Source: an uncultured Acidobacteriota bacterium
Lineage (GTDB): Bacteria > Acidobacteriota > Terriglobia > Terriglobales > Acidobacteriaceae
NCBI GenBank assembly: GCA_963840655.1
Contig: CAWIZS010000009.1
Span: forward strand, 102,283-166,282
Length of the DNA: 64,000 nucleotides
Reading direction: 5' to 3'
Position numbers and translations under genes: made by a program. This document shows, piece by piece, positions 1-64,000 of this stretch; position 1 is the first letter of the stretch, and every line of letters begins with the position of its first letter. Under the pieces are notes generated by a model that worked only from the letters and a program-made list of their open reading frames with translations, had not been told where the DNA came from and searched no databases.

Positions 1-235
1 CGAAGGCCAGGGATTGCAGATGAATCCGAATCTGCAATTCATCGCACCGGCTGAAGAAGGCAAGCATGGCGCGCACCACAAGCAGGCATGGCAGCACCGG
101 CGCGAGCGCAACCGGAATGCGCCACCAGCCGAGATGGAACCTGGAAATGGCCCCGATCGAAACAGCCACAACCACGGCGTAGAGGCCCAGCGCAAGCAAG
201 GAATCTTTGCGATAGCTTTTGCAGGATTCGTCCAT
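1..235 (-). CDS. hypothetical membrane protein, N-terminal part (gene runs off the left edge)
   Basis: A minus-strand ATG at 235-233 opens a frame with no stop down to position 1. The translation MDESCKSYRKDSLLALGLYAVVVAVSIGAISRFHLGWWRIPVALAPVLPCLLVVRAML... shows two hydrophobic helices. It is absent from the ORF track, presumably because it is truncated. Confidence 0.35.
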   Translation of the reverse strand, partial: MDESCKSYRKDSLLALGLYAVVVAVSIGAISRFHLGWWRIPVALAPVLPCLLVVRAMLAFFSRCDELQIRIHLQSLAF

Positions 236-380
236 GACGTTAAGTCTCCTTTACATAAGCAAATGTAAAGGACGCTTAACACCGTGTCAAGAATTTTTTT
301 GGAAGGTGTCTGGCTCTGCTGACATGCTCGATTTCCGGGCGCGAGGTTAGCTCCGGACCGAGCGATTCGCGGCGCATACG

Positions 381-483
381 GCAAAGAGCAGGTCTCTCGA
401 CTTCGCTTCCACCCCAGCGACGAAGACCTGTCGCTGGGGGCCCCGGCTTCGCCCGCTCGGGATGACAAATCTATTTATGAGAT
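381..483 (+). repeat. dispersed intergenic repeat, copy A (long variant with internal hairpin 412-439)
   Basis: It shares the head ggcaaagagcaggtctctcgacttcgc and the tail cgctcgggatgacaaatctatttatgag with copies B-E. It carries an extra 10-bp inverted repeat, ccccagcgac/gtcgctgggg. Confidence 0.6.
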
Positions 484-704
484 AGCTTCCAGCGCAGGCC
501 ACCGCCGACAAACTGGACGATCTCCAGCTTATCGCCTTCTTTCAGCGCGGTTGTCTCCCAAGTGGATCGAGGAACAATTTCGCCACTGCGCTCCACGGCG
601 ATACGGTCCGGCTTCATCGAAAGCAGCGCGACCAGGCGGCTGAGTGAGGAATCGGAATTCAGTTCGGGAAATTGACGATCTTGCCCATTGATGCAGACTT
701 TCAT
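471..704 (-). CDS. thiS: ThiS/MoaD-like sulfur carrier protein with an 8-residue tail after the GG motif
   Basis: 77 aa. The beta-grasp-like sequence ...GDKLEIVQFVGGG is typical of a ThiS C-terminus, but the ORF continues LRWKLSHK before the stop. Confidence 0.75.
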   Translation of the reverse strand: MKVCINGQDRQFPELNSDSSLSRLVALLSMKPDRIAVERSGEIVPRSTWETTALKEGDKLEIVQFVGGGLRWKLSHK

Positions 705-752
705 TTTGCGCGGATATTCCTGTCGCAGCGACGCACGCGAACGAGGACTAGG

Positions 753-1169
753 TTACCACGGGGCAGATGCAAGACGCGGCTTGCGCCGGAACACAGAATT
801 CCAGACACGCAGGGTCCACGGTTCGGCGACCGGCAGAGACCATAGAATCTCCTGGCGCGCTGCGATCAACACCTGGAGCGCCTCGGTAAACGGGCCAGCG
901 GCATTGAGAATTTCCTCGTCCCCGCCGTCATAAAGATGGCAGTCGTTGAGATAGTCGACAGCGTGGCCGATCGTCTCCAGAGCTCGCCCTTGCTCCCGCG
1001 TGAGGATTCGGCGCATGGGTCGCCGAGCCGCCGGCGCAGCCACAGCGGCGTCGCTACCGGTTGCAGCGTTGCGCTGCGGAACGGTCGCGCTTGTCGAGGG
1101 GCGCTGCAATCCCGTTGCGGCTTGCACGCCGGTCTTCGAATGGCCTTCCAGTTTCGCACTCATCACCAT
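753..1169 (-). CDS. hypothetical protein (upstream of thiS, same strand)
   Basis: Start chosen at MVMSAKLEGH (ATG 1169) with GAGG 8 nt upstream; the longer ORF reaches 1274. I recognised no motifs. Confidence 0.4.
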   Translation of the reverse strand: MVMSAKLEGHSKTGVQAATGLQRPSTSATVPQRNAATGSDAAVAAPAARRPMRRILTREQGRALETIGHAVDYLNDCHLYDGGDEEILNAAGPFTEALQVLIAARQEILWSLPVAEPWTLRVWNSVFRRKPRLASAPW

Positions 1170-1378
1170 GGTAGGGGGACCTCTGCTATCTATAGTGATG
1201 AATCTCAGGGGGGCGTTGGTATCAGAAACGACCGCGGGGCTTTTCATTCGTATCAAAACGGGATGCCGTACCAATTCAGGAATTGGCGTGGTTACGAAAG
1301 TGCGAAAAAGATCGCGCGAAAAGTTGGCGAGGCTGCGATTTCAAAGCTATGCTTTTGGTCGAATTTCGAGCCGCGCCG

Positions 1379-1414
1379 TTCCTTCTCTGAATCCTTCTCT
1401 AAATCCTTCTCTGA
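1379..1414. repeat. 3 x 12-bp tandem repeat (ttccttctctga / atccttctctaa / atccttctctga) in the nuoA upstream region
   Basis: Read directly in the sequence at 1379-1414, about 190 nt upstream of the nuoA ATG. Confidence 0.75.
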
Positions 1415-1606
1415 ACCGCGCCGCTCCTCCGGCTCCGCCCGTTCTCTCCACGCATTGCAGCCAACGGCGCGCGAACACTCTTCATTTCGCGCAACTTGTT
1501 CTGTCCGTCCGACGGGGCGCCGCTTGACAGGCCTGCAATTGAATCTTAAAGTCGAGCTATAGGCGTCAACGGAGTATCGTTGTGCGCTGAGCGACTGCGG
1601 CCCCTC

Positions 1607-2014
1607 ATGCACACTCCCAACTATTTCTGGAACTGGCTCCCATTGCTGTTTCAAGTTCTGGCCGCGATCGGGTTGGCGGGAGGAATCGTACTTGCCTCGC
1701 GGCTGATCGGACGGCATCGCCCGGGAAAAATCAAACTCTCAACGTATGAGTGCGGCATCGTCCCCCAGGGAGATGCGCGCGGCCGCTTCTCCGTGCGCTT
1801 CTATATGGTCGCAATGCTGTTCATCCTTTTCGACGTGGAAGCCGTCTTTATGTTTCCCTGGGCGGTGATCTTCCGGAAATTGCCTGCGGTCACCGGCTCC
1901 CGCTTTTTCGGCTTCTGGGAGATCGTCGTCTATCTCGGCTTTGTGTTGGTCGGCTACTTCTACATCGTAAAGAAGGGCATTCTGGACTGGTCCAACGACA
2001 AGGCAGACCTGTAA
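1607..2014 (+). CDS. nuoA: NADH-quinone oxidoreductase subunit A
   Basis: MHTPNYFWNWLPLLF... with YECG and FDVE motifs and 3 TM helices. The ATG at 1607 was chosen inside the longer ORF 1580-2014. Confidence 0.9.
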   Translation: MHTPNYFWNWLPLLFQVLAAIGLAGGIVLASRLIGRHRPGKIKLSTYECGIVPQGDARGRFSVRFYMVAMLFILFDVEAVFMFPWAVIFRKLPAVTGSRFFGFWEIVVYLGFVLVGYFYIVKKGILDWSNDKADL

Positions 2015-2018
2015 CGGC

Positions 2019-2528
2019 ATGACATCTGTGACAGACGCAGGCGAAAGAAACGGCAAAGATGCAGTCCTCGCGGACCACTCCGCCAATCCGGCTGTCGCGG
2101 CGCTGACGCAAAAATTGCCCAACGCAATTCAGCAGGCAAAATTCGACCGCAACGAACTTACCCTGACGCTGGCGCGCGAGAACATTGTTCAGGGATGCCG
2201 CACGGTACAGTACGCCGGCTTTAATTTTCTTGCCGATGTCACTTGCGTCGACTGGTATCCCAACCAGCCGCGCTTCCAGATCGTCTATCACCTGCTTTCC
2301 CTCTCTTTGAAGCAGCGCATTCGACTGTGCGTTCTGGCTGGCGAAGGCGATCCTTCGGTCGATAGCATCACCTCTGTCTGGCCGGCGGCGAATTTTTTCG
2401 AGCGCGAGATCTTCGACCTGTTCGGCGTGCGTTTTGGCGGCCATCCCAATCTGCGGCGCATCCTAATGCCAGACGACTTTCAGGGAAATCCGCTGCGTAA
2501 AGACTTTCCTGTGGAGGGCTATCGCTGA
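2019..2528 (+). CDS. nuoC: NADH-quinone oxidoreductase subunit C
   Basis: The 30-kDa subunit signature ...WPAANFFEREIFDLFGVRFGGHPNLRRILMPDDF... is present. It starts 4 nt after the nuoA stop, so there is no room for nuoB. Confidence 0.9.
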   Translation: MTSVTDAGERNGKDAVLADHSANPAVAALTQKLPNAIQQAKFDRNELTLTLARENIVQGCRTVQYAGFNFLADVTCVDWYPNQPRFQIVYHLLSLSLKQRIRLCVLAGEGDPSVDSITSVWPAANFFEREIFDLFGVRFGGHPNLRRILMPDDFQGNPLRKDFPVEGYR

Positions 2529-3746
2529 TGCCCGAAACCCCCGTCATTCTCGACGCACCGACAATGGTAGAAGCCGATCAGGACCGCACCATGATCCTGA
2601 ACATGGGCCCGCAGCATCCGTCGACCCACGGCGTGCTGCGCCTGGTGCTGGAGATCGATGGCGAAGTGGTGGTTCGCGTCGCGCCGGACATCGGCTATCT
2701 GCACACTGGAATCGAAAAGACCTGCGAGGCCAAGTTTTATCAGCAGGTGGTGCCGCTCACTGACCGCATCGATTATCTCAGCCCGATGCACAATAATCTC
2801 TGTTACTGCCTAGCGGTCGAAAAGCTGCTTGGCCTGGAAGTTCCCGAACGCGCGGTGTGGCTGCGCGTGCTGCTCAGTGAGTTGACGCGGCTGAATTCCC
2901 ATCTTGTCTGGCTGGGCACGCATGCCATGGACTTAGGGGGGTTGACCGTCTTTCTCTATTGTTTCCGTGAGCGCGAGGAGATTCTGCGCATCTTCGATGA
3001 CATCTCCGGCCAGCGGATGATGACCTCTTATTTCCGCATTGGCGGGTTGGCGCTGGAGCCGCCGCTTGACTTTGAACCTCGCGTGCGCGCGTTTCTGAAG
3101 AGCTTGCCCGAGAAGATCGACGAGTACGAAAATCTGCTGACCGGCAATCCAATTTTCATCAACCGCACCAAAGGCGTCGGATTGTTGAGCGCCGATGATG
3201 CGATCGCGCTCGGCGTGACCGGGCCGCCGCTGCGCGCCAGCGGCGTGGACTGGGACCTGCGCCGCGACATGCCCTATTCCGGCTACGAGAAATTTCAGTT
3301 CAACGTGCCGGTATCAAACGACTGCGACGTATGGGCGCGCTACGTGCTCCGGGTGCAGGAGATGCGCGAGTCGGTCAAAATCGCCACGCAGGCGCTCGAT
3401 GGATTGCCGGGCGGGCGCATCACGGCCGATGCGCCGAAGATCGTTCTTCCCGACCGCGAAGCCATGAAGACGCAAATGGAAGCGCTGATCCATCATTTCA
3501 AAATCGTCACCGAAGGGTTCGCCGGTGCCGGCCGGCGAAGTCTATCAGGCAATCGAATCTTCGCGCGGCGAAATGGGCTATTACGTCGTCAGCGACGGGA
3601 CGGCGAAACCGTATCGCGTGCACATGCGCAACCCAACCTTCGCGACTCTGCAGGCGATCGAAAAAATGTGCGTCGGACGTTTGATCGCCGATGTGGTCGC
3701 CGCCATCGGCTCCATTGACATTGTGCTTGGGGAAATCGACCGATGA
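2528..3746 (+). pseudogene. nuoD: NADH-quinone oxidoreductase subunit D, interrupted as assembled by a 1-nt insertion at about 3524
   Basis: ORF 2528-3718 reads NMGPQHPSTHGVLRL... up to ..HHFKIVTEGFA and then turns R-rich nonsense. The authentic C-terminus VPAGEVYQAIESSRGEMGYYV...GSIDIVLGEIDR is in the +1 frame (ORF 3525-3746). Removing one g in gcc-g-gtg restores the frame. Confidence 0.9.
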
Positions 3747-4118
3747 GCGCAACTGCCCCTATGCCAACCCATGCTCACGCATCGACAGCATTGTCCAGGG
3801 AATTGTGGATTTCGCTCGCTTCCCTGCTGCGTTCGCATGTGGCGATGCATTCCATCGCGCGGCCGGCCGCTGCCCATGCGGATTGCCGCCGACTCGCATT
3901 CCGCGACGTTGCTCGGCTCCAGAGGAAAGCTGATCGTTCTCGGCCCGGATGCCTCGGGCAAAGGCTCGACAGAATTTCGCCCGGAAGCCGGCGAACTCGG
4001 CGACGAATACTGCACTTTTTTCTTTACGGAAGACGGATTGGTCTATATCGAGAACTCCGAGACCGCGCTGGACATGGAATCCGCCGTCGAGCATTGGCTG
4101 CGCCAGGTGCAGCTATGA
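3743..4118 (+). CDS. unknown small protein between nuoD and nuoE (start frame and end frame differ; possible 1-nt insertion near 3870, or an internal start at ATG 3876)
   Basis: The ATG at 3743 overlaps the nuoD stop (ATGA) and the stop at 4116-4118 overlaps the nuoE ATG (ATGA). The 3' part ..LLGSRGKLIVLGPDASGKGSTEFRPEAGELGDEYCTFFFTEDGLVYIENSETALDMESAVEHWLRQVQL looks protein-like. I did not recognise a family. Confidence 0.4.
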
Positions 4119-4639
4119 ACCTTACGAACATCGCCGTGAATCCGCAACCACGCCCGACCATTTTTTCGCCGGAGTTGGCCGCGCGTTTTGACAAGCTCGT
4201 CACACTCTATCCCGTTCGCCGTTCCGCGCTCGTTCCCATGCTGCTCTACGCGCAGGACGAGATCGGATATCTCTCCGATGCGGCCATTGCGGAAATCGCG
4301 TGGCGGCTCGAAATCACGGAGCTCGACGTCCGCAATGTACTGACCTACTACTCCATGTTGCGCACAAAGCCGATCGGTAAATTCAACGTGCAGGTCTGCA
4401 CCAACATCAGTTGCATGTTGCGTGGCGGCAAGGAGTTGTTTGAGCATTGCGAACGCCGCCTCGGCATCGGCCACAAACAAACAACGCCGGATGGCATGTT
4501 TACGCTCGAGGAAGTGGAATGCATCGGCGCATGCAGTTGGGCGCCCGCCGTGCAGGTCAACTACGACTTCCACGAAAATCTAACGCCGGAATCCATGGAC
4601 GCAGTACTGGAACAATATCGCAGCAAGGGCGGTAAATAG
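4115..4639 (+). CDS. nuoE: NADH-quinone oxidoreductase subunit E (24-kDa, 2Fe-2S)
   Basis: MNLTNIAV... with Cys ligands VCTNISCMLRG and ECIGACSWAP, which is a thioredoxin-like 2Fe-2S pattern. Confidence 0.9.
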   Translation: MNLTNIAVNPQPRPTIFSPELAARFDKLVTLYPVRRSALVPMLLYAQDEIGYLSDAAIAEIAWRLEITELDVRNVLTYYSMLRTKPIGKFNVQVCTNISCMLRGGKELFEHCERRLGIGHKQTTPDGMFTLEEVECIGACSWAPAVQVNYDFHENLTPESMDAVLEQYRSKGGK

Positions 4640-4640
4640 A

Positions 4641-5951
4641 ATGCCCACGCTTGTCTCCCATCCCGAGGAAGTCCGCATTGTCAGCAGCCGCTTCGGCCAG
4701 GGCGCGACGGAGATCGACCGGTATATCGAGTTGGGCGGCTACCAGTCCGTGCGCCAGGCGATCGAGCAGGGGCCGGAGTGGATCATCGCGCAGATGAAGG
4801 CTTCCAACCTGCGCGGGCGTGGAGGCGCGGGATTCCCGACCGGATTGAAATGGTCGTTTGTTCCGAAAAATGACAAGGCCAAATATGTCCTGGTAAACGG
4901 CGATGAAAGCGAGCCGGGCACCTGCAAGGATCACTTGATCTTTCTTCACGATCCTCATGCAGTAATTGAAGGTACGATCATCGCCGGCTTGGCTATTGGC
5001 GCGAAAATGGGCTTCATCTATTTGCGTGGCGAGTATCGATATTTGCTCACGATCACGGAAAAGGCCATTGCCGATGCATACGCGAAGGGATTTCTCGGCA
5101 AAGGAATCTTCGGCTCGCAGTTCGATTTCGAAGTCGTCTCGCAGACGGGCGCGGGCGCGTATGAAGTCGGTGAAGAGTCGGCGCTGATGGAATCGCTCGA
5201 AGGCAAGCGCGGCATTCCGCGCATTAAACCGCCCTTCCCCGCGGTCGTCGGCCTCTACGGCGGTCCGACGGTCATTAACAACGCGGAGACCATTGCGACG
5301 GTGCCGCACATCCTGCGCATGGGCGCGGAGGCCTACGCCAAAGTCGGCTCGGAGCGCAACGGCGGCACGCGGCTGTTCTGCGTCAGCGGCCATGCCGAGC
5401 GCAACGGCGTCTACGAGTTGCCGATGGGCTACAACCTGAAGAAGCTGATCTATGAAGTCGCAGGCGGCATTCGCGGTGGACGGCAATTGAAGGCGGTCGT
5501 TCCGGGCGGCTCATCGACACCGGTGCTGCTGCCGAGCGAGATCGATATTGGCCTTGATTTCGATCAGGTGGGCAAAGCAGGCAGCATGTTGGGTTCGGGC
5601 GGCGTCGTCGTGCTCGACGACACCGTCTGCATGGTCGAATTTGCTCTACGGACCATCCAGTTCTATCAGCATGAAAGCTGCGGCTGGTGCATCCCCTGCC
5701 GTGAGGGCACGGACTGGCTGAAGAAGACGCTGACTCGGTTCCATGCCGGAGCGGGCGAAGTGAAGGACATCGACAACATCCGCTATTTGTCCGAGAACAT
5801 GCTGGGCCGGACGTTCTGCCCGCTTGGCGATGCGGCGGCTATGCCGACGATTGCATTTGTAGATAAATTTCGGCAGGAATTTGAAGACCATTTAGACGGC
5901 AAGCCTTGTCCTTTTGCGAGGCAGACTGCAGGCGAATTGGTTGGCGTGTGA
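4641..5951 (+). CDS. nuoF: NADH-quinone oxidoreductase subunit F (FMN/NADH-binding, 4Fe-4S)
   Basis: GRGGAGFPTGLKW, GDESEPGT and ESCGWCIPCREG motifs; 436 aa. Confidence 0.95.
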   Translation: MPTLVSHPEEVRIVSSRFGQGATEIDRYIELGGYQSVRQAIEQGPEWIIAQMKASNLRGRGGAGFPTGLKWSFVPKNDKAKYVLVNGDESEPGTCKDHLIFLHDPHAVIEGTIIAGLAIGAKMGFIYLRGEYRYLLTITEKAIADAYAKGFLGKGIFGSQFDFEVVSQTGAGAYEVGEESALMESLEGKRGIPRIKPPFPAVVGLYGGPTVINNAETIATVPHILRMGAEAYAKVGSERNGGTRLFCVSGHAERNGVYELPMGYNLKKLIYEVAGGIRGGRQLKAVVPGGSSTPVLLPSEIDIGLDFDQVGKAGSMLGSGGVVVLDDTVCMVEFALRTIQFYQHESCGWCIPCREGTDWLKKTLTRFHAGAGEVKDIDNIRYLSENMLGRTFCPLGDAAAMPTIAFVDKFRQEFEDHLDGKPCPFARQTAGELVGV

Positions 5952-6133
5952 AAGTTCGGGATTTGATTTTATTGATCGAGGCGGATGGCTGGCGGCTCGA
6001 TACGACGCGAGGAAGTCACAGGCAATTTGAGCATCCAGTAAAGCGTGGCAAGGTCACTGTCGCGGGGCAACCAGGCAAAGATGTTCCGGTCGGCACACTT
6101 CGCAGTATCCTAAAGCAGGCAGGTTTGAGATGA
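5948..6133 (+). CDS. hicA: HicA-family mRNA interferase toxin
   Basis: About 61 aa from the GTG at 5948, which overlaps the nuoF stop as GTGA. It reads VKVRDLILLIEADGWRLDTTRGSHRQFEHP..., with the GSH motif and the size typical of HicA. Confidence 0.8.
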   Translation: MKVRDLILLIEADGWRLDTTRGSHRQFEHPVKRGKVTVAGQPGKDVPVGTLRSILKQAGLR

Positions 6134-6351
6134 GCAAATACATTGTGATCTACGAACGCTCGGCGACCGGATGGGGAGCTTATGTTCCCGATTTGCCGGG
6201 CCTAGGCGTCGTCGGGGATACGCTGGAAGAGACGAAACAGTTGATCCGCGAAGGAATCGATTTTCACATCGAAGGCCTGCGCAAAGACGGAGATCCCGTC
6301 CCGCCTCCATCGACTTTCATTGAAGAAGTGGAAGTGAAAATTCCGGCTTGA
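6130..6351 (+). CDS. hicB: HicB-family antitoxin (short form, no obvious DNA-binding domain)
   Basis: MSKYIVIYERSATGWGAYVPDLPGLGVVGDTLEETKQLIREGIDFHIEGL... is a UPF0150/HicB N-domain pattern. Its ATG overlaps the hicA stop (ATGA). Confidence 0.8.
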   Translation: MSKYIVIYERSATGWGAYVPDLPGLGVVGDTLEETKQLIREGIDFHIEGLRKDGDPVPPPSTFIEEVEVKIPA

Positions 6352-6411
6352 TCTCGGGTGGTTCGCTCCATCAAAGCCCTCCACACCATCTGCATCGAAA
6401 GTTTTAACTTC

Positions 6412-8762
6412 ATGGCTGATGTAACCCTTACTGTTGACGGCAAAAAGATCACCGCACCGGCGGGCACGCTGCTGATTGAAGCGTGCCGCAAGGTCGGCAT
6501 CGAAGTCCCCGCGTTCTGCTACTATCCTGGTCTGTCGTTACAGGCTGCCTGCCGCATGTGCCTGGTGCGCATTGAAAAAATGCCGAAGCTGCAAACCTCC
6601 TGCACCACGCCGGTTGGCGAAGGCATGATCGTTTCGACCGAAACCGACGAGATCAAGCAAGCGCGCAAATCCATGCTGGAGCTGCTGCTGGCGAACCATC
6701 CCCTCGATTGCCCGGTGTGCGATAAGGGCGGTGAGTGCGAACTACAGGACATGACCTTCAAATATGGCGCAGGAGGTTCGCAATTCGTCGAAATCAAGAA
6801 CCACCGCGACGAGCAGCAATGGTCGCCGGTCGTCTTTTTCGATCGCCCGCGCTGCATCCTGTGCTATCGCTGCGTACGCGTATGCAATGAAGGCATGGAC
6901 GTTGCCGCGCTCGGCATTCAGCAGCGCAACGTAGGCTCGGTGATCGCGCCCAACGATCAAAACTCTCTGGATTGCGAACAGTGCGGCATGTGCATCGACA
7001 TCTGCCCGGTGGGCGCGCTCACCTCCGACACCTATCGCTACAAGACCCGCCCCTGGGAGATGAACCATGTGGGCACCATCTGCACCCATTGCGGCGACGG
7101 CTGCAAAACTACCCTGGGCGTGCGCCGCAGTGAGGACGGAATGCAAGTCGTCCGCGGCGACAACCGGGACGCGAGCGGACTGAACGGCGAATTTCTGTGC
7201 ATCAAGGGCCGATATGCGTTCGACTTTGCCGACAGCCCTGCCCGCGTGACGCAGCCGCTGGTGCGCCAGGCCAATGGCGAATTGGCTCCCGTCACCTGGG
7301 AGGATGCCATCGCTTTGGTGGCGAAGAATTTTCGCGAAATTCGCGCAGAGCTCGGCGGCGGCGGCATCGGCGTCATTGGATCCACGCGCATCACCAATGA
7401 AGAAGCTTACCTGCTGCAGAAGTTCGCGCGCGGCACGCTGGGCACGAACAACATCGACCATCACCGCACGACGGATTACGTGAGCTTCGCCCGCGCGCTG
7501 GCCGGACACGCAAATCGCTTCGCCAGCATTGGCGACGCGCTGACGGCGCCCGCGATTTTGCTCGTCGGGAACGATCCCACCAATCAGCACCCGATGCTGG
7601 CCTGGAACCTGCGTACGAATGTGCGGCACAACAAGACGCGCATTTATATCGCGAATCATCGCGAGATCAAGCTTCGGCATCAGGCAAAAAGTTTCCTCCA
7701 CATTCCGGCCAATGACTACGCAGGCTTCGCCCGCTTTCTTGCCGGCGAAACCGAAGCGCGCTTCGGCGAAGACGCAATTGCGTTACGAGACGCGCTCCGC
7801 CAGGAACCGAATCTGCTCATCGTCTTTGGCGCGGAACTGCGTGGCGACGCAATCGATGCGCTGGTCAAATTCGGCCTTTCGCTGCCCGATACAAAATTTG
7901 GCTGCCTCGGCGACTACGTCAATTCACGCGGCGCTTCCGATATGGGCCTCTATCCGGATCTATTTCCCGGCTACCAGCCAGTCCACGACGCAAATCCCAT
8001 GCGCGCGGAGTACGGCGAACGCTTCCCCGCCAAACCTGGCATGGATATGCAACAGATGATCGAGGCCGCAGACCGTAGCCGACTGGCCGCCCTTTATGTC
8101 GTCGGAGACGATCCGGTGGAGCGGCTTGGCCTTCCCGCGCAGACTTTCCGCGAAACTTTCCTCGTCGTGCAGGACATGTTTCTGACTCCGACTGCGAAAC
8201 TCGCCGATGTGGTCCTCCCGACTGCGAGTCTCTACGAGAAATCGGGCACAGTCACCAATACGTTCGGCGATCTGCAGACTGGTGAAAAAGGCCGCCGACC
8301 GCGCGGGCGTGCGCACGCGACCTGGAGCTGATCGTGCGCATCGCCGATCAAATGGGTGAAAACATTCACACGCTGGTGCCGTTCGGCAAAGGCGTCCGTG
8401 CAGACATGGGTCAGTCGCGAGGAGCGCAGTCCGGCGAAGCCGACCGGCACAGCATCTGGCTTGCCGCGCACAACCTGGAACCGAAGCTCAGTCCCTTCGA
8501 TCCCAACGCTGTGCTCGATGAAATTCAGCGCCTGGTTCCCGGCTACGACTTTGATCGAATCGACCTGCTTTCGGGAACGAGCCAGCTAGTCCAGCCTGGA
8601 CTCGGCAACGCGACGCAGCCCTCCAGGATCACCGAGCGCGCGGACGGCGTGATGCCGGCGAACGATACGCTCTTCACCTCCGGCACATTGGGTCAATACA
8701 GCGAAAAGCTGATCGAAATAGAGCAATTTCAAGAGAAGAAAAGTTTGGTTGCGGCCGACTGA
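6412..8762 (+). pseudogene. nuoG: NADH-quinone oxidoreductase subunit G, interrupted as assembled by two 1-nt insertions (about 8278 and 8318)
   Basis: MADVTLTVDGKKI.. shows 2Fe-2S and 4Fe-4S Cys clusters plus a molybdopterin-like domain. ORF 6358-8331 ends in nonsense (TGEKGRRPRGRAHATWS) and ORF 8334-8762 continues RIADQMG... The middle frame reads LVKKAADRAGVRT, which joins the two as ..FGDLQ-LVKKAADRAGVRT-DLELIVRIADQMG. Confidence 0.9.
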
Positions 8763-8806
8763 TTTTTCCAGCGCAAGATTTTCGTAGTGGAAGCGCCGCG
8801 CTGAGA

Positions 8807-9898
8807 GTGCGCGAGTTCGAGATGCAAGACCGAGTGGATACGAAATCGAACGTGAATGTTCTTATTTTCATCCTGTTGAGTCTGCTCAAGGTTGCCGTGG
8901 TCACGGTGATCTTGCTGACGGCTGTGGCTTATACGGTGCTGCTGGAACGCAAGCTCGTCGGGCGCATTCAGAACCGATGGGGTCCCTCGCGTGTCGGCCC
9001 GTTCGGAATGCTGCAACCCTTGGCCGACGGCCTGAAGCTTTTCCTGAAAGAAGACCTGATGCCGACGGCGGTATTTCGCCCGCTGTTTATTCTGGCGCCG
9101 ATTATCGCGCTTTCCTGCGCGCTCATCGTCATCGGAGTGATTCCCTTCGGCGCCAACATTCACTGGCATGGCGTGGACATGTTTCAGATCGCCGACGTGA
9201 ACGTCGGCCTGCTGATCATTCTCGGCGTCACGTCAATCGGCGTGTATGGAATCGCGCTCTCCGGCTGGTCTTCCAACAATAAATATTCTCTGCTCGGTTC
9301 TCTTCGTTCGACGGCGCAGATGGTTAGCTATGAACTGGCGCTGGGCCTTTCCGTCATCGGCGTCGTTCTTCGCACCGGCTCCTTGCGTCTGCGCGATATC
9401 GTCAACATGCAAAGCACGCATGGCTTTCTGTCGTGGAATTTCTTCGGCGGCTTCCAATTTGTCGCATTCTTCATCTATCTGATCGCCGCTTTCGCCGAGA
9501 CGAACCGTACTCCGTTCGATCTGCCGGAGGCAGAAAGCGAACTGACCGCCGGCTATCACACCGAATACAGCTCGATGAAGTTCGCCATGTTTTTTATGGC
9601 CGAATACGCGAACATGATCAATGTCGGCGCGGTCGCCACGCTGCTCTTTCTGGGCGGCTGGACAAGTCCATTCGGCCATCTGATTCCGGTAGTGGGCGGT
9701 CCGGTCATTCAGGCGCTGGAACCCGTGTTCTGGTTCGTGCTGAAGGTATTCTGTTTTCTGTTTCTCTATGTATGGGTGCGCGGAACGCTGCCGCGTTTTC
9801 GTTACGACCAGTTGATGGGATTCGGCTGGAAATTTCTGTTGCCGGTCGCCATCGCCAACGTGATCGTGACCAGTCTGATGCTGGCCATCCATGGTTAA
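8807..9898 (+). CDS. nuoH: NADH-quinone oxidoreductase subunit H
   Basis: LLERKLVGRIQNRWGPSRVGPFGMLQPLADGLKLFLKED and PFDLPEAESEL motifs. The start is uncertain (GTG 8807 or ATG 8822). Confidence 0.9.
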   Translation: MREFEMQDRVDTKSNVNVLIFILLSLLKVAVVTVILLTAVAYTVLLERKLVGRIQNRWGPSRVGPFGMLQPLADGLKLFLKEDLMPTAVFRPLFILAPIIALSCALIVIGVIPFGANIHWHGVDMFQIADVNVGLLIILGVTSIGVYGIALSGWSSNNKYSLLGSLRSTAQMVSYELALGLSVIGVVLRTGSLRLRDIVNMQSTHGFLSWNFFGGFQFVAFFIYLIAAFAETNRTPFDLPEAESELTAGYHTEYSSMKFAMFFMAEYANMINVGAVATLLFLGGWTSPFGHLIPVVGGPVIQALEPVFWFVLKVFCFLFLYVWVRGTLPRFRYDQLMGFGWKFLLPVAIANVIVTSLMLAIHG

Positions 9899-9931
9899 CC
9901 GCAAATTGCAAGCCGGTGGAATCGTAATGCC

Positions 9932-10426
9932 ATGCATGTAGCGCTTTTTATCATCTTCGGACTGCTGTGCCTCGGCGGGGCGTTGAATCTGCTGCTGCAG
10001 CGGCATCCCATCAACAGCGCTCTGTCGCTGATCGTGGTTATGTCTTCGCTTGCCGTTTTGTATCTGCTGCTGGGCGCGGAATTTCTTGCGCTAGCGCAGA
10101 TCATCGTCTACTCCGGCGCCATTATGGTGTTGTTCGTTTTCGTCATCATGCTGCTGAATGCCGGAGAAGAACAGCGCACGCACGGCAGCCGCGCTGCGTA
10201 TCTGGCCGGAGTTCCCGGCGTGCTGGCGCTGTTTGCAGTGCTGGCCGCAACATTCGTCACGCTGCGCACCAGCTTCGGAGATGCGAAACTTGGCGCATTT
10301 CTCGCCACGACGGCGGACCTGGGCCGGGTTCTGTTCCGCGATCTGCTTCTTCCTTTTGAAGTGACCTCGATTCTGATTCTGGTCGCGATCCTGGGCGCGG
10401 TCGTGCTCGCAAGAAAGGAATTTTAA
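9932..10426 (+). CDS. nuoJ: NADH-quinone oxidoreductase subunit J
   Basis: 164 aa and 5 TM helices, with the ..[21 protein letters not shown].. pattern. It starts 33 nt after the nuoH stop, so there is no room for nuoI. Confidence 0.85.
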
Positions 10427-10427
10427 C

Positions 10428-10729
10428 GTGTCCGTCCCGATTGCCTGGTACCTGATCCTGAGCGCGGCGCTTTTTTCCATCGGCGTGTTCGCGTTTCTTA
10501 TCAAACGCAATATCATCTCCATCTTCATGTCCATCGAGTTGATGCTGAACGCCGTCAACCTGGCCTTCGTTGCCTTCGCGAATCACTGGCATCAGGTGAG
10601 CGGGCAGATTTTTGTATTCTTCGTGATGGTGGTTGCCGCTGCGGAAGCCGCAGTGGGTTTAGCCATCATCATCGCTGTCTTCCGCTCCAGAAACACATTG
10701 AATGTCGATCAGATTAATTTAATGAAACT

Positions 10730-10733
<4 letters not shown>
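10428..10733 (+). CDS. nuoK: NADH-quinone oxidoreductase subunit K
   Basis: 101 aa, 3 TM helices, ..[16 protein letters not shown].. and ..[12 protein letters not shown].. Confidence 0.9.
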
Positions 10734-12703
<1,970 letters not shown>

Positions 12704-12718
12704 AGAGGAAGGATTTTC

Positions 12719-14257
12719 GTGTTGAACGCAAGCATCCTGACATGGCTCACCTTCCTGCCCGTCGCCGGCGCGGTGGTGGTGCTGTTGCTGCCCCGGCACG
12801 GACGCGCCCCGCAGATTTTTACTCTGATTTTTACTTTGTGTCTGTTTGTTCTTGCGCTTCACCTTCCTGCACATTTCGACTACCACCAGCACGGATTTCA
12901 ATTCGAACTAAATGTTCCGTGGGTCTCCAATCCCGCAATTCGCTATCACGTCGGCGTGGACGGCCTTTCCCTGTGGCTGGTGGTGCTGGTGTCATTTCTC
13001 GCCCCGCTCGGAGTGCTGATCTCCTGGCGCGCGATTCAAGATCGCAAGTCCGAATTCTATGCGCTCTTTCTGCTGCAACAGACGGCAATGTACGGCGTCT
13101 TCGTCGCGCTGGATTTAATCCTTTACTACGCATTCTGGGAGCTTTCCATCGTCCCGCTGGCGCTGCTGATCGGAATGTACGGCCGCACGACGAACGGGCG
13201 CCGCGCGGCCATCAAATTTTTTCTGTACGCGTTTATTCCTTCCGCGCTGCTGCTGGTCGGAATGATCTGGTTGTATTCCCAAACCGGCACGTTCGACTTT
13301 GTTCAACTCCAGCAGCAGCTTCGTGGCTGGAGCACCGGTCCGCACGCTACCGGACTATGGCTGGCGTCGCTGGCATTTCTGGTTGCATTCGCCGTCAAGG
13401 TGCCTGTCTTCCCGCTGCACGGCTGGCTGCGCGACGGTCTCAGTGAAGCGCCCACGGCGGTCATGATGATTCTTGCCGGTAAGCTGGGCCTCTATTCTTT
13501 GCTTCGCTTCCACGTTGAATTGTTCCCGACAGAGGCAGCACATGTCGCGTTGCTTATGGTCGCGCTGGCGACCATCGGCGTTCTCTACGGCGCGCTGATG
13601 GCACTGGTGCAGACGGACCTGAAGCGCCTGGCCGCCTATGCGACGCTGAGCGCGGTCAGTTTCGTTGTCCTGGGCATTTACGCGTTCACCGTCGCCAGTA
13701 TGGATGGCGCCGCCTATCAGATTCTGAACGAAAGCATCTCCGCTAGCGCCTTCTTTATGCTGCTCGCGATTTTGTACGAGCGCTATGGCACCTACGATAT
13801 GGCGCGGCTGGGAGGCGTCGCCGCAAAGATGCCGCAACTGGCCACGCTGTTCGTCATCACCACGCTGGCGCTGATCGGCCTGCCGTCGCTTGGCAACTTT
13901 GTCGGTGAATTTCTTATCCTGAGCGGCAGCTTTCAAACTCATCCGCGCATCGCTTCCGCGGCGACAGTCGGCGTGATTCTCTCGGCAGCCTACATGCTCT
14001 GGATGATTCAGCGTGTATTCTACGGCGCGCCCGCAGCCAACGGCGCGGTCCTGACCGGCACCGACGTGAACTGGCGCGAGCGCGCGGCGGTTTGGCCGAC
14101 GATCGCGATGATGATTCTTCTTGGCGTGGCCTCCGTCTTCTGGATGAAGGCCATCGACCTTAGTGTTCCCTCAGCCGTCTTTCGCAACGCACGCGTCGTT
14201 ATGACGTTCACGTATAACAAAGCTCCAATCCCGGCAAGGACGGCCTCCACGCGATGA
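12719..14257 (+). CDS. nuoM: NADH-quinone oxidoreductase subunit M
   Basis: 512-aa antiporter-like subunit with ..[20 protein letters not shown].. and a GTG start. Confidence 0.9.
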
Positions 14258-15762
14258 CAGAAGTTTCCCCAGCCCTGCGCATTCTGCCGGAGATCGTGCT
14301 CACCGTGACCGGCGTTCTGGTCATGTTGATTGAGCCGGTGCTCGGCGAAAAACGCTCTCGCAAGCCCCTGGGCCTGCTGGCAATTTTCGGCACGCTCGTC
14401 GCCATTGCAGGCAGCGTTTACCAGCTCTACATTCCAGCCGGAACTGCATTCTTCGGCACCGTGCAGTCGGATGCGTTCAGCGTCTTCTTTCATCTCGTCA
14501 TTGGCGGCATCGTTCTGGTCACGCTGCTGACTTCGCTCGATTATTTCGCGGGACACTCCAGCTACGTCGGAGAATATTACGCGCTGGTTCTCTTCGGCGC
14601 GGTCGGCATGATGCTGATGACCTGTTCCGTCGAGCTGCTGATGGTCTTCATCAGCCTGGAGATCTCGTCCATCTCGACGTACATTCTGGCGGGCTATCGC
14701 AAGCGCAGCGCGACCAGCCCGGAAGCGTCGATCAAATACTTCCTGCTCGGCTCTTTCGCGACGGCATTTTTTCTTTACGGCATCGCGTTGTGTTTTGGCG
14801 CAACCGGCTCGACCAATATTTACGACATCACGAAAGGGGTTGCCGGCGGCGCTTCTCCGCTGCTGCTGACGGTCGCCTTCGGCATGATGCTGATCGGACT
14901 CGGCTTCAAAGTTTCCCTGGCGCCGTTCCATGTCTGGACGCCGGATGTCTATCAGGGCGCGCCCGCTCCAGTCGTTGGATTCATGTCCACCGCACCGAAG
15001 GCCGCCGCGTTTGCCGTGCTGCTCCGCATCAGCTATGGGGCCTACGGCAGCGCAACCCACATCTGGATGCCGTTGGTCTGGATCATTGCTGTGCTCTCGA
15101 TGTGCATCGGCAACATCGGCGCACTGACGCAACGCAACGTGAAGCGGATGCTCGCCTACTCGTCGATCGCGCACGCCGGATATCTGCTGGTTGCATTTAC
15201 CGCGCTTGCGCCCATGGGGATTGCGGCCGCCAGCTTCTATACCGCCGCCTACGCCGCAATGAATGTCGGTGCATTTGCGGTGATCGGCTATCTTTCCGGA
15301 TTTGAAGAAGCCCGCACCAATCTGAACGACTACGCCGGCATCGCGCGCAGGCATCCGGTCGCGGTCGCGGCTTTTGCGGTTTTTCTTATCTCGCTGATCG
15401 GAATTCCCTTCACCGCGGGCTTCTTCGGCAAGTTCTACGTCTTCACTGCCGCGCTCAATTCTCACAATGCGTGGCTTGCCGTTGTCGGATTGCTGAACAG
15501 CGGCGTGGCCGCCTTCTATTACCTGCGCGTACTGGCGCAGATGTACATGGCTCCCGAAGAACCCACGCTGGAACTCCAGGGCGTTCGTGCAGGCCCGGCT
15601 TTTGTTTTGGGAATGGCGATTCTTGTGGCTGCCGTGTTCGTGCTCGGCATCATCCCAGGCGCCACGCTGCGGCTCGCGCAGGCCGGTGGACGAACATTCG
15701 CCACGCCACAAAGGAATCCAGTGCCAAGCGCTCGGCTGACTACAGCTTCCGGTGCGAAATAA
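14254..15762 (+). CDS. nuoN: NADH-quinone oxidoreductase subunit N
   Basis: 502-aa antiporter-like subunit with ..[16 protein letters not shown].. It overlaps the nuoM stop as ATGA. Confidence 0.9.
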
Positions 15763-15780
15763 AATATCATCTTGAACGTA

Positions 15781-15813
15781 CTTCTCGCTCCAAACGAGAA
15801 CGGAGTCGAGAAG
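15781..15813 (+). terminator. hairpin 19 nt downstream of the nuoN stop (no U-tract)
   Basis: cttctcgctcc / ggag(t)cgagaag forms an 11-bp stem with one bulge. It is not followed by a T-run, so its terminator function is uncertain. Confidence 0.3.
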
Positions 15814-15893
15814 CTGTCTGACTCTGTTGACATCCTCATTTTGCGAGCGCCCGAACCGAACGAGAGAAAATTGAATTTGGCGTTCGAATGGAG

Positions 15894-15952
15894 AAAAAGC
15901 AGGTTCCTCGGCTGCGCTGCGCTCCGGTCGGAATGACAAACCTATTTGTCAG
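15894..15952 (+). repeat. dispersed intergenic repeat, copy B
   Basis: aaaaagcaggttcctcggctgcgctgcgctccggtcggaatgacaaacctatttgtcag aligns with copies A, C, D and E. Confidence 0.6.
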
Positions 15953-16007
15953 ACTGCTTCGAGAGAACTGCGATTGCCTTCAGGCGTAAGAACCGCCATA
16001 ACAAGAG

Positions 16008-16043
16008 CCAAACGGCCTCCATTGCGGAGGCCGTTTGGGTTTC
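16008..16043. terminator. bidirectional hairpin terminator between convergent nuoN and atpE
   Basis: A perfect 13-bp stem ccaaacggcctcc / ggaggccgtttgg with a 5-nt loop, followed by gtttc on the plus strand and by ctcttgtt on the minus strand. Confidence 0.6.
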
Positions 16044-16060
16044 TGCGATGTAGCAATTTC

Positions 16061-16372
16061 CTAATGCACTTTGATGATGATCATCGCAAAAGTGAACAGC
16101 GCCAGCGACTCAATGAACGCCAGGCCCAGAACGAGGAACAGGAATATCGCGGGACGGGCTCCTGGATTCCGCGCGACCGCTTCGCAGGACGAGGCGACGG
16201 CGCGGCCCTGACCCAGACCGCAGAGGCCGGAAGCGATGGCCATTCCGATACCGGCGGCGATGGCCGCCATATTGCCACCGCCGGACGAAGTGCCGCCGGC
16301 TTGCGCGAACGCCGGCACCGCCATGCAGAGGACGGAGAGCGTCATGAAAATCTTTTGCATTGTGCTACGCAT
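16061..16372 (-). CDS. atpE: F0F1 ATP synthase subunit c with an N-terminal signal-peptide-like extension
   Basis: ..GLGQGRAVASSCEAVARNPGARPAIFLFLVLGLAFIESLALFTF.. is a c-subunit hairpin with the carboxylate Glu in helix 2. GGAG lies 7 nt upstream of the ATG. At 103 aa it is longer than usual because of MRSTMQKIFMTLSVLCMAVPAFAQAGGTSSGGGN. Confidence 0.85.
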   Translation of the reverse strand: MRSTMQKIFMTLSVLCMAVPAFAQAGGTSSGGGNMAAIAAGIGMAIASGLCGLGQGRAVASSCEAVARNPGARPAIFLFLVLGLAFIESLALFTFAMIIIKVH

Positions 16373-16549
16373 TTTGTTACTCCAGCTTCCTTAGAATTCC
16401 CCGTCAGTGGGTGGTTGACGCTCACCGTACTGGCGCCCTCACGCTGCCGGGGTGGTACTGCCGGAGCGGAAGCGGACCCCGGCAAAGCTTTTCAAAAAAT
16501 TCTAGGAGCTGTCTCATAAATCGAGCATGTGATCCTGAGCGTGGAGCGA

Positions 16550-16618
16550 AGGATCTCGCGTATTGCCCGCCTACGGCAGGTCCCTCCGCTCCGGTCGGGA
16601 TGACAAATCAATTTACAA
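16550..16618 (+). repeat. dispersed intergenic repeat, copy C (between atpB and atpE)
   Basis: ..gcaggtccctccgctccggtcgggatgacaaatcaatttacaag shares the core and tail with A, B, D and E. Its 5' boundary is uncertain. Confidence 0.5.
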
Positions 16619-16645
16619 GACTAACTCTAATCAAACTGCTGCGTT

Positions 16646-17377
16646 TCAATGTTCATGCGCAATCGCCTGACCGATATAGATCGCGGCCAGCATCATGAAC
16701 ACGTAGGCCTGAATCAGCGAAACGAAAAGGTGAAATCCGATGAAAATCACTGGCAGCAGCAGCGGAACGATCGAAAACGAGATGAGTATCAGCAGATCGC
16801 TGGCGAACATGTTGGCGAACAGACGAATGGTGAGCGAAAGGATGCGCGCCAGATGGGAGATGATCTCGATCAGCAGCATCAGCGGCATCATCCACCACAG
16901 CGGACCGAGAAATTGCTTGACGTAAGCCGCCTTGTTCGATCGAATACCCTGCACGTGATAGTAGACGAAGGTGACCAGCGCAAGCCCCAGCGGAACCACG
17001 GGACTGGAAGTCGGCGTCTCCACGTCCGGTATTAGGCCCAGCAGATTATTGACCAGCACAAACAGCCCGAGCGCCGTCAAGAACGCCAGATAGACGCGAT
17101 ACCGGTGCCCGATGATCGGCTCCGTCTGGTTGGTGACAAGCTCCTCCATCATCTCCGCCAACTGCTGCGCCGTTCCCGGCTTCTCGACGTTCAGACTGAC
17201 GCGAACGATGATGAAAAAGATCAGCAGAATGAGAAACGCGACGATCTCCATGGTGAAGACGCCGTTGATCGGATGCACCGGATTCAGCGGCGGATGACCG
17301 ACCAGGTCCAGCAGGTAGGTGGCAGGCCTGGCAAACACCAGGTTCAGCCAATGGGCAAGGAGATGTTGTAGCGGCAT
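16646..17377 (-). CDS. atpB: F0F1 ATP synthase subunit a
   Basis: MPLQHLLAHWLN... with ..ISHLARILSLTIRLFANMFA.. (the essential Arg region) and ..LIQAYVFMMLAAIYIG.. The ATG at 17377 was chosen inside the longer ORF. Confidence 0.9.
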   Translation of the reverse strand: MPLQHLLAHWLNLVFARPATYLLDLVGHPPLNPVHPINGVFTMEIVAFLILLIFFIIVRVSLNVEKPGTAQQLAEMMEELVTNQTEPIIGHRYRVYLAFLTALGLFVLVNNLLGLIPDVETPTSSPVVPLGLALVTFVYYHVQGIRSNKAAYVKQFLGPLWWMMPLMLLIEIISHLARILSLTIRLFANMFASDLLILISFSIVPLLLPVIFIGFHLFVSLIQAYVFMMLAAIYIGQAIAHEH

Positions 17378-17460
17378 TGCGCGTGCTTTCTTTTTGAATC
17401 TTTCAATTTTGTTCGATTGCGGCAAAGGCTCGGTTGCTTTCGCGCGCCGGCAGAGTTGGC

Positions 17461-17874
17461 TTAGACCCTCGCCATCAGGCGGATACACTCCACCGTCAGC
17501 GCAACTAATGAGACGGCCAGACCCGCCAGCAACGCGTAAATCGAACCATGCAAACTGCTCAAGCTAGCATACAAGAGCAATCCAGCAAGTGCCAAACGCA
17601 GGAAGAACATACTTAGCACGCGACCCATCGGCCTCGGGACTTGTCCCTCCTCCATGCGCGACATCATTGCGGAGAGCAGCTGCAGCCACTCGAAAATTCC
17701 CGTCGCGGAAATTACCGCGCCCACCAGAAACAGCAGACACGTTTGCCAGCCCAGCCAAATCCACAGGATGGGCGTGGCGACCAGCGTAATCGCGGCGGCA
17801 AGCCGCAGCGCGCGATGCAGCGTGCGGCGAACTTCATCTTCTGTGAAATGAACCAAAGGGACAGGCATCGGCAA
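17461..17874 (-). CDS. atpI: ATP synthase protein I-like membrane protein
   Basis: 137 aa and 4 TM helices, positioned immediately upstream of atpB as in atpI-atpB-atpE operons. Confidence 0.6.
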   Translation of the reverse strand: MPMPVPLVHFTEDEVRRTLHRALRLAAAITLVATPILWIWLGWQTCLLFLVGAVISATGIFEWLQLLSAMMSRMEEGQVPRPMGRVLSMFFLRLALAGLLLYASLSSLHGSIYALLAGLAVSLVALTVECIRLMARV

Positions 17875-17887
17875 CTATTGGAGCATA

Positions 17888-18154
17888 TCAGTTGCCATCG
17901 CTGCCGCGATTCGCCTTGTTGGCCACGCGAATCACCTGGACGAAGCCGGCAATCACGCCCAGCAACAGTCCGACGATGGCGATCCACGACTGGTGCAGCT
18001 TGTGGTCGAGAAAGTCTCCGAAAGCCCACCCGATGATGACCGAAAGCGGCAGAGTCAGCGCAATCTGCACCAGAGACTCCGCGCGCACCCAGCTTTGCAG
18101 AATCATCTTACGGCCGTTCTCCGGCTTTGTTTCCGATTGCTTGGGCGGGTTCAT
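17888..18154 (-). CDS. atpZ: AtpZ/AtpI-family small membrane protein (putative F0F1-ATPase-associated)
   Basis: About 88 aa from MNPPKQSE. It has 2 TM helices with ..IIGWAFGDFLDHKL..IAIVGLLLGVIAGF.., the pattern typical of AtpZ, and it is the first gene of the atp string. Confidence 0.55.
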   Translation of the reverse strand: MNPPKQSETKPENGRKMILQSWVRAESLVQIALTLPLSVIIGWAFGDFLDHKLHQSWIAIVGLLLGVIAGFVQVIRVANKANRGSDGN

Positions 18155-18303
18155 GTGCGTTGCTTCACGATGCCCCATTTGGGCGACTGCTTGCAAGCGT
18201 ACCAGCACTGGCGGCCCGGACCAAGGGACATTTTGTCATTGCGCATGGCCGCGCGCCGGGGTACGCTGCGGATGCGACTTCGTATCCGGAGGGCGACTAC
18301 GCC

Positions 18304-19020
18304 ATGCTTACTGCCATCGCATGGGCTTCTCTGATCATCGCGGGCGGGAGCGCCTTGCTGATTGCGATCGACGAGATGCGCCATCCACAAAAAATGTGGA
18401 CCATGAATCTTGTGTGGCCGATTACCGCGCTTTACTTCAGCGTGGTTGCGGTTTGGGGCTATTTCACGATCGGCCGGCGCATGGCGCGCGGCGAAGGCGG
18501 ATCGATGAAGGAATCTCACGTGGCTTCCTCATCCGCGCCGATGGAGATGCCGCACGATCACAGAGAAAAACCCAAATGGACCGCCGTTGCGGTCTCCTCC
18601 AGCCATTGCGGTGCGGGATGCGTGCTGGCCGACATTTTGTGCGAGTATCTCGTCTTCGCTCTGGGGCTGGCGCTCTTTGGACAATCCATTTATGCCAGCT
18701 ACGTTATCGACCTGATCGTCGCCTGGCTGTTCGGCATCGTGTTTCAATACTTCATGATTCAGCCCATGAAGCAGCTTCCACCCGTCGCGGCTCTGAAGGC
18801 CGCGATCCAAGCCGACACACTTTCCATCCTCTCGTTTCAGGTCGGCATGTATGCGTGGATGGCGGTCGTATATTTTGTGCTGTGGCCGCATCCGCATCTG
18901 AAACCGAATCAGCCGGCTTTCTGGTTCATGATGCAGATCGCCATGATCTTCGGATTTTTCACCACCTATCCCATGAATCGCTGGCTGGTCCAATCCGGCA
19001 TTAAGGAAAGCATGGGATAG
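18304..19020 (+). CDS. DUF4396-like integral membrane protein
   Basis: MLTAIAWASLIIAGG..., polytopic, with a conserved-looking SSSHCGAGCVLADI motif and C-terminal YPMNRWLVQSGIKESM. The ATG at 18304 was chosen inside ORF 18127-19020. Confidence 0.55.
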   Translation: MLTAIAWASLIIAGGSALLIAIDEMRHPQKMWTMNLVWPITALYFSVVAVWGYFTIGRRMARGEGGSMKESHVASSSAPMEMPHDHREKPKWTAVAVSSSHCGAGCVLADILCEYLVFALGLALFGQSIYASYVIDLIVAWLFGIVFQYFMIQPMKQLPPVAALKAAIQADTLSILSFQVGMYAWMAVVYFVLWPHPHLKPNQPAFWFMMQIAMIFGFFTTYPMNRWLVQSGIKESMG

Positions 19021-19116
19021 CGGCACGGCTTTAACCCGCTCCACGCACGAGGGCCGCGCGTCTGCCAACGCTATACTGGCATTGCATCCAGCTATTTTTT
19101 GCTAAGGAAGAACCGC

Positions 19117-20844
19117 GTGTACGAATCGGAATTTGAACGAAGCGTCTTCGAGCTTCGCCGGGAAAAGCTGGCGCAGATCGAAGCCTTGGGTCAGCGGGCT
19201 TATCCAAATCATTTCGCCGCCGACGGACTTTTGACCGTCGCGGAGATTCACGCCGCCTACGATGCCTCCACCGGCGAAATGCTGGAGCAGAATCGCGTGC
19301 AGGTTGCCGTGGCCGGGCGAATCATGGCGATTCGCGCCCAGGGCAAGGCCGGATTCGCCGTCCTGCAGCAGAATGGCGAACGCCTGCAGATTTATGTTCG
19401 TAAGGACGCGGTCGGGGAGCAGGGTTTCGAGCTTTACAAATTGCTCGATATGGGCGACCACGTCGGCGTCTCCGGCTATCTGTTCCGCACGCGCACCGGC
19501 GAGCTGACGGTCCACGTCGATACCTTGACCTTCCTGGCAAAAGCCATGCTGCCGCTGCCGGAAAAATACCACGGCCTCGCCGATGTGGAACTGCGCTATC
19601 GCCAGCGCTACGTCGATTTATTTATGAATGCCGACGTGCGCGAGGTCTTCGTCAAGCGCGCCGCGGTGCTGCGGGCGCTGCGCAAGTTCTTCGATGCGCG
19701 CGACTACATCGAAGTGGAAACGCCGATGATGCAGCCGATCGCCGGCGGCGCGATGGCGAAGCCGTTCACCACGCATCACAACGCGCTGGATATTGACCTC
19801 TATCTGCGCATCGCGCCGGAGTTGTATTTGAAGCGGCTGGTTGTTGGCGGGCTGGATCGCGTGTATGAGATCAACCGCAATTTTCGCAATGAAGGCATCT
19901 CGACCCAGCACAATCCTGAGTTCACCATGCTGGAGTTCTATCAGGCGTATGCGAATTACCACGACCTGATGGATTTGACGGAAGAGCTGATCGTATATGT
20001 CGCGAAGCAGGTCAATGGCAAATATGAAGGTGACAAATGGGTGGACGGACCGACCACAATCACCTTCAACGAAGTCGAGATTGATTTGTCGAAGTGGCAG
20101 CAGTTCACGATGCGCGAAGCGATTATTAAATGGTGGCCCGAGGAACAATTTGGGCCGCATCCCGAGATGGAAGATTTTGCTAATACCGATTCAGTCGTAT
20201 CCATGTTAGAAAAAGCCAGAGTTGCATATAATCAGTGGTCATTTTATAGCGGCAATCTTTTGGAAGAAGTCCGGGCCCGGAGTACTGTTGGCGACGTTAA
20301 CGTTATCACCGTAAGGCGCAGCAGTAGCAGTCGCATCAACGCGATTTTTTCCATCACACTCATGGAGTTGAAAAAGGGCCGGCCCGCGGGTTGGGCGATT
20401 GCGTCCATCTTTGAAGCCGTCGCTGAAGAGCATCTCATTCAGCCCACCATCATCTATGATTTCCCGCGCGCTGTTTCTCCGCTCTCCAAGCAGAAGCCGG
20501 ACGAGCCGGACTGGGTCGAGCGCTTCGAGTTCTACATCGGCGGCTTTGAACTTGGCAACGCCTTCAGCGAGTTAAACGACCCGACCGAACAGCGCAAGCG
20601 ATTCGAGCAGCAGCTTGCGGAGCGCGAACGCGGCGACGCTGAAGCCCACGCGATGGACGAAGACTACGTGCGCGCCCTCAGCTTCGGCCTGCCGCCCACC
20701 GCCGGAGAAGGCATCGGCATTGATCGCCTGACGATGATCCTGACCGGCTCGCGTTCCATCCGCGATGTCATCCTCTTCCCGCTGATGCGCCCGCAATCAA
20801 AAGACGCGGCCACACAAACAGAGCCCACGAGCGGCGTAGAATGA
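19117..20844 (+). CDS. lysS: lysine--tRNA ligase (class II)
   Basis: An OB-fold N-domain followed by [23 protein letters not shown], ..[22 protein letters not shown].. and [15 protein letters not shown]. The GTG at 19117 is preceded by AAGGAAG. Confidence 0.9.
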
Positions 20845-20955
20845 AGGGTCGCGGTAACTGGGCGAGCCATTGTGAGCGGAATCCTCGCCATCGATGCCCA
20901 CCGACCCAGTCGCTTCGACCCACAACATTCTGCAAATCGCAAAGCAGGTACCCGC

Positions 20956-22425
20956 ATGGGATTTGACTTGGATTCGAGCCAGCGCCAGCAGCTTGGCTAT
21001 CGCCTTATCGACCGCATTAACGAATATTTCTCTACCCTGAAAGATCGCCCGGTCCAGCAGCCATCCGATCGTCGCAGCTTCCTCCCCATCCAGGAAGATT
21101 TACCCGAGGTCGGCGAGGATGCAGCCTCGGTTCTCGACGACCTCTGCACGCAGATGATCGATCAGGGATTCCATATCCCCAGCGCCAACTACTTCGGCCT
21201 GATGAACCCCACGCCTACCTATATTGCCGTGCTGGCCGAGACCTTGGTCGCCGCGCTCAATCCGCAACTGGCTTCGCTGTCACGTTCGCAACTCGCGTCA
21301 AAAATCGAGCATGAGACGGTACGCTGGATCGCGGAGCGCGTGGGCTGGACGGGCGACAGTTATGGCGGCACATTTACCAGCGGAGGCAATGAAGCGAATC
21401 TGAGCGCACTGGCGCTCGCGTTGACGCATCGCTATCCCCAGGTCGCAGAGGACGGACTGCTCGGTCTCGCCAAGCAGCCGGTCGTCTATGCTTCGTCCGA
21501 ATCGCATCACTCACTGGAAAAGTCGCTTGGTCTGTTGGGCCTCGGCCGCAAGGCGCTGCGTCGCATTCCGGTTACGGAGCGCACGGAGATGGACCTGCCT
21601 GCGCTGGAAGATGCCATTGCCGCCGATCGCCTTGCCGGCATGGAGCCGCTCGCGGTCGTCGGCACAGCGGGCACAACCAACTCCGGCGCGATCGATCCGC
21701 TACCCGCGCTCGCGGAACTGTGCCGCCGGAACGATCTCTGGTTTCATGTGGATGGCGCGTACGGCGCGGCCGCCATTTTCTCTGACAAGCACCGCTCTAT
21801 GGTGAGCGGGATTGAACTTGCCGATTCCATCACGATCGATCCGCACAAATGGCTGGCGATGCCGTTTGCCGCGGGCGTCATGCTGACTCGCCATCCTGGC
21901 CTGCTGGAGCCGACCTTCAGCCTGGAAACCAGCTATCTCCCACGCATCGCAGACAATCCGATGCCGGATAATTTTCGCATCTCCGCGCAATGGTCGCGGC
22001 GAATGAACTCGCTGAAGTTCTGGCTGACGCTGCGCGTCCACGGCCGCAGAGCGTATGAGGAACTGATCGATTCGCAGCTCGTGCTGGCTGCCTACATGGA
22101 GTCAAGCGTGCTGAAAACCGGTCAATTTGATTTGGCGACTCCGCGACGGCTGCCGATCCTGAATTTCCGCGCCGCTGCCGTGCGCGAGTTGAACTTATCC
22201 GAACAGGAAACAGAGAAGCTTCATCGGGAAATCGTTCGGCTGGTCACAGAGGACGGGAGGCAATGGATCTCGGCTACCCATGTGAATGGCCGCAGCGTGC
22301 TGCGCATCATGGTAATCAGCTATCTGACGGAGCGCCGTCACATCGACGATCTTGTGCAGAAATTGGAGCATGCCGCCCGCGCAGCGATGGTGCATTTGGC
22401 GCTGCCGGCCTCCGCCCATATCTGA
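20956..22425 (+). CDS. pyridoxal-dependent (group II) amino-acid decarboxylase family protein
   Basis: TSGGNEANLSAL, HVDGAYGAA and ITIDPHKW (PLP-Lys) motifs. The ATG at 20956 was chosen inside the longer ORF. Confidence 0.8.
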   Translation: MGFDLDSSQRQQLGYRLIDRINEYFSTLKDRPVQQPSDRRSFLPIQEDLPEVGEDAASVLDDLCTQMIDQGFHIPSANYFGLMNPTPTYIAVLAETLVAALNPQLASLSRSQLASKIEHETVRWIAERVGWTGDSYGGTFTSGGNEANLSALALALTHRYPQVAEDGLLGLAKQPVVYASSESHHSLEKSLGLLGLGRKALRRIPVTERTEMDLPALEDAIAADRLAGMEPLAVVGTAGTTNSGAIDPLPALAELCRRNDLWFHVDGAYGAAAIFSDKHRSMVSGIELADSITIDPHKWLAMPFAAGVMLTRHPGLLEPTFSLETSYLPRIADNPMPDNFRISAQWSRRMNSLKFWLTLRVHGRRAYEELIDSQLVLAAYMESSVLKTGQFDLATPRRLPILNFRAAAVRELNLSEQETEKLHREIVRLVTEDGRQWISATHVNGRSVLRIMVISYLTERRHIDDLVQKLEHAARAAMVHLALPASAHI

Positions 22426-22546
22426 CCCTCCAGTTAACGCTGGCTGTTTTGTCTTCTCAAAAAATTCATAAGGGGATTGGCGAACCGTGTTGGGAGAGAG
22501 ATAATCAAGCCAACAAAATTGCTCTCACGGATTGGAACTCCCCCGA

Positions 22547-23038
22547 ATGCACAAGCCTCTGACTGTGCTGGCGATTTTTGTCCTGCTGTCTTCGACCGTC
22601 GCAAGAGCGAAGCATACTTGCATCGCGCCGGACAAGGCGTTGCAGCACGTCGATAAAAACGTCTGCATTGCCGCGCATGTCTATCGCGTGGTCGACGCTA
22701 CGGATGGAGTCCATTTTCTTGACGTATGCAGCCCGCAGACTTCGGATGCGGACTGCCATTTCTTCATTCTCAGCTTCAGCCGCGATGAGAAATCGGTCGG
22801 CAGCTTGCAGAAACTGGTCAACCAGGACATCAAAATCCGCGGAACGGTGAACACAATTCAGGGTCGCGCTGTTGTTGTACTCAGCAGCAAAGGCCAGCTT
22901 CACGGCGGCAAGGAAAAATTCCATCCCAACCCGCGGCTCGTCCAGAGCTTCTCTGCGGAAAATGGAGGTCAGGGCTTTTCCGCCAGGAACGGCACGATGG
23001 GCCAGCGCGGCGTGCATTTTCATCATCGCGGGAATTAA
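22547..23038 (+). CDS. hypothetical secreted protein
   Basis: MHKPLTVLAIFVLLSSTVARA is a signal-peptide-like N-terminus, and several Cys residues follow. It was preferred over the antisense ORF 22505-23026. Confidence 0.5.
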   Translation: MHKPLTVLAIFVLLSSTVARAKHTCIAPDKALQHVDKNVCIAAHVYRVVDATDGVHFLDVCSPQTSDADCHFFILSFSRDEKSVGSLQKLVNQDIKIRGTVNTIQGRAVVVLSSKGQLHGGKEKFHPNPRLVQSFSAENGGQGFSARNGTMGQRGVHFHHRGN

Positions 23039-23059
23039 ATCGGATCCGTTCGTCGGCGT

Positions 23060-24268
23060 TCACCACAACGGCCCCGCATGACGGCGCAGTTCTTTCAGCG
23101 GATACAGCGTGCCACGCCATAGAACTCCGCCACGCCATAAAACCAGAATCATCGAGCGCAATATCGTAATGAGGAAAAGCAGCGTGGAGACAGGAAACAA
23201 TAATAGATACGCCGGAGAGATTTCTGTCTGCCGCCAATAGCGCAGGTTCAATAACAGCAGTGCCGCGAGCGTTACGACACCGGCCCATCGCGCAGGCCCG
23301 GAAAACGCCAGTGCGACAAACGGCGTCACGCACAGAAGCAGCAGGCCAATGCAAGCGCCTAACACCAGTGACGTGCGAAAGCGGAATGCCGCGTACATGT
23401 TTTTTGTCAGATTTTGCAGGATGCCCCATGCGCTGTCGGCCCATCGAATGCGCGCCAAATCTTTGCCGAAGACGGCGCGCTGCGCGTAGCCTGCTCGCTT
23501 CACCCGATAGCCGAGCCGCATGTCCTCCAGCACTTCCATGCGCAGCTCGGCGTATCCTCCCAGCGCTTCATACACTGGGCGGCGAATCAGATTGAACGCG
23601 CCGACTCCGATGTAATCACCCTTCGCCAGGGGATCGGCAATCTTCCAGGGACGCGCCGCCCACGCGGACACGCTTTGAAAAAATGCAATCAGCATCCGTT
23701 CCGCCCAACCATGCAAAATCATTGTCGGATAAAGAACCAGGTGATCCGAGCCGGTTTGCGACGCGTACGCAACGGCAAGACGAACCGCGTTGGGAGCAAA
23801 GATGACATCCGCGTCCGTGAACAGAAGCCAATCCGAAGAAGATTCGGAAGCCGCCAGCGCCATCGCGTGCGGTTTCCCTAGCCATCCTTCGGGAAGGTCC
23901 TTTACGTGCAGCACGCGCAGGCGGCCATGTGCATCATCGCGAACGGCAACTTCGTCCATCAACGCACCCGTCGCATCCATCGAACGATCATCCACTGCAA
24001 CGATCTGCAGCGCTGGATAATCGCCGGCCAGCACGCTCTCCAAGGAAGTTTTGATGGCGGCAGCTTCGTCCTTTGCGGGAACAATGACGGCAACCGATGG
24101 CCAGGCCGTCATTTCAATCGCCGCGTATTGCACATCCAACAGGTTCGAAACGCGAGGCAGCATTCGCAACGCCGGCAGCACGCGCCACAGCCACGCGGCC
24201 GCGATGAGCCACGCAAAAGCGGCGAAAGTGATTCGCCCGTAATGATGCAGTGCCAAAGCAAGGGACAT
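23060..24268 (-). CDS. family-2 glycosyltransferase, membrane-anchored (HpnI-like / ceramide-glucosyltransferase-like)
   Basis: VAVIVPAKDE...VAVDDRSMDATG...EGWLGKPHAM...LFTDADV is a GT-A DxD pattern, and C-terminal TM helices follow. Assignment to HpnI is only an inference from the nearby hpn genes. Confidence 0.7.
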   Translation of the reverse strand: MSLALALHHYGRITFAAFAWLIAAAWLWRVLPALRMLPRVSNLLDVQYAAIEMTAWPSVAVIVPAKDEAAAIKTSLESVLAGDYPALQIVAVDDRSMDATGALMDEVAVRDDAHGRLRVLHVKDLPEGWLGKPHAMALAASESSSDWLLFTDADVIFAPNAVRLAVAYASQTGSDHLVLYPTMILHGWAERMLIAFFQSVSAWAARPWKIADPLAKGDYIGVGAFNLIRRPVYEALGGYAELRMEVLEDMRLGYRVKRAGYAQRAVFGKDLARIRWADSAWGILQNLTKNMYAAFRFRTSLVLGACIGLLLLCVTPFVALAFSGPARWAGVVTLAALLLLNLRYWRQTEISPAYLLLFPVSTLLFLITILRSMILVLWRGGVLWRGTLYPLKELRRHAGPLW

Positions 24269-24336
24269 GTTCTTTCAGTATGCCGACTGCTCGGCAGAAT
24301 CGTCGCTGGAAGTCCTGAAATTTCGCGAAACTTCTT

Positions 24337-25584
24337 TCAAATCGCGGCAATGTCAATTTCCGGAGCAAACCGCGCGCCCGCGAAAATCAGGACTGCCGAA
24401 GCAATCAACGTAATCAGAGTAACGGCGAGCCCGGCCCGCAATGACGAATGATCGGAGACCCACCCGATGATGCGCGGCGATGGCGCATCCCCGAGAGCAT
24501 GGATAACAAAAAGCTCAATCGCGATGGCGGTCGAGCGAATCGGCGCATCCACCGCGTTCACGATTGCGGCATTCAGGGGCCCCGTATTCAGGAAAAGAAG
24601 AAATTCCGCGACCGCCAGTGACGGCACCATCGCGGCGCGCGGCCCGTAGAACGTCAGCAGCGCGAACGGTGCGGCCAGCAGCACACTCCATGCGGAGAGC
24701 AGATAGAGCGCCGCTTTGTTCCGCCGCAGCCAGCGCTGCGCGATCCAGCCGCCTAACGCGGTTCCCACAATGCCATCGACAACTGTGATTGCACCCAGAA
24801 TCTGACTGGCTCCGGCGAGCGAATAATGCCCGTTCCGATAAAGAAAAGTCGGCATCCAGACGGAAATTCCGCCAAGGGAAAAGACCATCATCGCCATGCC
24901 CAGGGTCGCCGTCCAATATGCTGGATTGCGCGCCAGCCCGGTCAGGGTGGCGCGATCCGCTCTGACAGCGAGGGGCTCAGAAGCTCCGCGCGCCGGTTCC
25001 CGCATAAATATCCAGATCAATACGACAACCAACAATCCCGGCACAGCCGATACATAAAAGGGCGCGCGCCAGCCGTCCGCTTGTCCGACCGTTCCGCCGA
25101 CGATATATCCCAACGCGGCTCCAATTGGCAGCGAGAGATAGAAAATCGTCAGGATGCGATTGCGCTGTTCCGCCGGCCAATAGTCCGACAGCAATGCCGG
25201 AGCATAAATGCAGAAGCTGGCCTCGCCGATGCCGACTAGCGCGTGCCGCCAGTACAGTTCCCCGAAGGTATGGACCAGTGCTGTGGAAAGTGTCAGAACG
25301 CTCCACAGCAATGCTCCGGCAATGATCAGCGGCTTGCGCGGAAAGTGATCGCCCAGCCAACCAGTGAGCGGCGCGGCCAGCATATACGTGATGAAAAAAG
25401 CGAATGTGAGCGCGCCGATTTGTTCATCGTTTACATGAAAAGCGCGTTGCACTAAGGGCTGCACGCCCGCCAACACATAGCGATCGATGTAATTCAGCAG
25501 GTTCAGCGCAGTCAGCAGCGCGAGCGCGACCCACGCGGCACGTACGGTGCGAGTTGGTTGCTGCTGTAATATCTTGCTATCCAT
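24337..25584 (-). CDS. MFS transporter (Spinster-like)
   Basis: 415 aa, about 12 TM helices, with ..LNYIDRYVLAGV.. and ..GWLGDHFPRKPLI.. motifs. Confidence 0.85.
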   Translation of the reverse strand: MDSKILQQQPTRTVRAAWVALALLTALNLLNYIDRYVLAGVQPLVQRAFHVNDEQIGALTFAFFITYMLAAPLTGWLGDHFPRKPLIIAGALLWSVLTLSTALVHTFGELYWRHALVGIGEASFCIYAPALLSDYWPAEQRNRILTIFYLSLPIGAALGYIVGGTVGQADGWRAPFYVSAVPGLLVVVLIWIFMREPARGASEPLAVRADRATLTGLARNPAYWTATLGMAMMVFSLGGISVWMPTFLYRNGHYSLAGASQILGAITVVDGIVGTALGGWIAQRWLRRNKAALYLLSAWSVLLAAPFALLTFYGPRAAMVPSLAVAEFLLFLNTGPLNAAIVNAVDAPIRSTAIAIELFVIHALGDAPSPRIIGWVSDHSSLRAGLAVTLITLIASAVLIFAGARFAPEIDIAAI

Positions 25585-25622
25585 GCGTCGCCAGCATATC
25601 AGGGCGTCGCCAGCATATCAGG
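25585..25622. repeat. perfect 19-bp tandem duplication (gcgtcgccagcatatcagg x2) abutting the MFS start codon
   Basis: Read directly: 25585-25603 equals 25604-25622. Confidence 0.9.
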
Positions 25623-25701
25623 CCCACATTTCGCTTTGCGCCCGTGGTGTGTGCCGGCGAATGCCCGACAGTGATTAGATTTCCCCACTAGAGGAGCCGG
25701 A

Positions 25702-26238
25702 ATGCAAACTTTCATCGTCTTCGCCTTGAGCAACTTCCCCTTGACGTTTCTAATTATCGGTTTTATCGCCGCTTTTTTGTCTTTGGTCTTTAGCAGCGCG
25801 GCGAAATCTCCGCATCGAGTCCTCGAGAAAACGTTCGCATATTTTTTACTTTTTCCACTGGGATTTTCCTTCCTTTACAACTTCATCATGCATGTCTTCT
25901 TCGGGAAAATGGCAGCATCGTTTATCGGCTGGCAGAACAGCCCATTCCAGGCGGAAGTCGGGTTCGCCAGCTTAGGGTTCGCGGTGGTTGCTTTTTTGGC
26001 GTTTCGCGGCAGCCACGGGTTGCGCATCGGAGCAGTCGTTGGACCGGCATTTTTTCTGCTCGGCGCGGCCGCCGGGCACGTCAGAGAGATGATTGTGGCC
26101 CACAACTTTGCTCCAGGAAACGCCGGAATTATTTTCTATATGGACATCATCATCCCCGCGATTGGACTGGCGCTGCTTTGGATGGAACAGAGGACCCTGC
26201 GCACTGAGCACAAAGAAACTGCGATTCATCCAGCTTGA
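25702..26238 (+). CDS. hypothetical integral membrane protein
   Basis: 178 aa with 5-6 hydrophobic helices. I recognised no motif. Confidence 0.5.
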   Translation: MQTFIVFALSNFPLTFLIIGFIAAFLSLVFSSAAKSPHRVLEKTFAYFLLFPLGFSFLYNFIMHVFFGKMAASFIGWQNSPFQAEVGFASLGFAVVAFLAFRGSHGLRIGAVVGPAFFLLGAAAGHVREMIVAHNFAPGNAGIIFYMDIIIPAIGLALLWMEQRTLRTEHKETAIHPA

Positions 26239-26271
26239 TTTCTTCGATTGCCGATTCGGCTGTGTTCCGTT

Positions 26272-27408
26272 TTATTTCGCCGCTCGCGCGCAGATCGGCC
26301 CGGCAATCGCCAGGACCAGAACATATGCGGCGGACAATGGTCCGAGTTTCGGCTCCAGTCCAGCTCCCAGAGCCGCGATCACGATGGAGAATTCTCCGCG
26401 AGCGATCAAAACTGTACCCGCGCGCAATCTTCCCTGACGATCGACGCCCGCTCGTTGAGCTGCCCAATAGCCCGTCAATACCTTGGTGAGCGCGGTGACG
26501 ACGCCCAATCCAATCGCCAACAATAAAACAGAACGCAGCGATGCGGGATCGATCTGCAGCCCGAAGAAAAAGAAGAACAGTGCGGCAAACAAATCCCGAA
26601 GCGGCGCGAGTAGCCTGTGCGACTGTTCGGCCAAGGGACCGGAGACTGCAATGCCCACCAGAAATGCGCCAATCGCGGCGGAGACCTGCAGCCGCTCCGC
26701 AATGCCGCCGACCAGAAGAACCGTGCCGAACGTCGTCAATAGGATGATCTCATCCGACTCATGCGCCACCACCCGGCTGAACGCGCGGCCGTAGCGAATA
26801 GCCAGGAACAGTACGAGCGCGACGGTTGCGACCGCAATCGAGACCGACACGACCAACCGGACCGGGCCTCCGCCGACGATCAAGACAGCCACCAGCGGCA
26901 GGTAAACCGCCATCGCCAGGTCTTCCAACACCAGAACAGAAAGGATGGTCGGAGTCTCAGGAAGATCGAGCCGTTTCAGTTCCGCAAGCACCTTGGCAAC
27001 GATGCCGGAAGAGGAAATGTACGTCACGCCGCCGAGTAAAACAGCGGGCAGCAGCTTCCATCCCAGCAGCAGACCGGCGATCAAACCGGGCGGAAAGTTC
27101 AGCACAAAATCGAGGACGCCCGCGGTGAATCCTCCGCGCAGGCTGGCTTTGAGTTGCTCTCCGGAGTACTCCAGCCCCAACATGAACAGCAGCAGGAGCA
27201 CGCCAATTTCCGCGCCGCCGTGTATAAAGCCTTCGCTTACCTTCAGTGGCGCGAGTCCGCCGTTGCCGAAAGCCAGGCCGGCCAGAAGATAGAGAGGAAT
27301 CGCCGAGAATCCCCAGCGGCTGGCGATCCGCGCCAGGATCGACAGACCAATGACGGCGCTTCCCAGCTCGATAAAGTCGATGGCAGCGTGGACAGTGGAG
27401 GGGGGCAT
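26272..27408 (-). CDS. cation:proton antiporter (CPA2 / Kef-type membrane domain)
   Basis: ..IPLYLLAGLAFGNGGL..EIGVLLLLFMLGLEYS..SVLVLEDLAMAVYLPL.. is a pattern typical of Na+/H+-exchanger family proteins. Confidence 0.8.
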   Translation of the reverse strand: MPPSTVHAAIDFIELGSAVIGLSILARIASRWGFSAIPLYLLAGLAFGNGGLAPLKVSEGFIHGGAEIGVLLLLFMLGLEYSGEQLKASLRGGFTAGVLDFVLNFPPGLIAGLLLGWKLLPAVLLGGVTYISSSGIVAKVLAELKRLDLPETPTILSVLVLEDLAMAVYLPLVAVLIVGGGPVRLVVSVSIAVATVALVLFLAIRYGRAFSRVVAHESDEIILLTTFGTVLLVGGIAERLQVSAAIGAFLVGIAVSGPLAEQSHRLLAPLRDLFAALFFFFFGLQIDPASLRSVLLLAIGLGVVTALTKVLTGYWAAQRAGVDRQGRLRAGTVLIARGEFSIVIAALGAGLEPKLGPLSAAYVLVLAIAGPICARAAK

Positions 27409-27519
27409 TGGGTCACGCTACAGCATTCCAGCCTGCAAGGGAAGACCGTTTGCGTTACGCAGCATGTAATTCATGGAGTTCTTCCGCCCAGGCTCTCCGG
27501 GCGAAGGCGCGGGCCACCA

Positions 27520-28686
27520 CTAGCTTCGAGCGCCGCCGCCACCGCGAAATCCGCGAAAAAATGCACGAATATCGTCGGCTAACAACTCAGGCTCCTCCGC
27601 AGCAGCAAAGTGACCTCCGCGCGGCATGTCTGTCCAGCGTTGCACGTTGTAGCCGCGTTCAATCCACGGCCTGGGAGGAAAGGGTTCCTCTTTTGGAAAA
27701 TGGGCGATCGCACACGGCACATGAACAAAGTCGCCGAGACGAAAGTGCAGCGGGGCTTTTCTGCCCTCGTAATACAAACGGAAAGATGAGTGGATGGTTT
27801 CTGTCATCCAGTAGAGTGTCACATTCGTCAGCAGTTCTTCCCGCGTAAACCTGCTGTACAAATCGCCGTCGCAGTCCGACCAGTCACGGAATTTTTCCAG
27901 GAGCCATGCCGCCAATGCGGCGGGAGAGTCGTTCAACCCATACGCCGCAGTCTGTGGACGCGTCCCCTGCAGATGCGCGTACGCCCCGTTTTGGTCGTAC
28001 CAGCGACCTGCAGTTTGAAGGAACTCCTCTTCCGGCGGTTCCAGCGCCGCCTCGGGATCTAGGTATGGCCGATAGGAACCGGGGATGTAGTTGAGATGAA
28101 TGCCGAGGACCGCGGGAGCGTGACGCAGCCCGAGAATGGTGCTCACGCTCGCTCCGATATCTCCTCCCTGGGCCGCAAAACTGCTATACCCCAATTCGAG
28201 CATGAGGGCTGCCCACAATTCGGCGATGCGGAAGGCGTTCATGCCGCGACCCGGTCGATCTGAAAACCCGTACCCCGGCATGGAGGGGATCACCACATCG
28301 AATGAGTCCGAGGCGTCTCCGCCGTGCGCCGCCGGATCCGTCAACAACGGGAGAATGCGAATCATTTCTAGAAAAGATCCCGGCCAACCATGCGTCATCA
28401 CCAGTGGAATCGGGGCCGGTCCTTGCCCGCGCTCGTGAATAAAATGGATCCCGACACCGTCCGACACGAATCGGTAGTGGTGAAGAGCAGAAAGCTTCTC
28501 CACTTGCTGTTTCCAATCGAACTGGCCTTTCCAATAGAGACAGATTTCTTTGAGAGACGCGAGATCGAACCCGTAATCCCGCGCGTAACCCGGCACCTCA
28601 TCGGGCCAGCGCGTTCGCGCGAGCCTGTCTCGAAGATCGTCCACCGCGTGCTGAGAAAAAGGTAGGAAGAATGGTTCCAGGGCCAT
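27520..28686 (-). CDS. epoxide hydrolase (alpha/beta hydrolase with N-terminal EH domain)
   Basis: ..IHFIHERGQGPAPIPLVMTHGWPGSFLEM.. (HGWP oxyanion motif) and ..GGDIGASV.. (nucleophile elbow). Confidence 0.8.
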   Translation of the reverse strand: MALEPFFLPFSQHAVDDLRDRLARTRWPDEVPGYARDYGFDLASLKEICLYWKGQFDWKQQVEKLSALHHYRFVSDGVGIHFIHERGQGPAPIPLVMTHGWPGSFLEMIRILPLLTDPAAHGGDASDSFDVVIPSMPGYGFSDRPGRGMNAFRIAELWAALMLELGYSSFAAQGGDIGASVSTILGLRHAPAVLGIHLNYIPGSYRPYLDPEAALEPPEEEFLQTAGRWYDQNGAYAHLQGTRPQTAAYGLNDSPAALAAWLLEKFRDWSDCDGDLYSRFTREELLTNVTLYWMTETIHSSFRLYYEGRKAPLHFRLGDFVHVPCAIAHFPKEEPFPPRPWIERGYNVQRWTDMPRGGHFAAAEEPELLADDIRAFFRGFRGGGGARS

Positions 28687-28745
28687 GGCCGCAATCCATC
28701 GATTCCAGAGGAGATATAAAAACTATCTCGCTCAGTCGGATTCCT

Positions 28746-29195
28746 TTACTTTTCCGTCGGTCGCGGCCAGCGTGCTTCAATCGTGGTGGAAATACCACCG
28801 CGCGGGCGAAATTCTCCACGCACCACGGCCCAGACGGGATCGCAAGCCTTCACGACATCTTCCAGCACCTGGTTCACGATGTTCTCCTGAAAGATTCCAA
28901 GCTGCCGATAGCTGAAGAGATACTCCTTATAGGAACGCAATTCCAGGCACTGTTTGCGGGGCATATAGCGCAGCGTGATTGCGCCGAAATCAGGCAGACC
29001 CGTTTTCGGGCACACGGACGTAAATTCCGGGCTGTCAATCACGATTTCATACGCGGGAAACTGGTTGGGCCAGGTCTCGATCTCTGGAAATGGGAAATCG
29101 AGTCCGGCACTGGCGTGGTCTTCGGTGTACCTTGCGGCGATTTTTTTGGCAGCGGGTGACATACAAGTCGATTGTACGGAATACTGCGGAGCCAT
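28746..29195 (-). CDS. queF: NADPH-dependent 7-cyano-7-deazaguanine (preQ0) reductase
   Basis: EFTSVCPKTGLPDFG with the catalytic Cys, plus ELRSYKEYLFSYR. The start is uncertain (29195 or ATG 29162). Confidence 0.85.
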   Translation of the reverse strand: MAPQYSVQSTCMSPAAKKIAARYTEDHASAGLDFPFPEIETWPNQFPAYEIVIDSPEFTSVCPKTGLPDFGAITLRYMPRKQCLELRSYKEYLFSYRQLGIFQENIVNQVLEDVVKACDPVWAVVRGEFRPRGGISTTIEARWPRPTEK

Positions 29196-29326
29196 TGAGA
29201 ACGCCTGATCGGAAGCGGCGTCGAAATCTCCGCATGACCTTCAAGGTAACCCCAGCTTACTGAATCCCTTGGCGACGTTTCGCGTCTTATATACTGGCTA
29301 CTCCAGTCGATTTGCAGAAATAGCAT

Positions 29327-30571
29327 ATGGCCGATCCAAGTCCCAGGGGACCCCGAAAAAATCGCGCGAATCTCTGGATCGTGACCGTTATCGTCATATT
29401 GATCGCGGCGGTGCTTCTGCATCATTTCACCCGAAGCGTTTTGCCGGTGCGCATGGCAGCCGTGGAGCGGGGTCCGCTGATCAGCACCTTGAGCACGAAC
29501 GGAATCGTCCAGCCGATCCAGAATTTTGAGGCCTTTAGCCCAAAGCCGGGCATCGTGAAGGCGGTCTACGTCCACGAGGGAGAAAAAGTCAAAAAAGGCC
29601 AACTGCTTCTCTCCATGGACGATTCTCAGGCCCGGTCCGACGTTACTGCGGCGCTCGCGGCGCTGCGTGGGGCGCAGGCAGCATTACAGGCACTCCAGCA
29701 CGGAAGCCGCCCGCAACAAATCACTTTATCGAGCGACGTCGAAAAAACGAAAGCGGCACGAGATCAAGCCGCGGCGAACCTCGCAACTCTGGAGCAACTG
29801 CAGAAACAAGGCGCCGCTTCCGACAGTGAAGTCGAAGCTGCGCGCAGAAATTTATCGGCGGCAAATGCAAATTTGCACACTCTCGATGAACGGCAGACCC
29901 AGAATTTCGCGCCAATCGACCTGGAACATGCGCAGGCCAACGTGGCCAACGCACAGGCCGCCTACGCCTCGGCGCTCAACGTGCTGCGGCAGGAAAATGT
30001 GCGCGCTCCGTTCGCTGGAACGGTGTATTCCGTGCAGGCGCGTCCCAGCGATTTCAAGCCGGCCGGCGATCTGCTGCTGCAGATGGCGGACCTGACCAAG
30101 ATTCAGGTCCATGCATATTTTGACGAGCCGGAGATCGGCAAGCTGAAGCTGGGCAGCCCAGTCACCATCGTGTGGAACGCAAAACCCGGGCGCGTATGGC
30201 ACGGTCATATCGTGCGCGTCCCGACGACCATCATTCCCTATGGCACCCGCAGCGTTGGTGAAGCGCTCGTCTCTGTGGACGATTCAGACGAGACATTGCT
30301 GCCGAACACCAATGTCACCATCACGGTCACGCTCCTGGATATTCACGACACGCTGATCGTTCCACGCGAGGCTTTGCGCGTGAACGACAGCGGCGATTTT
30401 GTACTGCGCGTTGCAGATGGACATCTGCGGCGCACGCCCGTGACCATCGGCGCTCTGAATCTGACCGAGGTGCAGATTCTGTCCGGCATTTCCCAGGGCA
30501 CTGTCGTTGCTTTGTCCGCGCCGGATGGCACCAATTTGCACGGCGGGATGTCCGTAAGCCGCGCGGAATAG
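29327..30571 (+). CDS. efflux transporter periplasmic adaptor (membrane fusion protein, HlyD/MacA-like)
   Basis: An N-terminal TM helix, then a lipoyl-like ..VKAVYVHEGEKVKKGQLLLSMD.., a long coiled-coil region and a beta-barrel C-terminus. Confidence 0.8.
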   Translation: MADPSPRGPRKNRANLWIVTVIVILIAAVLLHHFTRSVLPVRMAAVERGPLISTLSTNGIVQPIQNFEAFSPKPGIVKAVYVHEGEKVKKGQLLLSMDDSQARSDVTAALAALRGAQAALQALQHGSRPQQITLSSDVEKTKAARDQAAANLATLEQLQKQGAASDSEVEAARRNLSAANANLHTLDERQTQNFAPIDLEHAQANVANAQAAYASALNVLRQENVRAPFAGTVYSVQARPSDFKPAGDLLLQMADLTKIQVHAYFDEPEIGKLKLGSPVTIVWNAKPGRVWHGHIVRVPTTIIPYGTRSVGEALVSVDDSDETLLPNTNVTITVTLLDIHDTLIVPREALRVNDSGDFVLRVADGHLRRTPVTIGALNLTEVQILSGISQGTVVALSAPDGTNLHGGMSVSRAE

Positions 30572-30725
30572 CGTATGCATCTCTTCTTTTCCCTTCCCCG
30601 TCACGATTCGACCGCTCTTCGCACTCTGTGTTTACGGGGCGATATGCAGCGCCATTCTTCCGCCGCGCCTGCTCGCTTCGCCGGCGCCGTCCTCGCCCGC
30701 AGCCTACCTCGCGATTCATCGGGAT

Positions 30726-31595
30726 TTGACGGACGGCCACGCGGACGAAGCCATCTCGCTTTTAGCCACGCAACTTTCGCTGAACGCAAGCGACGCCAAT
30801 GCTCATCAGCTGTTGTGCCGCGTTTACATACAGGAAGAGCGATGGCATGACGCCGAAGGGGAGTGCGAGCAAGCCGTGCGTCTTGACCCGAACAACAGCA
30901 GCGATCATCTTTGGCTGGGGCGCGCCTATGGCGTTGAGGCTGCGCATGCTTCTCTCGGCAGAGCGTACAGTCTAGCCCGAAAGATTCGCGTGCAATTTGA
31001 AACCGCCGTGCAACTCGATTCGCGCAATATTTCGGCACTCTCCGATCTTGGAGAATACGATGTCGATGTGCCCCGTCTGATCGGCGGCGGAGTGGGACGC
31101 GCCGAAAAAATTGCCACGCAGCTCGCGCCTCTCGACCCGACCCGCTTCCATGCATTGCAGGCCAAGATCGACGAGAAGAAATCGGATCTAACCGGCGCGG
31201 AAAACGAATGGAAGCAGGCCATCCAGAGTTCTGCGCATCCAGCGAAACAATGGATGGAGCTTGCGGAATTTTATGCCAGGCAAAAGAATTTTCCCGCCAT
31301 GCGACAGGCCATCGCGAACGGTGTTGCGGCGGACCACGGTAACGGAAGAGCGCTGGTCGCGGGCGCTTCCCTGTTGATGCAGCACCACCAGAATTTACCG
31401 CAGGCGACGCGGATGTTGCGGCAGTATCTTGCGTCGCCCAATCAGTCCGAAGAAGCGCCTGCGTTTCAGGTCCGCGCGCAGCTTGGAAGCCTGCTGGCTT
31501 CTCAGGGTAAGCAGGCGGACGCGCAAACGCAGTACGCAGAGGCGCACGCCCTTGCCGGCAATTTTGTACCGACGCAGCCCGGTCATCGCGAGTGA
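30726..31595 (+). CDS. TPR-repeat protein (true N-terminus probably upstream, see findings)
   Basis: Repeated TPR-like helices (..AHQLLCRVYIQEERWHDAEGECEQAVRLDPNN..). The same frame stays open back to 30558 and encodes a hydrophobic signal-like segment, but it has no start codon. An ATG at 30575 lies in another frame. Confidence 0.6.
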   Translation: MTDGHADEAISLLATQLSLNASDANAHQLLCRVYIQEERWHDAEGECEQAVRLDPNNSSDHLWLGRAYGVEAAHASLGRAYSLARKIRVQFETAVQLDSRNISALSDLGEYDVDVPRLIGGGVGRAEKIATQLAPLDPTRFHALQAKIDEKKSDLTGAENEWKQAIQSSAHPAKQWMELAEFYARQKNFPAMRQAIANGVAADHGNGRALVAGASLLMQHHQNLPQATRMLRQYLASPNQSEEAPAFQVRAQLGSLLASQGKQADAQTQYAEAHALAGNFVPTQPGHRE

Positions 31596-31643
31596 TGCCG
31601 CTTCCATTTGAAACTGCTTGCGGCGAAACCAATTTAGAATCAC

Positions 31644-33161
31644 ATGGAACGCCCATGCGGAAGAAATCGCATTGAATGGATCGCGTGGAAGAAGGGGAGC
31701 AATCGCAGCTTGAAAAGCGTCCTCACCGTGGCGGTAGCGATATTTTTCACGGCTCTGGCGGCCAACGCGCAGACGGCGGAGGCCCCGCTGCCCAATGCGC
31801 CAACGGCAACTGCCCGTCTGATGACCGGGGGCGGATACGCAACCGCGGATTCCAACACGTCCGAAACAGCTTCCGCCATGCAGAATGCCTCAATGGCGGC
31901 CGGAGACATTTCCCTCTACACGGTCGTCGATCTCGCCCTTCGCAACAGCAAGGCGGTACGCATCGCAGAGGCGGAGCAGCAGCGCACGCGCGGCTTTTTG
32001 ATGGAGACGCGGAATGCTTATATTCCCAACTTCTCCGTCGGATCGGGCCTCGGCTATTCCTACGGCTTCCCGCTTGGCAACCCGACACTCTTTAACGTCA
32101 CGTCCAACTTTATGCTGTTCAGCTTTTCGCAACGCGACTATATCCGGTCGGCCCGCGCTGCTTGGAAGGCGGCGACGCTCTCTCTGAAAAACACTCGGCA
32201 GCAGGTCATCCTCGATACCTCCCTGAAATATCTAGAGTTGAATAAAACCGTGCAACAGATCGACGCATTGCAGCAAGCGCTCGCGGATTCCAACAAATTA
32301 TTGGACACTATGAATGAACGCGAACAAGCGGGCCTGGAAAGCAATATGCAATTAACCCAGGCACGGTTGACCGCCGCGCAGATCAATCTTCGAGTCATTC
32401 AGATGGAAGATCACGCCGATGAACTACGACAACACCTGTCGAATTTGACGGGATTAAATGCCGGGTTGATCGACCCCGTCGCCTCATCCGTTCCGCAATT
32501 GCCCGATCTGGATTTCCCTTCTCTTTTACGAACGTCAGTTTCGCCCGCCGTTCAGGCGTCCAAAGCAACCGCAGACGCTAAAATGTTCGCAGCCTGGGGA
32601 GACAAAAGACAGAACTACCGCCCGACCGTAGCAGGCGCAATGCAATATGCCCGCTTCGCCAGCTTTAACGGTTATGACCAGTACTACAGAAGCTTTACCC
32701 CCAACAACCTCGGCATTGGCATTCAGGCAACCTGGCCGCTGTTCGACCCCATTCGCCGGGACAAAGCCATCGAATCGAAGGCGGAAGCTGTCCGCGCGCG
32801 TCAACGGGCCGAACTTGACCGCATCCAAAATGACGAGGGCAATCTTGCGCTGTGGCACAGCCTGCGGGAGCTGAAAGCACAGGAGCAGGTCGCCGACTTG
32901 GAACAGCAACTGGCAAAGGACACCCTCGCTGCCGCCGTCATCCAGATGAACCAAGGCTCCGCCGCCGCAAATGCGCCGCCCGTCACACCGCAGCAGGCGG
33001 ATCAGGATCGAATTGACGAGCGCACCAGATTTGTGGATATGGAGGATGCGCAGTTCAACGTTGTAAAGATCAAGCTCGACCTCCTCAATGCCGTCGGCGG
33101 CCTGGAAGACTGGGTGAAAAAGAGTGCGCAGACCTCGACACTTTCCGTCCAGCAAAAATGA
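31644..33161 (+). CDS. TolC-family outer membrane efflux protein
   Basis: Signal peptide LKSVLTVAVAIFFTALAANAQ, followed by two repeats of the coiled-coil/beta pattern typical of OEP/TolC. The likely start is TTG 31710, preceded by AAGGGGAG. Confidence 0.8.
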   Translation: MERPCGRNRIEWIAWKKGSNRSLKSVLTVAVAIFFTALAANAQTAEAPLPNAPTATARLMTGGGYATADSNTSETASAMQNASMAAGDISLYTVVDLALRNSKAVRIAEAEQQRTRGFLMETRNAYIPNFSVGSGLGYSYGFPLGNPTLFNVTSNFMLFSFSQRDYIRSARAAWKAATLSLKNTRQQVILDTSLKYLELNKTVQQIDALQQALADSNKLLDTMNEREQAGLESNMQLTQARLTAAQINLRVIQMEDHADELRQHLSNLTGLNAGLIDPVASSVPQLPDLDFPSLLRTSVSPAVQASKATADAKMFAAWGDKRQNYRPTVAGAMQYARFASFNGYDQYYRSFTPNNLGIGIQATWPLFDPIRRDKAIESKAEAVRARQRAELDRIQNDEGNLALWHSLRELKAQEQVADLEQQLAKDTLAAAVIQMNQGSAAANAPPVTPQQADQDRIDERTRFVDMEDAQFNVVKIKLDLLNAVGGLEDWVKKSAQTSTLSVQQK

Positions 33162-33412
33162 CATATCGTTTGCCGCGGAAAACTGCACGGCGCTGGGCAG
33201 TGGGTCAGTTTGGAATCGATTGGGGAGGGACGGCCTTCAGGCGGTCCGTAAATGACGGAAATCTCAGCGGACTTCAGCCCGGAGGGAATCGCTGATTCAA
33301 ATTGAGCCGTCAACCCCACTTTGCCCATCTAAATAATTGAATGGGAACCTTTTAGAGTAACGCGCAAAACGAAAAGGCAGCCCTCCAAAGTGATAGACTT
33401 TAGGTTGAAACT

Positions 33413-34894
33413 ATGCCCCTGAAGACACTTTTTCTTAATCCGCCATCTTTTGAGAATTTTGACGGCGGCGCCAGTTCCCGCTGGCCCGCCACCCGCGAAA
33501 TAGAGTCGTACTGGTATCCGGTCTGGCTCGCCTACCCGGCGGGCATGCTCGAAGGTTCGCGTCTGCTCGACGCGCCGCCTCATCACGTCTCGGCCCAGGA
33601 GACGATCGAAATCTGCAAACAGTATGACTTTCTTGTACTGTTTACCAGCACTCCTGGCTGGCAGGGGGACCAGAAGCTCGCTGAGGCCATCAAAGCTGCG
33701 CATCCCGCGATTCGCATCGCCTTCGTCGGGCCTCCGGTGACGACATCGCCGGACCGCGCCCTGAACGAGTGCCCGGTGATCGATTTCGTTTGCCGCCGGG
33801 AATTTGACTTCTCGGTCGTCGAGTTTGCCAACGGCAAGCCGCTCGATGAAATTCTCGGAATCAGCTATCGCAAGAACTGCAAGATTGCCCATAATCCAGA
33901 CCGGCCGCAGGTCGAAGACCTGGACGCTATGCCGTGGGTGACAGACGTTTACGCGCGCGACATGGATGTGACGAAATACAACGTCCCTTTCCTGCTGCAT
34001 CCCTTCGTTTCGCTCTACTCCACGCGCGGATGCCCGGCGCAATGCACATTCTGCCTGTGGCCGCAGACCTTGAGCGGACATGCGTGGCGCAAGCGGTCTA
34101 CAGACGACGTTGCCGCGGAAATGGCACATGCCAAAGAACTTTTTCCGCACGTGAAGGAGTTTTTCTTCGACGACGACACCTTCAACATTCAGAAAGCCCG
34201 CACCGTGGAATTGTGCGAAAAGCTGAAGCCGTTGAAACTGACTTGGTCCTGCACGTCTCGCGTCACCACCGACCGCGAAACCTTGAAGGCCATGCGCGAA
34301 GCCGGCTGCCGCCTGCTGATTGTGGGTTTTGAATCCGGCGACCCGCAGATTCTGAAGAACATCAAGAAGGGCGCCACCGTGCAGCGCGCCCGCGACTTTA
34401 CCCGCGATTGCCATGACCTGGGCCTGACCATCCACGGAGATTTTATTCTCGGACTGCCCGGCGAAACCAAAGAATCGATCCGCAACACGATCGAATTCGC
34501 TAAGTCTCTCGATGTGGAGACGATTCAGGTCTCCATCGCGCACGCTTATCCCGGCACGGAATTCTATGACTTCGCCAAAACCAATGGCTTCATCATCAAC
34601 GATGGCGCCATGGTTGACGAGGAAGGTCACCAGCTCGCTCATATTGAATATCCCGGGCTGCCGACGGAGTATGTTCTGGAAATGGTCCATCGCTTCTACG
34701 ATGAGTACTACTTCCGTCCCAAGGCTGCGTGGCGCGTAATCAGCAAGGCGATTGCCAACCGCGACCTGGGCCGCCTGTACGTGGAAGCGAAGGCTTTTAT
34801 GAAGCTGCGGGCGCAGCGGAACCGGGTCGTCGTTAAGAGCAAGAGCGACAGAGCTGCCGCGGCGGCGGCGACAACGCAAGAGGTAAGCGCCTAA
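33413..34894 (+). CDS. hpnJ: hopanoid biosynthesis-associated radical SAM protein HpnJ (B12-binding-like N-domain)
   Basis: MPLKTLFLNPPSFENFDGGASSRWPATREIESYWYPVWLAYPAG.. is the characteristic HpnJ N-terminus. The radical-SAM motif RGCPAQCTFC is present. Confidence 0.8.
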   Translation: MPLKTLFLNPPSFENFDGGASSRWPATREIESYWYPVWLAYPAGMLEGSRLLDAPPHHVSAQETIEICKQYDFLVLFTSTPGWQGDQKLAEAIKAAHPAIRIAFVGPPVTTSPDRALNECPVIDFVCRREFDFSVVEFANGKPLDEILGISYRKNCKIAHNPDRPQVEDLDAMPWVTDVYARDMDVTKYNVPFLLHPFVSLYSTRGCPAQCTFCLWPQTLSGHAWRKRSTDDVAAEMAHAKELFPHVKEFFFDDDTFNIQKARTVELCEKLKPLKLTWSCTSRVTTDRETLKAMREAGCRLLIVGFESGDPQILKNIKKGATVQRARDFTRDCHDLGLTIHGDFILGLPGETKESIRNTIEFAKSLDVETIQVSIAHAYPGTEFYDFAKTNGFIINDGAMVDEEGHQLAHIEYPGLPTEYVLEMVHRFYDEYYFRPKAAWRVISKAIANRDLGRLYVEAKAFMKLRAQRNRVVVKSKSDRAAAAAATTQEVSA

Positions 34895-35055
34895 GGGTTC
34901 TCAACCGGCAATCAGCGCAGGCCAGTGCTCTCAACCCGCCATTTGCTGGAGGAATGGCGGCGATGCAACACCCGGAAAAGGGCAACAGAAGGAGAATCGC
35001 TCTAAGCGCGTTCGATTTTTGCAATCGGCGCAGAAGAGGTTTCCCGATCGCCTCT

Positions 35056-35532
35056 ATGCAATCCACAATGACATTTCGGCGTTACGTCGTCCTTGGAGCC
35101 ATTATGCTCACGGCCGCGTTTGGGGACACATTTCTCAGCGTCGGCATGAAGCAGGTCGGCCCGGTTTCCGTCCATCATCTGTCCACGCTGTTGACCGCTC
35201 TTCGCGTCCCCTGGATTGTGGCTGGAATTGTTTTGCTCATCGCCTTTTTCGCTTCCTATCTCACTGCCCTCACGTGGGCCGATCTCACCTTCGTGCTGCC
35301 CGCGACATCGTTCGGCTACGTCATCATCGCGCTGCTTTCGTTGTTCTGGCTGCATGAGTCCATCAGCCCCGCGCGCTGGGCCGGGATTCTACTCATCACG
35401 CTCGGCGTCGGTTTTGTGACGCGCGGTCCGTCTTACACTCATCCGACAGACACGGCCACGCCGAAGCCAGCGTCCTTCCCGACCCGGGCCGTTCCCGCCG
35501 CCGCCGGTCGGGCCGAGGGCCATTCCGCATGA
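35056..35532 (+). CDS. half-size EamA/DMT-superfamily membrane protein (subunit 1 of a pair)
   Basis: About 158 aa, 4 TM helices, a single EamA-like domain and a Pro/Ala-rich tail. ATG 35056 was chosen inside ORF 34954-35532. Confidence 0.6.
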   Translation: MQSTMTFRRYVVLGAIMLTAAFGDTFLSVGMKQVGPVSVHHLSTLLTALRVPWIVAGIVLLIAFFASYLTALTWADLTFVLPATSFGYVIIALLSLFWLHESISPARWAGILLITLGVGFVTRGPSYTHPTDTATPKPASFPTRAVPAAAGRAEGHSA

Positions 35533-35918
35533 CGCACTCACATGGACCCTCCGTCTGGATGATGATTGGCGCGATCGTGCTGCTGGCAACAGCCGGCGAC
35601 GTTCTGATCGCGGGCGCGATGCGTCAAATCGGCGACTTCGATGAGATTCGCCGAAGAGCGGGAATGCGTGGCGCTGTTCTGTCCGTTTTGTGCAACGTCC
35701 GAATCGTGTCCGGCGTTGCCTGCATGGCGTTCAGCTTTTTCGCGCTGCTGTTTGCCCTCAGTTGGGCAGAGGTCAGCCTGGTCGCTCCGGCCTCCGCTGC
35801 CCTGACGTTCGTCACCAACGCGTTTGCGGCCAAGTGGATATTGAAAGAGAACGTCGATCATCGGCGCTGGTTTGCGGCAGTCTGCGTGTGCGCCGGCGTC
35901 TTCTTCCTTGCGCGTTGA
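35529..35918 (+). CDS. half-size EamA/DMT-superfamily membrane protein (subunit 2 of a pair)
   Basis: 129 aa, 4 TM helices. Its ATG overlaps the upstream stop (ATGA). Its stop codon abuts the hpnE stop codon on the opposite strand. Confidence 0.6.
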   Translation: MTHSHGPSVWMMIGAIVLLATAGDVLIAGAMRQIGDFDEIRRRAGMRGAVLSVLCNVRIVSGVACMAFSFFALLFALSWAEVSLVAPASAALTFVTNAFAAKWILKENVDHRRWFAAVCVCAGVFFLAR

Positions 35919-37370
35919 TTAAGAAAATAACCGCATCAATCCCTGCGCCGGCAGATCGGGAAGCAGAAATTTCTTCGGATTCCCCGCCCCACTCGTCAAC
36001 GCTTCGGCAGCCAGATATCCGCTTCGTACTGCGCCCTCCATGGTGGAAGGCCATCCGGTGCGCGTCCAATCGCCCGCTAGAAATAGCCGCGGCAATCCAG
36101 TGATCGCTGCGGGGCGGTAGGGGTCGAGTCCAGGCGTAACGGAAAACGTTGCGCGCACTTCTTTAATCACAGCGGCCTTCACTAGTTTCGCTTCCAGCAC
36201 AGCGGGAAAAAATTCCGCAAGCTCCCTCAATGCCAGATCGATAATCTCCTGCCGGGATTTCGCAACCAGCGACTTTGACGCACTCACGACCAGCTCCAGG
36301 TAGCTTCCGGAACCTTCGTCGCGCCGCGTCGGCTGCAGTACTGATTTGTTGTACATCCACTGAATCGTTCGATCGAGCAACACTGCGTGCTCCATATCTG
36401 TAATGCGGCGGTCGAACCAAAGATGAATGCCCGTAATCGGCGCGTGTTCAAAATGTTCGAGCTGCCGCTCCAGCGTTTTGGCGTATCCGTCGATCCCCGG
36501 AGCCACGGATGGCAACAGCTTCTGCATGGCTTCAAACGGGAGCGCTAAAACGACAGCATCGGCTTCGATTTCCCTTCCCGCAATTTCTAGCCGCCAGCGC
36601 TGCCTTGCGGCATCGTAGGAAAGCGCGTCGACGCGACTGCGCAAGGCAACTTCGCCGCCACGCGATTCGATGAACCCTTGAGCATGACCGTACAGCTCGC
36701 TTAGCGGAATCGCCGGCACACCCATCCATCCGGCTCGCGCGGACTGCATAAATGACTTTCGAAAAACCATCGCGGCGTAATGGATCGATACACGGTCCAA
36801 ATCTTCATTCAGCGCGCTCACCAGGACCGGATTCCAGAAGCGATCGATCGCGCGACGCGTTTGTCCGTGACGAGCCAGCCACTGCGCGAAATTCTCATTG
36901 CTGTCTCCCGGAACACCGCGCAAAAAAGCCATCATGCTGCGGCTGATCGCCATTTTGTCCGCGAAAGACAATGCGGGCGCAGCGAGAAACGAAATGGAAT
37001 TGTGGAATGGCGCAGGCAGCGCGCTCGATTGCAACACACTGCGCCGGCCGCCCGGCTCCAGAAACGTGATGCGGTCAAACCAGCGAATCTTGTCCGCCAC
37101 GCCAAGCTGGCGATAGAAGCCAATCAGGTTCGTACAACACCCGAGCAAAACGTGCTGGCAATTATCCACAGTTTCGTCGGTGCCCGGATGTTGGTAGGAA
37201 GAAGCGCGGCCGCCGACGTACGGGCGCGCTTCGATGAGATGAACCCGATAGCCGGAGGCCGCGAGCGCACAGCCCGCGGACAAACCCGCCAGCCCGCCGC
37301 CTACTATTGCCACTTCGCGAATTGCGGGCGCTTGCAATGAGCCGGAACCGGATTGGGCCTCTTCTGTCAT
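35919..37370 (-). CDS. hpnE: hydroxysqualene dehydroxylase (squalene-associated FAD-dependent desaturase)
   Basis: VAIVGGGLAGLSAG (FAD GxGxxG), an amine-oxidase fold, ..FLAGDWTRTGWPSTMEGAVRSG.. It occupies the third position after hpnC-hpnD. Confidence 0.85.
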   Translation of the reverse strand: MTEEAQSGSGSLQAPAIREVAIVGGGLAGLSAGCALAASGYRVHLIEARPYVGGRASSYQHPGTDETVDNCQHVLLGCCTNLIGFYRQLGVADKIRWFDRITFLEPGGRRSVLQSSALPAPFHNSISFLAAPALSFADKMAISRSMMAFLRGVPGDSNENFAQWLARHGQTRRAIDRFWNPVLVSALNEDLDRVSIHYAAMVFRKSFMQSARAGWMGVPAIPLSELYGHAQGFIESRGGEVALRSRVDALSYDAARQRWRLEIAGREIEADAVVLALPFEAMQKLLPSVAPGIDGYAKTLERQLEHFEHAPITGIHLWFDRRITDMEHAVLLDRTIQWMYNKSVLQPTRRDEGSGSYLELVVSASKSLVAKSRQEIIDLALRELAEFFPAVLEAKLVKAAVIKEVRATFSVTPGLDPYRPAAITGLPRLFLAGDWTRTGWPSTMEGAVRSGYLAAEALTSGAGNPKKFLLPDLPAQGLMRLFS

Positions 37371-37410
37371 GATTTCAGGAGCGCTGAGGGCGCGGCACCC
37401 TCACTCACCG

Positions 37411-38343
37411 TCAGCGTTTTCCCGCGCTGCTAAGGCGAAACGCCATCCACAATCCGCGGAGCAGTATCCAGAGTTTTTCGATCGTCGACAGCTGTATTCT
37501 TTTTCCAAATACCTGATACTGGGCCACCACAATCCGATCCAGCAGGCGACGATAAATCGTCACCAGCACCCAGAGCGCCGCGCGGCTGTCGGGGGCGATC
37601 AAAGGCAACAGGCTGTCCGCCGCCGCATAATACTCACGCGCGCGCGCCGCTTCCATCTCCATCAATGCGCGTTCGTCCAAGGTGAGCTGCCGATTGTCGC
37701 GGATCGATGCCAACTGCGCGACGGTCACGTTATGACTTTCAAGGTCCTCGAGCGGCAGGTAAATTCGTCCCCGCTCTGCATCTTCGCGCACATCCCGCAG
37801 AATGTTCGTCAACTGAAACGCGACTCCGGTCTGCTCCGCCAGGCCTTCCGCCCTCGCGTCGGTGTAACCGAAGATCCGAATGCACACCAGGCCCACCACA
37901 GATGCAACCAAATAGCAGTAATGGTAGAGCTCATCAAAAGCTCGATAGACCGTTAGACCGGAGGTCTTGCTCAAATCCGCTTCCGTCGCAGACGTGGTGA
38001 GGTCCATCATGGTTCCTTGCACCAGTTGGTCGAGCAGCTCGGCCGGTATCTGAAAGCGCTGTTGAGCGTCGCGCAATGCGATAAAAACTGGATCGTCCGT
38101 AGGACCGCCGGACGCCGCGCGGCGCCATGCCGCCAGCCATTGTTGCGTTTGTTCGAGGCGTGTATCGCGAGAGAGTTGCTCGTTATCCGCCAGATCGTCC
38201 GCATGCCGCATAAAAGCGTACACGGCGCATATCGCCCGGCGCTTTGGTTTCGGCAGCACGCGAAACGCATAGTAGAAGTTCTTCGCTTCCCTGCGTGCTA
38301 TGGATTCACATTCCCTGTACGCTGCCTCGACGGAAACACTCAC
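37411..38343 (-). CDS. hpnD: presqualene diphosphate synthase (squalene/phytoene synthase family)
   Basis: ..AKNFYYAFRVLPKPKRRAICAVYAFMRHADDLAD.. and a second Asp-rich motif ..NILRDVREDAERGRIYLP.. Confidence 0.85.
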   Translation of the reverse strand: MSVSVEAAYRECESIARREAKNFYYAFRVLPKPKRRAICAVYAFMRHADDLADNEQLSRDTRLEQTQQWLAAWRRAASGGPTDDPVFIALRDAQQRFQIPAELLDQLVQGTMMDLTTSATEADLSKTSGLTVYRAFDELYHYCYLVASVVGLVCIRIFGYTDARAEGLAEQTGVAFQLTNILRDVREDAERGRIYLPLEDLESHNVTVAQLASIRDNRQLTLDERALMEMEAARAREYYAAADSLLPLIAPDSRAALWVLVTIYRRLLDRIVVAQYQVFGKRIQLSTIEKLWILLRGLWMAFRLSSAGKR

Positions 38344-39305
38344 GCAGCGGACCCCGCAACCAGCTTGCCCGCAATGGCACGCAGCAGCAACGCGGCCTTG
38401 CGCGGCTTTGAAATCGCGGGGCGTGAGCGCATCACGTCATAATCCTGGCGTGCAATCGCCCGCAGAATCTCCTGGCCGCCGCGGCTGAACAGCGCAAGAT
38501 CGACCGCCAATTCCTTATCGACGCGGCCTGCCAGCGGCAATCCCTTTGCGAACAACTCCTGCGCGAAGCCCACTTCGTACCGCATTAAATTGCGAAACTC
38601 CGGCGTGAACCGCCGCTCATGAATCTGCTGCTCCGTCACGCCAAAGCGCTCCATATCGGCAAGTGGCAGATAAATGCGATTGCGTTCATCATCCTCCCGC
38701 ACGTCCTGCCAGAAATTCGCCAACTGCAACGCCGTGCAGGTGAAATCGGAAAGCGCAAACAGCTCCGGTTCACGATATCCGCAGGCATACAGCACCAGAT
38801 GTCCGACGGGGTTGGCCGAGTACCGGCAGTAGCCGAAGACGTCTTCCATCGTGCGATAGCGGGTGACTGTCTGGTCCTGGCGAAACGCAATCAGCAAATC
38901 GGCAAAAGGCTGCTGGGGAATGCTGCACACGCGAATCGTCTCCGCCAGCGCAACGAAGACAGGGTGCCGCGCTTCTCCGCGATAACAGGAATCGAGCTGC
39001 CCATCCCAGAAATCCAGCAGCGCCAGCGACTGCAGCGGGTCGCCGACCTCATCTCCCAGATCGTCCGATATGCGGCAGTAGGCGTAGATACTCTGAAAAT
39101 GCGATCGCAGGCGCCTCGGGAGAAACCAGGTCGCGACGTGAAAGTTCTCGTAGTGCGACTCCGCCAGTTCGCGGCAGTATGCCTGCGCCTCCAGCAAGGT
39201 TGGAGGACGATCGGGCATTCGATAGCTCGCCGGCAGCTTGCTCCAGCCCGCTCGCAGCAACGCATCCGCGCTGGTGTCGACTTCCCGCAGCCCGCTAGCG
39301 TTCAT
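38340..39305 (-). CDS. hpnC: hydroxysqualene synthase (squalene/phytoene synthase family)
   Basis: ..SHYENFHVATWFLPRRLRSHFQSIYAYCRISDDLGDE.. and ..NFWQDVREDDERNRIYLP.. Its ATG is preceded by GGAGG located inside the 3' end of the upstream adh gene. Confidence 0.85.
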   Translation of the reverse strand: MNASGLREVDTSADALLRAGWSKLPASYRMPDRPPTLLEAQAYCRELAESHYENFHVATWFLPRRLRSHFQSIYAYCRISDDLGDEVGDPLQSLALLDFWDGQLDSCYRGEARHPVFVALAETIRVCSIPQQPFADLLIAFRQDQTVTRYRTMEDVFGYCRYSANPVGHLVLYACGYREPELFALSDFTCTALQLANFWQDVREDDERNRIYLPLADMERFGVTEQQIHERRFTPEFRNLMRYEVGFAQELFAKGLPLAGRVDKELAVDLALFSRGGQEILRAIARQDYDVMRSRPAISKPRKAALLLRAIAGKLVAGSAA

Positions 39306-40350
39306 TCAAACCTCCGGGAAGAATGGCCGTCTTTACATCGCTCGTGCGCTGCATCATTCGCTCAAAAACCGGAACGAGATCTTCCAGCGGAGAACGCCCG
39401 GTTATGAATTTCTCGCAGGCGAAGCGTCCGCTCGCAATCCACTCAAACGCGCGGCGGGAAACCGACGGTCGGTGATGAAAGCTCGCGCGCAGCGTCAGAC
39501 TGTTGTAGTGCAGGAGATTTGTATCCAGTTCAACTTTCGTGCCTGCAGCGCAGCCGCCGAAAAAATTCACCACGCCGCCTTTGCGCGCCATTTCCACAGC
39601 CCATTGCCAGGTCTCCGGCTGCGCCACCGCTTCGACCACGGCGTCGGCGCCTCGCCCGTTTGGAGTAAAGGCGCGAACAGCCTCAATCACGTCGCCGCGA
39701 GTCGTCTGCACCACATGCTCCGCACCCAAGGAGCGCGCCAGTTCTGCCTGCTCCTCGCGTTTCACCACGGCGATCACATGCGCGCCCATCCGCGCCGCCA
39801 GATGAATAAACATCAAGCCGATCGGTCCGGCGCCGATTACCGCGAGATGATCGCCGGCCTGCACGCCGGTGTCATCCATTCCTTGCACCACACAGGCCAG
39901 CGGCTCGGTCATTGCCGCGTGTTCCAGCTTCACGTTGGCTGGAACATGCAAAGTGTTCTTCGCGACAATGCGCGCCGGAATGCGAATGAATTCCGCATAT
40001 GCGCCATTGTTGAATAAAAGATCGTCGCAGAGATTTTCCTGTTCTCGCTTGCAAAAATAGCATTCGCCGCAGGGCGCGGAATTCAGGGCAACCACCCGAT
40101 CGCCCGGCCGAAATTCCGTTACGTCGGCGCCAATTTCCGAGACGATTCCCGCCAGCTCATGGCCGAACGGGACCGGCGGCCGCAGCATTCTGGCGTGATA
40201 TCCGCGGCGATAAACCTTCAGATCCGTGCCGCAGGTCAGCGCCGCGTGGATGCGCACGACAATTTCGCCCGCCGCGGCTTTCGGCACGGGCAAACGTTCA
40301 ATCCGCACATCTTCCTTGCCGTACAAAACGGCGACGTTCATCTCGCCCAT
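39295..40350 (-). CDS. zinc-dependent medium-chain dehydrogenase/reductase (ADH-2), embedded in the hopanoid cluster
   Basis: Catalytic Zn ligands (ALTCGTD, GHELAG), structural Zn motif CGECYFCKREQENLC and Rossmann motif VIGAGPIGLM. Confidence 0.85.
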   Translation of the reverse strand: MGEMNVAVLYGKEDVRIERLPVPKAAAGEIVVRIHAALTCGTDLKVYRRGYHARMLRPPVPFGHELAGIVSEIGADVTEFRPGDRVVALNSAPCGECYFCKREQENLCDDLLFNNGAYAEFIRIPARIVAKNTLHVPANVKLEHAAMTEPLACVVQGMDDTGVQAGDHLAVIGAGPIGLMFIHLAARMGAHVIAVVKREEQAELARSLGAEHVVQTTRGDVIEAVRAFTPNGRGADAVVEAVAQPETWQWAVEMARKGGVVNFFGGCAAGTKVELDTNLLHYNSLTLRASFHHRPSVSRRAFEWIASGRFACEKFITGRSPLEDLVPVFERMMQRTSDVKTAILPGGLNER

Positions 40351-40421
40351 AAATGTATTTTCGCAGACGGAACGGCACCGGCCCCGTTTTCATTCCTTCT
40401 CGCCGGTTTCGCCGCGGTCCA

Positions 40422-41525
40422 TTACGATTCGATCATGATCTTCATCGATTCCGCCCTCGGCTCGGAGGCAAAGGCGATCGCCTCGGCAGCCTGTTGCAGC
40501 GGAAAGCGATGAGAGATCAGCCGGGTCAGATCGAAGCCATTACGATAGCCTTCCAACACAAGCCGTGCTGCTTCGGCCTGCACATCCACTGAAGCGCTAT
40601 AAGATCCCAGCAGCGATTTTTCATCCATGCAGATCGCCGCCGGATCGATCGCCGCCTCGCTCCTCTGAGTCGAAGCGAACAATAGCACTCTGCCGCCGGG
40701 GCGTGTTGCGTCCATTGCGCTGCGAATCAAAGCATTGCCTCCAACGGCGACAATCGCGACGTCCGCGCCGCGACCTTCGGTGTGCTTCCGCACGGTCGCC
40801 TCAACATCTTCTTCGCCGGCCTGGATCGGATGCCGCAGTCCGAATTGAGCGGCAACAGCGTGGCGCGCCGGATACAAATCGGAGGTCAGCACCGTGGCGC
40901 CGTCACGCAACGCAAGCGAAGCCAGCAAAATTCCAATCGGTCCCTGTCCGATCACCAGAACCGTTTCATCCGGTGCTAGATGAAGATTGCGAATCGCTTT
41001 GAAGCAGGTATTCACCGGCTCGATCCACGCGGCCTGCTCGAAAGGAATATCGTGCGGAACGCGAATCAAGCCGCGTTCGACGATCCAGTCCATCACTCGG
41101 ATGTATTCCGCAAATCCACCGCCAGAGGGTTCAAATCCGGCGGTGCAACCAACACGCTTATACACATCGCATTGGGCAAACGTCTTTTTCCGGCAGTAAT
41201 AGCAGTGTCCGCAGGGAATGTGATGAAACGCCATCACCCGATCGCCGACGCTCCAGCCCTGAACCGCGGTGCCGACAGCCGCAATCTCTCCGGCCATCTC
41301 GTGGCCGAATATCCGCGGTGCGGAGTGCGAGCCGGTGTGAATCTTCTTGAGATCGGTGCCGCAGATTCCGCAACTTCGGATTCGCACCAGCACCTCGCCT
41401 GGACCAATCCCCGGGAGCGGGACCGTCTCCACGCGAACGTCATTCACGCCACGGTAAACAGCCGCCCGCATCTCTTTGGGCAGATTCTTTACGGTCGAAT
41501 TTTCCGGGACAGTCACAGTAGCCAT
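40422..41525 (-). CDS. zinc-dependent medium-chain dehydrogenase/reductase (ADH-1), embedded in the hopanoid cluster
   Basis: SCGICGTD, GHEMAG, structural Zn motif CGHCYYCRKKTFAQC and Rossmann motif VIGQGPIGIL. Its ATG lies 1 nt after the hpnG stop. Confidence 0.85.
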   Translation of the reverse strand: MATVTVPENSTVKNLPKEMRAAVYRGVNDVRVETVPLPGIGPGEVLVRIRSCGICGTDLKKIHTGSHSAPRIFGHEMAGEIAAVGTAVQGWSVGDRVMAFHHIPCGHCYYCRKKTFAQCDVYKRVGCTAGFEPSGGGFAEYIRVMDWIVERGLIRVPHDIPFEQAAWIEPVNTCFKAIRNLHLAPDETVLVIGQGPIGILLASLALRDGATVLTSDLYPARHAVAAQFGLRHPIQAGEEDVEATVRKHTEGRGADVAIVAVGGNALIRSAMDATRPGGRVLLFASTQRSEAAIDPAAICMDEKSLLGSYSASVDVQAEAARLVLEGYRNGFDLTRLISHRFPLQQAAEAIAFASEPRAESMKIMIES

Positions 41526-41526
41526 T

Positions 41527-42204
41527 TTATTCCGCGCGCTCCAGAGTCTCGCGCAGCGCTTCGGAAAGTTTCCGCGATGCCTGTGCCGAGCCGCGCCCCA
41601 GGCGCACTGCCGCCGGAATCATCCATGGATGAAGCACAAGATTTCGAGCGAATGCAACCTGCCGGAAACCGCCCTGCGCATCGATGAAACGGTTCAGCTC
41701 CGGCAGCACATCGCCGGCCTCATCACTGACCACTCGAAGCGCCCGAAACGGCAGGCCGCACATTCGCGCCAGGCACGCGACCGCGGCAGCTTCCATATCG
41801 ACCAGATCGGCATTCCATCGTTCGGCCACTTGCGCCTTTTCCTTAAGTGTTATGACATGGTCGACGGTCACAAGCGTTCCACTCCCCTTATCGCACGCGT
41901 ATTGCTCGCCCGTCTTCGCATTGACGACAACAGACGGCCAGTGGATGGAATTTCTGCTTACGCCGGCGCGCAGCGCGCCCGCATAGCCGACGGAAAGAAT
42001 CGAACACAGCGGTCCGCGAGCCTCCGCCAGCTCCATTGCGCGGGCCGCACGTTCCTGGCCCATCCCCGCACACACGGCAATCGCGCGATCGTTTTCCGCA
42101 ATCGTCCAGCCTTCCGCGCGCGACCGCGAATGAACCGGCCAATCCCGCACGAGAGGAGCAATCTCGCGCGGCAGCGCGGCGATAATTGCAATCCGCGGAT
42201 TCAT
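41527..42204 (-). CDS. hpnG: hopanoid-associated phosphorylase / adenosylhopane nucleosidase (PNP-UDP family)
   Basis: MNPRIAIIAALPREIAPL.. is PNP/MTA-nucleosidase-like, with ..DLVDMEAAAVA.. Its ATG overlaps the hpnA stop (ATGA). Confidence 0.8.
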   Translation of the reverse strand: MNPRIAIIAALPREIAPLVRDWPVHSRSRAEGWTIAENDRAIAVCAGMGQERAARAMELAEARGPLCSILSVGYAGALRAGVSRNSIHWPSVVVNAKTGEQYACDKGSGTLVTVDHVITLKEKAQVAERWNADLVDMEAAAVACLARMCGLPFRALRVVSDEAGDVLPELNRFIDAQGGFRQVAFARNLVLHPWMIPAAVRLGRGSAQASRKLSEALRETLERAE

Positions 42205-43196
42205 TGCGCGGGCGCATACCCGTTGGCACGAAACCATACGATTGCCGCGCGCAGTGCTGGCTCGACCGGCTGAACTTTGTAGCCCAGATCGCGTTCCGCT
42301 TTCGCCGAAGTGGCGAACATCTTTTTCTTCCCCATTCGCACCGCTTCCACCGTGGCGCGCGGCTCGCGCCCGCGAATCCGGCCCGTCCAGTATTCATCAA
42401 AAAAGGCAAACGCCATCGCCACGGAATGCGGAACCTGCATCGTCGGAGAAGGCGATCCCGTCATCGCCGCCATGCGATCCAGAAATTGCTTCAGCGTTAG
42501 GTTTTCTCCGCCCAGAATATAACGCTCTCCCGGAACGCCATGCTCCAACGCCGCAAGATGCATATTCGCCACGGATTTGACATCGACGAAATTTAAGCCG
42601 GTATCCACGTACGCGGGAAATTTACGATTCAGGAAATCCACGATGATCCGCCCCGTGGGCGTGGGTTTGGCGTCGTTCGCGCCAATCGGGGTAGTCGGAT
42701 TCAGAATGATGACCTGCTGTCCGCCGCGAGCGGCCTGAATCGCTTCCTGCTCGGCGAGAAATTTCGATCGCTTATAGTGTCCGATCATATTCGTCAGCGC
42801 GACCGGCGTGTCTTCATCCACAATCGTGCCATCGGAGCGAAAACCCATCGTCGCCACGCTAGAGGTGTAGACGACACGGCGTACTCCGGTCTCTCGCGCC
42901 AGGTGCAGCAGAGCGCGCGTTCCCTGGACATTGGCCGCATACATCGCGTCGGGATCGCGGACCCATAAGCGATAATCCGCCGCGACATGAACAATCGCAT
43001 CGCAGCCGGCGACAGCCGTGCGAAGATTCTCGATCCGCAACAGGTCGCCCGTCACCATCTCTGCATTCAATTGGTTCAGGTGTTCGGTGCGGCTGGTTTT
43101 TCGCGTAAGCAGTCGCAGGTCGGCTCCCGCCGCGTGCAGCGCTTCGGCAACGTGACTCCCCACAAAACCAGTTGCCCCGGTGACGAAAATTCGCAT
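42201..43196 (-). CDS. hpnA: hopanoid-associated NAD-dependent sugar epimerase/dehydratase-family protein
   Basis: MRIFVTGATGFVGSHV (extended SDR Rossmann) and YKRSK (YxxxK). It sits between hpnH and hpnG. Confidence 0.8.
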   Translation of the reverse strand: MRIFVTGATGFVGSHVAEALHAAGADLRLLTRKTSRTEHLNQLNAEMVTGDLLRIENLRTAVAGCDAIVHVAADYRLWVRDPDAMYAANVQGTRALLHLARETGVRRVVYTSSVATMGFRSDGTIVDEDTPVALTNMIGHYKRSKFLAEQEAIQAARGGQQVIILNPTTPIGANDAKPTPTGRIIVDFLNRKFPAYVDTGLNFVDVKSVANMHLAALEHGVPGERYILGGENLTLKQFLDRMAAMTGSPSPTMQVPHSVAMAFAFFDEYWTGRIRGREPRATVEAVRMGKKKMFATSAKAERDLGYKVQPVEPALRAAIVWFRANGYAPAQ

Positions 43197-43300
43197 AAGT
43201 GTGAAATGAACGTAAGGAGCGAAATCAATGAAGCGGCTGTGCTACGGCAGTTCTAAAAACCATGCCGTCATCCTGGACAACGCGACATTCGCATTGCGCC

Positions 43301-43362
43301 GGCAAACAGCACGTTCCTCGGCTCCGCTATGCTGCGCTCGGAATGACAGATTTAATTATCAG
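43301..43362 (+). repeat. dispersed intergenic repeat, copy D
   Basis: ggcaaacagcacgttcctcggctccgctatgctgcgctcggaatgacagatttaattatcag; it ends 15 nt from the stop of orf141. Confidence 0.6.
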
Positions 43363-43376
43363 AACACTTCGAAGAA

Positions 43377-43802
43377 CTAACCCAGCGCTTCGGCCTGGAT
43401 GCCGATATCTTTTTCGCCGGCCGCCTTCTTCTCCCAGTATTTCCTGACCCACGCTTCCCAGCTTTTTCCCGCGGCGGTGTCGCGTCCGGTAAATGCCAGC
43501 CCGGCGATTTCCGAGTAGGGGATGGAAACTCTTTCCGTAGTGTCCTTCGGCAGTATCCGTACAATCGACTGATGAAGTTCCGGCGCTGAGCGACGGTCGA
43601 AGATGTACCCTTCGATGCGCACGCCGGTCTTCAATGTAATCGTCACGTCGCCGCGGTAATCGAATGCCTGCTCCAGCGCCTCTCGCGTCTCATGCTCCGT
43701 AGCCAGAGCCGGAATCCATCCCTGCAGCATTTCGTGTTCTGCGCCGGGCGCAACTTCCATCGCGTCGGGATTGGGCGCAGGCTTCATGTGCGCTTCAATC
43801 AT
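43377..43802 (-). CDS. unknown 141-aa soluble protein translationally coupled to hpnH (orf141)
   Basis: Its ATG overlaps the hpnH stop (ATGA). There are no TM helices and I recognised no motif (..FDYRGDVTITLKTGVRIEGYIFDRR..WEAWVRKYWEKK..). Confidence 0.55.
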   Translation of the reverse strand: MIEAHMKPAPNPDAMEVAPGAEHEMLQGWIPALATEHETREALEQAFDYRGDVTITLKTGVRIEGYIFDRRSAPELHQSIVRILPKDTTERVSIPYSEIAGLAFTGRDTAAGKSWEAWVRKYWEKKAAGEKDIGIQAEALG

Positions 43803-44926
43803 GCGTGCGTCTCCTCGAGCTCCGCGGAGCCGGTCTCAATCTGCACCAACGGGTTGAACGCATGCACCGGTTTTACCGGCTGATTCAGCAGGTCCAATGC
43901 GCCTCGATCCGGATAGCGATTGAACAGCGTTGCCTTCGCCATGGCAAACAAGCCGCCCAGCGTTCCAAACCCGGCGTTCACCGCAGAGGGTTCATACCCG
44001 CAGCTCACCATGCAATTCGCGCATTTTGGATTTCCGGATTCTGTCCCGTAATGCGACCAGTCCGTTGTCTCCAGCAACTCCGCGAAGCTATCCGTATAAC
44101 CGTCCTGCAATAGATAGCAAGGCTTTTGCCATCCGAATATGTTGTAAGCCGGCGAACCCCAGGGCGTGCACTGATAATCCCGTTGACCCATCAGAAATTC
44201 GAGGAACAGCGGAGACATATTGAACTTCCACCGCTTGTCGCGATTGGACAAAATCGCGCGAAACAGCCTGCGGGAACGAGCACGGCCCATAAAATGCTTC
44301 TGATCCGGCGCTTTGTCGTACGTGTAGCCGGGAGAGATGACAATGCCCTCCACGCCGAAGGCCATCACTTCGTCGAAGAACGCGCGCACGCTGTTCGGAT
44401 CAGCCCCGTCAAACAAGGTCGTGTTTGTTGTAACGCGGAATCCGCGCTTCACCGCCTCGCGAATACTCTCCACCGCAATGTCGTATCCGCCTTCGCGGCA
44501 TACTGAGAAATCGTGGTGCTCGCGCTGCCCATCCAGATGCACGGAAAATGTCAGATACTTGCTCGGCTTGAACAAATCGATCTTGTCTTTCAACAGCAAC
44601 GCGTTCGTGCAGAGATAGACGTACTTTTTGCGCTCGACCAGTCCAGCAACAATTTCGCCGATCTTCGGGTGCATCAGCGGTTCGCCGCCCGGAATCGACA
44701 CCATCGGCACGCCGCATTCCTCTACCGCGCGGAAGCATTGCTCCGGAGTCAATTCCTTCTTCAGGACGTGTGCGGGATACTGGATCTTGCCGCACCCGGC
44801 GCAGGCCAGGTTGCAGCGAAACAACGGCTCCAGCATCAGAACCAGCGGATAGCGCTTGCAGCCACTCCAGCGCTGGCGCAACACATAGGTTGCCACCGTC
44901 CACATTTGTGAGATTGGCACCGCCAT
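43799..44926 (-). CDS. hpnH: adenosylhopane synthase (radical SAM)
   Basis: MAVPISQMWTVATYVLRQR.., radical-SAM motif CNLACAGC, and C-terminal Cys-rich ..NPKCANCMVSCGYE.. GGAGGAG lies upstream of the ATG at 44926. Confidence 0.9.
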   Translation of the reverse strand: MAVPISQMWTVATYVLRQRWSGCKRYPLVLMLEPLFRCNLACAGCGKIQYPAHVLKKELTPEQCFRAVEECGVPMVSIPGGEPLMHPKIGEIVAGLVERKKYVYLCTNALLLKDKIDLFKPSKYLTFSVHLDGQREHHDFSVCREGGYDIAVESIREAVKRGFRVTTNTTLFDGADPNSVRAFFDEVMAFGVEGIVISPGYTYDKAPDQKHFMGRARSRRLFRAILSNRDKRWKFNMSPLFLEFLMGQRDYQCTPWGSPAYNIFGWQKPCYLLQDGYTDSFAELLETTDWSHYGTESGNPKCANCMVSCGYEPSAVNAGFGTLGGLFAMAKATLFNRYPDRGALDLLNQPVKPVHAFNPLVQIETGSAELEETHA

Positions 44927-44987
44927 GCAGATACTCCTCCGTTCACTACTTTCCAATGTCGTCTGCTGCCAGTTCTTAAAACGCCGA

Positions 44988-46991
44988 TCAGCGCGTGCTG
45001 CCAAGCGCCTCCGTCTGCATGGCGCGACGATATGTCGTCAATGCCAGCAGCGGGAAATAATTGCGATACATGTGGTACGACAAATAGAAAACTCGCGGGA
45101 ATCCGGTTCCAGTGTACTCGTCTTCATGCCAGGAACCGTCGGGACGTTGCTGTTCGAGCAGCCAGCGTATACCTTTCGCCACGGAATCGCTCCGCGTATC
45201 GCCGGCAGCAAGCAGCCCGAGAATCGCCCAGGCCGTCTGCGATGCGGTGCTCGCGCCAATCCCCCGCAAAGCGGGTTTGTCGTAGCTCATGCAGCTTTCG
45301 CCCCAGCCTCCATCGGCGTTCTGGATCATGCGGATCCACTCCGCCGCCTGCTGGATCTGCGGCTCATGGTTCCAGATGCCAATAGCTTCCAACCCGCGCA
45401 GCACCAGAAATGTGCCATAGATGTAATTGACGCCCCAGCGGCCGATCCAGCTTCCGTCCGATTCCTGCTCGCTGTAAATAAATTCGATCGCCCGCTGCAC
45501 GCGCGGATCGTCTTTGGTGGCGCCGTAACTGGCCAGCATCTCCAGAACACGTCCCGTAATATCGACCGTAGGCGGATCGAGCATCGCGTTGTGATCGGCG
45601 AAGGGAATATGCTCAAAAATCATTTTCGTGTTGTCTTTGTCGAAGCTGGCCCAGCCGCCGTTCTTGCACTGCATCGCCCATATCCAGCGGACTGCGCGCT
45701 GTGAAACTTCATATTGATACCGCTCGCGCGGATTCTCCACCTTATTGAGCGCCAGCAGCACCTGTGCCGAGTCGTCCACATCCGGGTAAAACTCATTGTT
45801 GAATTCGAAATACCATCCGCCCGGATCGACGTTCTTTACCTTGACGGCCCAATCGCCCTTGCGCCGCACTTCCTTCGACAGAATCCAGTCGGCGGCCTTC
45901 AGGAGCCGCGGATCGTTCTTCGGAACTCCTGCCTCGCCCAGCGCGAAGACCGCATAGGCCGTATCCCACACTGGGGACTGGCAGGGTTGCATCCGGAAGG
46001 TGGGCTCAGTCTGACCGGGAACTCCACGGTCTTCAATGCCGAGCTTTTCAAATTCATCCAGCACCCGGATCACCAGCGGATCGTCCAGTGAATATCCCTG
46101 ACAACGCAACGCGATCAAGGTATTCAAAATACCCGGATAAATCGCGCCCACGCCATCGGACATTTCGATGCGTTTCAGAATCCATTTCTCCGCCTGCTTC
46201 AGCGCGATCGATCGCAGCGGCCGCACATGGATGCGTTCCCACCAATGCGTCATTCGATCCAGGAAAAGGAAGAAATTGCGCCAACTGAAGACTTTCTCTG
46301 TCCAGCGCAGATGCAGGTTTGCATTCTCCCGGCCACCGACGAACAATTCCTCGACGCCGTGTTCGGGCGGAATTTTCTTGTACGGCTTTTTGGCATACGC
46401 GATCGATAAAGGAACTAAAATGGCGCGCGACCAGGACGATATTTCATAGAGGTTGAAGTAAAACCACTTGGGGAACAGCACAATCTCCGGCGGAATGGCC
46501 GGGACCGCGTTGTAATCGTATTGCCCGAAAAAACACAGGTAGAGCTTGGTGTAGGTGTTTACCTCGGTCGCGCCTCCGTGAGCGAGAATCCACTCGCGCG
46601 CCTTCACCAGCACGCTATGGTCCGCCGGCCAGCCCATCAGCTTGAATGCAAAGTACGCCTTCACCGTTGCGCTGATATTCGACGGCCCGCCGCGATAGAT
46701 CGGCCAGCCGCCGTCCTCTTGCTGATGTCGCAGGATTTCCGCCAGCGTTTGCCGCAGCCGCACCGGTGCGCCGATGCCCAGCAACATATGCAGCATGATG
46801 TAGTCGGACTCGAGTGTCGTGTCCGCCTCAAGCTCTCCGCACCAGTAGCCTTCGGAGCGTTGACACGAGAAAATGAATTCGCAGGAGGAGTCGATCGCGC
46901 TTTCGACGTGGTCCAGACTGGCGTCCAGCCGGCCAAAGCGGACCGCGCCGGATTGTGGGCCTTGCAAAGATGGATTCATCGGCAGATACAA
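44988..46991 (-). CDS. shc: squalene-hopene cyclase
   Basis: Multiple QW motifs (QQEDGGW, QNADGGW, QRPDGSW) and the catalytic DVDDSA (DxDD). About 665 aa. The start is TTG 46991 or ATG 46979. Confidence 0.95.
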   Translation of the reverse strand: MYLPMNPSLQGPQSGAVRFGRLDASLDHVESAIDSSCEFIFSCQRSEGYWCGELEADTTLESDYIMLHMLLGIGAPVRLRQTLAEILRHQQEDGGWPIYRGGPSNISATVKAYFAFKLMGWPADHSVLVKAREWILAHGGATEVNTYTKLYLCFFGQYDYNAVPAIPPEIVLFPKWFYFNLYEISSWSRAILVPLSIAYAKKPYKKIPPEHGVEELFVGGRENANLHLRWTEKVFSWRNFFLFLDRMTHWWERIHVRPLRSIALKQAEKWILKRIEMSDGVGAIYPGILNTLIALRCQGYSLDDPLVIRVLDEFEKLGIEDRGVPGQTEPTFRMQPCQSPVWDTAYAVFALGEAGVPKNDPRLLKAADWILSKEVRRKGDWAVKVKNVDPGGWYFEFNNEFYPDVDDSAQVLLALNKVENPRERYQYEVSQRAVRWIWAMQCKNGGWASFDKDNTKMIFEHIPFADHNAMLDPPTVDITGRVLEMLASYGATKDDPRVQRAIEFIYSEQESDGSWIGRWGVNYIYGTFLVLRGLEAIGIWNHEPQIQQAAEWIRMIQNADGGWGESCMSYDKPALRGIGASTASQTAWAILGLLAAGDTRSDSVAKGIRWLLEQQRPDGSWHEDEYTGTGFPRVFYLSYHMYRNYFPLLALTTYRRAMQTEALGSTR

Positions 46992-47115
46992 TGTTTCATC
47001 TATTTCGTTAGATGCCTATACGCCGAAACCTGCACCACGACAGAATCAATCCAGGTAACCGTCGGGCGGGTCCGCTGCAGGTTGACGCGCTTCCAACCGC
47101 TTGGAATCGAGAAGA

Positions 47116-48135
47116 TTACCGAACCGCAGGCTGCTGTCCTGCGACAGACTCTGGGGCTGACGTGATGGCCCGCACAATCTCCGGCGGAAGGCCGAAGCGT
47201 ACATTCTCCGGCATCACCTCTACCTCTTCGACGGAGCCAAATCCGTTCCGCTGCAAATAATTGATGACATCCTGGACCAGGATCTCCGGCGCCGACGCGC
47301 CTGCAGTCACTGCGACAGTCTTTGCATCTTCCAGCCATTCCGGACGGATTTTTTCCGAATCGTCGATCAGATAGGCGATGGTGTCCAGATTTTGCGATAC
47401 CTCGACCAACCGGTTGGAATTGGAACTGTTGTTCGACCCGACGACCAGTACCAGGTCCGCCCGGTGCGCGACGTTTTTCACTGCAACCTGGCGATTCTCC
47501 GTGGCATAGCAGATATCCTGCGAATGCGGTCCAACGATGTTGGGATATTTTGCCTTCAGCGCATGGATGATATCGCGCGCTTCATCGAGGCTCAATGTCG
47601 TCTGCGTCAGATACGCTACGCGCTCCGGATTCGGCACCTCCAGCGCCTCAACCTCTTCCACCGTCGACACCACCTGTGTCTCCTCCGGCGCTTCGCCCAG
47701 TGTTCCTTCAATCTCGTCATGATCGCGGTGACCGATTAGCACCAGCGAATAGCCCTGGCGGGCAAATTTCACCGCTTCCACATGCACCTTGGTCACCAGC
47801 GGACAGGTCGCATCGATGACCTTCAGCTTGCGTTGCTTGCTGATTTCCCGCACCGCCGGCGACACGCCATGCGCGCTATAGATCACGCGAGCACCTTCCG
47901 GAACTTCGTCAATGTCATGAACAAAAATTGCGCCTTTTTCAGCTAAATCATTGACAACGAAGCGATTATGGACAATCTCGCGGCGGACGTAGATCGGCGC
48001 TCCGAAGGTTTCCAAAGCAATCCGCACCACATCAATGGCGCGCACCACACCGGCGCAGAACCCGCGCGGTTTCAGCAGCAGAATACGGCGGTCATCCTCG
48101 TGGGAGGGAGCAATAGGCGATTGATTCTGGGCCAT
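47116..48135 (-). CDS. ispH: 4-hydroxy-3-methylbut-2-enyl diphosphate reductase
   Basis: Three conserved Cys contexts (GFCAGV, ATCPLV, DICYAT) and SNSNRL. ATG 48135 was chosen inside the longer ORF. Confidence 0.9.
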   Translation of the reverse strand: MAQNQSPIAPSHEDDRRILLLKPRGFCAGVVRAIDVVRIALETFGAPIYVRREIVHNRFVVNDLAEKGAIFVHDIDEVPEGARVIYSAHGVSPAVREISKQRKLKVIDATCPLVTKVHVEAVKFARQGYSLVLIGHRDHDEIEGTLGEAPEETQVVSTVEEVEALEVPNPERVAYLTQTTLSLDEARDIIHALKAKYPNIVGPHSQDICYATENRQVAVKNVAHRADLVLVVGSNNSSNSNRLVEVSQNLDTIAYLIDDSEKIRPEWLEDAKTVAVTAGASAPEILVQDVINYLQRNGFGSVEEVEVMPENVRFGLPPEIVRAITSAPESVAGQQPAVR

Positions 48136-48291
48136 GACGGTCACCCGTACAGTATACCGTCCTGAAACGGTACGGACCGAATTAAAACATCGGCATTTTG
48201 CACCGATATTGCAGCATTTTTCAGACAACGATTTCCGCGATCTTTCAAGAATGTCAATGACGAACTTGTTGCAGGCATTCGCACAGAACAG

Positions 48292-48330
48292 GCAGACGGC
48301 CTTCTTCCGAAAAGAAGGCGGGCCGTCTGC
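48292..48330 (-). terminator. hairpin between the GH74-like gene and ispH
   Basis: gcagacggc-cttctt / aagaag-(gcgg)-gccgtctgc forms 15 bp of stem with a 4-nt bulge. On the minus strand it is followed by a T-containing tract (ctgttctgtg). Confidence 0.4.
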
Positions 48331-48339
48331 CCAGAACGA

Positions 48340-50841
48340 TCAATCGCGGCCATGGTTGTCCTTGGGATCGCCGCCAGGGAGGATATCGCCGTAAATGATG
48401 CCACGGCCATTCATGCCCAGATAGACACGCCCATATACGCGCGGATCTGCCTGGATGAGAGTGGGGCCTCCATATTGGTGCGCATCGTCGTTGATCCGGA
48501 CCCAGGAGCCGCCAGTGTCATCCGAGCGATAGATGGCCATCGCGCCCTGCGGCGACGCTTCCCCGTAGAGAAACACCGCTTGTTGACGGGTCAAGGGCGA
48601 GGCAGCTCCAACGGCGACCGAGTTGGCATAGGCGATATTCGCGAGCTTCGTCCAGCTGGAGCCGCCGTCGGTGGAATGGTAAAGACCATTGCTGCCGAGC
48701 GGCAGCCAGATGTCCCCGGATTTCGCCCAATTCACATCCACCACGCCGCATCCGGAGCCATAGCAGTTTGCACTGGCGGGCAGCGGCGTCGTGTTCACCG
48801 GAGCGAAGACTCCGATGCCATGCACCGTGTCCACCGTGCCGCTGTAGAAGCTGCCTCCCGAACTGCTGCTGGAGAACGCGTAGAACAACTGCGGTTTCAC
48901 TTTGTCCGCGTAGACGGGCGTCGTGGCTGACAGTCCCGTCGTTTCAATCCAGGTGGCGCCATTGTCGGTGGAGAATTGCGCCACGCCAGAGTACGGCGGT
49001 GTCCACATGACGGTGGTCCCGATGGCATCCACAGAGACAGTGCCGCCGTTCCCGGAGTTCGCTCCCTGCGCGCAGGCCGGAAACGGACTCCAACTGGCGC
49101 CGCCATTGGTCGAGTAGGCGCCATAATTGCAAGGGTTGGTGGAAGACGTTGCCGGCGACTGCGCGCGCACGATGAAGCTGGGATTCTGCCCGGCCCAGTC
49201 GAGACTGCCGACACTGGTAGCCACCGGATTGGTATACATTCCAGCCTGCGGCGAGACGGTGAAATCCGTATGCACGAATCCGCCGATATCGCCGACTCCG
49301 CTCAGCAAGTGAGCGCCCGCCGTGGGGCTGATGAGGGCCAGAACGGCTGTCTCCTCAATTCCCTTTGCTTCGACTGACCATGTGGGCGAAGTCCCTCCAT
49401 CGGCCGCGGAGACGTTGTATGTGCCGTAGATGGTCGCTCCTGTCCCATACATCAGGTGTTCCGGATTGGTGGGGTCTATCAGAAGTCCGGACATCCACCA
49501 CCCAAACTTGGCCGATGGATAAGGAGAATTGGGATAGTTGGTGTTGCCGAAGGTCAGGTACGGGGAAATGGGTGTGTACACGCTGGGATTGAAATAGTAG
49601 TTCCCGTAAGGCGGCCCATCGTCGCCGCTGCTCGATGTAACCAGACCGAGATTGACCCACGTGTCTCCGCCATCGTGCGTTACGTATGCGGTGTCCACCG
49701 GATACCAGCGGTCCATGGTGCTGACGGCCACCGTCCCCGGACGGCTTGGGTCTTGCGAAATGCCGACGAATCCACCCAGCGGTCCGGACTGGAAGGGAGA
49801 ATCAATCGGCGGCGTGATATTGGTCCAAGTTTTGGTGGAGGGATCGTATTTTTCGACGATGCCGTAGTCGATGACATTCGGTCCCGGCAGGTCGTCGAAT
49901 GTGACATAAAGATCGCCGTCGCGGTCGATCAGCGCACGCTCCGGCGCCGGCGGATAGGTTCCGCTGGGAACGTTATAGGAAGCGGGCCATGCAATAGGCT
50001 GCCCCGGCACGGCCGTCCACGTCGCGCCGTCATTGGTGCTGATGTACACCGTTGCCGTCGTGTAAGCGCCGACATAAATTGTGCCCGCATTCTTCGGGTC
50101 GAAGACTACCCATTGCACGCCATATGTGTCGGTCGAGGACTGCAACGGAAAACTGGCCACCCGCTTCCACGTCTGGGCATGGTCTTCGCTCACCCAGAGA
50201 CCGTTGAACCGGGTCCCCATAAATAGTTCATTGGGCTTGAATGGATTCACCGCGAGGCGCTCGCCCGCCGCTCGTCCGTTGTCGTTCGAGGCCATCTGGA
50301 AAGGCACGGGATAGGTCTCGAAAGTAGCGCCTTGATCGGTCGAAACTAAAAATGCGCAGCAATTGGCGTACGCGTACATGCCTGCCGCAATATAAAGGCG
50401 GTTGGGATCGTTCGGGTCGAGCGCCACGCTCTCCGGACCGTTCAGGTTGTAGTCTTGCGGCGAATGGAAATCGAGCAGGGGAAGCCAGCGTTGGTCCTGC
50501 GCCTCCCATCGGTAGACGCCTCCAATGTCAGTACGGGCATAAATCAGGCCGGGATCGGTCGGGTGCGCGATCAGACCCGGCACATAGCCGCCCGCAACGA
50601 TGGTGACTGGTTGAAATACGTAATGCTCGGAATCATGCTGTGCAAAGAGCGTAGCCGTCGTCTGGAAAAACAAGAACGCGACAACGGCCGTAGCGGCATA
50701 CAATCCCAGCCGCTGAAAACGCGCGGTGAAAAAGCATGCCCGTGGAAATGAAGGGAATAGAAATCGTGCGCTTTTGGATTGGTGAAAAGGCATGGGAGCC
50801 TGCCTCCTGAGGGTGGAAGTTGGTGGGCCTTCGCGTGCCAC
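48340..50841 (-). CDS. secreted GH74-like glycoside hydrolase (two beta-propellers with BNR/Asp-box repeats)
   Basis: ..IVAGGYVPGLIAHPTDPGLIYARTDIGGVYRWEAQDQRWLPLLDF.. is an N-terminal pattern typical of GH74. There are at least 8 SxDxGxTW-type boxes (STDQGATF, SEDHAQTW, STNDGATW, THDGGDTW, STNGGASW, STDNGATW, STDGGSSW, SDDTGGSW). The N-terminus is signal-like. Confidence 0.75.
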   Translation of the reverse strand: MAREGPPTSTLRRQAPMPFHQSKSARFLFPSFPRACFFTARFQRLGLYAATAVVAFLFFQTTATLFAQHDSEHYVFQPVTIVAGGYVPGLIAHPTDPGLIYARTDIGGVYRWEAQDQRWLPLLDFHSPQDYNLNGPESVALDPNDPNRLYIAAGMYAYANCCAFLVSTDQGATFETYPVPFQMASNDNGRAAGERLAVNPFKPNELFMGTRFNGLWVSEDHAQTWKRVASFPLQSSTDTYGVQWVVFDPKNAGTIYVGAYTTATVYISTNDGATWTAVPGQPIAWPASYNVPSGTYPPAPERALIDRDGDLYVTFDDLPGPNVIDYGIVEKYDPSTKTWTNITPPIDSPFQSGPLGGFVGISQDPSRPGTVAVSTMDRWYPVDTAYVTHDGGDTWVNLGLVTSSSGDDGPPYGNYYFNPSVYTPISPYLTFGNTNYPNSPYPSAKFGWWMSGLLIDPTNPEHLMYGTGATIYGTYNVSAADGGTSPTWSVEAKGIEETAVLALISPTAGAHLLSGVGDIGGFVHTDFTVSPQAGMYTNPVATSVGSLDWAGQNPSFIVRAQSPATSSTNPCNYGAYSTNGGASWSPFPACAQGANSGNGGTVSVDAIGTTVMWTPPYSGVAQFSTDNGATWIETTGLSATTPVYADKVKPQLFYAFSSSSSGGSFYSGTVDTVHGIGVFAPVNTTPLPASANCYGSGCGVVDVNWAKSGDIWLPLGSNGLYHSTDGGSSWTKLANIAYANSVAVGAASPLTRQQAVFLYGEASPQGAMAIYRSDDTGGSWVRINDDAHQYGGPTLIQADPRVYGRVYLGMNGRGIIYGDILPGGDPKDNHGRD

Positions 50842-51163
50842 CGTTCACGGCGGACGCAAAGGGCTTTACCGAAGCGCCAACATGCTACCTCCAACCTGCG
50901 GAATTTGTCCAACTAAAACGCTTTATATTTGCAAGTCCTTTATCGCCATGTTGAAAATGCCATCCCGACCGGAGCGGAGATGTCTGCACTGAGCGATGCC
51001 TGCGGGATACGATCGATTCAAGCAAAACCGGGGAAAATGTATCCCGAAGCCACATCGCTCCACTCGACGCGACCAACAGGGAGCGGCGACCTTGAATAAG
51101 ACGAGAGAGGATATAGTATCCCTGGGTTTGCTCTAGACTCAGAGCAGAAAAGGCCCGATCCCT

Positions 51164-52579
51164 ATGAAACTGCGAAAGTTCATTCTGCCGGCTATCTCTC
51201 TTGCCGTAATTGTTGCGGCCGCGGCACGAATTGCTTCCGCGCAACTCTCAGAGACAGACAAGCAGCTCTCAAAATCGATTTTGAGACAGTTGATTGAGAT
51301 CGACACGACCAACTCCTCCACGCCGGCTGCCGAAGCGATGGAGAAGCGCTTCCTCGATGCCGGCTTTTCGCCCAGCGATATTCATCTGATCGGCCCGAAT
51401 GAGCAAAACCAAAACCTGGTCGTGCGATACCGCGGAACAGGCCGCTACAAACCGATTCTTCTGATCGGCCACCTTGACGTCGTTCAGGCGCTCCGAAAAG
51501 ACTGGAGCACGGATCCGTTCCAATTCGTAGAAAAGGATGGATACGTTTATGGCCGCGGCACGCAGGACATGAAGGACGGCGACGCCATCATGGTCACCAA
51601 CCTGATTCGCCTGAAGAAGCAAGATTACAAACCGGACAGAGACATCATTCTGGCGCTGACTACGGATGAGGAGGGCGGAGATTTCAATGGCGTAAGCTGG
51701 CTGTTGAAAAATCACCGCGACCTGATCGATGCCGCGTTCGTGCTGAATCCGGACGGAGGAGGCGTGACCACACAGAATGGAAAGGCGATTCTCGTCGAAG
51801 TGGACGCCAGCGAGAAAATGTATTCCGATTACACGGTGACCGCGACCAACCGCGGCGGCCACAGTTCCCTGCCCAGACCGGATAATGCAATTTATGAATT
51901 GGCGAACGCGCTGGTGCGGCTGCAGCACTATCAATTCCCGGTCCAACTCGACGCGGTAACGCGAGCCTACTTCCAAAAGCAAAGCACCGTTTTGCACGGC
52001 CAGCAGGCGGAGGACGTGAAAGCGATTCTGCGGACGCCGCCCAATCCGGCGTCGGTTGCCCGCGTTTCTCAGGATCCGTTTAGCAATGCCACCCTGCGCA
52101 CTACCTGTGTCGCTACCGTAGTACGCGCCGGAGGAGCGAATAATGCTCTTCCGCAACGCGCCGTTGCCAACGTGAATTGCCGCATCCTGCCGGGGCGCAC
52201 ACGGGAGCAGATTCGCCAGAAGCTGATTGAGGTGCTGGCCGATCCGAAAATCAGCGTTCAGATGGTCGGGGGATCCCTCAACGGACAGGCGAACGCAGAA
52301 GCCGAGCCGCCCGCCCCGCTGAACCCTCAACTGATGGGCGCGATCGATAAAATTGCCGCGCAGATGTGGCCTGGCGCGCCGGTCGTGCCCGCCATGTCGA
52401 CCGGAGCGACCGATGGAAAATATACGAATGCTGCCGGAATGCCGACTTACGGCGTCTCCGGAGTTGCGATCGAAGTGGGCGGCGATCGAGAGCACGGCAA
52501 GGATGAACGCGTGCGAATGAGCTCGTATTACGATGGTGTCGTCTTCTACTATCGCCTGCTGAAGGCGCTTACTTCGTAA
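51164..52579 (+). CDS. secreted M20-family metallopeptidase (carboxypeptidase/ArgE-DapE-like)
   Basis: Signal peptide, then GHLDVV, GRGTQDMKDG and TTDEEGG metal-ligand motifs. Confidence 0.8.
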   Translation: MKLRKFILPAISLAVIVAAAARIASAQLSETDKQLSKSILRQLIEIDTTNSSTPAAEAMEKRFLDAGFSPSDIHLIGPNEQNQNLVVRYRGTGRYKPILLIGHLDVVQALRKDWSTDPFQFVEKDGYVYGRGTQDMKDGDAIMVTNLIRLKKQDYKPDRDIILALTTDEEGGDFNGVSWLLKNHRDLIDAAFVLNPDGGGVTTQNGKAILVEVDASEKMYSDYTVTATNRGGHSSLPRPDNAIYELANALVRLQHYQFPVQLDAVTRAYFQKQSTVLHGQQAEDVKAILRTPPNPASVARVSQDPFSNATLRTTCVATVVRAGGANNALPQRAVANVNCRILPGRTREQIRQKLIEVLADPKISVQMVGGSLNGQANAEAEPPAPLNPQLMGAIDKIAAQMWPGAPVVPAMSTGATDGKYTNAAGMPTYGVSGVAIEVGGDREHGKDERVRMSSYYDGVVFYYRLLKALTS

Positions 52580-52614
52580 CCGCAGGTTTCGCACCGGCGA
52601 AGTTTGCTGCGTCG

Positions 52615-54795
52615 TTGCCCCGTAACTTTCTCTGGAGACTTTTTGCCGTGATTCGGATCATCCGCCTTCTCTCATTCGCTTGCCTTGTTTCGTGGATGTA
52701 TTGTGCTGTCGGTGTCGCGCAACCTGCCGCGCGTGGGTTCACCCTGCAGCAAGTCATGAGCGCTCCTTTCAATTCCGATCTGATTGCCGCGCCGATGGGC
52801 GGCGGCTTTGCGTGGCTGTCGAATGTCGAAGGCAGACGCAATATCTGGGTCGCCGTGCCCTCTTCAAGCGGCGGCTATGCTGCGCGGCAGATCACACCGT
52901 ATACGGAAGACGACGGCCAGGAGATTAGCGGTTTGCAATGGTCGCCGGATGCGAAATCCATCGTGTATACGCGCGGAGGCAGCACCGACGATCCGGATAA
53001 AATGTCTCCCAATCCCGCGCTTTTTCCGCAAGGCGCGGAGCAGGATGTGTGGCTGATATCGCTCGACGGAGGCGCGCCGCGCAAGCTTGGCGCCGGCCAC
53101 TCACCGGCCTGCTCCACGCAAAACAACTCCGTGGCGTGGATTCTGAAGGGACAGATATGGTTTGAAAAGCTCGACGACCCCAATGCGAAACCGACGCATC
53201 TGCTGCACACGCTCGGCAAGAGCGGTTCCCTGCGCTGGTCGCCGGAGGGCAACCAACTCGCATTCGTCAGCAATCGCAGAAGCCACAGCTTCATCGGCGT
53301 TTATTCGTTCTCCTCAAACACGCTCGAATACCTGGACCCGGGCACAGATCATGATCGATATCCGATGTGGTCGCCGGACGGCCGCGAAATCGCCTTCGTC
53401 CGCATTCCTTATTCCAAGGAGGAACACTTCGATCGCGTCGAGCGCACCGGTCAGCCGTGGTCGATCATCGTTGCGGACGTCGCCACCGGCAAAGGCCGCG
53501 CGATCTGGACAGCCAATCCAGGCCCCGGCAGCGTCTTTCGCAGAGTCGACGCAGAACACCAGGTCTTCTGGGGCGCGGGAGATCATCTTGTTTTCCCCTG
53601 GGAAGGCGACGGCTGGACGCATCTCTACAGCGTTTCCGCGCAAGGCGGAGCGGCTACGCTACTGACGCCCGGCGACTTTGAAGTGAAAGATGTTGCGATC
53701 AGCGCCGATCGCACAACCATCGTCTACTCGTCCAACCAGAATGACATTGATCGTCGCCATGTCTGGAAACTCGCGGTTTCCGGCGGCAGCCCAGTCGAGT
53801 TGACTCCGGGTACCGGCATCGAAACCGCGCCTGTGATGGCGAGCGACAACCGTACCGTCGCCGTGCTGCGCTCGGACGCGCGCATTCCCATTCGCCCTGC
53901 CGTGATTACGAATTCCGGCGCGATGCGCGACCTGGCTCCCAAAACAATTCCCGCGAGTTTCCCGGCCGCACAGATGGTCATTCCGCAACAGGTCATCTTC
54001 AACGCGACGGACGGAATGCGAATCCATGGGCAGTTGTTTCTGCCTGCGGGGGCTACCGGTTGCGTGCGTCATCCCGCCGTCGTGTTTGTGCATGGAGGTT
54101 CGCAGCGGCAGATGTTGCTGGGCTGGCATCCCATGGGCTATTACTCAAATTCTTATGCGATGAATCAGTATCTCGCCAATCATGGCTATGTCGTACTGTC
54201 CATCAATTACCGCAGCGGCATCAGCTATGGACTCGATTTTCGCGAGGCGCTCGACTACGGTCCCATGGGAGCCAGTGAATTCCACGACGTAGCCGGCGGC
54301 GCTCTTTATCTGCGCAGCCGCTGCGATGTCGAGCCAAAACACATCGGCATCTGGGGCGGAAGCTGGGGTGGTTTCCTCACCGCTCTCGCCCTCGCGCGCG
54401 CCTCTGATTTGTTTCAGGCAGGCGTCGATATGTCGGGCGTGCATGACTGGAACGTGGACAATCCGAGGAATTTCGCCATCTCCGACACTGCCGCCGATCC
54501 CAATGCGCGGTGGAGGCTGGCATGGGAATCTTCGCCGCTGGCCGACGTGAAGCTGTGGCGTTCGCCGGTTTTGCTGATCCAAGGCGACGACGATCGCGAT
54601 GTTCCCTTCCTGCAGACTGTGCAATTGGCGGCTGCGCTGCGCCGGCAGAAAGTCCCGTTGAAAGAACTCATCTTTCCCGATGAAGCGCACGACTTTCTAC
54701 TGCATCGCGATTGGCTTGCGGCTTATGAGGCGAGCGCTGCATTCTTCGACCAATATCTGAAGTCTGCATCCGCAAAAACATCGCCCGCACCATAG
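52615..54795 (+). CDS. S9-family serine peptidase with N-terminal beta-propeller (TolB/DPP-like)
   Basis: WSPDA/WSPEG/WSPDG propeller repeats. The catalytic triad contexts are GGSWGG, QGDDDRDVP and PDEAHDF. The start is uncertain (TTG 52615 or GTG 52648). Confidence 0.8.
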   Translation: MPRNFLWRLFAVIRIIRLLSFACLVSWMYCAVGVAQPAARGFTLQQVMSAPFNSDLIAAPMGGGFAWLSNVEGRRNIWVAVPSSSGGYAARQITPYTEDDGQEISGLQWSPDAKSIVYTRGGSTDDPDKMSPNPALFPQGAEQDVWLISLDGGAPRKLGAGHSPACSTQNNSVAWILKGQIWFEKLDDPNAKPTHLLHTLGKSGSLRWSPEGNQLAFVSNRRSHSFIGVYSFSSNTLEYLDPGTDHDRYPMWSPDGREIAFVRIPYSKEEHFDRVERTGQPWSIIVADVATGKGRAIWTANPGPGSVFRRVDAEHQVFWGAGDHLVFPWEGDGWTHLYSVSAQGGAATLLTPGDFEVKDVAISADRTTIVYSSNQNDIDRRHVWKLAVSGGSPVELTPGTGIETAPVMASDNRTVAVLRSDARIPIRPAVITNSGAMRDLAPKTIPASFPAAQMVIPQQVIFNATDGMRIHGQLFLPAGATGCVRHPAVVFVHGGSQRQMLLGWHPMGYYSNSYAMNQYLANHGYVVLSINYRSGISYGLDFREALDYGPMGASEFHDVAGGALYLRSRCDVEPKHIGIWGGSWGGFLTALALARASDLFQAGVDMSGVHDWNVDNPRNFAISDTAADPNARWRLAWESSPLADVKLWRSPVLLIQGDDDRDVPFLQTVQLAAALRRQKVPLKELIFPDEAHDFLLHRDWLAAYEASAAFFDQYLKSASAKTSPAP

Positions 54796-54818
54796 ATCAA
54801 GAAAATCAAGGAGCAGGG

Positions 54819-55889
54819 ATGCATCGGAAAATTGCCTGTTTTCTACTGGGCCTTGCGCTGCCCGTCAGTTCGCTCATCGCGCAGAATGCACCGTCGTCCG
54901 CGCCAACGGCGCTTCCTACATTTACCCGCTCCTTCACCGCTGGAGGCAAACAGTACTCGGTTGTAGTAGCCGGCCGCGACCCCGCCGTTGGCGGCACGAC
55001 AATAATTCCTACGCTACTGGTGCCGGTGTCGCTGGCTTTCGACGGATATCGAGACGCATCCGGCGAGCGGTTAGTGCTCAACCCAACCGCGGATGTGTCG
55101 AAGGTCGCGCAATCGCCGATCTTTCAAAAATACAATTTCGCAACCGGGACGACGCAATACGGCGACGCCGTACAGCGCGCGGAGTTTTACAAAGAGGCAA
55201 GCGCAAAGAACGGCAAAGCCGCATGGCACACGCTGCTGGGTCAGCCACGCATCGCGCCCGCGATCCAGATTCAGATTCCAGCGGCCGACGGATACCTGCT
55301 CACCTCAAAGCGGACCGGGCATTCTCTTGCCATTGTCGATCTTGAGTTCGTGCAGAAGGAGTTGTTTCAACAGCTAGCCCAAGCAAATCTTCGGACGGAT
55401 ACGCTCGTCATCGCGGTTACGAAGAACACGATGTTTTATCCGCTGAACGATGCGACCGTATGCTGTTCCTGGGGCGCCCACGGTGTCCATCTCAATCCAT
55501 CCGGTCCGTCGTTAAGTCCCGCACAGCCATTCATTCTCGGAACCTATCTGGATTCGGGCGTCGTGCCACGCTACTCCGGCATTCAAACACTGTCTGAGCA
55601 GCTCGTGGAATGGATGAACGATCCGCTGCATGGAACAGATACGAATCGTTTCCCGGCGTGGAGAAACCCACCGCCAAACAACTCCTGCGGCGGCAGAGGC
55701 GAAGGAAGCGCGTATCGTTTCGCCGAGCCGACAGACAGCGCATCGATGTCGAACGCTACACAAGTAACAATGCATGGAACTGTTTATCATCTGGCGAATG
55801 TAGCGCTGCTGCCCTGGTTCACCAAAGCCGCGATCCGGGGACGTTCCGGCACGCGTATAGTTTTCCAGACACGCATGTCCTCACAATGA
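54819..55889 (+). CDS. hypothetical secreted protein (possibly the N-terminal part of a fusion with the downstream GH18 domain)
   Basis: Signal peptide MHRKIACFLLGLALPVSSLIAQ. I recognised no motifs. The last ~20 residues are R-rich, while another frame reads more protein-like. Confidence 0.5.
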   Translation: MHRKIACFLLGLALPVSSLIAQNAPSSAPTALPTFTRSFTAGGKQYSVVVAGRDPAVGGTTIIPTLLVPVSLAFDGYRDASGERLVLNPTADVSKVAQSPIFQKYNFATGTTQYGDAVQRAEFYKEASAKNGKAAWHTLLGQPRIAPAIQIQIPAADGYLLTSKRTGHSLAIVDLEFVQKELFQQLAQANLRTDTLVIAVTKNTMFYPLNDATVCCSWGAHGVHLNPSGPSLSPAQPFILGTYLDSGVVPRYSGIQTLSEQLVEWMNDPLHGTDTNRFPAWRNPPPNNSCGGRGEGSAYRFAEPTDSASMSNATQVTMHGTVYHLANVALLPWFTKAAIRGRSGTRIVFQTRMSSQ

Positions 55890-56962
55890 CGGCCATGCCA
55901 TGTTCCAGCAATCGCCACGCCCAGTCCGCTCCGACCGCTTCCCCGCTTGCGCAGACGCATCCACCAAACGGCCATCAGCTAATCGGGTATTGGGATGGTC
56001 ATTCTTCCGCCAAAATGTTGCCGCTGCGCGATGTTTCGCCACAATGGGATGTTGTCATCGTCGCCTTCGCGCCACCCGCCAAGGGATCCACCAGCCGTTT
56101 ATTCTTCGTGCCGCCGATCGGCCAAACGCCGGAGCAGTTCAAGTCTGACATCGCTTACCTGCAGAGCAAGGGCAAGAAGGTGCTGATCTCACTCGGCGGC
56201 GGTGGAGAGGTGGTGGTTCTGAATTCACCAGAGGACTTCCGGAATTTTGTCAGCTCCGTTTCCGCCATCGTGCAGGAATATGGGTTTGACGGCGTGGATC
56301 TCGACCTGGAAACGCCTTCTCTGATCTTGCAGCCCGGAGACACGGATTTTCGCCATCCGACCACACCGTCGATCGTCAACTTGATTGCTGCGATGCAACA
56401 ACTACATCGCCGCTTCGGTCCAAAGTTCATGATTGCCGAAGTTCCGGAAGGTCCGCAGGTACCGGCGGGCATGGAAACCTACGGAGGACAGTTTGGCTCA
56501 TTTTTACCGGTGATTTATGGAACCCGGGATATCCTTTCGTTTGTGGACGTGCAGAACTACAACACCCCGCCGCTTGCCGGCCTGGACGGAAACTACTACA
56601 TGCCGGAAACTTCCGATTACTACGTCGCGATGGCAGAGATGATGGTGCGCGGCTTCCCGGTCGCCCGCAATCCGGCGGAATTTTTCCCGCCGCTGACGCC
56701 GGAAAAAGTCGCCATCGGATTCATGGCCGGCCCTCCGGAGCTGCCGACCATTGAAAACGCGCTCCGCTACGTCATTCAGGGAAAGCCATACGCCGGCGGA
56801 GAATATAAACTTCAGAAAACCGCCGGCTATCCCGCGTTCAATGGAGCGATGTTCTGGAACATAGAATCCGACTGGTGGGACAACTATCAGATGTCGAACA
56901 CCATCGGTCCGCTGCTGCACGGCCTTCCGTCAATAGCGGGGTCCATCGCCCAGAAGAGGTAA
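55886..56962 (+). CDS. GH18-family (chitinase-like) glycoside hydrolase domain protein
   Basis: Catalytic FDGVDLDLE (DxxDxDxE) and ..KVLISLGGGG.. There is no signal peptide if it starts at ATG 55886, which overlaps the upstream stop as ATGA. Confidence 0.8.
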   Translation: MTAMPCSSNRHAQSAPTASPLAQTHPPNGHQLIGYWDGHSSAKMLPLRDVSPQWDVVIVAFAPPAKGSTSRLFFVPPIGQTPEQFKSDIAYLQSKGKKVLISLGGGGEVVVLNSPEDFRNFVSSVSAIVQEYGFDGVDLDLETPSLILQPGDTDFRHPTTPSIVNLIAAMQQLHRRFGPKFMIAEVPEGPQVPAGMETYGGQFGSFLPVIYGTRDILSFVDVQNYNTPPLAGLDGNYYMPETSDYYVAMAEMMVRGFPVARNPAEFFPPLTPEKVAIGFMAGPPELPTIENALRYVIQGKPYAGGEYKLQKTAGYPAFNGAMFWNIESDWWDNYQMSNTIGPLLHGLPSIAGSIAQKR

Positions 56963-57178
56963 CGGTTAACCAAGAGTCAAGGTTGACGCGCCGTCCTGAT
57001 ATTCTGCATCCATTCGGAGAAACGCCAGACCTTCCAGGAAAGCCCTTCAAATCACTCGCCTTCATTAATTTTCAATGAATTAACGCAGATTGGCCAATTT
57101 ACATTAACTATAGTTTAATAAGCATTGAAGCTGACCTGAGTGACTGATCCTCCAGATCTGCCGCTACCGGAGAATTCC

Positions 57179-58732
57179 ATGCAATCCTGCTGTCTATCGC
57201 TAGTCGTCTGCCTGCTTCTCCACGCTGGGCAGATCCCTGCCGATCCGACACAGAAGGCTGCCCTGAATCTGGTAGCTTGGAAGACCGCGAGCGCACCGGA
57301 GGAAAGTTGCGTGTTGCCGGAATTCCCGCTGGAAGCGGAAGCGTGGAGATTCTCGGAAGAAAATCTCCAGGGCCAGGGTGGGAAGGACCAGGGTGGGAGC
57401 GGAACAGCGTCCAAGGCAAACGAAGTGGAGCCTTCCGAAGAGAGCGAGTTTACCTTTTTTCGCCACCCGGACCATACCCGTTACTGGATCAGTGGCCAGG
57501 AAAACACGATCTACCAAATGCATGGAAATTTCCACTCCCCTTACCAGGGGACCAATAGTTTCACGGCGCCATTTCAGTACAAAGCGTCCGTCGTCGGCAC
57601 CCTGATGCTGGGCTATCAACTCAATACCAATCCGCGCTATGAAACGGAAGTTTTCTACGACGAAGAGAGCGCAGGGGGACGCGGACTGAGCCAGGCGTTT
57701 GGGCTGGCTGGATTCACAAACCTCGATGTTGTGCGCAACCCGAATCTCGGCCTGGTACCCTACCTGGCGCGCGCGGAAATTCATCAAACCATCGGCTTCA
57801 CCAGTGAAACAACTCCGCAGGAACGCGGGCCATTCTCACTGGCGACAAGCGTGCCAGTGCGGCGGATCGAATTTCGTGCAGGCAAACTTGGGCTGCCCGA
57901 CATTCTCGACCAGAACGCCGTTCTAAGCGACAGCCATCAGCAGTTCATGGACTGGACCGTCGATAACAACGGCGCGTGGGACTACGCGGCAGACACCCGC
58001 GGCTACACCTATGGAGCGGATTTCGAATATCAGGACCGCAACTGGGGCGCGCGCTATGTGCTGGCACTCATGCCGACTGTAGCAAACGGAATTACCCTGG
58101 ATTGGGCTTTGCGGCGAGCGCGCGCGCAAAACGGAGAGCTGGAAATTCGCAAGGGATTTCTTCCCGGCCGCGACGGCAGCATCCGTTTCCTGGCGTACGG
58201 CAACAATGCGCACATGGGCGATTATCGCGAGGCGGTGATTCATTATCTGGAAGGCATCACGCGGCGGCCGGAGATTACCTCCGTCGAGCAGTTCGGTGTG
58301 TTGAAATACGGTTTCGGCATCAACTTGGAACAAAACATCACTGGCAATCTACGCATTGCGGGGCGCTTTGGTTGGAATGAAGGCCAGCACGAGTCTTTCG
58401 CCTATACCGAAGACGATCAGACCTTTCTGTTCGGGGCAGATTACGCGGGATCGGCGTGGCATCGCAAGCAGGATAAGGTCGGCATCGCGTTCAACACCAA
58501 CGCGATTAAGAAGGACCACCAGAACTATTTAAAATACGGCGGCCTGGGTTTCCTGCTGGGAGATGGCCGGCTGAACTATGCCAGAGAAGACATCCTCGAG
58601 GCGTATTACAACGTGCACGCCTGGCGCGGGCTTTATTACGCCATCGGAAATACTTTCATCGCCCACCCCGGCTACAACCAGGACCGCGGGCCTGTCGACG
58701 TCCAAACCGTCCGCATGCACCTGGAGTTTTAG
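57179..58732 (+). CDS. outer-membrane porin, OprB-like (carbohydrate-selective) family
   Basis: Signal peptide MQSCCLSLVVCLLLHAG, then alternating beta-strand patterns, ..SGQENTIYQMHGNFHSPYQGTNSF.. and a C-terminal aromatic residue (..RMHLEF). Confidence 0.6.
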   Translation: MQSCCLSLVVCLLLHAGQIPADPTQKAALNLVAWKTASAPEESCVLPEFPLEAEAWRFSEENLQGQGGKDQGGSGTASKANEVEPSEESEFTFFRHPDHTRYWISGQENTIYQMHGNFHSPYQGTNSFTAPFQYKASVVGTLMLGYQLNTNPRYETEVFYDEESAGGRGLSQAFGLAGFTNLDVVRNPNLGLVPYLARAEIHQTIGFTSETTPQERGPFSLATSVPVRRIEFRAGKLGLPDILDQNAVLSDSHQQFMDWTVDNNGAWDYAADTRGYTYGADFEYQDRNWGARYVLALMPTVANGITLDWALRRARAQNGELEIRKGFLPGRDGSIRFLAYGNNAHMGDYREAVIHYLEGITRRPEITSVEQFGVLKYGFGINLEQNITGNLRIAGRFGWNEGQHESFAYTEDDQTFLFGADYAGSAWHRKQDKVGIAFNTNAIKKDHQNYLKYGGLGFLLGDGRLNYAREDILEAYYNVHAWRGLYYAIGNTFIAHPGYNQDRGPVDVQTVRMHLEF

Positions 58733-58756
58733 AGGCCGAAGTTCTTCGGGGTGCGC

Positions 58757-58815
58757 GGCAAACAGCAGGTTCCTCGACTTCGCTGCGCTCCGCTCGGAAT
58801 GACATTCTTATGATT
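58757..58815 (+). repeat. dispersed intergenic repeat, copy E
   Basis: ggcaaacagcaggttcctcgacttcgctgcgctccgctcggaatgacattcttatgatt, located between the convergent porin gene and ftsB. Confidence 0.6.
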
Positions 58816-58875
58816 CGGGCAGCCGACATCCAAGCCGGCTTGAGCAAGCCGAGAAAGGACGGATGCGCTTTTTCG

Positions 58876-59295
58876 TTACTTCGATTTTGCGTCCTTGGGC
58901 GCTTCCGGCAAGGTGTAGATCACTTCCCCCGGGCGGGTATAGTGCATCTGATGGCGCGCCTCATATTCAATGGTGTCGCGATCGCTTTTTAGACGCTGAT
59001 CGTGCAGCGCCATGCGCTGGTTTTCCTTTTGCATCGTCAATATCTGTTGGTGCAGTTGCTCCGCCTGGTGCTGCTTATGCTGATAGGCGACGAGGCCATC
59101 GTGCCCGAAGATCGCGTACAAACCGAGCGATACAGAAAGCGCAAACAGTACCACCGTCGCGGCTTTGCGGCGCATGCCGACGATGCGCGCAGAAATCCGC
59201 TGCATCCGGGTGCCCTGCGGCTCTTCCGCCGCATTCCCTTGCGAATGGCCGGGGATCAACTCCCGCTGCAAATTGTTTTTTGAATCTGAATTCAT
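58876..59295 (-). CDS. ftsB: septum formation initiator (FtsB/DivIC family)
   Basis: A single TM helix followed by the coiled coil ..QHKQHQAEQLHQQILTMQKENQRMALHDQRLKSDRDTIEYEARHQMHYTRPGEVIY.. Confidence 0.7.
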   Translation of the reverse strand: MNSDSKNNLQRELIPGHSQGNAAEEPQGTRMQRISARIVGMRRKAATVVLFALSVSLGLYAIFGHDGLVAYQHKQHQAEQLHQQILTMQKENQRMALHDQRLKSDRDTIEYEARHQMHYTRPGEVIYTLPEAPKDAKSK

Positions 59296-59344
59296 CTCCG
59301 CCCACCCGCAACCGAATTCCCGTTGTTCAAGCCACCGGCCTCCG

Positions 59345-59662
59345 TCATCGTTGTTCCATCACCCACTGCTTGGCGGCTTCCGTCAGCTTCGCCGAATCCT
59401 CTTTCGTCCGCGCTTCCGTGTACACGCACACCACCAGCTCCGTTCCAGAAAGCCGATAGCAAACCCAGGAGCCATCTTCAAAGATCAGCTTCAGCCCGCC
59501 TGTGCGCACCACGCTCGCGACCTTGCGGCCTGCCAGTTCCTTCGGATCAACCTTCAACCTTTCAGTGAATTTGTCTTTGGCCTCCGCCGTCAAGTGAAAG
59601 TTTTCGCGAACCGGAAAATAGGAACCCACTTCGCCAAAAAGGGCCTCTAACTGCGTCGCCAT
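59345..59662 (-). CDS. stand-alone phosphoglucomutase/phosphomannomutase C-terminal (domain IV)-like protein
   Basis: ..GGLKLIFEDGSWVCYRLSGTELVVCVYTEA.. matches the domain-IV pattern DG.K....G.W...RPSGTEP..R.Y.E, but with RLSGTEL in place of RPSGTEP. Only 105 aa. GAGGA lies 5 nt upstream of the ATG. Confidence 0.55.
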   Translation of the reverse strand: MATQLEALFGEVGSYFPVRENFHLTAEAKDKFTERLKVDPKELAGRKVASVVRTGGLKLIFEDGSWVCYRLSGTELVVCVYTEARTKEDSAKLTEAAKQWVMEQR

Positions 59663-59767
59663 ATTTTCCTCGTCTGATCTGAAAAATAGGGGTACGGGAT
59701 GTTGGATGGATCGAAAAAAGCTGCCGTCGAATTTGCAGCGCGGCGCGCCACATCGCGATCGCGGATA

Positions 59768-60100
59768 ATGGTTTCCATGACGGAAGCGCGGCTGGTTCTA
59801 ACCACTGTGGACAATCGCAAGCTAGCGGACGAGCTTGCTCATCGACTTGTCGAACTGAAGCTGGCTGCCTGCGTCAACATCGTCGACCGGGTTCATTCGG
59901 TCTATCGCTGGAAAGGCCAGGTGGAAACCGCCGACGAGATCCTGTTAATCGTCAAAACCTCTGCCGAACGCGTCCCAGCATTGAAGGAGAAAATCCTCCA
60001 GCTTCACACCTACGAATTGCCGGAACTTATTGTTTTAGAAGTAATAGACGGCACGGATGCCTACCTGTCGTGGGTCCTCGCTTCCAGCCGCAGCGAATAG
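59768..60100 (+). CDS. cutA: divalent-cation tolerance protein CutA
   Basis: ..LAACVNIVDRVHSVYRWKGQVETADEILLIVKT..LHTYELPELI.. is the classic CutA1 pattern. Confidence 0.85.
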   Translation: MVSMTEARLVLTTVDNRKLADELAHRLVELKLAACVNIVDRVHSVYRWKGQVETADEILLIVKTSAERVPALKEKILQLHTYELPELIVLEVIDGTDAYLSWVLASSRSE

Positions 60101-60236
60101 CCGGAGCCCCCGGTCAGCAAAACTGTTGCCAAACTCGCTCCCTTATCCAAAGGTTTTTCCGCACAATTTAATTCCAAAACGGAACAATCTTGCTATGATG
60201 GCTGCACTTTAGCCTTTTAATTCCCCCGTTTTCCAG

Positions 60237-60944
60237 GTGATTGCGATGGAAATCCTTTATGTGACCACGATGGCTGCCATTTTTGTCCTGTGCCTCGCGT
60301 TGCTCTTTACGGCGCGCCGCATCCTGCGGTCCTCTCCTCTGTCCAGCGGCGAACTTGCACTCTCCGGCATCTATGAAACCCAAATGCCGGTAGATACTGT
60401 GGAAGAGCCGGTGGAAACCAACGAACCCGCAACGTTCAAACAATCCGTCCGCGACCGGCTGGATTCGGTCGTATCGCGCGCAACCACGCAAGAGCATGTG
60501 GAAAGCGAACCGGTCATGGCGAGCTGGGTGGCTTCGTCGCTGAAGACTACGGTCCGCATGTCCGAGCCTGTTGTCGATGTCGTCGATGAAGAGCAGGATG
60601 AACTGGACAAGTTGAACTCGTTTGTGTCGGAACGAATCCCGCTTGGAAAGATTCACGCAAATGCGATCGAACCTGAACCGCTCGCTACGGAAAGCCACAT
60701 GGCCGATGCTCTAGCGGAGCAATCAATTCATGCGTTTGTGGATTCGACGGTAACAGACTCGTCGGAAAAAATCGTGGAAGAAACTCCGGGAAAGAAAAAG
60801 CGCTCCCGCAAGCCATTGCCGGCGGGATACGGCTACGCATTGGAGTGTTTGCTGCTGGGAATTTCCGTTCTGGTTCTGGTCACAACCCAGCGCAGCAGCA
60901 TGCGGAACCGCTCGTCGCATTCTTCTCAACATCGCGTCGCGTAA
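60237..60944 (+). CDS. hypothetical acidic protein with N- and C-terminal TM helices
   Basis: ORF only. TM helices lie at both ends with a Glu/Asp-rich middle. No motifs were recognised. Confidence 0.45.
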   Translation: MIAMEILYVTTMAAIFVLCLALLFTARRILRSSPLSSGELALSGIYETQMPVDTVEEPVETNEPATFKQSVRDRLDSVVSRATTQEHVESEPVMASWVASSLKTTVRMSEPVVDVVDEEQDELDKLNSFVSERIPLGKIHANAIEPEPLATESHMADALAEQSIHAFVDSTVTDSSEKIVEETPGKKKRSRKPLPAGYGYALECLLLGISVLVLVTTQRSSMRNRSSHSSQHRVA

Positions 60945-61045
60945 ACCCGGCGCACCTGAAAGATGGCGCGGAGTTGTGTCCGAAAATCTCCGCTTGCGAG
61001 TGAATTGCTCCTGTCCGCTGCTTTACTCTATTGCTGGGAGCAATC

Positions 61046-61903
61046 ATGGCAACGGGCACGCAAGCGGCAGTTCGGGAAATCAGCATCGCGCACAGTCCGG
61101 ATTCGGACGATGCATTCATGTTTTACGCATTGGCCAAGGACAAGGTCTCGGTCCCTGGCTATCGCTTCACGCACACGTTGACGGATATCGAAACTCTGAA
61201 TCAGAAGGCGATGCGGGAAGCCTTCTACGACGTAACCGCCATCTCGTTCCATGCCTATCCATACGTACAGGAGAACTACGCCCTGATGCCGTGCGGCGGC
61301 AGCGTTGGCGAAGGCTACGGTCCGATGATCGTCTCCAGGCGCGCGTATTCTCTCGACGAAGCGCGCCGCCTACGCATCGCAATTCCCGGCCCGCTGACCA
61401 CCGCCAATCTGGTTTTGCAGATGGCGCTGCCCGGCGTCGCGACGGAGTTTGTTCCCTTCGATCAGATCATTCCTCAGGTGCTTGCCGGAAAATTCGACGC
61501 CGGACTGATCATCCATGAAGGGCAACTGACCTATGCACGCGACGGCCTGACCTGCGTGCTCGATTTAGGTACGTGGTGGCGCGAACAGACAGGCCTGCCG
61601 TTGCCTTTGGGCGGAAACGCAATTCGCCGCAGCCTGGGCGCGCCGGTGCATCGCATGATGAACCAGGCGCTGCGCGACAGCATCGGATATGCGCTCGATC
61701 ATCGTGAAGAGGCGCTCGCCCATGCCATGCAGTACGCGCGCGATCTGGACGCGCCTTCCGCCAATCGCTTCGTCGGCATGTACGTCAACGAGCGCACGCT
61801 GAATTACGGCGAAGACGGTAAAGAAGCCATCCGCCTCCTTCTGAACATGGGACATGAACGCGGCATCATTCCTCATCCGGTCCGCGTGGATTTTGCCGAG
61901 TAA
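61046..61903 (+). CDS. MqnA/MqnD-family protein (futalosine-route menaquinone biosynthesis, periplasmic-binding-protein fold)
   Basis: ..ISIAHSPDSDDAFMFYAL..TDIETLN..IIHEGQLTY.. is a pattern typical of the family. I cannot separate MqnA from MqnD by eye. Confidence 0.6.
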   Translation: MATGTQAAVREISIAHSPDSDDAFMFYALAKDKVSVPGYRFTHTLTDIETLNQKAMREAFYDVTAISFHAYPYVQENYALMPCGGSVGEGYGPMIVSRRAYSLDEARRLRIAIPGPLTTANLVLQMALPGVATEFVPFDQIIPQVLAGKFDAGLIIHEGQLTYARDGLTCVLDLGTWWREQTGLPLPLGGNAIRRSLGAPVHRMMNQALRDSIGYALDHREEALAHAMQYARDLDAPSANRFVGMYVNERTLNYGEDGKEAIRLLLNMGHERGIIPHPVRVDFAE

Positions 61904-62102
61904 GAACCTCCATCAATAAGGACTTGCGCGTTGCGCGGAATTTGGCACTTTCCTGGTGGCACGTAGGTCAATAAGTTCTCGTGCAACATAAGCGCTGCCC
62001 GTGCAGGGTCTTCCGTTACAAAACTCTTACATTCGCCGCCGACACACCCTGCTAGCCTTGATTTAGCAGCCCAGAAGCTAATTCTCCCCTGAGGTAATTT
62101 TT

Positions 62103-63138
62103 GTGACCCCCATATCCAGCGAAGCAATCGAGACGGACGCTGTCGCGACTGCAACGATCGACACTCAAATGAAAGCAGCCGCGGAATCGCCCTTGATCGC
62201 GACGACTATGGCCGTTCCAGTGCCCGCTGCCCTGCCCCGCCCCATCTCGTCGGCTCCCGTTCATCCAAAATCATCGCTTCCGGTGCTCGGACGCGCCACG
62301 CAGGACCATGGCATTACCTGGACGACGGCCATCTTTCTGGCCATCTTTCACGTCGGAGCCATTGCAGCCTTTTCTTTTTTAGCTGGAGCGCGCTGGCCGT
62401 CTTCGCCGTCACGTACTTTCTGGCAATTAATGTCGGCATCGGCATGTGCTATCACCGCCTGCTGACGCATCGCGGCTACAAAGTTCCCAAATGGCTGGAA
62501 TACACTCTTGCCGATTTTCGCGACCACTGCGCTCGAAGGCGGCCCCATGTTCTGGGTGGCCACGCACCGCGTACATCACCAGCATAGCGATCACGTCGGC
62601 GACCCGCACACGCCAACCGAAGGCACGTGGTGGGCGCACGCCGGCTGGATTTTGAAAGGCAAGGCGCTGCACACGGAAACCGCCATGCTGGCCCGCTACG
62701 CTCCGGATCTCGCCAAAGATCGCTTTTATGTTCTGTTAAGCAAATACCACTGGGTTCCTTTGACTGTGGAAGGTTTGCTGCTGCTCGCGATTGGCGGATG
62801 GAAATGGGTGCTATGGGGCGTATTCCTTCGCGTCACCGTCGGCCTGCATGCAACCTGGCTGGTCAATTCAGCGACGCACAAATGGGGTTCGCGCCGCTTT
62901 CAGACCCGCGACGACTCCCGCAACAGTTGGTGGGTCGCGCTGCTCACAGGCGGCGAGGGATGGCACAACAACCATCACGCGCATCCGGTTTCCGCGCGGC
63001 ACGGGCTTGCCTGGTATGAATTCGATGTCAATTACTACGGCATCTGGCTGTTGAAAAAACTTGGGGCTCGCTCGACACGTGAAGGTCGCGCAGTTCGATC
63101 CCAACGATCCTCGACCGGCTGGCGCGCGCGTCGGCTAA
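62103..63138 (+). pseudogene. acyl-CoA (delta-9-type) fatty acid desaturase, disrupted as assembled by three single-base indels
   Basis: All three His boxes are present (HRLLTH, HRVHHQHSDH, HNNHHAH), but the reading frame changes at the T-run 62375-62380 (-1), at g62513 (+1) and in the G-run 63063-63066 (+1). The corrected C-terminus ..LGLARHVKVAQFDPNDPRPAGARVG stops at 63136-63138. Confidence 0.85.
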
Positions 63139-63165
63139 GCCGCGAAGGTCCCTCTCCTGCCCTTG

Positions 63166-63199
63166 AGCCTGACGGCTATACTGCCGTCAGGCTTTTTTA
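63166..63199 (+). terminator. Rho-independent terminator downstream of the desaturase
   Basis: A perfect 11-bp stem agcctgacggc / gccgtcaggct with a 6-nt loop, followed by ttttttatt. Confidence 0.8.
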
Positions 63200-63230
63200 T
63201 TGCTCTGCGAGCTTTGCGACATCGACTGCT

Positions 63231-64000
63231 ATGCAAATCACTCGCCGCCGCGGAACGATCGCCTTCTTCATCACGCTGGGCGCCTGCCTGGTGGCGCTGG
63301 CCATTGCGCTGAACGTCGGCTGGGTCATTCTTAACTGGCACGAAATCGTTCCGCTTGTTCTTGGCATCTTCTTCTTCGGAATTCTGATTGCCGGCGTGGT
63401 CCTGAACACAATCTTTCTGGTGCGCGAAATCCGCCGCAACGAACGGCATGACAGCTTCCTGAACGCCGTCACGCATGAACTGAAAACGCCCATCGCCTCC
63501 ATTCGGCTGTATCTGGAAACGCTGCAGCGCCGCGACCTCAGCGAGGAAAAACGCCAGGAATTTTACGGCATCATGATCGACGACAGCGAGCGTCTGCTGG
63601 CCACTGTCGAGCAGGTGCTGAAGGCCGGCGAAGTCGGGCAGCGCGGCGCCGACGATATCAGCGTTCGCGTGGACATTCGAAACCATGGTGAAGGAGTGCA
63701 TCGCGACCGTCGCATTGCGCAACCATCTTCCGCCGGAAGCGCTTGTTCTTTCCGTCGAAACCGGCAAGCTATCTACGGTTGTCCTCGGCAATCCGGAAGA
63801 CCTGCGCGACCGCGATGATGAACGTACTCGACAACGCGGTGAAATATTCGCCGAAGGATCCGCAAATTCGCGTCCATCTCAGCGTGGAACACGATGCCTG
63901 GGTCGTGATTCGCGTGACCGACAATGGAATCGGAATTTCCAGCGTCCATCTCAAGCGCATCTTCAAACGGTTCTACCGCGCTCCCAGCATGGCAATTCTC
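63231..64000 (+). pseudogene. sensor histidine kinase (PhoR-like), 3'-truncated by the window edge and carrying two 1-nt insertions as assembled
   Basis: Two TM helices, H-box HELKTPIASIRLYLETL, then frame changes near 63680-63682 and 63805-63812. The N-box MMNVLDNAVKYS and G1-box VTDNGIGIS appear only in the shifted frames. Confidence 0.8.

Follow-up and report, generated by a model that had tools for sequence, protein, structure and literature searches.

The window, which is the whole stretch of 64,000 nt that was analysed, carries a complex I (nuo) operon on the + strand, and Pfam searches on the window's open reading frames gave its gene order as nuoA-C-D-E-F-(hicA-hicB)-G-H-J-K-L-M-N (Table 1). 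Only four nucleotides (cggc) separate the nuoA stop codon, TAA at 2012-2014, from the nuoC ATG at 2019, and 33 nt lie between the TAA that ends nuoH (9896-9898) and the nuoJ ATG at 9932. Both gaps had been given in an earlier, sequence-only reading of this DNA, and rereading the letters confirmed them. They are found where nuoB and nuoI are expected, and the layout is therefore not that of a canonical single nuoA-N operon.

Table 1. Genes of the nuo operon and of the hicAB insert, in window coordinates
Gene	Position	Strand	Product and profile matches
nuoA	1607..2014	+	135 aa from ATG 1607; PF00507 4.9e-34
nuoC	2019..2528	+	169 aa; PF00329 7e-43; TIGR01961 133 bits (cut-off 122); no nuoB before it
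nuoD	2528..3746 (assembled ORF 2528-3718)	+	PF00346, profile positions 1-198 of 271 only in the assembled ORF
nuoE	3743/4115..4639	+	174 aa from ATG 4115, which the conserved NuoE domain fits; PF01257; TIGR01958 168.8 bits (174-aa form)
nuoF	4641..5951	+	436 aa; PF01512, PF10589, SLBB
hicA	5906..6133	+	PF07927 1.2e-21, 77 bits (cut-off 27)
hicB	6130..6351	+	PF15919 8.9e-11, 42 bits (cut-off 27)
nuoG	6358..8762, split 6358-8331 + 8334-8762	+	Fer2_4, NADH-G_4Fe-4S_3, Fer4_Nqo3, Molybdopterin
nuoH	8807..9898	+	363 aa; PF00146 4e-124; no nuoI after it
nuoJ	9932..10426	+	164 aa; PF00499 5.8e-37
nuoK	10428..10733	+	101 aa; PF00420 1.4e-30
nuoL	10730..12703	+	657 aa; PF00361 + PF00662
nuoM	12719..14257	+	512 aa; PF00361
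nuoN	14254..15762	+	502 aa; PF00361; last gene of the operon

That the operon has neither nuoB nor nuoI, as the same reading had stated, was borne out by profile searches and by tblastn, with not even a remnant of either gene. Genome-wide HMM searches for NuoB (PF01058) and NuoI (TIGR01971) matched nothing in the window other than the ferredoxin domain of NuoG, and window positions 1-22000 have no tblastn match to the genome's own NuoB or NuoI. Neither subunit is hidden in a fusion protein, NuoB with NuoA or NuoC and NuoI with NuoH or NuoJ, since those four neighbors are of normal length and have single Pfam domains. Nor is this an 11-subunit complex I-like enzyme devoid of NuoEFG, since nuoE, nuoF and nuoG are present and make up an N-module with the domains listed in Table 1. 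The nuoE frame is open already from ATG 3743, which gives a 298-aa form with an N-terminal extension of ~124 aa and PF01257 on residues 150-293; residues 61-298 and 69-298 of this long form are conserved in one frame in the close relatives L013 and L016.

The adjacent HicA_toxin and HicB-like antitoxin domains between nuoF and nuoG are those of a HicAB type II toxin-antitoxin pair. Of 80 relatives, 7 have a divergent hicA-hicB pair at the same junction and 3 more have only a hicB-like match there. The insertion had been noticed from the letters and is indeed there, but its use as a sign of decay is not supported, since hicAB or another small insert at this position recurs in relatives with intact-looking operons.

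Irrespective of the two absences from the operon, the source genome (Acidobacteriaceae, 4.74 Mb, ~3% unassembled) has a gene for each of the 14 core subunits, NuoA to NuoN: twelve in the window, NuoB on contig C11 and NuoI on contig C9. A genome-wide search with PF01058 found exactly one nuoB of the complex I type, an intact single gene at C11:171555-172127, whose product scores 251 bits with the NCBIfam model NF005012 (cut-off 116) and 236.5 bits with TIGR01957 (cut-off 142.7) and keeps all four cysteines of cluster N2 (tandem CC, GxCxxxGG and GCPP) in GLACCAIEMM, GACATSGG and VPGCPP. The corresponding search with TIGR01971 gave exactly one nuoI above the NCBIfam cut-off (123.3 bits, cut-off 113.05), again an intact single gene, at C9:391704-392195, 225 kb beyond the window; both of its CxxCxxCxxxCP motifs, for N6a/N6b, are kept (CVACFLCAAACP and CIFCGYCVEACP). 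Each of the two stands among genes unrelated to nuo, nuoB with glycosyltransferases and a PKD/OmpA gene and nuoI with a PCC-domain gene and metH. Promoter and terminator consensus scans around the two solo genes yielded nothing informative above shuffled expectation.

The remaining NuoB-like matches in the genome come from a hydrogenase-type cluster and from a protein resembling a hydrogenase small subunit. A hydrogenase-like cluster on contig C6, which encodes a fused NuoI-like/NuoB-like protein, was considered as a possible source of the two subunits and is ruled out: the fused protein is only ~41% identical to NuoB and belongs to its own cluster with NuoH-like, NuoCD-like and NuoL/M-like genes, and the true NuoB and NuoI orthologues are at other loci. 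Every Nuo protein of the window was used as a blastp query against the genome translated in all six frames; for NuoA, C, E, F, H, J and K this gave no paralogue elsewhere, and there is no second nuo operon in the assembled genome (~3% being unassembled).

The arrangement is not peculiar to this genome. Among 80 relatives' loci, covering up to 10 kb either side of nuoH and with NuoH identities of 71-88%, none has a NuoB or NuoI match, so that the operon is without B and I in all 80 sampled; those with such an operon include Terriglobus roseus DSM 18391 and Granulicella paludicola DSM 22464. The direct A-C junction is seen in 64 of these loci and the direct H-J junction in 79, and a sister-family genome (G074) has the same nuo gene order. 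Of 61 family genomes, 59 have a solo nuoB orthologue (identity 73-87%), as have all 53 of high quality, and none of 30 such loci is flanked by nuoA or nuoC. For nuoI the orthologue (identity 78-90%) is in 40 of 41 family genomes, never next to nuoH or nuoJ at 25 loci and in most of them with metH as neighbor, nuoI usually lying just upstream of it. Most genomes of the family have one nuoI and many have two nuoB.

In other acidobacterial families the A-B-C-D order is mostly kept (linkage of nuoA and nuoB at the level of the phylum was examined on 30 NuoA-centred loci). The solo NuoBs of Acidobacteriaceae and the sister family form a clade in the NuoB tree (support 98/90), which branches from within the acidobacterial NuoBs encoded in operons, and on the evidence of this tree at least three separate events of NuoB unlinking would be needed in the phylum. 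In one acidobacterial lineage B and I are together as a two-gene unit of their own. Could the exclusion of B and I be functional and not an accident? A repeated origin of the exclusion (at least three times), the two-gene unit of B and I, and the single nuoI set against two nuoB are what such a reading draws on, with the benefit being either independent regulation of the Q-module Fe-S wire, for instance by iron/Fe-S supply, or one NuoI serving two complex I isozymes. We consider it distinctly improbable.

Frameshifts in nuoD and nuoG had also been claimed from the letters, and they are present in the assembled sequence as three 1-nt insertions. One extra base near 3524 divides nuoD into an N-terminal part (2528-3523) and, in the next frame, the C-terminal 73 aa (3525-3746), and alignment with three relatives locates two extra bases in nuoG, near 8277 and 8317. 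Comparison with relatives marks all three as specific to the assembly of the source genome: all 78 relatives compared have the NuoG parts in a single frame, and 61 of 63 the NuoD parts, with a broken nuoD found also in two MAGs (L077 and L064). No long homopolymer occurs at any of the three sites. Downstream of each shift the frame is fully open and 74-81% identical to relatives, and neither the other ten nuo genes of the operon nor the solo nuoB and nuoI are broken. The assembly has a background of such events, 7 comparable frame breaks among 186 conserved ORFs, or ~1 per 30 kb in a sample of 207 kb, one of the affected genes (C9:357075-359235) having a double break. With three events at two sites in ~13 kb of coding sequence, the operon has a frameshift density a few-fold above this sampled background. 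Comparable breaks elsewhere in the same assembly, including the double one, fit indel noise in the consensus, and the insertions are probably consensus or assembly errors, or else very recent mutations.

Taken together, the data lead us to think it very likely that the genome has a single 14-subunit-type complex I (NDH-1) encoded at three loci, with a B/I split inherited family-wide and not a loss, and with insertions that most likely are consensus errors. The window operon would provide the twelve subunits A, C, D, E, F, G, H, J, K, L, M and N, while NuoB with cluster N2 and NuoI with clusters N6a/N6b would come from their unlinked single genes on C11 and C9. After translation the two would join NuoC/NuoD and NuoH, presumably closing the chain of Fe-S clusters between NuoG and the quinone site, and the split itself would be an old rearrangement passed down to the whole family. 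Supply in trans, as the sequence-only reading had envisaged it, is supported by there being one intact nuoB and one intact nuoI with complete motifs, unlinked and conserved throughout the family; the sharing of subunits that it had coupled to this does not apply here, as the assembled genome has no second nuo operon.

Other explanations have to be set against these data. If the three insertions are real then complex I would be dead in the source strain, nuoD and nuoG being broken as assembled, and the cluster would be an early-stage pseudogene cluster recently inactivated, with respiration proceeding via other NADH dehydrogenases; even so the layout without B and I would be inherited. The restriction of the frameshifts to this one assembly speaks for such a recent event, as do the lack of a long homopolymer at any of the sites and the density of breaks in the operon. 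Yet the sequence beyond each shift has stayed open and similar to that of relatives, every other nuo gene including the two solo ones is intact, the breaks counted elsewhere fit consensus indel noise, and nuoD is broken in two further MAGs as well; we judge recent inactivation unlikely, if to be taken seriously.

Far less credible is the alternative that the sequence-only reading had offered, of a decaying paralogous operon shorn of nuoB and nuoI, its function being left to a second operon that is complete. The frameshifts and the hicAB insertion might have been taken in its favor, but it founders on this being the only nuo operon in the assembled genome and on a gene order common to all 80 relatives at the NuoH identities given above. 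The family-wide retention of unlinked nuoB and nuoI and the intactness of NuoD and NuoG in nearly all relatives also speak against it, as does a frameshift density not far above the background of the assembly. That nuoB and nuoI dropped out of both junctions by misassembly has the unusual gene order to commend it and nothing further, and has hardly any probability left when independent assemblies, finished genomes of cultured strains among them, have the same A-C and H-J junctions and when nuoB and nuoI are each in a conserved neighborhood of their own.

The inherited three-locus arrangement has its counterparts. With E. coli nuoA-N and Thermus thermophilus nqo1-14 the system has in common the 14 core subunits, the relative order in which the 12 operon genes follow one another, an N-module and complete NuoB and NuoI motifs, and it differs from both in having nuoB and nuoI outside the operon, the one on another contig and the other far beyond the window. 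Dispersed complex I genes are known from cyanobacterial ndh and from Rhodothermus marinus with its solitary nqo8 and nqo9. Oppermann et al. (2022) reportedly found the order of the nuo genes to be dispensable for assembly in E. coli. As in such dispersed systems, where several transcription units together can give a functional complex I, the source genome would draw its subunits from more than one, but here exactly the two small Fe-S subunits are unlinked, in a pattern fixed across the family. Among bacterial genomes that encode complex I, only 86% have their nuo genes colocalised and ~14% do not (Spero et al. 2015).

Closest are the peatland MAGs SbA1-7, for which acidobacterial 'nuoACDHJKLMN operons' were reported, one per MAG also with nuoEFG (Hausmann et al., bioRxiv 10.1101/197269). 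They are of the same phylum and class-level lineage as the source genome; their operons share its gene order, nuoB and nuoI lie elsewhere, and one operon per genome carries nuoEFG. In contrast to them, the source genome has only the EFG-containing operon, without a second one of nine genes, and this operon has hicAB between nuoF and nuoG as well as the three assembly-specific frameshifts. In our literature searches no paper turned up that makes the acidobacterial split an explicit subject of analysis; Hausmann et al. alone mention it, and in passing.

Annotation pipelines that expect nuoA-N in one block will miscall acidobacterial complex I as incomplete or degenerate, which can be avoided once nuoB and nuoI are known as conserved solo genes, nuoI typically beside metH. 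That it is precisely these two Fe-S connector subunits which have repeatedly become unlinked is a curiosity of evolution, if a modest one. For the Acidobacteriaceae, the split nuo layout is the normal, already recorded arrangement and not decay.

The forward-strand ORFs of the operon resolve by Pfam into nuoACDEF, hicA, hicB, nuoG (split in two) and nuoHJKLMN, with 4 nt separating the nuoA stop from the nuoC ATG and 33 nt the nuoH stop from the nuoJ ATG (Table). The sequence-only reading of a nuo operon lacking nuoB and nuoI is correct: a genome-wide HMM search with PF01058 and TIGR01971 revealed neither NuoB nor NuoI in the window, save the ferredoxin domain within NuoG, and its positions 1-22000 gave no tblastn match to the genome's own NuoB or NuoI. 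The nuoD-nuoE spacer varies between genomes. In this one the NuoE reading frame stays open for ~124 aa ahead of the conserved domain, an N-terminal extension kept in frame in two relatives (L013 and L016), while Terriglobus roseus has two additional ORFs there, of 158 and 131 aa. A PF00119 ATP synthase a-subunit gene converges on the end of nuoN.

Where, then, are the two subunits encoded? The genome (G000; 4.74 Mb, 13 contigs, completeness estimate 96.7%) had been proposed either to supply B and I in trans, in a shared-subunit arrangement, or to carry here a decaying paralogous operon. When every Nuo protein of the window was compared by blastp with the six-frame genome translation, NuoA, C, E, F, H, J and K proved to have no paralogue, which leaves this as the sole nuo operon of the genome. 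The profile search yielded PF01058 matches in three places and a single gene passing the TIGR01971 cut-off, and so one solo nuoB on contig C11 and one solo nuoI on C9, 225 kb beyond the window (C9:102283-166282), both with unrelated neighbours. Solo NuoB reaches 251 bits with NF005012 (cut-off 116) and 236.5 with TIGR01957 (cut-off 142.7), with the N2 ligands present in LACCAIEMM, GACATSGG and VPGCPP; solo NuoI scores 123.3 bits (cut-off 113.05) and has both CxxCxxCxxxCP motifs. The former lies between glycosyltransferase and PKD/OmpA genes, and a PCC-domain gene and metH (B12-dependent methionine synthase) lie downstream of the latter. Supply from other loci is therefore supported, but the idea of sharing does not apply because there is no second nuo operon. 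Contig C6 carries a group-4 [NiFe]-hydrogenase-like membrane cluster with NuoH-like, NuoM-like and NuoL-like genes, a NuoC-NuoD/HycE-like fusion (540 aa) and a single 268-aa protein in which a 2x[4Fe-4S] NuoI/HycF-like domain is fused to a NuoB/HycG-like domain.

Features and their locations (window positions unless a contig or locus is named)
Feature	Location	Remark
nuo operon	1607-15762	+ strand
nuoA stop (TAA); nuoC ATG	2012-2014; 2019	A-C junction
nuoH stop (TAA); nuoJ ATG	9896-9898; 9932	H-J junction
nuoD-nuoE spacer	3743-4118	NuoE frame open from ATG 3743
hicA-hicB	5906-6351	nuoF-nuoG gap
Extra base in nuoD	near 3524	
Extra bases in nuoG	near 8277 and 8317	
PF00119 gene	16646-17488	- strand
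Solo nuoB	C11:171555-172127	PF01058 match
Fused ferredoxin/NuoB-like gene	C6	PF01058 match; within group-4 hydrogenase-like cluster
Hydrogenase small-subunit-like frame		third PF01058 match
Group-4 hydrogenase-like cluster	C6:277600-285000 (L012:3625-10952)	
Solo nuoI	C9:391704-392195	TIGR01971 match
Solo nuoI to metH	C9:387476-392195 (L011:3477-8196)	PCC-domain gene between them
Candidate frameshift sites (examples)	C9:357075-359235, C6:107669-109751, C3:1580188-1581643	
nuoH-nuoJ insert, relative	L077:11164-12015	opposite-strand ORF
nuoD-nuoE ORFs, T. roseus	L084:4828-5721	
Unlinked nuoB with NuoI-like gene, G103 and G128	L206:4432-5675; L207	

The layout recurs in relatives. A NuoH-seeded scan, one genome per species, gave 80 loci, all labelled as of Acidobacteriaceae type except two binned as Verrucomicrobiae, among them those of Terriglobus roseus DSM 18391, Granulicella paludicola DSM 22464, Occallatibacter savannae, KBS 89 and KBS 146. 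None has a NuoB or NuoI match in the DNA flanking nuoH, taken up to 10 kb each way. The A-C junction was seen in 64 and the H-J junction in 79, and these independent assemblies exclude misassembly at either. In two relatives (L077 and L072) nuoH and nuoJ are separated by an insert of 1.5 kb, which in the one inspected, L077, holds a 283-aa ORF resembling a membrane protein and not nuoI. The solo genes are widely kept: a nuoB orthologue (73-87% identical) in 59 of 61 family genomes, including all 53 of high quality, and a nuoI orthologue (78-90%) in 40 of 41. Neither nuoA nor nuoC is beside solo nuoB in any of 30 loci, nor nuoH or nuoJ beside solo nuoI in any of 25. The PKD/OmpA neighbour is retained in the 15 loci closest to G000 (its own counted), and in most of the 25 (L011 and L177-L200) metH adjoins nuoI, which lies just upstream on the same strand.

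A second nuoB paralogue (identity about 58-69%) occurs in many Acidobacteriaceae genomes, nearly all with a single nuoI. It too is solo in the three genomes inspected (G006, G056 and G014; L123-L125), no other nuo gene lying within 10 kb of it, and adjoins a second nuoA in at least two others among the matches listed. In other acidobacterial families the A-B order holds in 23 of 30 NuoA-centred loci, mostly followed by nuoC or nuoC-nuoD. A-C-D occurs in a sister-family genome (G074; complete order A-C-D-E-F-G-H-J-K-L-M-N), in an EFG-containing operon of G123 (no NuoK or NuoM match kept) and, as A-C-D-H-K-L-M-N (no NuoJ match kept), in G103 and G128 of another family. In the last two an unlinked nuoB, away from the B/I-less cluster, adjoins a NuoI-like gene, known in G128 from tblastn only and scoring in G103 101.9 bits on TIGR01971, just below the cut-off. 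In the NuoB tree the family's solo NuoBs group with that of G074 in a single clade (support 98/90), lying within the acidobacterial NuoBs that are encoded in operons. Other solo lineages are placed elsewhere, so that the tree requires unlinking to have happened at least three times.

A decaying paralogous operon, for which frameshifts in nuoD and nuoG and the hicAB insertion had been adduced, is contradicted. One extra base in nuoD sends the conserved C-terminus (VPAGEVYQAIES...LGEIDR) into the next frame, where it runs on to 3746, and nuoG has two; relatives have a single frame (NuoG 78/78, NuoD 61/63), and past each break the sequence is still open and well conserved. As background, ORFs of at least 200 aa from 400 kb of the finished relative G032 were translated and aligned to G000: 186 likely orthologues (207 kb aligned) gave 7 frame breaks in 6 genes, two of them ~140 nt apart within one gene. 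Detection being conservative, roughly one break per 30 kb is a lower bound for the background, which suggests indels at about that rate across the assembly. The operon, with three events at two sites in ~13 kb, is a few-fold above this. Judged from these alignments, the breaks are most likely consensus indel errors; very recent mutations are the less likely explanation.

As to hicAB, divergent hicA-hicB pairs are found at the nuoF-nuoG junction in seven of the 80 relatives (L016, L032, L034, L036, L048, L056 and L086), with identities of 41-53% for HicA and 30-63% for HicB versus 74-89% for NuoF. Three more have a hicB-like match alone and at least eight further relatives 450-1100 nt inserts without a hic match, while in most the gap is 3-100 nt; this junction seems to be a hotspot of small insertions.

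Dispersed nuo genes have precedent: only 86% of genomes encoding complex I have them colocalised (Spero et al. 2015), and Hausmann et al. (bioRxiv 10.1101/197269) described one or more nuoACDHJKLMN operons per acidobacterial MAG, one in each also with nuoEFG. The nuo operon without nuoB and nuoI is a layout typical of the lineage and already on record.
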